A stretch of DNA of 33,778 nt, from the IMG/VR virus record IMGVR_UViG_3300020045_002075, positions 1 through 33,778 of that record. The stretch is one strand, 5' to 3'. Position numbers and translations under genes: made by a program. Each line of letters starts with the position of its first letter. Position 1 is the first letter of the stretch. This DNA is from a virus. Its lineage: Duplodnaviria > Caudoviricetes. The notes beneath the pieces are model-generated. The model saw nothing but the letters and a program-made list of their open reading frames with translations, was not told where the DNA came from and made no database searches. Of the stretch, positions 1 to 33,778 are shown piece by piece.

Positions 1-121
1 ATAGAAACAAGAACCCTAACGATGGAATGGGATAAAGTTACTTGGGTTTGTGATTTATACGCGAGTGTATTCTCAAGACAGAAATGGTATCCTTGTGTTG
101 GATGCAGTCCAAAAATATTAA
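1..121. repeat. Terminal direct repeat, left copy (121 bp), probably the assembly overlap of a circular contig
   Basis: 1-121 is identical to 33658-33778, and an ORF reads through the junction. Confidence 0.95.
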
Positions 122-174
122 TAGGAATGATTAACAAATTAGATAAAGTTTATGAAACTTATGAAGTCAATTAA
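1..174 (+). CDS. 3' part of a Cys-rich phage protein spanning the contig junction (starts at 33454; 125 aa in total)
   Basis: Frame 1 IETRTLTMEWDKVTWVCDLYASVFSRQKWYPCVGCSPK...YEVN* continues the 33454 frame; TAA at 172-174. Confidence 0.85.
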   Translation: METRTLTMEWDKVTWVCDLYASVFSRQKWYPCVGCSPKILIGMINKLDKVYETYEVN

Positions 175-403
175 TGAAAAAGAATTTAAAGCATTAACTG
201 AATACATAGACACCAAAAGAGAAAGTGCAAATACTTATTTTGATGTTGATGTAGAAGATGTTTTGTTTAGTTATTTTTATTCAACAGAAGACACGTTTTG
301 GCTTTTAAATGATTGGAATGAGGGGATAGAGGAAGAAAACGACCAAATAAACCATATAAAAGACGCATTAAAATTAATTAAAAAACTAAAAGATGAAAAC
401 TAA
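152..403 (+). CDS. Hypothetical protein
   Basis: 83-aa acidic ORF coupled to its neighbours; the start could be the ATG at 161. Confidence 0.6.
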   Translation: MKLMKSINEKEFKALTEYIDTKRESANTYFDVDVEDVLFSYFYSTEDTFWLLNDWNEGIEEENDQINHIKDALKLIKKLKDEN

Positions 404-653
404 ATTATTATTATTTGCTTTGGCATTTGGATTAATGTCAAGCACGTGTTCAACAGATGAAGTTGAAACACTAAACGATTGTAATTGTGAAGAGCAATTT
501 TATATCAAAGCTCCTATAGTTGGAGGAGGTGGATTTACTTATGAGTTTATCTATGCAAGACCTATCGCCTTTGATTGTGTAAACGAGGAGTATAATGTTT
601 ATTACCCTGTTAGTAATGTAAATTACAATACGGCTAAAGTGGTTTGTGAGTAA
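393..653 (+). CDS. Putative lipoprotein
   Basis: Basic N-terminus, hydrophobic core, then Cys (MKTKLLLFALAFGLMSSTC-STDE). Confidence 0.65.
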   Translation: MKTKLLLFALAFGLMSSTCSTDEVETLNDCNCEEQFYIKAPIVGGGGFTYEFIYARPIAFDCVNEEYNVYYPVSNVNYNTAKVVCE

Positions 654-669
654 ATCAAATATTGATTTA
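651..669. promoter_or_regulatory. Inverted repeat TAAATCAA-ATA-TTGATTTA just upstream of putative terS
   Basis: Perfect 8-bp inverted repeat with a 3-nt spacer; function unknown. Confidence 0.35.
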
Positions 670-671
670 TA

Positions 672-962
672 TTGATTATGGATAAGAGAGTAAATAACGG
701 AGGGAATAGTACTAAGGCTTTAGGAGTTGATAAAAGAAAAAACCAATACTTAGACCTATTAGAAAAAGCATCAACTCCTGATGAGATTGTAAGTGTAATT
801 GAAAAACTAAAAGAGATAGCTACAGTCAAAGGCGACGTCCAAGCTATTAAATTATTCTTAGAATATTACTTAGGCAAACCAAAAGAAACGATAGACCAAA
901 ATGTTAATCTTAATAACTTCGATATAAAAGAATTGTTTAAGTTTGATAACAATAAAGAGTAA
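672..962 (+). CDS. terS: Putative terminase small subunit
   Basis: Directly upstream of and overlapping terL; GDVQAIKLFLEYYLGKPKETID resembles TerS-type C-terminal motifs. Confidence 0.6.
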   Translation: MIMDKRVNNGGNSTKALGVDKRKNQYLDLLEKASTPDEIVSVIEKLKEIATVKGDVQAIKLFLEYYLGKPKETIDQNVNLNNFDIKELFKFDNNKE

Positions 963-2139
963 ATATAAAACTCTTGGGAGTGATAGCCGTTACTATATTG
1001 TTTCAGGTGGTAGAGGTAGCGGGAAATCATATTCTGTTAACCTCTTTTTGCTATTGCTTACATACGAAAGTGGACACACTATATTATTTACTCGTTATAC
1101 TTTAACCTCAGCCCACATATCAATAATCCCTGAGTTTATAGATAAGATAGAAACGGCTCAACTACAAAATGATTTCTACATTACAAAAGATGAAATTATA
1201 AATTTAAAAACAGGTTCTAAAATTCTATTCAAGGGAATTAAAACAGGGAGCGGAACACAAACAGCAAACCTTAAATCTTTAGCAGGAGTTACTACTTGGG
1301 TGCTTGATGAAGCTGAGGAGTTGATAGATGAAGATATATTTGATAAGATTGATTTGTCGATAAGACATCAAACAATACAAAATAGAATTATATTAATATT
1401 AAATCCAGCTACAAAAGAACATTTTATTTATAATCGTTTCTTTGAAAGTAAAGGAGTTCAAGAGGGAAGTAATGTCATTACAGGTGATACAACATACATA
1501 CATACAACGTATTTAGATAATAAAGAAAACCTATCAGAAAGTTTTATTAATCAAATAGAACGCATTAAAACAGCAAACCCACAAAAGTATAAACATGTTA
1601 TACTTGGGGGTTGGTTAGACAAAGCAGAGGGGGTTGTTTTTACTAATTGGAAGTTTGGAGAGTTTAACCCAGATAACTTACAAACTTCTTTCGGACAAGA
1701 TTTCGGTTACTCAATCGACCCAACAACTTTAACAGAGGTTGCAATAGATAAAAAGAAAAAGATTATCTACGTAAAAGAATGTTTCTATAAAGTAAAATTA
1801 ACCACTACTGAAATATTTGAATTAAACAAAACGTATTGTAATCGTAGTTTGATAATCGGAGATAATGCTGAAAGCAGGTTAATAGATGAACTAAGGCATA
1901 AAGGCAATAATATAGTAAGATGCGACAAACCACCTATTGAGTTTGGTGTTTCTTTAATGCAGGACTTTGAAATAATAGTAGAACACAATAGTAGTAATAT
2001 AGCTAAGGAACTAAACAACTATGTTTACTTAGATAAGTCTTCTAAACTTTATTCCGATAATTACAATCACGCAATAGACGGAATACGTTACAATGTTGTG
2101 TATCATTTAGGGCGTAACTTTGGAATTACAATACGATAG
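943..2139 (+). CDS. terL: Terminase large subunit, PBSX/SPP1-like (Terminase_3)
   Basis: Walker A GGRGSGKS, Walker B WVLDEAEE, ILNP coupling motif, nuclease GQDFGY and NHAIDGIRY. Confidence 0.95.
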   Translation: MITIKSKYKTLGSDSRYYIVSGGRGSGKSYSVNLFLLLLTYESGHTILFTRYTLTSAHISIIPEFIDKIETAQLQNDFYITKDEIINLKTGSKILFKGIKTGSGTQTANLKSLAGVTTWVLDEAEELIDEDIFDKIDLSIRHQTIQNRIILILNPATKEHFIYNRFFESKGVQEGSNVITGDTTYIHTTYLDNKENLSESFINQIERIKTANPQKYKHVILGGWLDKAEGVVFTNWKFGEFNPDNLQTSFGQDFGYSIDPTTLTEVAIDKKKKIIYVKECFYKVKLTTTEIFELNKTYCNRSLIIGDNAESRLIDELRHKGNNIVRCDKPPIEFGVSLMQDFEIIVEHNSSNIAKELNNYVYLDKSSKLYSDNYNHAIDGIRYNVVYHLGRNFGITIR

Positions 2140-2142
2140 TGA

Positions 2143-2175
2143 GTAACAAAATCAACTTTTTTTTATTATAATAGT
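2143..2175 (+). promoter_or_regulatory. Putative phage late promoter, copy 1 (GTAACAAA-N14-ATTATAATAGT), directly abutting the ATG
   Basis: Same two boxes and spacing at 7433, 9950 and 13038. Confidence 0.7.
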
Positions 2176-2787
2176 ATGAGGATTACATTACCAGAAGATA
2201 GCAAGGACATTACTTTGATGCAGTATCAAAAGTATTATGAACTTTTACAGCGTGAAGGGTTGGATGAAAAGCAACACAATCAAAGAAAGGTTCAAATATT
2301 TACAGGTATAAAACCTAATGAATACGACAAGATAAGTAAAGCAGATATTGACGATATGATTAAGCAAATAGATATTGCATTAAATCAATCAGCGGTATTT
2401 ACTCCAACGTTTAAAATAGATGATGTTGAGTTTGGTTTTATTCCTAACTTAGATAAGATAACAGTTTCAGAATACTTTGATTTAAGTAAGTATGGCGAGA
2501 GCGTAGATACATTGCACAATCTAATGGCAATATTATTTAGACCGATTAAAGATAAAGACAAGTTAGGTAACTATTCCATAACAGAATATTTAGGTACTGC
2601 TGAATGGGCAGATATAATGAAGCTAACACCAATGAATGCCGTTAATGGTGCGTTGTTTTTTTTTCTGAATTTGTCAACGGAATTAGTGAATTATACCCAG
2701 AGATATACGGAGGCGGAACAAGTGAAGGAAAGATTGCAAGCGACTACTTTGATAAATGGGGATGGTATGCAACCATCGATGAATTAG
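2176..2787 (+). CDS. Putative tail assembly chaperone-like protein, zero-frame product
   Basis: First gene of the tail block; contains a T9 slippery run at 2656-2664 with a long open -1 frame. Confidence 0.55.
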   Translation: MRITLPEDSKDITLMQYQKYYELLQREGLDEKQHNQRKVQIFTGIKPNEYDKISKADIDDMIKQIDIALNQSAVFTPTFKIDDVEFGFIPNLDKITVSEYFDLSKYGESVDTLHNLMAILFRPIKDKDKLGNYSITEYLGTAEWADIMKLTPMNAVNGALFFFLNLSTELVNYTQRYTEAEQVKERLQATTLINGDGMQPSMN

Positions 2788-2924
2788 CAAAAGGAAACAT
2801 TTTAAATTATAAGAAAGTTTTAAAGATAAACGTGTATGAAGCGCATATGTTTTTAGCACATAAGTTAGATAAACAGAAACTAAAGGCAGAAATAATGAAG
2901 CCTAAAAACGAAATACAATTATGA
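2664..2924 (+). CDS. -1 frame extension of the 2176 gene (fusion ~249 aa)
   Basis: Open -1 frame SEFVNGISELYPEIYGGG...DKWGWYATIDELAKGN...EIQL* with no early start codon; its TGA overlaps the next ATG. Confidence 0.65.
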   Translation, partial: SEFVNGISELYPEIYGGGTSEGKIASDYFDKWGWYATIDELAKGNILNYKKVLKINVYEAHMFLAHKLDKQKLKAEIMKPKNEIQL

Positions 2925-3091
2925 AAACACAAAACGATTTAATTTACAAAACAATTTTAATTTATATATTATTTAGTATGATTTTATGGAAATCAGTAGA
3001 ATCAAAAAACATATTAAATATTGTATTAGTGTCTATATGGATATTATTACATATCGTTATAGATTTAAAATATTTTAAAAATAAGCGATGA
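2921..3091 (+). CDS. Small membrane protein (56 aa, two hydrophobic segments), absent from the ORF track
   Basis: MKTQNDLIYKTILIYILFSMILWKSVESKNILNIVLVSIWILLHIVIDLKYFKNKR*; ATGA overlaps at both ends. Confidence 0.6.
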   Translation: MKTQNDLIYKTILIYILFSMILWKSVESKNILNIVLVSIWILLHIVIDLKYFKNKR

Positions 3092-3555
3092 ACCAATACT
3101 CAGAATTATTATACTATATTAAAAGTTTAGCCGATGCAGACGCTTTAGTTAATACCGTTACTCAAGGAGATTTTGAGGTTTTGGATTTAGATAAGGCGAA
3201 TATATTTCCTTTGGTTCATATCAGTATTACGGATAGCGGTTTTACAAATGGGCAAACTGTTAAGTTTAGTTTGCAAGTAGGATGCTTTGCGGTTAGAGAT
3301 ATAAATAAAGAAATAAGAACTAACAAGTTTTGGGAGCAGGACAATGAAGTAGATAACCACAATGAAACGCACGCAGTTTTAAATAGAATGTGGTTAAAAA
3401 TGTATACCGATTTCGAGTTAAATAATATAACAGCAAGTGAAAACCCAACGTTAGAAATTCAATCATTTGTCAGGGGGAATACTTTAGACGGATGGATATT
3501 GAGTTTTGAAGTGGAAATGCCTAACACAACAATATCGCTTTGTGAACCAGACTAA
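3088..3555 (+). CDS. Putative tail completion/terminator protein
   Basis: Size, position and FPLVHI...GWILSFEV pattern; inferred. Confidence 0.5.
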   Translation: MNQYSELLYYIKSLADADALVNTVTQGDFEVLDLDKANIFPLVHISITDSGFTNGQTVKFSLQVGCFAVRDINKEIRTNKFWEQDNEVDNHNETHAVLNRMWLKMYTDFELNNITASENPTLEIQSFVRGNTLDGWILSFEVEMPNTTISLCEPD

Positions 3556-4060
3556 ACAATATTTAGACGCTTTCGGGAAGTATATAGTTCAGCAATCTAA
3601 ATCCAACTTATCAAAGAAAAAGAAAAGAGATACAAGCGAATTATATAACTCAATCGGCTATGAGTTAGAAGTACATAAAAATAGTTTTAGCCTATCCTTT
3701 AAAATGGAGGACTACGGTAAGTTTGTTGACTTAGGTGTAAAAGGGGTTTCAAGTAGTTTTAAATCTCCTAACAGTCCGTTTAAATTTGGTACAGGCACAG
3801 GAGTAAGCGGAGGTTTAACACGCGGGATTGATGGATGGGTTAAACGCAAAAGAATACAGTTTCAAAAGAGGGGAAGTGGTAAGTTTATGAGTTATAAGCA
3901 AACTGCTTTTTTAATTAGAAATAGCATTTGGAATAAGGGAATAGAAACAACAAACTTTTTTCAAAGACCTTTTGAACTAGCATTTAAAAGATTGCCAGAT
4001 GATTTAATTGAAACATACGGATTAGAATTAGAAGATTTATTAAAACATAGCTTGAAATGA
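3506..4060 (+). CDS. Putative neck/tail-completion protein (HK97 gp10-like, basic); probable start GTG at 3542
   Basis: DTSELYNSI, MEDYGKFVDLGVKG, GIETTNFFQRPF; located in the tail block. Confidence 0.55.
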   Translation: MKWKCLTQQYRFVNQTKQYLDAFGKYIVQQSKSNLSKKKKRDTSELYNSIGYELEVHKNSFSLSFKMEDYGKFVDLGVKGVSSSFKSPNSPFKFGTGTGVSGGLTRGIDGWVKRKRIQFQKRGSGKFMSYKQTAFLIRNSIWNKGIETTNFFQRPFELAFKRLPDDLIETYGLELEDLLKHSLK

Positions 4061-4791
4061 TAAAAAGTTTATCGCCTTACATATTAGAAACTCCTTTTGT
4101 TAGTCCTTTGACTGATTTAGTTTGCACGTCATACACGTTGCAGGTATTTGTTTGGAATGGCTATAGAGAAACACCACCTTTAAACTATTCTTATCAAATA
4201 ACAAAAGACAATCCAACAGGTTCAATAGGAAACGACAAGGTAGATATTGCAAGGATAGTAGCTGATTATATAGATTTTCAACCGTTTGATACAATATTAA
4301 CTGAATTAATAGACGGTAACAATCAATATTGGGTTAAGACACAAGTGCTTTATACTACTTCTGATGTGGATGATTACGTGCCTCAAATAGAAACCACTAC
4401 TTTAATGGTAAAAGGTTATAACTACGGCATGAGTGGACAAAATGCACAACCGCCAACAAATAAGATATTTTTAAACGGAACAGAATTTAAAGTAAATAGA
4501 AACGGTTTTTTTGTGTTTCCTTTTTTGATTGAAGAAGCAACTCCCGTTGACACTCCCTTCGCTACAATTTCAAACGTAACAGCAGGATGTGTTACTTTTG
4601 CTTATAATATTCCTTATTCAGAAACAGCAGTTACAGTACAAAGAAGTACAGATAGTGGGGTAACATGGAGTAGTTCAACAGGAAGTCCTATTTCGCCTAG
4701 ATGTAGCTTTACAACAAATACAGGGGATTGGTTTAGGTTGAAGTCAATAGGAGTAGATGAGTATTATTCAAATGTATTTATAGTATTATGA
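4057..4791 (+). CDS. Virion structural (tail) protein
   Basis: Beta/Thr-rich; C-terminal VQRSTDSGVTW (Asp-box-like) segment; ATGA coupling. Confidence 0.55.
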   Translation: MIKSLSPYILETPFVSPLTDLVCTSYTLQVFVWNGYRETPPLNYSYQITKDNPTGSIGNDKVDIARIVADYIDFQPFDTILTELIDGNNQYWVKTQVLYTTSDVDDYVPQIETTTLMVKGYNYGMSGQNAQPPTNKIFLNGTEFKVNRNGFFVFPFLIEEATPVDTPFATISNVTAGCVTFAYNIPYSETAVTVQRSTDSGVTWSSSTGSPISPRCSFTTNTGDWFRLKSIGVDEYYSNVFIVL

Positions 4792-5363
4792 TAACAGTAA
4801 TTTCATATCCAGACAATCAAATAGATTACGAAATAACACCACCAACATCTTTGTTATCACATGAAATGATACAAAATCTATGGATTGATGTTTCAGAAGC
4901 CACTACTGATGAGTATATTGAAATAGTTTTTAATGATGTTACAACGACTTTATTAATAACTGACGAGTGTAGATATACTCCGATTGATATTGCTTTTCAA
5001 AATAAAGAGGGTGCTTTACAGATTGTAACATTTTTTAAAGCAAAAAATGAAAGCATGACAACCACAAACGAAGAGTTTGAAACTGACAGAGGACAACCTT
5101 TAGCGGGTAATCATCAATATGTAAAATATAACGTTCAAGGTAAAAGTAAATTCAAAGTAAATAGCGGTTTTGTTTCAGAGGCAATGAATGAAACGTTTAG
5201 ACAATTAATATTAAGTGAGCGTGTTTGGATGTATGCTGATGAAATATTTACACCTTTAAACGTAGCGAGTAAATCTATTGAATATAAAACAAGACAAAAA
5301 GACCGTTTGATTAATTATGAAATAGAGTTTGACTATGCGTTTAATGAAATCAACAACCTATGA
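4788..5363 (+). CDS. Putative distal tail-like protein
   Basis: Directly before the large tail-tip gene; VNSGFV, LILSERVW and LINYEIEF motifs. Confidence 0.5.
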   Translation: MITVISYPDNQIDYEITPPTSLLSHEMIQNLWIDVSEATTDEYIEIVFNDVTTTLLITDECRYTPIDIAFQNKEGALQIVTFFKAKNESMTTTNEEFETDRGQPLAGNHQYVKYNVQGKSKFKVNSGFVSEAMNETFRQLILSERVWMYADEIFTPLNVASKSIEYKTRQKDRLINYEIEFDYAFNEINNL

Positions 5364-7684
5364 TAATTGATATTTACATAGGTAATGATAAACTTGAAAT
5401 CTTTAAAGACGAGGGTATTCAATTAACAAGTTCAGTTGCTAATGTAAATGATATTAGTAGAAACTTTACAGAATACACTCAAAACTTTACAGTTCCAGCA
5501 AGTGATAATAATAATAGAATATTTAAACACTATTATAACGCTGACATTGATAATACTTTTGATGCACGAACCAAAGTAAACGGACGTATTGAGTTAAGCG
5601 GAATACCTTTTAAATATGGCAAATGGAAACTACTTAAAGCAAACGTTAAACAGAACAAGGTAGCAAACTATACTATTAATTTTACGGGTAATTTATTTAG
5701 TTTAAAAGAAAAGTTTAAGGATGATGAGTTACCGAGTTTAGATTTATCAGCTTTCGACCATACTTATAATTCTACAAATGTACAAACGGGATTAGGTAGT
5801 TCTTTGTTTAGTGGAAGTATAATTTATAACCTATTCGCAAAAAAACAATATTACTACAATGGCACTGCTTCAGATAACACCAACACAGAAACTTTAGCAA
5901 ATATCGCTTGGGGGGGTGGAGCGAACGTTGGTGTTCTTTGGAGTGATTTAAAACCGTCGTTAAGATTAATAAAAGTAATTGAGGCAATTGAGGCTAAATA
6001 TGATATTACTTTTTCAAGGGATTTCTTTGGACGTTCAGAGTTTAACGATTTATTTATTTGGCTAAATGCAGACGCAAGTATTTTAGGAACACCAACAGAG
6101 CAGTTAATAGATTGGGATAGTGGTAATGGTTCAGATTTTGGATTAAGTAATAGTACAGATACTTGGGCAAATACACAAACAGCCTCAGTTAATTATAAAT
6201 ATAGAATAACTATTGAGCCGACACTTTCAAACATCCCTTATAAAGTTATTGTAAAGAATTTCGGTGTTAAGGTTGCAGAGTTTTCTTGTGACGGAGGAGA
6301 TTACACGTCCGACTTTATAACCATCCCTTTAGTAAATGGAATATCGACGCCTTTTGAATATACTTTTTTTGTTTCAAGTTCAAACTCAATTAGCTATGAA
6401 GCATCAATTTTATTAAGAAGAAGTTTTCCTTTCGCTTTAGATAAACAATCTTTCGCAAGCACAAACTCTTTAATTGATACGTTTAATGTTTCAGCAAACC
6501 TACCGAAGATTAAAGTAATTGACTTCATGAAAGGACTGTTTAATATGTTTAAATTGGTGGTAGTAGCAGACCAAAACGATAATATATATATTAACACGTT
6601 TGTAGATTATTACGCCGAAGGTAGGCTTTACGATTTAACACGCTATACTGATTTTAATAGTTATGATGTGGAGCGTGGGAATATCTTAAACCAAATTAAG
6701 TTTAAGTTTCAAGAACCTACAACAATACTAAACAATCAATTCAAACTTAATACAGGTGTTGCTTATGGTGATGAAGAATTAACTTTAGAAGATGAGGACG
6801 GAAACATATTAGACGGTGATAGTTTGAGTATTGAGTTGCCTTTTGAGCAAATTGTATATGAAAGATTACCCGATATAAATGATAGCGTTTTAACAAATAT
6901 TATGTATGGCGGAATATTTGATGAAACAATAGACCCCGCAAACCCAAAAGGACATTTATTTTATAATAAACAGGTTGGATTAAATACTAAAACACTAGCT
7001 TTTATAAATGATGTAGGGACTAAAATACAATTAAATGCGGTTAATATTCCTTTACATACACAAGGATTAGTTAACCCGCAATACTCAACTATATTCGGAA
7101 AAGAATTAAACGAGTGGGACGGCTTGTTAATTGAAAACACACTTTACTCAAACTATTATAGCGACTACATTAACAGTATTTTCAATATTAAACGTAGAAA
7201 TTTTAAATTTAGTTGTAAAAACATTCCTGTTAGAATTTTAACAAAGTTAGAATTAAACGATATTATACAAATAAAACAGAATTATTATAGAATTGATAAC
7301 TATAATTTCAATCTTTTAACAGGGGAAACAACTCTAAATTTACTTAATTCATTTGATAACACTATTAATGCTTTTGATGTAGATAGAACAGTAATTTTTG
7401 CTGATTATCAAGAGCAAACACAATCGGTCTATGTAACAAATAATGACTATTTTGATTATAATAGTAGTGAGTTATGGGTAACCTGTAGTGCTTCGGGGGG
7501 AGTGGTGTATTTCTATATTGAGCAAAACACAACGGGATTTGATAGAGAAGCAACGGTAACTATAATTAACACAGATACATTACAAGAGGTAGATGTTTTG
7601 GTAATACAAACAGCAAACGTGGTTTCTTTTGATAATGACACAATAACTTTTGATACAACTTTAATAACATTCGATAATGGCTAA
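5360..7684 (+). CDS. Tail tip/baseplate hub protein with a C-terminal BACON-like domain
   Basis: N-terminal YTQNFTVPASDNNNRIFKHYYN; C-terminal WVTCS...EQNTTGFDREATVTI matches the BACON W...N..R.A.VT pattern. Confidence 0.65.
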   Translation: MIIDIYIGNDKLEIFKDEGIQLTSSVANVNDISRNFTEYTQNFTVPASDNNNRIFKHYYNADIDNTFDARTKVNGRIELSGIPFKYGKWKLLKANVKQNKVANYTINFTGNLFSLKEKFKDDELPSLDLSAFDHTYNSTNVQTGLGSSLFSGSIIYNLFAKKQYYYNGTASDNTNTETLANIAWGGGANVGVLWSDLKPSLRLIKVIEAIEAKYDITFSRDFFGRSEFNDLFIWLNADASILGTPTEQLIDWDSGNGSDFGLSNSTDTWANTQTASVNYKYRITIEPTLSNIPYKVIVKNFGVKVAEFSCDGGDYTSDFITIPLVNGISTPFEYTFFVSSSNSISYEASILLRRSFPFALDKQSFASTNSLIDTFNVSANLPKIKVIDFMKGLFNMFKLVVVADQNDNIYINTFVDYYAEGRLYDLTRYTDFNSYDVERGNILNQIKFKFQEPTTILNNQFKLNTGVAYGDEELTLEDEDGNILDGDSLSIELPFEQIVYERLPDINDSVLTNIMYGGIFDETIDPANPKGHLFYNKQVGLNTKTLAFINDVGTKIQLNAVNIPLHTQGLVNPQYSTIFGKELNEWDGLLIENTLYSNYYSDYINSIFNIKRRNFKFSCKNIPVRILTKLELNDIIQIKQNYYRIDNYNFNLLTGETTLNLLNSFDNTINAFDVDRTVIFADYQEQTQSVYVTNNDYFDYNSSELWVTCSASGGVVYFYIEQNTTGFDREATVTIINTDTLQEVDVLVIQTANVVSFDNDTITFDTTLITFDNG
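7433..7465 (+). promoter_or_regulatory. Putative phage late promoter, copy 2, embedded in the tail-tip CDS
   Basis: GTAACAAA (7433-7440), N14, ATTATAATAGT (7455-7465): both boxes match exactly. Confidence 0.6.
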
Positions 7685-8261
7685 GGAAATAATAGATTTA
7701 GGAACGGTTGCAAACGATGGTACAGGCGATAGTATTCGTGTTGGTGGTGAAAAGATAAACGATAACTTCACAGATTTATATGATGTTGCTGGATGGGGAT
7801 TTTATTCTGACGATTTATCAACACCAACTATAACAGTCACAACTTCGTTTACTCAAATCACCATTAACGGATTAGGAGCTTCAACAAACGAAAATTATTT
7901 ACCTTATGAGATAAGAGGTAGCGGACACTTCTTTGCTTCATCAACGATAACGCCTGTACACGAAGGAGATGATTACGATGGTAGATTAGATATTAGAGTA
8001 ACAGGTAGAACGGGTACGCCAACCTATATAGAATTTATAATCGATATAAGCGGAAGTACACCAGATACAAATAGAGTATTTACAGGTTATTTATTATCAA
8101 CCAATACAACGCCTTATAGACAAGATTTACCTATTGATTTTTATACTTTGGCTACTTTTAAAGCCAACGGAGGTAAGATTTATGCAAGAGTTGATACAGG
8201 AACGGTTACAATAGGTGACAGAGGAATTAAACTTAGCAGAAAGGGAAAGGGTACATTATGA
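7677..8261 (+). CDS. Tail/baseplate protein with a T4 gp9/gp10-like N-terminus
   Basis: MAKEIIDLGTVANDGTGDSIRVGGEKINDNFTDLY matches the gp9/gp10 N-terminal signature. Confidence 0.75.
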   Translation: MAKEIIDLGTVANDGTGDSIRVGGEKINDNFTDLYDVAGWGFYSDDLSTPTITVTTSFTQITINGLGASTNENYLPYEIRGSGHFFASSTITPVHEGDDYDGRLDIRVTGRTGTPTYIEFIIDISGSTPDTNRVFTGYLLSTNTTPYRQDLPIDFYTLATFKANGGKIYARVDTGTVTIGDRGIKLSRKGKGTL

Positions 8262-8413
8262 TAATAGCACAAATAATCGAGTTATTGCAAAGCGGTGACT
8301 TTTACGGAGCAGGAGAATATACCGAAATTGCAAAAGGCAAAAACGAAATCATTACTAATTTCAAAACTTTCAAAAGTAAAATAAAAAGAAAATGGCGATT
8401 GAGAAAGTTGTAA
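8258..8413 (+). CDS. Small basic protein (51 aa), absent from the ORF track
   Basis: MIIAQIIELLQSGDFYGAGEYTEIAKGKNEIITNFKTFKSKIKRKWRLRKL*; ATGA overlap, fills the gap before the tape measure gene. Confidence 0.65.
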   Translation: MIIAQIIELLQSGDFYGAGEYTEIAKGKNEIITNFKTFKSKIKRKWRLRKL

Positions 8414-9939
8414 ATATAACCGTAAACACCAAAGGAAGCGGACAAGCTATCGCTCAAACCGAAAAGTTAAATCAAAAGTTCAAGCAGTTACAAGCTACGA
8501 CAGGCGATTTAAAAACAGGGATGAAAGAGAGTAGCAACGCTATTTTAGAAAATGGTGGTGCAATGGGGTTATTAAATGACCTTACTGGAGGCATGGCTAT
8601 GACTGTAAAAGATGCAGTTGAAGCTACTGCATTATTCTCAAAAGGCACAACCATAGCAACCACAGCACAAAAGATTTATACTTTAGTAGTAGGCACAACA
8701 ACAGGCGCATTAAAAGCGTTAAGGATTGCTTTAGTATCTACAGGGTTAGGCGCCATTGTGGTTTTATTGGGTGTGTTTATTGCTAAAATGAATGAAAGTG
8801 CTGAGGCTACCGAGAACGAAAAAAGCGCAACAGATGCTTTAAATGGTTCGCTTCAAAGAATGAGTGACTTGTATAAAGAAAATGTATCGTCTTTAGAAAC
8901 CATAAATAAAGAAAGAGTTTTACGTGCAAAAATAGCAGGTAAAAGCGAATCCGAAATACAAAAGATTGAGGCGGAAACAAGCGCAGAAAGAACAAAAATT
9001 TATAAAGATGAACAAAACAGAATATTAAAGCAGTTAGAAAATAAAAAACTAACCGCAGAGCAGGCTAAAAAGTTAAACGATGAACTTTTAGCAAACGATA
9101 AAGCATATTTTAAAAGTTTAGAAGATGAAAAGTTTAGAGGTTTAGAAAGTGATTTATCAGTAGCCGATGCAAAGAGACAAGCACAAATAGATGCAAATAA
9201 AAAAGCAAAAGAAGACGCAATACAAGCTGAAAAGGACAGGCTTCAAGGCATATTAGATGCAAGAAAAGAATATTTAGAAAAAGCAAAAGAAACTCAACAG
9301 GAGTTAGATGATGTTGACACGGCACGTCGAGAGCGTGAAGCCGAAGAAGAAAAAGTAAAATCAATAGATAGAGAAAGACGCTTACAAGCCGAAGCAGATG
9401 GCGCAAAATCTTTAAATGAATATAAACAAAAAATAGCAGAAGAAGAAGCTATAAGAGATAAAGCGGTGGCAGATGCTAAATTAAATATAGCAGGACAAAC
9501 ATTTGCATTAATTGGAGAGATAGTAGGTCGTGGTAGTAAAGTAGGAAAAGCGGTTGCGGTTGCTCAAGCTACGATTAGCGGTTATGAGGGAGTTCAAAAC
9601 GCTTTTACAACAGCAAGTAAATCACCAGTTACAACTTTATTTCCAGCTTATCCATTTGTTCAGGCGGGGTTAGCTGGGGCGTTTTCAGCTTTACAAATTA
9701 AAAAGATATTAAGCACAGACCCAAGCGGTAAAAGTGGTGGGGGAGGAAGCAGTGCATCAAGCGGTGGAGGAGGTGCTCCCTCAGCACCGTCTTTCAACTT
9801 AGTACAAGGAACAGGAAGCAATCAAATAGCGGAGGGATTAGCAACAGAACGCAGACCATTACAGGCGTATGTAGTCGCTCAAAACGTTACGACAGCGCAA
9901 GGATTAGAAAGAAATATTATTGGAGACGCTTCAATTTAA
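8392..9939 (+). CDS. Tape measure protein
   Basis: Ala/Gly-rich hydrophobic segments (LRIALVSTGLGAIVVLLG), long charged coiled coil, Gly/Ser linker. Confidence 0.75.
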   Translation: MAIEKVVNITVNTKGSGQAIAQTEKLNQKFKQLQATTGDLKTGMKESSNAILENGGAMGLLNDLTGGMAMTVKDAVEATALFSKGTTIATTAQKIYTLVVGTTTGALKALRIALVSTGLGAIVVLLGVFIAKMNESAEATENEKSATDALNGSLQRMSDLYKENVSSLETINKERVLRAKIAGKSESEIQKIEAETSAERTKIYKDEQNRILKQLENKKLTAEQAKKLNDELLANDKAYFKSLEDEKFRGLESDLSVADAKRQAQIDANKKAKEDAIQAEKDRLQGILDARKEYLEKAKETQQELDDVDTARREREAEEEKVKSIDRERRLQAEADGAKSLNEYKQKIAEEEAIRDKAVADAKLNIAGQTFALIGEIVGRGSKVGKAVAVAQATISGYEGVQNAFTTASKSPVTTLFPAYPFVQAGLAGAFSALQIKKILSTDPSGKSGGGGSSASSGGGGAPSAPSFNLVQGTGSNQIAEGLATERRPLQAYVVAQNVTTAQGLERNIIGDASI

Positions 9940-9949
9940 TTTCCAAAAT

Positions 9950-9982
9950 GTAACAAAAGAAAGTAAATTTTATTATTAATGT
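9950..9982 (+). promoter_or_regulatory. Putative phage late promoter, copy 3 (GTAACAAA-N14-ATTATTAATGT)
   Basis: Intergenic, upstream of the head genes, same spacing as the other copies. Confidence 0.65.
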
Positions 9983-9994
9983 ATAGCAGATTAT

Positions 9995-11098
9995 ATGAAA
10001 ACATATCAAGCAACATTTAACCCAAAACTAAACGGAGGCGTTTATGCTATTTCGTTAGTAGAAAACCCAGCGATGGAGGGTTTATTTATTGCACTATCAA
10101 AGCAAGAGGAAATTAAACTAGCTGAGGTTGATAAAGAGCAACGTATATTAATGGGATTAGTTTTAGAACCTAACAAAGCAATATACAGAAATCAAGGCGG
10201 GGAGGAATTTAATATAGTTTTCAATGAAGAAACTATTAAAGAACTTTCACATAGTTTTTTTAAACAAGGCTATCAAGCTAACTCAACAATAGAACACGAA
10301 GCAAAAAATAAAATTGAGGGCGTTACTTTTGTTGAAAGTTGGATTGTAGAAGATAGTAAAATTGACAAATCCGCAAACTTTGGTTTTAGTTACCCTAAAG
10401 GGAGTTGGATTGCTACAATGAAAGTTGATAGTGATGAGGTTTGGAATGATTATGTAAAAACAGGAAAAGTACAAGGGTTTTCAGTTGATGCTATGATTTC
10501 GTTAGAAGAAGTAAATTTAAAAACAAATATAAAAATGAGTAAAGAAGCAGAAGAAAGTATATGGACTTTTTTAAAAGACCTGCCTAACCAAATTGCACTT
10601 GCTTTAAATCCTAAACCTGAGGTTAAAGTTGAGTTAGGAAGTATCAAGACAGCAGACGGAGCAATCACAATCGAGTATGATGGGGAGGCTTTAATGGTAG
10701 GACAATCGGCATGGATTACAGCAGAGGATGGTACAAAAGTTCCTGTTCCTGTTGGCGAACATCCTTTAGAAGATGGTACAGTTTTAATCGTTACAGAAGA
10801 GGGTACGGTTGCAGAGGTAAAAGCGGTTGTTTCAGAAGAAGAAGAAATGAAACAAACACCAACCGTAACAGCAGAGGCTAACAACGATGCTCAAATTGCT
10901 GAAGAAATTAGTACGGCTATCAAATCAATTTTGATTAAGTACAACGAGCAAGCGCAGGAAATTGTAGAAATGAAAGCGCAGTTAATTGAGTTAGGCAATG
11001 AGCCAATTTCAAAAGGTATTAAACAACCTGAGATAAATATCGATTTGTCTAAAATGACGAAACAAGAAAGAATTTTACACAACCTTAGAAATAACTAA
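9995..11098 (+). CDS. Prohead protease (XkdF-like) fused to a scaffold-like domain
   Basis: AISLVENPA, EQRILMGLVLEPN, STIEH, GSW, GKVQGFSVDA; acidic coiled-coil C-terminal half. Confidence 0.75.
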   Translation: MKTYQATFNPKLNGGVYAISLVENPAMEGLFIALSKQEEIKLAEVDKEQRILMGLVLEPNKAIYRNQGGEEFNIVFNEETIKELSHSFFKQGYQANSTIEHEAKNKIEGVTFVESWIVEDSKIDKSANFGFSYPKGSWIATMKVDSDEVWNDYVKTGKVQGFSVDAMISLEEVNLKTNIKMSKEAEESIWTFLKDLPNQIALALNPKPEVKVELGSIKTADGAITIEYDGEALMVGQSAWITAEDGTKVPVPVGEHPLEDGTVLIVTEEGTVAEVKAVVSEEEEMKQTPTVTAEANNDAQIAEEISTAIKSILIKYNEQAQEIVEMKAQLIELGNEPISKGIKQPEINIDLSKMTKQERILHNLRNN

Positions 11099-11100
11099 CA

Positions 11101-11514
11101 ATGGCAAGCACAAGAGGAACAACAATTTACGGGGTAAAAGAGCAGGTAAACGCAACTACTACTTTAGCAGTAGCTACAACCCTAACCAATAGTGATAGTG
11201 GAAAAGTATTTACTTTATCGGCATCAGCAGGAAAAGCGATTACATTGCCGTCAGTAGCGGTTGATGGATGGAATGCTAAATTTGTAATAGGGGCAGTATT
11301 CGCAACAACAAACTTTACAGTAGTAGCTCCAACGGCTATTATTCAAGGTGGTGCAATAGTTAACTCGGTTTTTGTACCAGCATCAAATGAAACAACAATT
11401 TCTTTTGTAGCAACGGCAGAAACGATTGGGGATTACGTTAATATAGTTTCAGACGGCACAAACTACTACATTGATGGTGTTGGTGCTTTAGCAGGTTCAA
11501 TTACATTCGCATAA
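11101..11514 (+). CDS. Putative capsid decoration/head fibre protein
   Basis: Ala/Thr-rich beta protein between the scaffold and the capsid gene (DSGKVFTL, ITLP, SDGTNYYI). Confidence 0.5.
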   Translation: MASTRGTTIYGVKEQVNATTTLAVATTLTNSDSGKVFTLSASAGKAITLPSVAVDGWNAKFVIGAVFATTNFTVVAPTAIIQGGAIVNSVFVPASNETTISFVATAETIGDYVNIVSDGTNYYIDGVGALAGSITFA

Positions 11515-11538
11515 TAATAAAATAAATAATATAAATAA

Positions 11539-12447
11539 ATGGCAACAACAACAAGTGTAAGCTCAAACTATGCAGGGAAAGAGGCAGGAGCGATTATAGG
11601 AAAGACTTTCAAGGAAGCAGATACTTTAAGATTAGGTCTTGTAACTATCGCTCCAAATGTAGGATATACATTGAATATGCGTAGAGTACGTTATACTGAT
11701 GGAACCACAGGTTATTCATGTGGCTTTGACCCACAAGGTACAATCACTTTAAACGAAAGAGTTTTAACTCCTGTAAAATTGAAAAATGATTTTCAAGTTT
11801 GTAAAGAGGATTTTAGAGCTACATGGTCACAGGAAACAATGGGTGCAAGCGCATCAAATCCAAATGCACCCGCTGATATTATGGAGGCTATTCAAGTTGA
11901 AATCTTAGGTCAAACTGCTGAGGATGTAGACTACAAAATTTGGAACGGGGACAGCACAAACACAGATGAGTGGGATGGTTTTTTAAAATTATTCTTAGCT
12001 GATAGTGCGGTTATAGATGTTGATGTAGATGCTTTTACAGAAGCAAACGTAGTGGCTAATTTAAAATTAGCTTTAGGTGCTATTCCAATAGCTTTAAGAC
12101 GTAAAACGCTTAATGTAATGGTTTCTCCTGATGTATTCCAATTTTATAGTTTTTCTTTAACTACTCCAGCTATTACAAATGGATTAGGAGCAGAAGAAAA
12201 ACAAATGAAATTCGGTAAATATACATTGACTGAAGTAAATGGTTTACCTGCAAATACAATCGTTATCGCAGAAGCTAAAAACTTAATCTTTGGAACAGGA
12301 TTAGAAGCTGACTTTAATCAATTAACTATGGTTGATGAGGATGAAGTAGGTTTATTGACTGGGCAAATCAGAGGTAAAATGGTTTACTCTGGCGGTGTTC
12401 AATACTACAACTCAGAAGAGATTGTTTGGGCAAGACCGATAGCATAA
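11539..12447 (+). CDS. Major capsid protein
   Basis: 302 aa following the protease; SNYAGKEAG, IWNGD, DGFLKL and KNLIFGTGL are typical of Bacteroidota siphovirus capsid proteins. Confidence 0.8.
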   Translation: MATTTSVSSNYAGKEAGAIIGKTFKEADTLRLGLVTIAPNVGYTLNMRRVRYTDGTTGYSCGFDPQGTITLNERVLTPVKLKNDFQVCKEDFRATWSQETMGASASNPNAPADIMEAIQVEILGQTAEDVDYKIWNGDSTNTDEWDGFLKLFLADSAVIDVDVDAFTEANVVANLKLALGAIPIALRRKTLNVMVSPDVFQFYSFSLTTPAITNGLGAEEKQMKFGKYTLTEVNGLPANTIVIAEAKNLIFGTGLEADFNQLTMVDEDEVGLLTGQIRGKMVYSGGVQYYNSEEIVWARPIA

Positions 12448-12457
12448 TTAATAATAT

Positions 12458-12479
12458 AGGGGTTGTTAAATCAACCCCT
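12458..12479 (+). terminator. Stem-loop after the capsid gene
   Basis: AGGGGTTG-TTAAAT-CAACCCCT with a weak U tract. Confidence 0.5.
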
Positions 12480-12496
12480 TATAACACCTTATAAAT

Positions 12497-13006
12497 ATGG
12501 CATGTGATATTACAGCAGGAAGATTAAGACCCTGCAAACAGAGCTTAGGAGGTTTAGGTAAGTTGTATCTTTTTAATTATGTAGAAAATCCTTTCACAGT
12601 TTCAGCGGGTGTTGCCACAGCAATCAATCCTGATTTAACCGAAGTATTTGAGTATGAAATTGAGGGCGATGGTAATAATGTAAGCGAAAGTTTTGTTTCA
12701 GACAGAAACGCAGGAACTTCTTTAAATACTCAAACATCTACAATCGTTCTTAAAAAGATTGACGCTACAACTTCAGCACAATTAAACCTATTAACTTATG
12801 GTTTCCCTATGGCGGTTGTAAAAGATAGAAACGGAATTTACCACGCTATCGGAATTGATGATGGGATTGATTTTACAGTAGTTCAATCCACAGGCGGAGC
12901 AAAGGGAGAATTAAACGGATATACTTTAACAGGTGTTTCTACAACAGGAGCGTTATCACCTAAATTAGACAGCGCAACAGTAACGGCATTTTTGGCTTTG
13001 GTTTAA
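12497..13006 (+). CDS. Putative major tail tube protein
   Basis: MACDITAGRLRPCKQSLGGL...TGGAKGELNGYTLT; size and position after the capsid gene. Confidence 0.65.
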   Translation: MACDITAGRLRPCKQSLGGLGKLYLFNYVENPFTVSAGVATAINPDLTEVFEYEIEGDGNNVSESFVSDRNAGTSLNTQTSTIVLKKIDATTSAQLNLLTYGFPMAVVKDRNGIYHAIGIDDGIDFTVVQSTGGAKGELNGYTLTGVSTTGALSPKLDSATVTAFLALV

Positions 13007-13026
13007 TAATTAATTTTTTCATTTTT

Positions 13027-13058
13027 AAAACCCTTATGTAACAAATAAGGGTTTTTTT
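13027..13058 (+). terminator. Intrinsic terminator overlapping late promoter copy 4
   Basis: AAAACCCTTAT-GTAACAA-ATAAGGGTTTTTTT. Confidence 0.7.
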
Positions 13059-13070
13059 AATTATAATAGT
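13038..13070 (+). promoter_or_regulatory. Putative phage late promoter, copy 4, directly abutting the ATG at 13071
   Basis: GTAACAAA-N14-ATTATAATAGT-ATG. Confidence 0.7.
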
Positions 13071-13370
13071 ATGAAGGTTGTAAATCCAAACGATACCGAA
13101 CACACCTTAGTTTTAATTCCGCGCTATTACCCAGCGGATGCAATTACTATGAGTTTGTTTAATGAAACAACACAAATAACTGAGGTTGTAGATAACACTT
13201 ATACTATTACTGATGGAAATTTGTTTTTGACTTTTGAATATATATTTACTGAAAATTCAAAGTTTCAAATTAAATTAGAAGAAACTGAAATAGTATATAG
13301 AGGGAAGCTAATAGCGACCTCACAAGACCCGCAAGAATACAAATTGACAAATAACGTATATTATTACTAA
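13071..13370 (+). CDS. Hypothetical virion protein
   Basis: 99-aa ORF in the structural block, TAATG-coupled to the portal gene. Confidence 0.6.
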   Translation: MKVVNPNDTEHTLVLIPRYYPADAITMSLFNETTQITEVVDNTYTITDGNLFLTFEYIFTENSKFQIKLEETEIVYRGKLIATSQDPQEYKLTNNVYYY

Positions 13371-14986
13371 TGGCAAACGATATTAGATTAATCCAATTAA
13401 ACAACTATATAAGACCAAAATTAGAGGAAAATAAATCTAAAAATTGGGTGTTAAATGGTAAAAATAATTCATTTTATAATTACCTAATTAATAGATATAA
13501 TGGTAGTCCTACAAATTCAGCTATTATTAACTCTTATGTTGATATGGTTTTTGGTAAAGGTATAGGAGCAAAAAACGCTTTCACAAATACTGATGATTGG
13601 ATTAGATTTAAAGTTATTTTGAAAGACAATGATATTAGACGTATTGTTTCTGATTTTGTTTTATATAACGAATTTTCAGCACAAGTAATAAAAGCTAAAA
13701 ACAAAAAGGATTTAGGTGCGATTAAGCATTTACCAAAAGAGCGTGTTGCGCCTTGTTTAGAAAACGAAGAAGAAGAAATATTGTTTTATTGGTATAGCAG
13801 AGATTGGACTAACACTAATAAATATAAGCCTTTAGAATTTCCTGCTTTCGGAACTTCAAAAGATGAAATTGAAATTTACAACGGGAAACCTTATAAAGCA
13901 GGAAAAACATATTTTAGTGACCCTGACTATTTAGCGGGTTTACCTTATTGTGAAATGGAGGAGGAAATAGGAAACTATTATATTTCACACATTAAAAACG
14001 GTTTATCTTTTGGATATATTATAAATATTCCAGACGGGAATAGTTTAACGGACGAAGAAAAAGATGATTTAGAACGCAAGATAAAACAGAGGTTAACTGG
14101 TTCAAGTAACGCTGGTAAATTTGTACTTTCATTTAATGGCAGAGATGCTGAAATAACTGTTACACCTTTACAGGTTAATGATGCTCACAAGCAATGGGAA
14201 TACTTAACAAGCGAAAGCAGACAGCAAATAATGACGGCTCACAGAGTTGTTAGCCCTATGCTTTTCGGGATTAAAGATAATACAGGATTTGGCAATAATG
14301 CGGATGAATTAGATGTAGCAAGAGAGCAGTTGATTAAATACGTTATTGAACCAAAACAAAGATTTATAATTGAAGCGTTGCAGGAAATATTAGAATATTA
14401 TAAAATCAATTTAGAACTATATTTCAAACCTTTAAAAGAGGTTAAACTAGAATTAAGCGAAGAAAAAAAAAAGACTGAATTAGATTTATTTATCGAAATG
14501 GGAGAGGATGATTTAACTGATTACGATTTAATCGATGTTAAGCCAGTTGATTACGAAGAAGAAGATAAAATTACTTTATCAGTTAGTACAGGAGTAGCTT
14601 TCCCAAACGCTAAAAGCAAATATGATACAGAGTTTTATGCTTATCGTTATCGATATGCAGGAAATGAAGCACCAGAAAGAGATTTTTGCCGTTCAATGAT
14701 GAGAGCTAATAAGATTTACAGACGTGAGGATATTGAAGCAATGGGAGAAAAGAATGTTAATGCTGGTTTTGGTATGCATCCATTCCCCAACAAACCTTAT
14801 TCTATATGGAAATATAAAGGAGGCGGTTTATTAAGTGCAAATTATACGCAAGGAACTTGTAAACACTATTGGGAAAAATTAACATACAAGAAAAAAGGCG
14901 TTAAAATCGATGTAAACAATCCAATTAACGAACCAAAAGAAAGTAGAGCAAGTGGAATAGCGGGACAAGCACCGCATGATATATAA
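13370..14986 (+). CDS. Portal protein with a ~170-aa C-terminal extension
   Basis: SPTNSAII, YFSDPDYLAG, TGSSNAGK, AHRVVSPMLFGI, VIEPKQ; the extension carries RDFC and CKHYW. Confidence 0.8.
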   Translation: MANDIRLIQLNNYIRPKLEENKSKNWVLNGKNNSFYNYLINRYNGSPTNSAIINSYVDMVFGKGIGAKNAFTNTDDWIRFKVILKDNDIRRIVSDFVLYNEFSAQVIKAKNKKDLGAIKHLPKERVAPCLENEEEEILFYWYSRDWTNTNKYKPLEFPAFGTSKDEIEIYNGKPYKAGKTYFSDPDYLAGLPYCEMEEEIGNYYISHIKNGLSFGYIINIPDGNSLTDEEKDDLERKIKQRLTGSSNAGKFVLSFNGRDAEITVTPLQVNDAHKQWEYLTSESRQQIMTAHRVVSPMLFGIKDNTGFGNNADELDVAREQLIKYVIEPKQRFIIEALQEILEYYKINLELYFKPLKEVKLELSEEKKKTELDLFIEMGEDDLTDYDLIDVKPVDYEEEDKITLSVSTGVAFPNAKSKYDTEFYAYRYRYAGNEAPERDFCRSMMRANKIYRREDIEAMGEKNVNAGFGMHPFPNKPYSIWKYKGGGLLSANYTQGTCKHYWEKLTYKKKGVKIDVNNPINEPKESRASGIAGQAPHDI

Positions 14987-14989
14987 ATT

Positions 14990-15523
14990 ATGGCAGAGTT
15001 TTTATTTGTAACACCTCAAGAAATTGCATCAACAACCGTTTTAGGCGGAAATGTTGATGTAGATAAATATTTGTTTTGTATTGCAAATGTTCAGCTAACA
15101 ACAATCGAACCGTTGTTAGGCACAGAATTATACGATAAGATTTTAACCGATGCTGAAAATGATGATTTATCTGGATTATATTTAACTTTATATAACCGTT
15201 TTGTTAAACCAATTACAAAAAACAAAGCAACGGCAGAATATATCGAAATCGGGCAATATATGGTAGATAACGGAGGTATTTATAAGCACACAGGCGATAA
15301 TATTGAGGTTGTTTCTAAAGATGAAGTTTTGTTCTTGTCAAATAAATACAATGCTTTGGCTCAAATGTATATTTTGCGTTTTAATAAGTGGATTTGTAAC
15401 AATACCATTACTGAATACAAAACGTATCAAGACGAAGTAAACGCTAATAGAAATGTCAAAGTCACAGCGGGATGGAAGTTAAACGGAAATACTTATGACG
15501 ATAGAAAATGGTATCTACAATAA
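14990..15523 (+). CDS. Putative head-tail adaptor
   Basis: Follows the portal; GNVDVDK, IEPLLGTELYDKI; helical. Confidence 0.6.
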   Translation: MAEFLFVTPQEIASTTVLGGNVDVDKYLFCIANVQLTTIEPLLGTELYDKILTDAENDDLSGLYLTLYNRFVKPITKNKATAEYIEIGQYMVDNGGIYKHTGDNIEVVSKDEVLFLSNKYNALAQMYILRFNKWICNNTITEYKTYQDEVNANRNVKVTAGWKLNGNTYDDRKWYLQ

Positions 15524-16074
15524 CAAGCGGTTATAATAGAAAATGTAAAGACAGTAAAGGTGGATTAGATGAAATTTATCTTTTTCCTTATGTAAACTAT
15601 TCAAGAAGTCAAATAGTAACCGATGGAAATATATTGACTACTTTTCCAACGACTACTATTTATAAGTTTTATTCAAATGGAAATCCAAATGCAAATGAAA
15701 GTCAAGTTGAGGATGCGGGCGGTAAATATTTTAATCAAGCCTTATCTTTAGAGTTACAAGGCGCAAATGATAATGACAATTTAAGTAAATTGATTAAAAA
15801 AGATTACCGTTTAATATTTAGAGATAGAAACGGACTGTACCGTATTTTCGGACTGTATAACGGTGTTGAAGCGAACGGAATAACTTATGACACAGGAAGC
15901 AGTAAAAGCGACTTTAATGGATTTAAAATAGGTTTTGATGGCAAAGAGGAAAAGCAAAGTTTCTTTATAACCGATTTAGAAAGTGCTGGATTTTTTATAG
16001 AGGAGAATTATAGAATTTTAGAGAGCGGAGAATTTAGAATTACTGAGGATAGTAAATTTAGAATATTAGAATAA
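15508..16074 (+). CDS. Second tail-tube-like paralog
   Basis: ITSGYNRKCKDSKGGLDEIYLF, DRNGLYRIFG and TGSSKSDFNGF align with 12497..13006. Confidence 0.65.
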   Translation: MVSTITSGYNRKCKDSKGGLDEIYLFPYVNYSRSQIVTDGNILTTFPTTTIYKFYSNGNPNANESQVEDAGGKYFNQALSLELQGANDNDNLSKLIKKDYRLIFRDRNGLYRIFGLYNGVEANGITYDTGSSKSDFNGFKIGFDGKEEKQSFFITDLESAGFFIEENYRILESGEFRITEDSKFRILE

Positions 16075-16075
16075 T

Positions 16076-17617
16076 ATGGCAAATGTAAAGATAAGTGAAT
16101 TAACTTCAGCAACCACCCCTTTAGCGGGTACTGAGTTAATCGAGATAGTTCAAAGCGGAGTTAATAAAAAAGTAGCCGTTAGTGAAGTTGGTGGCACACC
16201 CCCAACACTTCAAGAGGTAACAACTGCGGGGAATGAAACGACTGATTCAATAATAATAGATAAGGAAGAAGAAGAAGCTATATTTTTAAATGTATTAGGC
16301 GAAAGCGTTGGTATTTTATCTAACTTTTCAGAGGGCGCTTGGTTTGTTTCTCAAGCAAGATTAGACAACGAGAATATTACTATTTATAGAAATGGTAGTT
16401 TAAGCATAAGAAAAGACAACGTAAGTCCAAAAACTTTAGAAATTCCTTATAAAGACGGCACTCTTTCGATAGATGCGATAGAAAAAACAGCTTCTTTTAC
16501 GGCCGAAAACGATACACCTTATTCAACCAACGGCACAATAACAGTAACAGACCCAACACCAGTAACAAACAAAGGCTACATAGTCCACGTTATCGGAGGC
16601 ACAACCACCATTGACGGAGTAGGTTATACGGCAGGAGCTTTAGTGTATCGTTATTATGATGGTAGTGTTTGGACTTCTGTGAATTATAAAGTTTCAGCCA
16701 CCGACATAGACGCATTAAAGCGTGACGGAAGTAATGCGAATAGTGATGTGGATATTTCGGGAGCTTATAAATTAAATTCGGGAGGCGTAAGAGCTTTAAA
16801 TGCTTCAGACGATATTAAGGCAGTTTTCGCTAATAACGTGCAGTCAGCTACAAGAACAGGACTTTACGGAGAGGGCGACAATACAATAGCGGATGTTGAT
16901 GTTGACGGTAATGGTGTTGGTGATATACTTTACAGATTAGCGGGCGATAAAATACAAGTCAATGAAACTACGGATGTAACAGAAATAGCTACCGATTTAG
17001 TTTTACCTGCAGAAACCGCTTCAAGAATAGCAAGTTTTGACAGCAATAAAAAAATCACAAGTTTAGACACCGCTACTTATCCAAGTTTAACGGAATTAGC
17101 GTATGTAAAAGGCGTTACTAGTGCTATTCAAACGCAATTAAATTTATTCTACGCCCATAAAGCTAGAACTATACACGCACCAGCCGCATCTGTTACAGGA
17201 GTGGCTACACAAACAGTTATAGCGACAATGCCAATTCCCGCTAATGTATATGCGAGTACAGATGCGTTTATGTTTAATATGGCGGTTAAAAAAGGAGTGA
17301 CCGCCTCAACAGTTGAATATAAAATATATGTAGGTGCTTCAGCAGGCGCATTAACCACGCAAATAGGTAGGTTTATTGCTAACTCGGCTACTTTAGCGGC
17401 TGATTTTGTGCGTCCTTTTTCTATTAATTCGGGAACATTAAACACTTCTGTTGGGTTTAACGTAAACGTAATTACTGGAGAAGCTCAGCAAACCACAGCA
17501 GGAGCAGGAGTTTCAGTAACCACAAGTAGTGATTGGTGGATAACAATAACCGCTGCGCCAACAAATGCAGCAGATGTTAGCGGAATAGATTACGCCTCAA
17601 TAATACCTTTAAAATAA
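16076..17617 (+). CDS. Tail fibre/receptor-binding protein
   Basis: MANVKISELT start, PTLQEVTTAGN and YPSLTELAYVKGVTSAIQTQLN fibre motifs; Ala/Thr-rich. Confidence 0.75.
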   Translation: MANVKISELTSATTPLAGTELIEIVQSGVNKKVAVSEVGGTPPTLQEVTTAGNETTDSIIIDKEEEEAIFLNVLGESVGILSNFSEGAWFVSQARLDNENITIYRNGSLSIRKDNVSPKTLEIPYKDGTLSIDAIEKTASFTAENDTPYSTNGTITVTDPTPVTNKGYIVHVIGGTTTIDGVGYTAGALVYRYYDGSVWTSVNYKVSATDIDALKRDGSNANSDVDISGAYKLNSGGVRALNASDDIKAVFANNVQSATRTGLYGEGDNTIADVDVDGNGVGDILYRLAGDKIQVNETTDVTEIATDLVLPAETASRIASFDSNKKITSLDTATYPSLTELAYVKGVTSAIQTQLNLFYAHKARTIHAPAASVTGVATQTVIATMPIPANVYASTDAFMFNMAVKKGVTASTVEYKIYVGASAGALTTQIGRFIANSATLAADFVRPFSINSGTLNTSVGFNVNVITGEAQQTTAGAGVSVTTSSDWWITITAAPTNAADVSGIDYASIIPLK

Positions 17618-17621
17618 CGAT

Positions 17622-17969
17622 ATGAAAAAACTACTATTATTAATTCCGTTTCTATTGATTTCGTGTAGTAATGATGAATTAATAACTTCTAACAAACTTG
17701 AAGTTACCGAACCTGTAAACAATCTAAACGGTGTTTATTATAGCGTTCAAAATAACGGCATGGTAAATTTAGGATGGTTTACTACTTACTACAATTACAC
17801 GAATACCGTTAAAAGGCGAAATGAGGTTATTGCAACTGATTATTTCAACATCAACAATCAAATTTCTATTCCCGTTCAAAGAGGGTTTAGTAAAGATACT
17901 TTTTATGTTAGTCAAACGGTAAACGGAATACAAAGCGAGTTTAAAAGAATAATTGTAAAGAAGAGATAA
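17622..17969 (+). CDS. Lipoprotein with an Ig-like segment
   Basis: Lipobox LLISC followed by SNDE; C-terminal TFYVSQTVNGIQSE. Confidence 0.7.
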   Translation: MKKLLLLIPFLLISCSNDELITSNKLEVTEPVNNLNGVYYSVQNNGMVNLGWFTTYYNYTNTVKRRNEVIATDYFNINNQISIPVQRGFSKDTFYVSQTVNGIQSEFKRIIVKKR

Positions 17970-17977
17970 ATTAGTTT

Positions 17978-18211
17978 ATGAAAAAAGTATTAATAGACAC
18001 GCTTACGGTTAATGGAAGATACAGCCAAAAGCGATTAATGACATTTAGTTCTTTTTTTACAGCTTTGGTATATGCTTTTATGCCAGCTTTTTTTGCCTTT
18101 GAGGTAAAAGAATTTGTGTTCTTAGGGTTTTTAGGAGCGGGCGGTTTTAGTTTATTCCGCACTCAGAAAGCAAACGAAAACACAGTAACAAACGATACAG
18201 AAAATATATAA
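17978..18211 (+). CDS. Putative holin (two TM segments)
   Basis: YSQKRL followed by two hydrophobic segments; upstream of the endolysin. Confidence 0.55.
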   Translation: MKKVLIDTLTVNGRYSQKRLMTFSSFFTALVYAFMPAFFAFEVKEFVFLGFLGAGGFSLFRTQKANENTVTNDTENI

Positions 18212-18216
18212 TAGTT

Positions 18217-18546
18217 ATGAATGAGAAAAAATTAAAACCAACGACAATGGAAGATAGAGTTTTATCGTTAGAATATGGAGCAGAGAAAACCGAAAGGCAT
18301 TATGGAGAGTTGAAAGATAAAATTGAAGGCTTCTCTTCTGATATTTCAGATATTAAAAATGCCGTTGTCGGACACGCTATGAATGGTAATAGCGGAATGG
18401 TGCATGACTTAAAAAAGCATAAAGCTGAAATATACGAGTTGCAGGTTCAATGTATTAAATACGATTTGTATTTTAGACAATTATCTGTAGTTGTTTGTGC
18501 TTTGTTAGTTGGATTAATAACGGCTTTAATTAAAATATTTGTATGA
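18217..18546 (+). CDS. Coiled-coil protein with a C-terminal TM segment (lysis-associated)
   Basis: [21 protein letters not shown]; ATGA-coupled to the endolysin. Confidence 0.5.
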
Positions 18547-19010
18547 TAACAACGGCACAAGCAATTAGAGATTTTGGAAAACCAAATCAGCAAGGTAGTT
18601 ATTTGACAACAATAGATTTACCTTATCCTATGCGTTTGGCGTGGGATAAAAAAACAACAGTTAAAAAAATGCGATGCCATAAATTAGTAGCTGCTAATTT
18701 CACAGAAGTATTTAAAGATTTGTTGGAACATTACGGACTTGAAAAAATAAAAGAGTTAGGAATAGATTTATTTGGTGGATGTTTTAACTTTAGAGCGATG
18801 CGTGGCGGTTCAGATTATTCACGCCATAGTTGGGGAATTGCGATTGATTTAGACCCCGAAAGAAACCAACTTCACGAAACAAAAGCAACAGCAAGATTTG
18901 CACGCCCTGAATATAAACCAATGATTGATATATTTTACAAACATGGCTTTTTAAGTTTAGGAGTTGAAAAGAATTACGATTGGATGCACTTCGAGATTAA
19001 ACCTATTTAA
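18543..19010 (+). CDS. Endolysin, peptidase M15 family
   Basis: [21 protein letters not shown] (SxHxxGxAxD) and DWMHFE. Confidence 0.9.
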
Positions 19011-19011
19011 T

Positions 19012-19110
19012 ATGACCTTACAACAACTAAAACACAAAGGCAATAGAAGTTTATTAATATCTTTTATTCTTAGCTTAGGAGTGGTTATTTGGGTAGTTGA
19101 AACGGTATAA
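19012..19110 (+). CDS. Small single-TM peptide (32 aa), absent from the ORF track
   Basis: MTLQQLKHKGNRSLLISFILSLGVVIWVVETV* lies between the endolysin and the terminator. Confidence 0.45.
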   Translation: MTLQQLKHKGNRSLLISFILSLGVVIWVVETV

Positions 19111-19140
19111 AAAAACCACCCTGTTAAGAGTGGTTTTTTT
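19109..19140. terminator. Bidirectional intrinsic terminator
   Basis: AAAAAAACCAC-CCTGTTAAGA-GTGGTTTTTTT. Confidence 0.8.
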
Positions 19141-19144
19141 TAAT

Positions 19145-19397
19145 AAATTCTTTAAGTATCAGCCCAGCTACCTGTTATCAAGTTGGTCAACACATTCTTT
19201 TCAGTGCATCGGTTTTAATTCCTGCATAACTGTAATACCACCGTTTAATAATATTAACCATTCCGCAAATGGTTAGGTTTTATTTCGTTAAAACTACTTT
19301 TACCTTTTTTATATAGCGTCTAATACTATTAACTCTCGCCTTTACAGACCGCCTCTTGTTGCTTCCGCAATTTCGGTTTTGTTTCCTTAAAGAACTT
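19145..19397 (-). ncRNA. Candidate structured non-coding RNA (~253 nt), family unrecognised
   Basis: 5' AAGUUCUUUAAG pairs with 3' CUUAAAGAAUUU; internal hairpins with GGAA and GUAA tetraloops; TATATTTG promoter directly upstream and terminator directly downstream; no ORF in the track. Confidence 0.7.
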
Positions 19398-19400
19398 AGG

Positions 19401-19408
19401 CAAATATA
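19401..19408 (-). promoter_or_regulatory. Bacteroidota -7 promoter element (TATATTTG) for the ncRNA
   Basis: Matches TAnnTTTG, 3 nt before the paired 5' end; -33 element unclear. Confidence 0.65.
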
Positions 19409-19443
19409 TATATTTTTTTTATTACATAAACCACCAAACAGTA

Positions 19444-19462
19444 ATTTATATTAATTCTAAAT
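19444..19462. promoter_or_regulatory. 19-bp quasi-palindromic operator ATTTATATTAATTCTAAAT (Fur-box-like), copy 1
   Basis: Identical to 32764-32782; lies between divergent promoters. Confidence 0.55.
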
Positions 19463-19471
19463 TAAATTTGT

Positions 19472-19479
19472 TATCTTTG
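19472..19479 (+). promoter_or_regulatory. Bacteroidota -7 promoter element (TATCTTTG)
   Basis: TAnnTTTG 4 nt upstream of the ATG at 19484. Confidence 0.55.
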
Positions 19480-19483
19480 GATT

Positions 19484-19570
19484 ATGAAAAATAAAATATG
19501 GTTTCAAAGATTAGCTGATGGATTTGAAATAGGTTTCTTTGGCTGGGTATTAGAATTTAAAAATAAGTAA
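19484..19570 (+). CDS. Small peptide (28 aa), absent from the ORF track
   Basis: MKNKIWFQRLADGFEIGFFGWVLEFKNK*; ends 1 nt before the next ATG. Confidence 0.4.
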   Translation: MKNKIWFQRLADGFEIGFFGWVLEFKNK

Positions 19571-19571
19571 C

Positions 19572-19913
19572 ATGGATAAACTAATTTTAAAAGACTTTTT
19601 CTTAAAGTATTGGAAGTATGCAGTAATCCTAATATTGCTGATTGTTATTTACTTCCTTTTCAATCAAACCAAAACATTAGAAACTAAGGTTGCTACTGCT
19701 ATTGAAAAAGCAAAGGAACACGAAATTAAGGCACAATTCTATTTAGATATCTATCATTTACAAATGGAAAAAGATGTTGATTTACAAAACAAATACGATA
19801 GTTTACTACTCGAGAAAAACAAAATCAAAATTCAATACAATGAAAAAATTAAAATTATTAATGAGTTTACTGTTTCTGATATGCAGTCTTACTTCAACGA
19901 GCGCACAAAATAA
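19572..19913 (+). CDS. Putative inner-membrane spanin-like protein
   Basis: N-terminal TM (YAVILILLIVIYFLF) plus coiled coil; overlaps the next gene. Confidence 0.5.
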   Translation: MDKLILKDFFLKYWKYAVILILLIVIYFLFNQTKTLETKVATAIEKAKEHEIKAQFYLDIYHLQMEKDVDLQNKYDSLLLEKNKIKIQYNEKIKIINEFTVSDMQSYFNERTK

Positions 19914-20223
19914 GAAAGTTGTAATATTAGATAGTTTGCAATCTAAAAAAATAATTATACAACTTGAACAAGGCGATTTTGCACGTGCAGAATTAACGAT
20001 TTATAAAAGAATGGATACTTTGTCCCAAAAAAGAATTGAAGTGCTTAAAACGGCTAATTTTAGTTTATTGGATGCTTTTAACGAAAAGCAGTTAGAGGTA
20101 GATAAATATAAAGAAGCGGTTAAGGTGCAAGATAAAATAATTCAAAAAGAAAAGAATAAAAAAAACTTTTATAAAATAAGTACAATTGTTAGTATCGTTG
20201 CATTATTATTTTTTATAAATTAG
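19840..20223 (+). CDS. Putative spanin-like partner (signal peptide, coiled coil, C-terminal TM); track ORF starts at 19774
   Basis: ATG at 19840 gives the signal MKKLKLLMSLLFLICSLTSTSA-Q; C-terminal ISTIVSIVALLFFIN. Confidence 0.5.
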   Translation: MKKLKLLMSLLFLICSLTSTSAQNKKVVILDSLQSKKIIIQLEQGDFARAELTIYKRMDTLSQKRIEVLKTANFSLLDAFNEKQLEVDKYKEAVKVQDKIIQKEKNKKNFYKISTIVSIVALLFFIN

Positions 20224-20256
20224 CCTTTTCATAGTAATGTTTTTGATTTGGTAAAG

Positions 20257-20294
20257 AAAATCCCCTCGCAGTTTAAAGAATTGGAGGGGATTTT
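20257..20294. terminator. Bidirectional terminator at the convergence of the two transcription arms
   Basis: AAAATCCCCTC...GAGGGGATTTT. Confidence 0.75.
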
Positions 20295-20300
20295 TGATTA

Positions 20301-21149
20301 CTATTCCATAAAGGAAAAGATATGTTCTATAATTGGCAAAGTCCAACCATCGCCTAGTAAACTACCTGCTTTTCTTTGGGTTAACATATCGCAATAATCA
20401 TCTTTAAAACCTTGTAATCTGCACATTTCAATAGTATTGCAGGTTCTAAATTTACCATCATCTTCTATAAGAGTTAACATTCCTGTTGTGTTATTTCTAT
20501 GTATTAAATATCTTTGTGTTCCACCTGTTCCACTTCCAGTATTTAAACAAGTATGTTTTTCTCTATCACTTTTACCACTTGTTAATATGTCGTTTAAGAG
20601 TATCTTTTTATCTTTTGGTTGTGGTATATCAACAACAACGTCAAACATCGTGTTTTTAGTTCTTATATTAGTCCAGTAGTATCTATCACGTAATTGTGCG
20701 GTTACTAAACTACTATCAAATCTAACAGGATAAACACCTAAAGCTCTACTCATTATTCCAACATCTAATTTTGATGCACTACCTACGTTTTCTTGCAGAA
20801 ATAATACATTTGGATTTAAAGATTTAATATGTTCAAATATTTCAACAAATACAAAAAACAAACTTGACTTTTTACCATTGATTCCCGCACGTTTACCAGC
20901 TGCACTTAAATCTTGACAAGGCGAACCGCTTAAAACCAAATCGATACTTTTCCAGTCAATATCCCATTCACGCCATTTAGTAACATCTCCAACTTGAATA
21001 GTATCTGGAAAATGGTATTGAGTTAATTGTATGGCGTAAGGTTTGATTTCTGAGCTATAATATTTACCAACTTTAAATCCACAATTTTCTAATGCTTGTC
21101 GACCAGTATTCATTCCATTGAACAAACTTAAAACATTCATTTTTTCCAT
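20301..21149 (-). CDS. DNA cytosine-C5 methyltransferase
   Basis: Motif I LSLFNG, IV GSPCQDLS, VI ENV, VIII QLRDRYYW, IX RLQGF, X LGDGW. Confidence 0.9.
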   Translation of the reverse strand: MEKMNVLSLFNGMNTGRQALENCGFKVGKYYSSEIKPYAIQLTQYHFPDTIQVGDVTKWREWDIDWKSIDLVLSGSPCQDLSAAGKRAGINGKKSSLFFVFVEIFEHIKSLNPNVLFLQENVGSASKLDVGIMSRALGVYPVRFDSSLVTAQLRDRYYWTNIRTKNTMFDVVVDIPQPKDKKILLNDILTSGKSDREKHTCLNTGSGTGGTQRYLIHRNNTTGMLTLIEDDGKFRTCNTIEMCRLQGFKDDYCDMLTQRKAGSLLGDGWTLPIIEHIFSFME

Positions 21150-21221
21150 AATTCAATATCTTTATAAAACTATTTAAGTTATCCACCATTAAAGTTAAAT
21201 AGCGGGTTAATAAATTAAGGG

Positions 21222-21443
21222 TTATAATTTATTTATTTCATCTTGCACAGCATACCAATAAGCAGTAAATTCTCTTGTATATTGTAGAGATTTAAAAAAG
21301 CTATCGCAATTTATAATTTCATCAACACAAATTAAAGCGCATTGCTTACATTGATTGAAACTAATATTGCAATCAGGTGCTTCAGGGTTCATTTGATTAT
21401 AATATTTATTTATTAACTCAATCGCTTTTTCTTTTGGTGTCAT
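21222..21443 (-). CDS. Hypothetical protein (MTPKEKA type)
   Basis: MTPKEKAIEL...KQCALICVDEII...YW; in the early operon. Confidence 0.7.
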   Translation of the reverse strand: MTPKEKAIELINKYYNQMNPEAPDCNISFNQCKQCALICVDEIINCDSFFKSLQYTREFTAYWYAVQDEINKL

Positions 21444-21736
21444 AATGTTTGTTTATAGATTAATAATAGTTCGTGCGTGGTTTTGTAAATTTCTTTATTT
21501 TTATGTTGGTACATTTTTATGCCAAAATTATATGAATAATTACTATTAGCAAGCCACTCCGCAAAAGAAATAGCAAAATCATCCTTTTGTTTTTGTTCAA
21601 TGTCTTTACAATCTTGTAATTTATCACAATAAATTAACATTTTTTGAACATCAACAAGCATATCTTTAAATAATTCTTTTTGTTCTTTGTGCAACATCTC
21701 TACTGCTGTCAATTCAAGTTTTCTTTGATTTTCCAT
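21440..21736 (-). CDS. Hypothetical protein
   Basis: Operon-coupled ORF (FAISFAEW). Confidence 0.65.
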   Translation of the reverse strand: MENQRKLELTAVEMLHKEQKELFKDMLVDVQKMLIYCDKLQDCKDIEQKQKDDFAISFAEWLANSNYSYNFGIKMYQHKNKEIYKTTHELLLIYKQTL

Positions 21737-21745
21737 TGTTTAAGG

Positions 21746-21982
21746 TTATTTAAAAAATTCGCTAAATTCAACTGTTCTAATCCCATCCTTTCTTTGGTTT
21801 TCAGCACATCCAATAGACCCAGTACTTCTGTTTGTTTTCTTTTTAGCGTAAACAACAAGCGCAGTTTCTCGTTCTGCCATTTGTGGAAGCCATTTTATAT
21901 AACAATATTTTTCTCCGATAAATTTAGAAGCCTTGTTAAATTCTTCTTCTGTTCTAATAATAATTGATAATCCGTTTTCCAT
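21746..21982 (-). CDS. Hypothetical protein
   Basis: Operon-coupled ORF. Confidence 0.6.
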   Translation of the reverse strand: MENGLSIIIRTEEEFNKASKFIGEKYCYIKWLPQMAERETALVVYAKKKTNRSTGSIGCAENQRKDGIRTVEFSEFFK

Positions 21983-22009
21983 AATTCAAGTATTAAGTTA
22001 ATTGGTGGG

Positions 22010-22258
22010 TTAAAAAATATAATCAATATAGACTTGTTCTTCTTCGTGATTTTCTATTTCTTCAATCTGTTTGGCTAAATCCATAATCATATCACGAGTA
22101 ATATAAACCTTGAAATAATTATTATCGCCATTAAATTGATAAAAAAAAGCATTAATAACTTTGCTTTTATAAATTGCTTTTTCTCCGTCTTTTGGATTTC
22201 CTTGAACCTGTAATTCACTGTGTAATATTACTTCGTGATTTAAATTTTGATGTTTCAT
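22010..22258 (-). CDS. Hypothetical protein
   Basis: Operon-coupled ORF. Confidence 0.6.
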   Translation of the reverse strand: MKHQNLNHEVILHSELQVQGNPKDGEKAIYKSKVINAFFYQFNGDNNYFKVYITRDMIMDLAKQIEEIENHEEEQVYIDYIF

Positions 22259-22305
22259 AATCTTATTGTTTTATACATTCCCTATTAGAGAGCGTGGGTT
22301 AGTGG

Positions 22306-22488
22306 TTATTGATTTAAAATTTTATTAACTTCTTGGTCTGTTATTTGAGAAACTGTTTCGTAGCCTTTAGATAGTCCATATTCCAAAACTTTCTTGACTT
22401 GAGTTTTTGTCATTGGTTTTCCGTTGTGTTCAAATGCTTTCCAACTTCTGTTAATTTGGTTTAAGCAACCTTTTATATCTGCATCCAT
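22306..22488 (-). CDS. Hypothetical protein
   Basis: Operon-coupled ORF. Confidence 0.6.
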   Translation of the reverse strand: MDADIKGCLNQINRSWKAFEHNGKPMTKTQVKKVLEYGLSKGYETVSQITDQEVNKILNQ

Positions 22489-22509
22489 AATTTCTAATTT
22501 TTAGTTAAT

Positions 22510-22866
22510 TCAACCACATTGTGAAAAATGAGGTGTTGTTGTTAAAGTAAGTTTTTTAAATTCATTAATATCTTTTTCACTCCAGTTTATTATTTCTTTT
22601 GAATTTAAATAATGTTTAGGATACTTTCGTAAAGCATCTAAAACAGTAAAAAGAGGCACTTTTAAAGAGGCTTTTTCTTTTGAAATTACTAATTCATCAG
22701 ATTGCCCTGTTTTGTCTTTATTTACCTTTCTTTTGGCGTTTATTTGCTCTTTATTCTTTAAATAATAAGCGTCTTTGTATTTTTTTATCGCTTCTTTATT
22801 TCTGTCACGATATTCTTTTTGAATACGTAATCTGTTTTGCTTTTGTTCTGGCGTAAAGTTTCTCAT
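22510..22866 (-). CDS. Hypothetical basic protein
   Basis: KEYRDRNKEAIKKYKDAYYLKNKEQI helical repeat; ATGA overlap. Confidence 0.6.
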   Translation of the reverse strand: MRNFTPEQKQNRLRIQKEYRDRNKEAIKKYKDAYYLKNKEQINAKRKVNKDKTGQSDELVISKEKASLKVPLFTVLDALRKYPKHYLNSKEIINWSEKDINEFKKLTLTTTPHFSQCG

Positions 22867-23567
22867 TTTTTCAATTGTCTTTTACGTTTAAGATAATCTA
22901 TAAAATTAGCCATTTCTGGTCTTTTTTCCCAATCTGAAATGGTATCTTCTAGCATTTGCCTATCCATATTTTTAACCATTTCGTCAATTTCTTTTTCAGC
23001 TAATAGTTGTTTTTCTTTTTTAGCTTTTTCTTCTCTTATTTTTGCGTAATAAATATCTACAGCATTGGTATTTGTTATTTCTGAGTGTTTTTCTTTTAAA
23101 TAAATTTCCTCTCTTTTTTGTGCTTTTTGGTCTAAGTATTTTGGAAACCAATCCCCTAAAATCAAATTAGCATCAACACCTCTTCCAGTACTTCCAAACT
23201 TTCCAGTACGTGCCATTTTAAGAAAAATAATAATATCTTCAAGAGTTTCATATTGAAAGTTTTCTAATAAATCAACTGTAAGAGTTTCAATTTGAGTAGG
23301 ATTAAGTTTTGTACTAAAACCAAAGGAATCTATAAACCTTGTTGTTAGTATCTTTACTACACTAAAACCTATTTGACCCGCCTCGCCTTTAAAAACACTT
23401 TTTATAATTGCCTTGTCAAATGTTTCTGAAATAGTCAACTGCATTTCCAAAGGTGCTAATTGCATACTTCCTGATATTATTTGCTTACTTAAATCTAAAG
23501 TTTTTTGCAGTTTCAGATTGCATTGCGTCTGTAAATATTTCTGCGTTTGTTCTGGTGTCTGTTCCAT
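22863..23567 (-). CDS. Putative replication accessory protein (helicase-loader position)
   Basis: Directly downstream of and overlapping the initiator gene; function inferred from position only. Confidence 0.4.
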   Translation of the reverse strand: MEQTPEQTQKYLQTQCNLKLQKTLDLSKQIISGSMQLAPLEMQLTISETFDKAIIKSVFKGEAGQIGFSVVKILTTRFIDSFGFSTKLNPTQIETLTVDLLENFQYETLEDIIIFLKMARTGKFGSTGRGVDANLILGDWFPKYLDQKAQKREEIYLKEKHSEITNTNAVDIYYAKIREEKAKKEKQLLAEKEIDEMVKNMDRQMLEDTISDWEKRPEMANFIDYLKRKRQLKK

Positions 23568-24198
23568 TTTTATTTATTTTTAATTCAAATAATCCTTCCC
23601 AATTGTTTTCTACGGTTTGTCTAACAATAGCTTTTGCGGTTTCAATATTACCTTTTGATAATTCAAGAAATTTATTAAAAGCTATTTGCTCCCACTTAAC
23701 GCCCGCATAAGGTTTTTTATTTTTTGCTTTTCTGTAATTTAACCATTCATCCCAAAGTGGTTTAAATTCATTAGGCATTTCCAAAAATGTTTTTTCCCCT
23801 ACAACCCCTTTTTCTTTTTTATTTTTAATTACATTTACATCTTCATTTACATCTTCCATTAGGTTTTTTTTAGGTTTACCATTAGGTTTAGTTATTTTTT
23901 TAGGTCTACCACCTAAAGAACCGTTGTTTCTGCGACTTTCAGTAAAGTTATTTCTTTTTTCTGTTTCGAGTTTTAATCGTTCATTAAAAAAATTTCCATC
24001 TTCATCTTTTGTAAATTTAGAAAAAACATCAACCGAAACCGAACCTACTAATAACCTAATGGTTTTTTCACTTAAAACTCCTTTTTGGTGTTGAACACAA
24101 AGAAGCGTTATATATTGTCCCCTTTCTTCCATTGTAAGGTCTGATACACCTAATAAAAAGTCGGAACTATAAAATAGAAATGCTGGGTCTTTAGCCAT
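23485..24198 (-). CDS. Replication initiator-like protein, DUF1376/YdaU family (track ORF starts at 24210)
   Basis: MAKDPAFLFYSSDFL...LTMEERGQYITLL, NGSLGGRPKK linker, WDEWLNYRK and NNWEGLF. Confidence 0.75.
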   Translation of the reverse strand: MAKDPAFLFYSSDFLLGVSDLTMEERGQYITLLCVQHQKGVLSEKTIRLLVGSVSVDVFSKFTKDEDGNFFNERLKLETEKRNNFTESRRNNGSLGGRPKKITKPNGKPKKNLMEDVNEDVNVIKNKKEKGVVGEKTFLEMPNEFKPLWDEWLNYRKAKNKKPYAGVKWEQIAFNKFLELSKGNIETAKAIVRQTVENNWEGLFELKINKNGTDTRTNAEIFTDAMQSETAKNFRFK

Positions 24199-24400
24199 TA
24201 TTAGCCTCACTTTCTGTAATTTTATTTATTTCAGTACGAAGTGTTTTAGCGAATTTTATAGCGGTGGATTTGTCAAGTTCTATAACCGAAATATGATTAA
24301 AAGTTTTTGAAGTTATGGTTATAAATCCTTTTGTTTCCTCTACTTTTATGTAGTCGCTATCCTCAAATCTATCGATAAATTTTAAATCGAATTTTGCCAT
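24191..24400 (-). CDS. Hypothetical protein
   Basis: LDKSTAIKFAKTLRTEINKI; first gene after the structured leader. Confidence 0.65.
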   Translation of the reverse strand: MAKFDLKFIDRFEDSDYIKVEETKGFITITSKTFNHISVIELDKSTAIKFAKTLRTEINKITESEANNG

Positions 24401-24448
24401 AATATAGAGGTTTTAAGATACCAATAAACTATTAAGTTAAATGCAAAA

Positions 24449-24533
24449 GTCCCACAAATCCACCGCTTCTCACTTCGGTATCATTGTAGGACAATGTGTA
24501 ATACTGTCGTTGGGTATAATGTGAGAAGCCAAC
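24449..24533 (-). promoter_or_regulatory. Structured 5' leader: two hairpins with complementary loops
   Basis: Loop CUUCUCAC of hairpin 24509-24533 is complementary to loop GUGAGAAG of hairpin 24449-24492. Confidence 0.6.
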
Positions 24534-24540
24534 TATTCTA

Positions 24541-24571
24541 CAAATCTACAAAACTAATTCGTAACCACAAA
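24541..24571 (-). promoter_or_regulatory. Bacteroidota promoter TTTG-N19-TAGATTTG
   Basis: -33 and -7 consensus elements with canonical spacing. Confidence 0.7.
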
Positions 24572-24814
24572 ATCTTTTTTAATAAATAATTCTGCATCCG
24601 TTACATTCATAAAAATAGGACTGAACTCGACTAATTTAGGAAACTTGTAATTATACTGTTCTTTGATTAAATTAGCTCGTTTTTTGAATGATGAACGAAT
24701 AAAAATAGGCTTGTTTAAATCGATTTTCTCGACTTCTAAGGACTTTAAATCGCCACCGATAGACTTAAACCATTCGTAAAATTTAATCTTTTCTTTGATG
24801 TTTTTTGCTTTCAT
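24554..24814 (-). CDS. Hypothetical protein
   Basis: Operon-coupled ORF. Confidence 0.55.
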   Translation of the reverse strand: MKAKNIKEKIKFYEWFKSIGGDLKSLEVEKIDLNKPIFIRSSFKKRANLIKEQYNYKFPKLVEFSPIFMNVTDAELFIKKDFVVTN

Positions 24815-24816
24815 AA

Positions 24817-25089
24817 TTATAGTTTTAAATAGTTCATTTTGCTTTCGTAAATTTCAGTTGTTCGTGTTACATATATTACCTCAGGTATTTTTTTACCAGC
24901 ATCGATTTTAGGTTCTAATTTATTTAAAGCCCTACGATGTTTTTTAAGTAGAATATCCCGCCAAACATCCATAGAAAACATATAATTGTTTTTGTTTTTA
25001 GGCAGACCGTTTCTTTTACAAATATATCGCAAGTTGCTTTCACTTAATCCTGTTGCTTTCGCAATGTCTTTTGACTTATAAATATTCAT
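24817..25089 (-). CDS. Putative HTH DNA-binding protein
   Basis: YKSKDIAKATGLSESNLRYIC helix-turn-helix pattern. Confidence 0.6.
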   Translation of the reverse strand: MNIYKSKDIAKATGLSESNLRYICKRNGLPKNKNNYMFSMDVWRDILLKKHRRALNKLEPKIDAGKKIPEVIYVTRTTEIYESKMNYLKL

Positions 25090-25091
25090 AA

Positions 25092-25397
25092 CTATTCATC
25101 TTTATAGTTTTTGTTTAACTTTTTATACAATGCAATTGCTTTAGGCTTTTCGGCTTCTGTAAGGCGGTGGATAGCGTATGAATAGCTATTACCAAATTTA
25201 TTATTGCGTTTGTCCATTACACGTTCTAAAAATAAGCCGTGAATAGTTTGGAGTTGCGATACTCTGGTACGGAAGCCTGAAAGATGGGGGAAGTCAAATA
25301 TTGATACATGACCTTGCAAGATTAAAGTTAATAGAACTTCCTGCTCGTTTGACTGCGGAAATTCATAGCCACTGAATAGGTTGGTTTGTGTTTTCAT
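25092..25397 (-). CDS. Hypothetical protein, possible winged helix
   Basis: EVLLTLILQGHVS...FRTRVSQLQ...NKFG. Confidence 0.5.
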   Translation of the reverse strand: MKTQTNLFSGYEFPQSNEQEVLLTLILQGHVSIFDFPHLSGFRTRVSQLQTIHGLFLERVMDKRNNKFGNSYSYAIHRLTEAEKPKAIALYKKLNKNYKDE

Positions 25398-25399
25398 AG

Positions 25400-26353
25400 T
25401 TAAAATAGTTTATTATTAATAATATTTCCTTTGCCGTTCCAAAATATGCTTTCAAACACCTTCTTTTTATTGTTAGTTGCTGATAGACTGCTACGGTGTT
25501 TAAACATTTCAATCTTTTCAAAAGGGGCATCGTATTCAGACAAATAAGCAGGATATTCTAAATTAGCAAACCACTGATAAAAAGCATCGTGATTAAATCC
25601 ACCCTCTTTATATTCACCCGTTCCTTTATATGGAATATCACAATAAATAATCGGATTACCATTAGGATTAATCAATACTTTTTCGTAACTTGTATTGCTA
25701 ATTTGTATGTTTTGTATGTTTTGTATGTTTTGTATGTTTTGTATGTTTTGTAGGTTTTGTAGACGTGTTAAGTGTTCTACTAATTCCAAATTTTGAACAC
25801 GATTATCTTCTAATAAAGTTATGTTTTTCTTTATATGATTACAGAATGCTAATCGTCTATTTTGCACACCATCAATCTCAATAAGATTAGGAATATCAAC
25901 GCCAATTTCACGCATACTATCTAAACATCCATTTACAATAAATTCGTGTGCTAAACGTTTTATTTTTTCAATTTCCGCTCCGTATAAATATGAATTTTGA
26001 CTATTACCAAAACTCCAGCAACTCATTACAAAACCACTAAACCAATCCGCATCATCATTGCTTTTATTAATTTGTTTATGAAACTCCTCTCGAGTAACCC
26101 ATTCGTAAAATTTAGGCTCGAGCGTTTTATTGTTTTTTAAATATTCTACAAGTGAAAAAATATGCTTATTTAGTTCGTTGTAGTGAACATTAAACCTATA
26201 ATCTCTAATTGCAGTAAAACTAATCGAACCACCGCCACCAAACAAATCATAAAAATCTGTTATACCGTTATGCCGTTGTGTTATTTTAGATAATATTTCA
26301 GAGGCTAATTTTCGCTTACTTCCCATATACGGAATGCCTAATTTTTCATTCAT
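25400..26353 (-). CDS. DNA N6-adenine methyltransferase, D12/Dam-like class
   Basis: PYMGSK, motif I DLFGGGGS, YNELN, motif IV YCDIPY (DPPY variant), LSEY. Confidence 0.85.
   Translation of the reverse strand: MNEKLGIPYMGSKRKLASEILSKITQRHNGITDFYDLFGGGGSISFTAIRDYRFNVHYNELNKHIFSLVEYLKNNKTLEPKFYEWVTREEFHKQINKSNDDADWFSGFVMSCWSFGNSQNSYLYGAEIEKIKRLAHEFIVNGCLDSMREIGVDIPNLIEIDGVQNRRLAFCNHIKKNITLLEDNRVQNLELVEHLTRLQNLQNIQNIQNIQNIQNIQISNTSYEKVLINPNGNPIIYCDIPYKGTGEYKEGGFNHDAFYQWFANLEYPAYLSEYDAPFEKIEMFKHRSSLSATNNKKKVFESIFWNGKGNIINNKLF
25702..25762. repeat. 9-bp tandem repeat: (TTTGTATGT)x5 plus variant copies, encoding LQN/IQN repeats
   Basis: Read directly; in frame within the adenine methyltransferase. 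Confidence 0.95.
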
Positions 26354-26358
26354 AGTTT

Positions 26359-27054
26359 TTAGTTTTTAAATTTGCAAAACTTACTTTCGTAAATTCCTAA
26401 TTCAAGATTGATTTCATTTCTTAATTTAATTCTTTCAGCAATAGAATAAGTTAAATCTAATTTTTTTAACCTTAAAGCTATTTTAGCCGATTTAAGCGAT
26501 AGTTCTTTGTATTGCCACTCTTTATACTCCAAAGCGGGAGTTTGTCTAAGTGAAGCGATAAAATCCATATAAGATTGACCGTATTCGTTTGTTAAACCGT
26601 CCCGAAGTAAGCCGTCATCATTTTGCCAATGGTTAGATTGTGCTGATTGCCTATGAATATTGTGCAAATTATAACGGATTGTTTGATTGCCTCCACGTGA
26701 AAATACGTGTCCCGCATGGAGTTGTCCTTTTTGATTTCGTGCCAAGCATAAAAGGTCTTTGTCGATAAGGCGAACTATTTTATTGATATTGGTTTGTAAT
26801 TCTGTTTTCCAACTCTTTGTGTTAGAACGCATTTTCTTTTCATTCTCCCTTTGAATAGATTTCAATTTCAAACTAACTTTAGGTAAAAATGATTTTTGGT
26901 AAATGATTTTGCCTATTTCGGTTTCGTGATAAAAATCCCAAAGGCAACCATTACACATTCCATAGGTTCGCTTTTCAAATTCAGTCATTGTTTTACCACA
27001 GCTTTCAAATCCGTTAGCTTTGCCTTGTGATTTGCAGATAATTGGTTTAGTCAT
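26359..27054 (-). CDS. ninG: NinG/Rap-like recombination endonuclease
   Basis: INKIVRLID...HAGHVFSRG...IRYNLHNIHRQ parallels lambda NinG DAGHY...LRFNERNIHKQ. Confidence 0.7.
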   Translation of the reverse strand: MTKPIICKSQGKANGFESCGKTMTEFEKRTYGMCNGCLWDFYHETEIGKIIYQKSFLPKVSLKLKSIQRENEKKMRSNTKSWKTELQTNINKIVRLIDKDLLCLARNQKGQLHAGHVFSRGGNQTIRYNLHNIHRQSAQSNHWQNDDGLLRDGLTNEYGQSYMDFIASLRQTPALEYKEWQYKELSLKSAKIALRLKKLDLTYSIAERIKLRNEINLELGIYESKFCKFKN

Positions 27055-27487
27055 AATTCAATTGTAAATCTTCGTTAGGATTAGGAATGTCAATATCTAA
27101 AAATTCTTTAGACCATTTTTGTAATTCCATTATAAACTCGCAAAATTGAGTAGTAGTCATGTCGCTACTTGTTAGTCTTTCGTTTGTGATTTCGCCAGTA
27201 TTGATATTTACCAATTCACGCAAAGGAGCAAACAAAGGAAGTAAGATATTGTAATGGATATTGTCAGCACTTCTAAACTCTCCTGTAGCCTCTTTAATAC
27301 CGTTTTGGATTAGCGGAATAACACAACCCCAATAAAACCTATTTTGATTGTTAGAACGCTTCTTTTTAGGTTTCTCCAATGAAATAACAACCTCTTTACC
27401 TTCAAAAGACTTAATAGCATCAATAACTAAATTGCGGTTTCTTTTAAATATTCCGTTGTGTATTGAGGTTGTTATGTTTATTTTCAT
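27047..27487 (-). CDS. NinB/YbcN-like recombination protein
   Basis: KRSNNQNRFYWG, TSSDMTTTQFCEFI and IDIPNP. Confidence 0.65.
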   Translation of the reverse strand: MKINITTSIHNGIFKRNRNLVIDAIKSFEGKEVVISLEKPKKKRSNNQNRFYWGCVIPLIQNGIKEATGEFRSADNIHYNILLPLFAPLRELVNINTGEITNERLTSSDMTTTQFCEFIMELQKWSKEFLDIDIPNPNEDLQLNYD

Positions 27488-27540
27488 TGTGGTATAATTA
27501 AATCAAAAGTTGAAATCAAATTTTTTAGGTTTGGATTATC

Positions 27541-27909
27541 TCAAAATGGTAAATTTTCCTCGTTTTCTGCTCCTAAATGCGCAGGCTCTTGATTAGATTG
27601 CGGTTGTGCATTTCCTTGATTTGCTTCAACTTTGATAATTTTCCACGCTGACAAAGTAGTATAATAATTCCCGTTGTGTTCATTTGTATTGACATTAAAC
27701 TCAACCGTTACCGTATCGCCTTCACTTTGGTGTTTTGTTAAGTTAGCTACCTTTTCATCGCCAAAAACCTCAAAGCAATAAATGTTGTTATATTGGGTTT
27801 CACTATCAACTAAGAAGCTTTGTTTTACCCATTGACCGCTACCGTCTTTTTTAGTTCCTGTTTGTTGCGGTAAGAACCGTTTTAATTTTCCTGTTACTGA
27901 TAAATTCAT
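27541..27909 (-). CDS. DUF3127 single-stranded DNA-binding protein
   Basis: VTGKLK...WVKQSFLV...CFEVFG...YYTTLSAWKI; acidic tail ending in LPF. Confidence 0.85.
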   Translation of the reverse strand: MNLSVTGKLKRFLPQQTGTKKDGSGQWVKQSFLVDSETQYNNIYCFEVFGDEKVANLTKHQSEGDTVTVEFNVNTNEHNGNYYTTLSAWKIIKVEANQGNAQPQSNQEPAHLGAENEENLPF

Positions 27910-27911
27910 AA

Positions 27912-28529
27912 TTAAAATTGTTGATTATTTGTTAAATATTGAATAAACTCTTGTTTTAAATTTTCGGCTTCTGCAACACGTTCTTTTATTAAATTAATCA
28001 TAACCTCGTCACGAGGCACTATAATTTCGTGCCACATTTCAACACCGTTAAAAATAATGTAATTAAAGAAATGACATTGATTTGAATTACTGCATAACAT
28101 TTGCATTTGCATCTGACAAATATATTCTTTGTCGATTGCTTCAATTCCTTTAGCTACTAATTTAAAGAATTTCTTTGAACGTGGCGACTTGATTTCTAAT
28201 ATCGCATCGTCGCCTACTATGCCGTCAGGACTTGCTCCCGCATTGTCGCCAAGTGGGAAAAAGTAACTTTCTTTCACATCAATAAAATCAAGTTCTTTTA
28301 ACTCTTTAAACTTACGAAATGCTAAAGGTTCTAAAGTAATTCCACGTTGCATATCAAAAGAAGTAAAACTATCTTCTTCATCTGTACCGTAAACAACCTC
28401 GCACGCCATTTCAAAAGCGTAATTTTCTCCAGTTAATCCTAATCCTTTAACTCCGAGTAGTTCACTTATTCTTGAGGCTGTAAATCTACCTTTACGAACG
28501 TCAAACCACTCATTACTGCGCTGTTCCAT
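27912..28529 (-). CDS. YqaJ/lambda-type exonuclease
   Basis: EQRSNEWFDVRKGRFTAS, RGITLEP, GASPDG, LEIKSP and YICQMQ. Confidence 0.9.
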   Translation of the reverse strand: MEQRSNEWFDVRKGRFTASRISELLGVKGLGLTGENYAFEMACEVVYGTDEEDSFTSFDMQRGITLEPLAFRKFKELKELDFIDVKESYFFPLGDNAGASPDGIVGDDAILEIKSPRSKKFFKLVAKGIEAIDKEYICQMQMQMLCSNSNQCHFFNYIIFNGVEMWHEIIVPRDEVMINLIKERVAEAENLKQEFIQYLTNNQQF

Positions 28530-29013
28530 AAATCAAATATTCATTATAAACATCGTCAGTAAGCGTGTAGATTTTTTCAATCTGTTCTTTTGTTGCGTTG
28601 GCTTTTTTTGCTTTCTCAAAATTAGCCTCAGTAAATAACGGTTTAGTGTTTACTCTCGGTTGCACCTGTCTAATTCTAACACCTTGAGTTAGTCCACCGC
28701 TTACGGATTTGACGTTTTCCTCAACGTATAATTCAACTGCTACGTTATTCCAATCCTGTACAAAAGAACTGCCTGTAAATAGCTTAATTTGCTTTGAGTT
28801 GGTTGCGTTTAAAACCATTGGTTTAATAGGCTCAATAAAATACGCAATATTCGCATCCATTTTTTTACCCGCAACCTTTGCGCCTTTTTCTTGTTTGACG
28901 CATTTAATTGTAAACACAAGCGGTTTGCCTTGTTCAATTAAATCTTCTAAATCCGCACTTCCTAAGTGGTCTGATTTAAATACATTTCTGTAGTGGTCTT
29001 TCTTGTTTTCCAT
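28513..29013 (-). CDS. Putative recombination protein (single-strand-annealing-protein position)
   Basis: Adjacent to the exonuclease and SSB; KPMVLNATN motif; family not recognised with certainty. Confidence 0.45.
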   Translation of the reverse strand: MENKKDHYRNVFKSDHLGSADLEDLIEQGKPLVFTIKCVKQEKGAKVAGKKMDANIAYFIEPIKPMVLNATNSKQIKLFTGSSFVQDWNNVAVELYVEENVKSVSGGLTQGVRIRQVQPRVNTKPLFTEANFEKAKKANATKEQIEKIYTLTDDVYNEYLIYGTAQ

Positions 29014-29032
29014 AATAATTTCAGTTTTTAAA

Positions 29033-29089
29033 GCCCTTTGAGTTAAAGGGCTGTTTTGGTTGTTGTTTAATCCCTCCGAAATCGGGGGA
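29033..29089. other. Two intergenic stem-loops
   Basis: AGCCCTTTG-AGT-TAAAGGGCT and TCCCTCCG-AAAT-CGGGGGA. Confidence 0.5.
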
Positions 29090-29117
29090 ATATAATTTAG
29101 ACTAATTTAGAATGAAG

Positions 29118-29417
29118 TTATTTAGTCATGTTCTTTCCACATCGACCATAAAAAGACCGTGTATATAAAGGATAACGGCTTTGTTTTGCTATTCCATTTC
29201 CAACTACTTCAAATGGTTTTTGTTTCGGGGTTTGCAATACTTCAAAACTTTTAGGAAGTCCGTTATGGTCTATACCATAAATGAAATCGCTTTTCCCTTG
29301 CAAATATGCTTTTAGCATTCTTTGGTTAAACATTCTTTCTTCTTTGTTTTTGAAGTCAGAAGTTTTGCCTAAAAATTGTCTTTTTGGTTTTGGTATAATA
29401 CCGTGAATTGTGTTCAT
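29118..29417 (-). CDS. Hypothetical protein
   Basis: ORF in the early arm (RMLKAYLQG). Confidence 0.6.
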   Translation of the reverse strand: MNTIHGIIPKPKRQFLGKTSDFKNKEERMFNQRMLKAYLQGKSDFIYGIDHNGLPKSFEVLQTPKQKPFEVVGNGIAKQSRYPLYTRSFYGRCGKNMTK

Positions 29418-29471
29418 AATTTTGATTTTTAAAGTTATATAAAGATACTGATTTAATTCTTTGGAATTGTT

Positions 29472-29585
29472 CTAAATTAAGGGTAAGAATATAAATAATA
29501 TTACAAGCACAATAGCCATTGCAATAATAAAATCTGCTGCTGCGGAAAGAATAAATTTCAATTCCTTTTTGTCTTGTGGTGTCAT
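29472..29585 (-). CDS. Small single-TM peptide (37 aa), absent from the ORF track
   Basis: MTPQDKKELKFILSAAADFIIAMAIVLVILFIFLPLI*; ATGA overlap. Confidence 0.5.
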   Translation of the reverse strand: MTPQDKKELKFILSAAADFIIAMAIVLVILFIFLPLI

Positions 29586-29749
29586 ATCGATTTCAATAAT
29601 TTAGTTAATTTAGTTTCTGCCTTGTCTAATTTGTAAATCAATTCAAGAGTTAAAATCCCGCAAGTTCGTAACTCACGCAAGTCGATTATTTTTTGATTTA
29701 AGCGTTTAATTTTGGCGTATTTTTCGGGTGGTATTGTGTGGTGGTTCAT
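29582..29749 (-). CDS. Small hypothetical protein (55 aa), absent from the ORF track
   Basis: MNHHTIPPEKYAKIKRLNQKIIDLRELRTCGILTLELIYKLDKAETKLTKLLKSI*; starts 1 nt after the YopX stop. Confidence 0.55.
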   Translation of the reverse strand: MNHHTIPPEKYAKIKRLNQKIIDLRELRTCGILTLELIYKLDKAETKLTKLLKSI

Positions 29750-29750
29750 G

Positions 29751-30170
29751 TTATTTATTTAATAATTTTGGATTTTCATAGATGTTCCCGATTATTTCTA
29801 CATCAACATCTTTAAAACTAAATTGATATTCACCTTTGACAACATCGTCAATAGTTTCATAGCAGAAACAAGCAAATTCATTATGCCAAATCATTTTGGC
29901 TCTGTCTTGATGCTTAGTTATTAAAACATCACCCTCATAAATATCAACACCGTTCTTATCTTTTAATCCCGTGAATTGCATAATAGGAAACTTATTGGCT
30001 TTTTCAGTTGCGGAATTATAATTTTCGTGCGCCCAAAATTCACTATAACCATCTACTGTAAACCCTAAAGAATAACTCCCTTCAAAATCAAAATATTGTA
30101 ATCCTGATTTTTCAAGTATAATCATTTCTTCTCCGTCCCACGCTCTAAATTTTATTTCTCTATTTTTCAT
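29751..30170 (-). CDS. YopX family protein
   Basis: REIKFRAWD, MQFTGLKDKNGVDIYEGD and EIIGNIYENP. Confidence 0.9.
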   Translation of the reverse strand: MKNREIKFRAWDGEEMIILEKSGLQYFDFEGSYSLGFTVDGYSEFWAHENYNSATEKANKFPIMQFTGLKDKNGVDIYEGDVLITKHQDRAKMIWHNEFACFCYETIDDVVKGEYQFSFKDVDVEIIGNIYENPKLLNK

Positions 30171-30646
30171 ATCTCGTTTAGTTTAATATCAAATTTATCA
30201 GCTAAATCTTTAATCGTTTCAATCGCTTTGGTGCGCTCGGTGTTTAGTTTGCGGATGTGTTTCCAATTATTAGTGCCTAAACTCGTTTTATGAAACGCAA
30301 CTACTTTTTTCTCGTGGTTATCTGTTTCAGGAAAAAAACAACCGAATAACCAAACTTCCCAATCTACATTATTGTCACTAACCTCCACCTCTTCCAAATA
30401 CTCGAAAGTAGGAGTTAGGAATTTCGATGCTGGGTGGGTTGTGGAGTTGTTATCATTTATATATTTTAAATTTTTCCACACACCTGAACCGTAACTTTTT
30501 TTAGGAAAGTAATAATTGTAACCATGCTGACTTAATTTATAACCACAATTATTCTTAGGGTTTAATTCAGTTATTGCTTTCGCTTCCGCATCAGTCTGAC
30601 AATGGATGCACTCGTTTTCTGTGAAATTTTCAAATGGATTTTTCAT
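30167..30646 (-). CDS. Hypothetical protein
   Basis: Operon-coupled ORF. Confidence 0.6.
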   Translation of the reverse strand: MKNPFENFTENECIHCQTDAEAKAITELNPKNNCGYKLSQHGYNYYFPKKSYGSGVWKNLKYINDNNSTTHPASKFLTPTFEYLEEVEVSDNNVDWEVWLFGCFFPETDNHEKKVVAFHKTSLGTNNWKHIRKLNTERTKAIETIKDLADKFDIKLNEI

Positions 30647-30658
30647 TTTGTTTAGTTT

Positions 30659-30943
30659 TTAATTGTTTTCTATGTTGTATAATTTATTTTCAAGTTTATC
30701 TACTTCTTCCGCTTCTGAAACGCCCCAATTCCTTAAAGCATCGTTTGAACTTCTTAATTTTTCAAGTTCATTATCAAAATCCCAAAGTATATTTTCTATA
30801 TCTGAAATAATATCTTTTAAATCTTCAACTTCATCTATTTTTTGATAATTCCTAACAAGTTTCATTATTTCATTTTGCCCTTTAATTAGTTTATCAATAT
30901 CAGGACAAGTGTGTCTTATTGGTTCTCTGCGGTGACTTCCCAT
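30659..30943 (-). CDS. Hypothetical coiled-coil protein
   Basis: HTCPDID...LRSSNDALRNWG. Confidence 0.65.
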   Translation of the reverse strand: MGSHRREPIRHTCPDIDKLIKGQNEIMKLVRNYQKIDEVEDLKDIISDIENILWDFDNELEKLRSSNDALRNWGVSEAEEVDKLENKLYNIENN

Positions 30944-30952
30944 AATAATTGT

Positions 30953-31309
30953 TTAATAAAATTCACTTCTTTTTACTCCGTTTTCGTTGTACAAGTCTGT
31001 GTATTCCCATTCCATGTCCTCCTCACTCTCTTTCAATACTTCTTTAACGTGTTCTACTTTGTCAAGTATTGATTTTTGCATTTTGTCGAGTTGCTTTTGA
31101 GTTGGTTCAAGTATTACCCAGCAACTATTGTTTTTAGTCATCCCGAAATCCTCGACTATAACTTTATAATTGTCTTCCATTTTTCCGTAAAAGCTAATTG
31201 AGTAACTTCCGAAATTAGCACTTATCCCAATTGTTTCAATGTCTTTTGTTCCTGTATCAAGTTTGATGTTTTGGATTAAGGAATTGAATATGGTGGTTGG
31301 TAGTTTCAT
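30953..31309 (-). CDS. Hypothetical protein
   Basis: Operon-coupled ORF. Confidence 0.6.
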   Translation of the reverse strand: MKLPTTIFNSLIQNIKLDTGTKDIETIGISANFGSYSISFYGKMEDNYKVIVEDFGMTKNNSCWVILEPTQKQLDKMQKSILDKVEHVKEVLKESEEDMEWEYTDLYNENGVKRSEFY

Positions 31310-31313
31310 AGTT

Positions 31314-31916
31314 TTAAACTGTTAATAATTCTTTTTGATATGCATTTGACGCTTCTAATTCACAAGTAAATAATCCTAAGAATTTTAATTTACCGTTAAT
31401 CCAAATTTGAGCAGTCCATTTTTTATTTCTTTTATGCCAGCTAACACCTGTGAATTGACTACTTGACGATAAGTGTTTGTGATTAGAATTTTCTCTTGCA
31501 GTAACAATTTCTAAATTTTCAACATTATTATTTATTTTATTAAAATCAATGTGATTAACTACTAATTTATAACCACAAGGTTTATGATTTAAAAAAGCCT
31601 CTGCTACAAGTTGATGAATCTTTTTACTTTTTTGAATACCATTACGTAAAGTTATATAATAATACCCCTTTGCTTCTAATCTTGGTTTTAAAATCCTTTC
31701 TTTACCAAATTTTAAACTCTTAACATTTCCTAAATTACTAACTTCGTAATCTTCAAATCCTTCAATTATTTTCCATATTTCTTTTTTCATGGTTTTCAAA
31801 GGTTTATCAAAATCACTATTATAGACTTTTGATGTTTCTAACTTTGGCTCGTTTCTCGGAATGAATTTATCTGATAAAGCTTTGTTGTTTGCTTTGAATA
31901 GGTCTTGTGTTTTCAT
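31314..31916 (-). CDS. NUMOD4-HNH-AP2 homing endonuclease-like protein (possible internal start at 31790)
   Basis: EIWKIIEGFEDYEVSNLGNVKS (NUMOD4); HQLVAEAF, VNHIDFNKINNNVENLE (HNH_3); FTGVSW...WTAQI...LGLF (AP2-like). Confidence 0.9.
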   Translation of the reverse strand: MKTQDLFKANNKALSDKFIPRNEPKLETSKVYNSDFDKPLKTMKKEIWKIIEGFEDYEVSNLGNVKSLKFGKERILKPRLEAKGYYYITLRNGIQKSKKIHQLVAEAFLNHKPCGYKLVVNHIDFNKINNNVENLEIVTARENSNHKHLSSSSQFTGVSWHKRNKKWTAQIWINGKLKFLGLFTCELEASNAYQKELLTV

Positions 31917-31918
31917 AA

Positions 31919-32197
31919 TTAATTAGTTACTAATTCTTTTTTATAATCTTCTATTAACTTAGCGCATACATCCTCTGAGAATTGATGGTCTAGTTTGCGG
32001 AAGCGTGAGGCTTTATATCCAAGACTATACAACTCACCTTCAAAAAACACGGTGTTAATTTCTTCTAAAAAGACAGCGTTGCCAACAATATGATATATAG
32101 TGTAGATTTCGTTTTTAACCAATGTTTTAGTTTTTGTTGTCAATCCTATGCTATCGTCTACACAAACAACCCTTTCCCCTACTTTAAAATTACTCAT
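31919..32197 (-). CDS. Hypothetical protein
   Basis: FKVGERVVCVD...YKASRFRKL. Confidence 0.65.
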   Translation of the reverse strand: MSNFKVGERVVCVDDSIGLTTKTKTLVKNEIYTIYHIVGNAVFLEEINTVFFEGELYSLGYKASRFRKLDHQFSEDVCAKLIEDYKKELVTN

Positions 32198-32198
32198 A

Positions 32199-32351
32199 TC
32201 ACTTATTTTTAAATGGTTCTACAATTTTGTCAATGGCTTCTAAACATTTGCTTTTTACCTTTTCAGGGACTAAAGCATGAATAGTAACTGTTTCTATTCC
32301 TTTTTTGTACTTTGGCTTTGCGCCTGCGTTACGCTCGTTTTTCTTTTTCAT
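32199..32351 (-). CDS. Small basic, possibly DNA-binding protein (50 aa), absent from the ORF track
   Basis: MKKKNERNAGAKPKYKKGIETVTIHALVPEKVKSKCLEAIDKIVEPFKNK*; fills the intergenic gap; ribbon-helix-like pattern. Confidence 0.6.
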   Translation of the reverse strand: MKKKNERNAGAKPKYKKGIETVTIHALVPEKVKSKCLEAIDKIVEPFKNK

Positions 32352-32356
32352 GGTTA

Positions 32357-32674
32357 TTATTTAAAAGTTTTATCAATATCAATTCCTTTATGCTTTTTAA
32401 TAACTTCCTCAACAACATCTATTGGAACCCATCCATAAACGGTGTTAGTTGGATTTTCCATATCTTCAGCATACTTATTAATAAGAGTTTCTTCTTTGCT
32501 TGGAAATCCTAATTCAACAAAGAAATATCTATTAGTGTCTATTCTTGGTTCGCAATAATGCCCAGCTGAACCCTGAACAGAAATACTAAATCCATCTTTA
32601 CATATAATTCTATTTCTTTGTTGGTATTCTTTTCCTTCTTGAAAAGTAATAGCTAAAAATTGTTTTACATTCAT
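32357..32674 (-). CDS. Hypothetical protein, first gene of the early arm
   Basis: CKDGFSISVQ, HYCEPR, VELGFPS and TVYGWVP. Confidence 0.75.
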   Translation of the reverse strand: MNVKQFLAITFQEGKEYQQRNRIICKDGFSISVQGSAGHYCEPRIDTNRYFFVELGFPSKEETLINKYAEDMENPTNTVYGWVPIDVVEEVIKKHKGIDIDKTFK

Positions 32675-32700
32675 AATTCCTATCTTTTAGTTTGATAAGT

Positions 32701-32733
32701 CAAAGATAATTCAAATTAATTTAATTAAACAAA
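32701..32733 (-). promoter_or_regulatory. Bacteroidota promoter TTTG-N21-TATCTTTG (early arm)
   Basis: -33 and -7 consensus upstream of the ATG at 32674. Confidence 0.7.
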
Positions 32734-32763
32734 AAATCTAAACTATTTTTAATACAACCATCT

Positions 32764-32782
32764 ATTTATATTAATTCTAAAT
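32764..32782. promoter_or_regulatory. 19-bp operator ATTTATATTAATTCTAAAT, copy 2
   Basis: Identical to 19444-19462; lies between the divergent promoters. Confidence 0.55.
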
Positions 32783-32790
32783 AAAGATTG

Positions 32791-32820
32791 TTGTTATTTG
32801 GAAATTATTTTGTAGTTTTG
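32791..32820 (+). promoter_or_regulatory. Bacteroidota promoter TTG-N19-TAGTTTTG (sigma/terminase arm)
   Basis: -33 and -7 consensus upstream of the ATG at 32837. Confidence 0.65.
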
Positions 32821-32836
32821 AATAAACAATCATAAT

Positions 32837-33049
32837 ATGACAAAAGGTAAAATTTTAATCGATGCAGACCAAGACCAAGCGTATAGAATATTTTACTTTG
32901 ATGAAAATTCAGTAAACGGAATGTATGTCATTGATGGCGGAACAATAGGAGTGGTTATTCATGGTTCTGACTTTATTTTACAATTCGACCAAAATATATT
33001 CGAGAAGATTAAAAATTGCTTATCTTTGAAAACTTTAGGATTTAATTAA
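32837..33049 (+). CDS. Hypothetical protein
   Basis: First ORF after the rightward promoter. Confidence 0.6.
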   Translation: MTKGKILIDADQDQAYRIFYFDENSVNGMYVIDGGTIGVVIHGSDFILQFDQNIFEKIKNCLSLKTLGFN

Positions 33050-33481
33050 ATGCTTGAACAATTAGCAAAAAAAGACAATTACTGGCGAACTATTGCATTT
33101 AGAATATGCAAGGATAGGTTTATAGCCGATGATATAGTTCAAGATATGTATATTAGATTGCACGATTGTAAAAAAAAAATAAACGATTTCTATGTAGTAA
33201 TAACAATGCGTAATATTTTCTTAGCTAATTTAAAAAAAGACAAGTTATTAATTTCAATAGGTGACAAAGACATTTTAGATAGGAGTAATGACTTTGAATA
33301 TTCAGACAATGAAAAGGAATTTATAAAAGCTTTAAAATGGTATGAAAAGGAATTAATAGAAATGACTTATGATAAATCGTTTCACGAAATTCAAAGGGAA
33401 CTAAATATAAATTACCAATTTGTTAGAAGAATATTAATCAAAACACAAAAAGGATGGCAAGACCAAAAAGCAAAGGATTAG
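33050..33481 (+). CDS. ECF-type RNA polymerase sigma factor-like protein
   Basis: Region 2-like IAFRICKDRFIADDIVQDMYIRL...MRNIFL; region 4 HTH SFHEIQRELNINYQFVRR. Confidence 0.7.
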   Translation: MLEQLAKKDNYWRTIAFRICKDRFIADDIVQDMYIRLHDCKKKINDFYVVITMRNIFLANLKKDKLLISIGDKDILDRSNDFEYSDNEKEFIKALKWYEKELIEMTYDKSFHEIQRELNINYQFVRRILIKTQKGWQDQKAKD

Positions 33482-33778
33482 GGGATACAGTAGCTAATAT
33501 TTTAGAAGATACTGGAATTAAAAAACTCGTTGAAATATTTGTAGATGGAAAAGATTGTGGATGTGAACAACGTAAACAGAAGTTAAATGAATTACTACCT
33601 TATAAATTTAAGGCACGATGTTTGACAGAGTTAGAATACAATGAATACAAAACATTTATAGAAACAAGAACCCTAACGATGGAATGGGATAAAGTTACTT
33701 GGGTTTGTGATTTATACGCGAGTGTATTCTCAAGACAGAAATGGTATCCTTGTGTTGGATGCAGTCCAAAAATATTAA
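33454..33778 (+). CDS. 5' part of the junction-spanning Cys-rich protein
   Basis: MARPKSKGLGDTVANILEDTGIKKLVEIFVDGKDCGCEQRKQKLN...; open to the end of the contig and continues at 122-174. Confidence 0.85.
   Translation, partial: MARPKSKGLGDTVANILEDTGIKKLVEIFVDGKDCGCEQRKQKLNELLPYKFKARCLTELEYNEYKTFIETRTLTMEWDKVTWVCDLYASVFSRQKWYPCVGCSPKIL
33658..33778. repeat. Terminal direct repeat, right copy
   Basis: Identical to 1-121. Confidence 0.95.

Follow-up and report, generated by a model that had tools for sequence, protein, structure and literature searches.

What is the element on the minus strand between the endolysin gene and two membrane-anchored open reading frames of a tailed phage, and what could it do for its carrier? 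A sequence-only reading of this DNA had proposed an independently transcribed, structured noncoding RNA (ncRNA) of about 253 nt at this position. The window, by which we mean the whole 33,778-nt stretch that was analyzed, is a complete tailed phage genome (33.7 kb, with a terminal overlap of 121 nt) that encodes terminase, an endolysin, DNA methyltransferases, and a recombination exonuclease and contains no tRNA detectable by ARAGORN (0 genes) and neither a tyrosine integrase nor a reverse transcriptase. Judging from the promoter type and from which hosts are infected by phages with the same cassette genes (see below), we infer that the host belongs to the Flavobacteriales; the ten carrier viruses of the RNA, which are otherwise unrelated, likely infect Flavobacterium-type bacteria. 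Elsewhere in the window, a DNA methyltransferase ORF (25400-26353, minus strand) contains a short tandem repeat, LQN/IQN, about six times; the early control region has divergent -7 boxes at 32708 (minus) and 33021 (plus); and a 50-aa ORF (32199-32351, minus) is 64% identical to an ORF that lies head-to-head with the RNA in one homolog, L081. The neighbors of the element are as follows.

18543-19010, plus strand: endolysin (M15 peptidase), outside the RNA element
19472-19479, plus strand: divergent -7 box TATCTTTG, preceding a 28-aa ORF (19484-19570) and the membrane-anchored ORFs (19572-20223)
19572-19913 and 19774-20223, plus strand: membrane-anchored ORFs that overlap in different frames, with a spanin-like position downstream of the endolysin

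The element thus has the endolysin and a 32-codon ORF on one side and the 28-codon ORF with the two membrane-anchored ORFs (19484-20223) on the other. Both tiny flanking ORFs (19012-19110, 32 codons, and 19484-19570, 28 codons, each on the plus strand) are hydrophobic, match no family, and have no homolog in 80 loci around related endolysins; a family search with the two membrane-anchored ORFs also gave no match. The RNA element itself was found in none of the 80 endolysin loci, and in three close endolysin relatives (L002, L006, and L011) the next gene follows the endolysin directly. Because these relatives lack it, the element is, as judged from the comparison of loci, an insertion between the endolysin and the downstream genes of the window, and the divergent -7 box likely restarts late transcription after the insertion.

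Homologs and predicted fold of the RNA

Homologs were collected by pattern scans, which yielded four IMG/VR contigs and eight metagenome loci (8 of 11 matching loci were family members), three of the latter being copies of the IMG/VR member L228. Successive IMG/VR scans gave 2 members among 2 matches, 1 of 16, 1 of 102, 4 of 25, 4 of 4, and 4 of 15, and since they always returned the same four contigs, more distant relatives, if any, lie beyond their reach. The collection from phage contigs that had been called for thus produced nine distinct homologs, which together with the window make ten sequences (alignment A3) in two clades, at 79-95% identity. Two homologs are partial: L209 ends with its contig, and L081 lacks the last 30 nt. 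In L081 (1694-1698) the RNA ends 30 nt early and is fused to a glycosyltransferase ORF that apparently has no start, through either a deletion or an assembly join.

Homology stops at the terminal stem of the RNA, and the flanks are mostly unrelated among homologs. When ATG-started ORFs were compared among the complete carriers (33.7, 43, and 93 kb), almost no proteins were common to them, and only a DNA methyltransferase occurred in all three; with no common partner protein beyond this generic enzyme, a host target fits. The RNA is present as a single copy per genome. Cultured phages and plasmids gave no real blastn match; a pattern scan of GTDB host chromosomes returned 29 loci, none of them in the family; and the RNA was found in 0 of 401 Flavobacteriales genomes by BLAST and in 0 of 150 by a covariance model of the family (model R1). 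Among 50 endolysin-bearing phage records, BLAST found only scraps of 17-46 nt, and model R1, when run on 50 related phage records, recovered only the known member G053, with all else at or below 16.1 bits.

The Rfam check that the earlier reading had asked for gave no match at the gathering cut-off when the window was scanned with the Rfam 15 covariance models. Relaxing the threshold to E ≤ 10 yielded 18 matches, none above 24.5 bits and most of them on the terminator; the families without a match include tRNA, tmRNA, RNase P, 6S, SRP, T-box, ribozymes, GOLLD, ROOL, CRISPR-DR, and tracrRNA. Hammerhead, T-box, group I intron, tmRNA tag, and K-turn were dropped by eye, as key bases vary or no model scores. 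Literature searches found no description of the RNA. Fremin et al. 2023, in its accessible text, presents candidate RNAs of 29-151 nt from IMG/VR (PMC10690425); its supplements contain no match to four motifs and the contig identifiers (files 3, 5, and 6) or to four contig identifiers (file 4), and a fragment of the RNA may be present in its alignment archives. The region had been called ORF-free. This holds insofar as no ORF of at least 20 aa is common to all homologs, but the plus strand of the window does contain a TTG-started frame of 59 codons (19097-19276). Only an 8-codon frame, MQELKPMH, is common to all members, and it has non-synonymous changes; longer frames differ between the clades. 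A small protein gene was rejected, there being no conserved ORF with synonymous bias.

The predicted RNA and its parts are listed below in 5' to 3' order, all on the minus strand.

19145-19397: predicted structured ncRNA of 253 nt, a new family (model R1), delimited by alignment A3, covariation, and the limits of homology
19401-19408: Bacteroidota sigma-A -7 box TATATTTG, seen in the sequence, with a predicted transcription start at ~19396-19397
19387-19396: boxA-like AGUUCUUUAA at +1, in the 5' strand of helix P1 (19397-19386), by comparison with host rRNA, tmRNA, and SAM-I loci
19359-19370: GNRA hairpin (GGAA, GAGA, or GAAA loop; 2-bp conserved core), from the alignment
19230-19347: long central arm, in which 7 of 21 pairs change on both sides
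19347-19342 with 19235-19230, and 19333-19322 with 19255-19243: helices P3 and P4 of the long central arm
19275-19305: P5 (AGGU/ACCU) around an AGUA...GAA motif with a variable hairpin cap, in 9 of 9 rows
19256-19274: distal hairpin P6, in which 4 of 7 pairs change on both sides
19192-19246: near-invariant 55-nt core with the third RAARCC repeat, a candidate binding surface
19207-19192: invariant GAAA-loop hairpin within this core, from the alignment
19167-19191: 3' bulged hairpin (GUUG/UAGC and CUUG/CAGG), with 2 of 4 outer pairs double-changed
19145-19156: 3' strand of P1 (anti-boxA), with two double-changed pairs (U-A to C-G and A-U to G-C)
19109-19140: intrinsic terminator hairpin, bidirectional, stronger on the RNA strand

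The 12-bp terminal stem that had been proposed (19397-19386 with 19156-19145, one G-U) is present in the sequence. The RNA alone folds at a z score of -1.2, and TAnnTTTG occurs 58 times in the window, so neither the fold nor the -7 box is evidence by itself, and it is the homologs that supply the evidence. In a curated structure of 54 pairs, 96.5% of 484 alignment cells pair and 15 pairs are changed on both sides; 0 of 500 shuffles reached the observed value, and slid controls paired at 32-48%. As the alignment had guided the curation of that structure, a second test used the centroid predicted from the window sequence only. This centroid contained 9 double changes against L204, where 1.15 were expected (0 of 5000 permutations), 4 against L203 (0.35 expected), and 4 against L081 (0.05 expected). 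The centroid of the opposite strand had about half as many double changes, as mirrored pairs predict. Many of the double changes fall on one branch, since the family is small and has two clades. In all 8 members compared, folding of the RNA strand is favored over that of its complement by 6-12 kcal, and the alignment cells contain 57 G-U on this strand compared with 4 A-C. Compensatory changes occur in the terminal stem, the long central arm, and three hairpins, which is the covariation that the first reading had asked for. From these sequence comparisons, we conclude that the element is very probably a genuine structured RNA under selection.

The predicted fold is a closed rod in which P1 joins both ends. 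A multiloop would hold the GNRA hairpin on its 5' side and two hairpins on its 3' side, and the long arm would pass through a conserved purine-rich internal loop to a junction with P6 and P5. In P5, AGGU/ACCU changes to GGGC/GCCC, and in the AGUA-N-loop-N'-GAA pattern, found in 9 of 9 rows, the closing pair changes from C-G to G-C; we take the AGUA...GAA motif to be a bulged-G-like motif.

Several of the hairpins proposed earlier give way to long-range helices. The hairpins UAACCAUU/AAUGGUUA (71 of 80 cells pair) and ACUUG/CAGGU (43 of 45) survive. The bases of the candidate UGCA/UGCA pairing never vary across the family. Of the UUGC/GCAA hairpin the 2-bp core and the GNRA loop stand but not the remainder (26 of 36 cells). 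AUAGU/GCUAU is contradicted by the alignment (22 of 45 cells), as is GUUUUA/UAAAAC (35 of 48), which is replaced by the covarying AGGU/ACCU helix. GUCU/AGGC is compatible with the homologs (35 of 36 cells), but its loop is no conserved GNRA, and its bases covary instead in a long-range helix, CUGUAA/UUACAG (54 of 54). For ACCG, whose candidate partners are CGGU and UGG, the bases concerned never vary, and constrained energies favor the RNAalifold form by 6-13 kcal. As to the two repeats noted before, the UUGCGGAA duplication is present but lineage-specific, and the AAAACCGA repeat is real but belongs to a family-wide, three-copy, A-rich RAARCC motif, of which the window has 3 copies compared with 0.36 expected (P = 0.0015). 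The conservation of the 55-nt core is partly biased, because several search patterns came from that stretch.

Predicted transcription signals at the ends of the RNA

The -7 box TATATTTG was found where it had been reported, at 19408-19401. In Flavobacterium psychrophilum, according to the portion of the source available, the -7 box lies at -12 to -5 (PMC9723704), and this spacing places the boxA-like sequence at +1 of the RNA. From its resemblance to host sequences, the 5' end AGUUCUUUAA is likely a Flavobacteriales boxA. The sequence AGTTCTTTGA occurs 79-136 nt upstream of 16S in 3 of 4 host rRNA loci (the fourth contig begins inside the motif); 2 of the 4 loci have it in the 16S-23S spacer. 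As far as the cited text goes, boxA occupies those rRNA positions in Escherichia coli and Bacillus subtilis, where the consensus sequences are similar, and boxA-dependent NusB-S10 antitermination is described for E. coli, with NusB binding also in B. subtilis (PMC13753749).

A -7 box followed after 2-5 nt by AGTTCTTTRA precedes tmRNA (4) or SAM-I (7) in 11 of 19 host loci, which were picked by eye for the Rfam scan from 30 fetched; the gap in these loci is 3-5 nt. Genome-wide, the promoter-boxA pattern is not enriched (39 matches compared with 35 in the reversed control, 201 genomes). The phage RNA has a 4-nt gap between the two elements, and this is the sole such site in the window. Within the family, boxA is present in 7 of the 9 members that have a 5' end and in variant form in 2. 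The register between -7 box and boxA is exact in 3 of 9 members and has one mismatch in 2 more; in L082 and L204 the -7 box lies 15 and 40 nt upstream, and L203 and L206, which lie downstream of an ORF and have no clear -7 box, contain the changed boxA AGTCCTTTAA together with a compensating change in its partner. At the host tmRNA and SAM-I loci there is no complementary strand later in the RNA, whereas the 3' end of the phage RNA pairs over boxA.

At the other end, the claim of a bidirectional terminator (~19140-19109) is borne out, with a minus-strand hairpin of -15.9 kcal (z = -4.8) and a plus-strand hairpin of -12.9 kcal (z = -3.3). Based on these results, the original picture of a stand-alone, structured phage ncRNA, driven by the host polymerase and outside Rfam, is supported as a prediction.

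Several observations extend beyond this RNA. The Flavobacteriales tmRNA and SAM-I transcripts (L330-L333, L316, L329, L335, L336, L338, L341, and L342) appear to begin with a boxA-like sequence; the analysis thus points to a likely Flavobacteriales boxA at +1 of tmRNA and SAM-riboswitch transcripts and suggests Nus-factor control beyond rRNA in this order. On the minus strand of two other host loci (L334:1514 and L343:27) a -7 box and boxA are followed by sequence without an Rfam match, which could possibly be unrecognised host ncRNAs. A different ORF-free element of 243 nt (L115:1489-1745, also in L164 and L197) has a -7 box, 4 nt, and a boxA, then a terminal stem of 18-19 bp that leads into tRNA-like sequence (z = -4.2). 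It matches neither Rfam nor model R1 and, as read from these features, is likely a second, unrelated boxA-closed phage ncRNA. The signature of a -7 box and boxA with a later anti-boxA is therefore a simple finder for phage ncRNAs, by which this second one has already been found.

The promoter-cargo-RHH slot

An ORF resembling ribbon-helix-helix (RHH) proteins begins 15-16 nt after P1 in five of the seven homologs with a 3' flank (three intact and two cut short); L208 retains a shortened one, and in the window and L209 no RHH gene lies behind the RNA. The RHH assignment is weak, consisting of a PHROG Arc-like match at E = 3.5e-4 (L082), a Pfam RHH_1 match below cut-off (L203), and otherwise Atlas leads only. 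Two RHH-like families lie downstream of the RNA, and they give no BLASTP alignment to each other. Both occur in cultured phages (seven records for one and three for the other, of which four were examined), and searches of 61 genomes of one host family found none.

In the four cultured phages, Polaribacter phage Danklef_1, Tenacibaculum phage JQ, and Flavobacterium phages FPSV-D15 and D35, the RNA slot is filled by a gene for a protein of 54-68 aa. Among six IMG/VR loci of the L232 RHH family, two have the RNA, two have the same promoter with a protein, one has no such promoter, and one is cut off. The promoter of L232, L208, and L205 recurs before 54-68-aa proteins in L354, L357, Danklef_1, and JQ, and FPSV-D15 has that of L082 in front of the gene for a 68-aa protein. 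The promoter blocks of RNA and protein versions are near-identical up to the start site (and ~15 nt past it in L082), and boxA is found only in the RNA versions of the slot. The blocks kept between the two versions, with short repeats seen by eye over the -33/-7 region, are a candidate operator.

The protein cargos are mutually unrelated, except those of Danklef_1 and JQ. Six of them, when searched against PHROGs and Pfam, matched no anti-CRISPR (Acr) or other named family and gave one match to a PHROG of unknown function, so that any anti-defence role of the slot is putative. The slot proteins at L348:1331-1495, L349:1331-1495, L350:1295-1501, L354:1295-1501, and L357:1293-1499 are small and unannotated, and such small slot proteins are candidate anti-defence proteins of Bacteroidota phages.

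In G053 and G052, attC-like DNA hairpins (TAAC...GTTR) flank the promoter-RNA-RHH unit on both sides. A crude detector also found them, weakly, on both sides in L357 and on one side in L350 and L354, and it found none in the window, G051, L352, L353, L348, or L349. Neither a tyrosine integrase (PF00589) nor a reverse transcriptase (PF00078) was found in any of five carriers, three of them complete. By these comparisons, the RNA looks like a new family with a new fold, borne as phage RNA cargo in an Aca-like cassette, and no Rfam family fits it.

Proposed role, alternatives, and comparison with known systems

Because the RNA trades places with small proteins under two promoter-regulator pairs, and also stands alone with a terminator, we favor a product that acts in trans. 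By analogy with acr-aca operons, the 253-nt RNA may act as a decoy that captures a host protein, the likeliest candidate being a defence protein; we put this reading slightly below an even chance. The earlier guess of a decoy or anti-defence RNA is supported indirectly by the cassette context, the promoter-RHH slot that the RNA shares with small proteins. Host sigma-A polymerase would initiate at ~19396, and the nascent boxA would load the host NusB-S10 antitermination complex, which would shield the untranslated RNA from Rho while it folds. The 3' strand would then close P1, hiding boxA and protecting both ends, and the terminator would end the transcript. Protein binding would fall to the invariant core together with the GNRA loops, the three A-rich RAARCC linkers, and the bulged-G-like motif. 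Where the RNA is part of a cassette, repression of the promoter by the RHH protein encoded downstream would confine expression to a burst when the phage enters a naive cell, much as acr-aca operons do, and the decoy would act early in infection by binding its host protein. The window copy would have left the cassette and now be a stand-alone insertion after the endolysin. In its accessible text, a study of acr-aca operons describes RHH repressors in anti-defence operons, where a repressor encoded downstream (of the RHH type in one case) limits the burst of anti-defence cargo (bioRxiv 10.64898/2026.07.27.740549).

That boxA-capped, self-closing RNAs form an interchangeable class of anti-defence cargo, which inhibits a non-CRISPR defence or soaks up its signal, is a broader idea that we consider rather unlikely. 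If the RNA is anti-defence cargo, one could use the promoter-cargo-RHH cassettes of Bacteroidota phages to locate counter-defences, both RNA and protein, through guilt by association, and the L115 element would show that the boxA-closed design recurs. The RNA is in any case a defined molecule for cloning and testing.

A cis-acting antiterminator of the nut or put type, in which boxA loads Nus factors and modifies RNA polymerase to read through downstream cassettes, is an unlikely alternative on the present comparisons. It would account for boxA at +1 and for most homologs heading a transcript into RHH and early genes with, by eye, no terminator hairpin after P1; the invariant CU-GAAA-AG hairpin also resembles boxB. 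However, the window copy meets a strong terminator at once and faces the antisense of late genes, and the same promoters and RHH genes run with protein cargo and without the RNA. A further argument against cis action is the covariation of the 3' strand, by which it closes over boxA; such closure would put an end to the complex.

We give as little credence to a trans-acting RNA outside defence. It could be a base-pairing sRNA or a scaffold in the manner of GOLLD/ROOL, or it could act as a decoy that titrates a housekeeping factor, for example RNA polymerase (as 6S RNA does), Rho, or NusB. The closed rod with its large central multiloop, the long invariant single-stranded stretches, and the boxA would suit such an RNA, but no 6S, SRP, RNase P, or tmRNA model scored at E ≤ 10. 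Since boxA is paired in the mature predicted fold and mutated together with its partner in L203 and L206, a NusB sponge is argued against. Comparison of the RNA with four rRNA loci and two tmRNA loci of hosts found only scattered words of 11-13 nt in common.

Improbable, too, is a ligand-binding RNA. It might control the RHH gene as a riboswitch or translational operator, or it might be a free aptamer that titrates a small molecule, for example an immune signal nucleotide. Host SAM-I riboswitches start with the identical promoter-boxA signature, P1 ends 15-16 nt upstream of the RHH start, the junctions are invariant and the loops purine-rich, and Aca proteins, in the cited portion of the work, can bind structured 5' UTR motifs (bioRxiv 10.64898/2026.07.27.740549). 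Against this reading, the window and L209 have no such gene behind the RNA, the RHH genes found there come from two unrelated families, and there is no covarying alternative terminator/antiterminator fold.

Selfish or neutral mobile DNA of the MITE type, with the inverted ends as transposon ends and no RNA function, would explain why homology ends sharply at a 12-bp inverted repeat between unrelated flanks, but this is very unlikely: internal helices covary with many G-U pairs on one strand only, the ends themselves covary, the promoter, boxA, and terminator stand in register with one another, the element is single-copy and shows no target duplication, and the cassette accounts for its mobility. 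A lysis-timing regulator, acting by position or as antisense to lysis genes, had been among the earlier guesses. The element does lie on the opposite strand between endolysin and spanin-like genes, and by eye one of nine homologs (L232) follows two small holin-like ORFs, but this is hardly credible, as the RNA overlaps no lysis gene, is absent from all 80 related endolysin loci, and in the other eight homologs lies among early or unknown genes.

The preferred reading, a trans-acting decoy, can be set beside several known systems. Like retron msr-msd RNA, the RNA is ~250 nt long and closed by a 12-bp terminal stem, but the five carriers lack a reverse transcriptase, its long arm has interruptions and many G-U pairs, and the nucleotide that follows the stem can be other than G. 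The promoter-RNA-RHH unit of G053 and G052 lies between TAAC...GTTR hairpins as integron cassettes lie between attC sites; unlike in integrons, no tyrosine integrase was found in the five carriers, and the window and L081 copies are without these hairpins.

Among boxA/Nus-type antitermination systems, lambda nut and HK022 put are the phage comparators; no N-like gene is linked to the RNA. In the available text on rrn boxA and Nus-factor antitermination (PMC13753749), as here, a boxA-like sequence heads an untranslated RNA; in the phage family, boxA occupies +1 and is sealed by pairing with a covarying anti-boxA strand at the 3' end, and the window copy ends at a terminator.

GOLLD- and ROOL-type RNAs are often phage-borne and are much longer than the 253-nt RNA, which has no Rfam match and is carried as cassette cargo. 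Such large ornate ncRNAs, as the accessible part of one report describes them, are structured RNAs of obscure role with tertiary motifs, and in this they are alike (PMC12286853).

Racr (PMC10651486) and rAcrIIA1 (bioRxiv 10.64898/2026.06.03.729762), in the portions of the reports available, are likewise stand-alone phage ncRNAs with a host promoter and proposed sequestration of a host protein; they mimic CRISPR repeats or a guide, and rAcrIIA1 is ~111 nt long. Our RNA, by contrast, is a 253-nt, multi-domain molecule with no likeness to the type II-C repeats, anti-repeat regions, and Rfam CRISPR families tested. The scores of 13 Flavobacteriales repeat strings, all of type II-C, were within the shuffled range, the best (P = 0.03) being caused by the boxA word inside one repeat; eight anti-repeat regions scored 19-26, with a best model match of 13.8 bits (E = 0.068). 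Since rAcrVIA1, in the part of the report available, mimics structure without sequence likeness, this RNA could conceivably act on a Cas protein by structural mimicry. As separate observations, the L372 array (~2260-4410) has a 57-nt type II-C repeat with a full boxA-like word in every copy, a 36-nt repeat in L381 has a near match to this word, and a boxA-like site lies 174 nt upstream of the L374 array.

A close parallel is to acr-aca operons, especially those with the RHH-type Aca14, which in the available text (bioRxiv 10.64898/2026.07.27.740549) are alike in being phage-borne and in combining a promoter whose repeats cover the polymerase site with a variable cargo of small size and a small RHH-like gene. 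Here, in contrast, a 253-nt RNA takes the cargo position, none of the protein cargos matches an Acr family, and autorepression and any homology to Aca14 are putative. Known phage RNA counter-defences copy CRISPR guides, and this RNA is larger and multi-domain; a 250-nt RNA that swaps with small proteins in a putatively autoregulated cassette suggests that larger folded RNAs can be cargo on equal terms with proteins.
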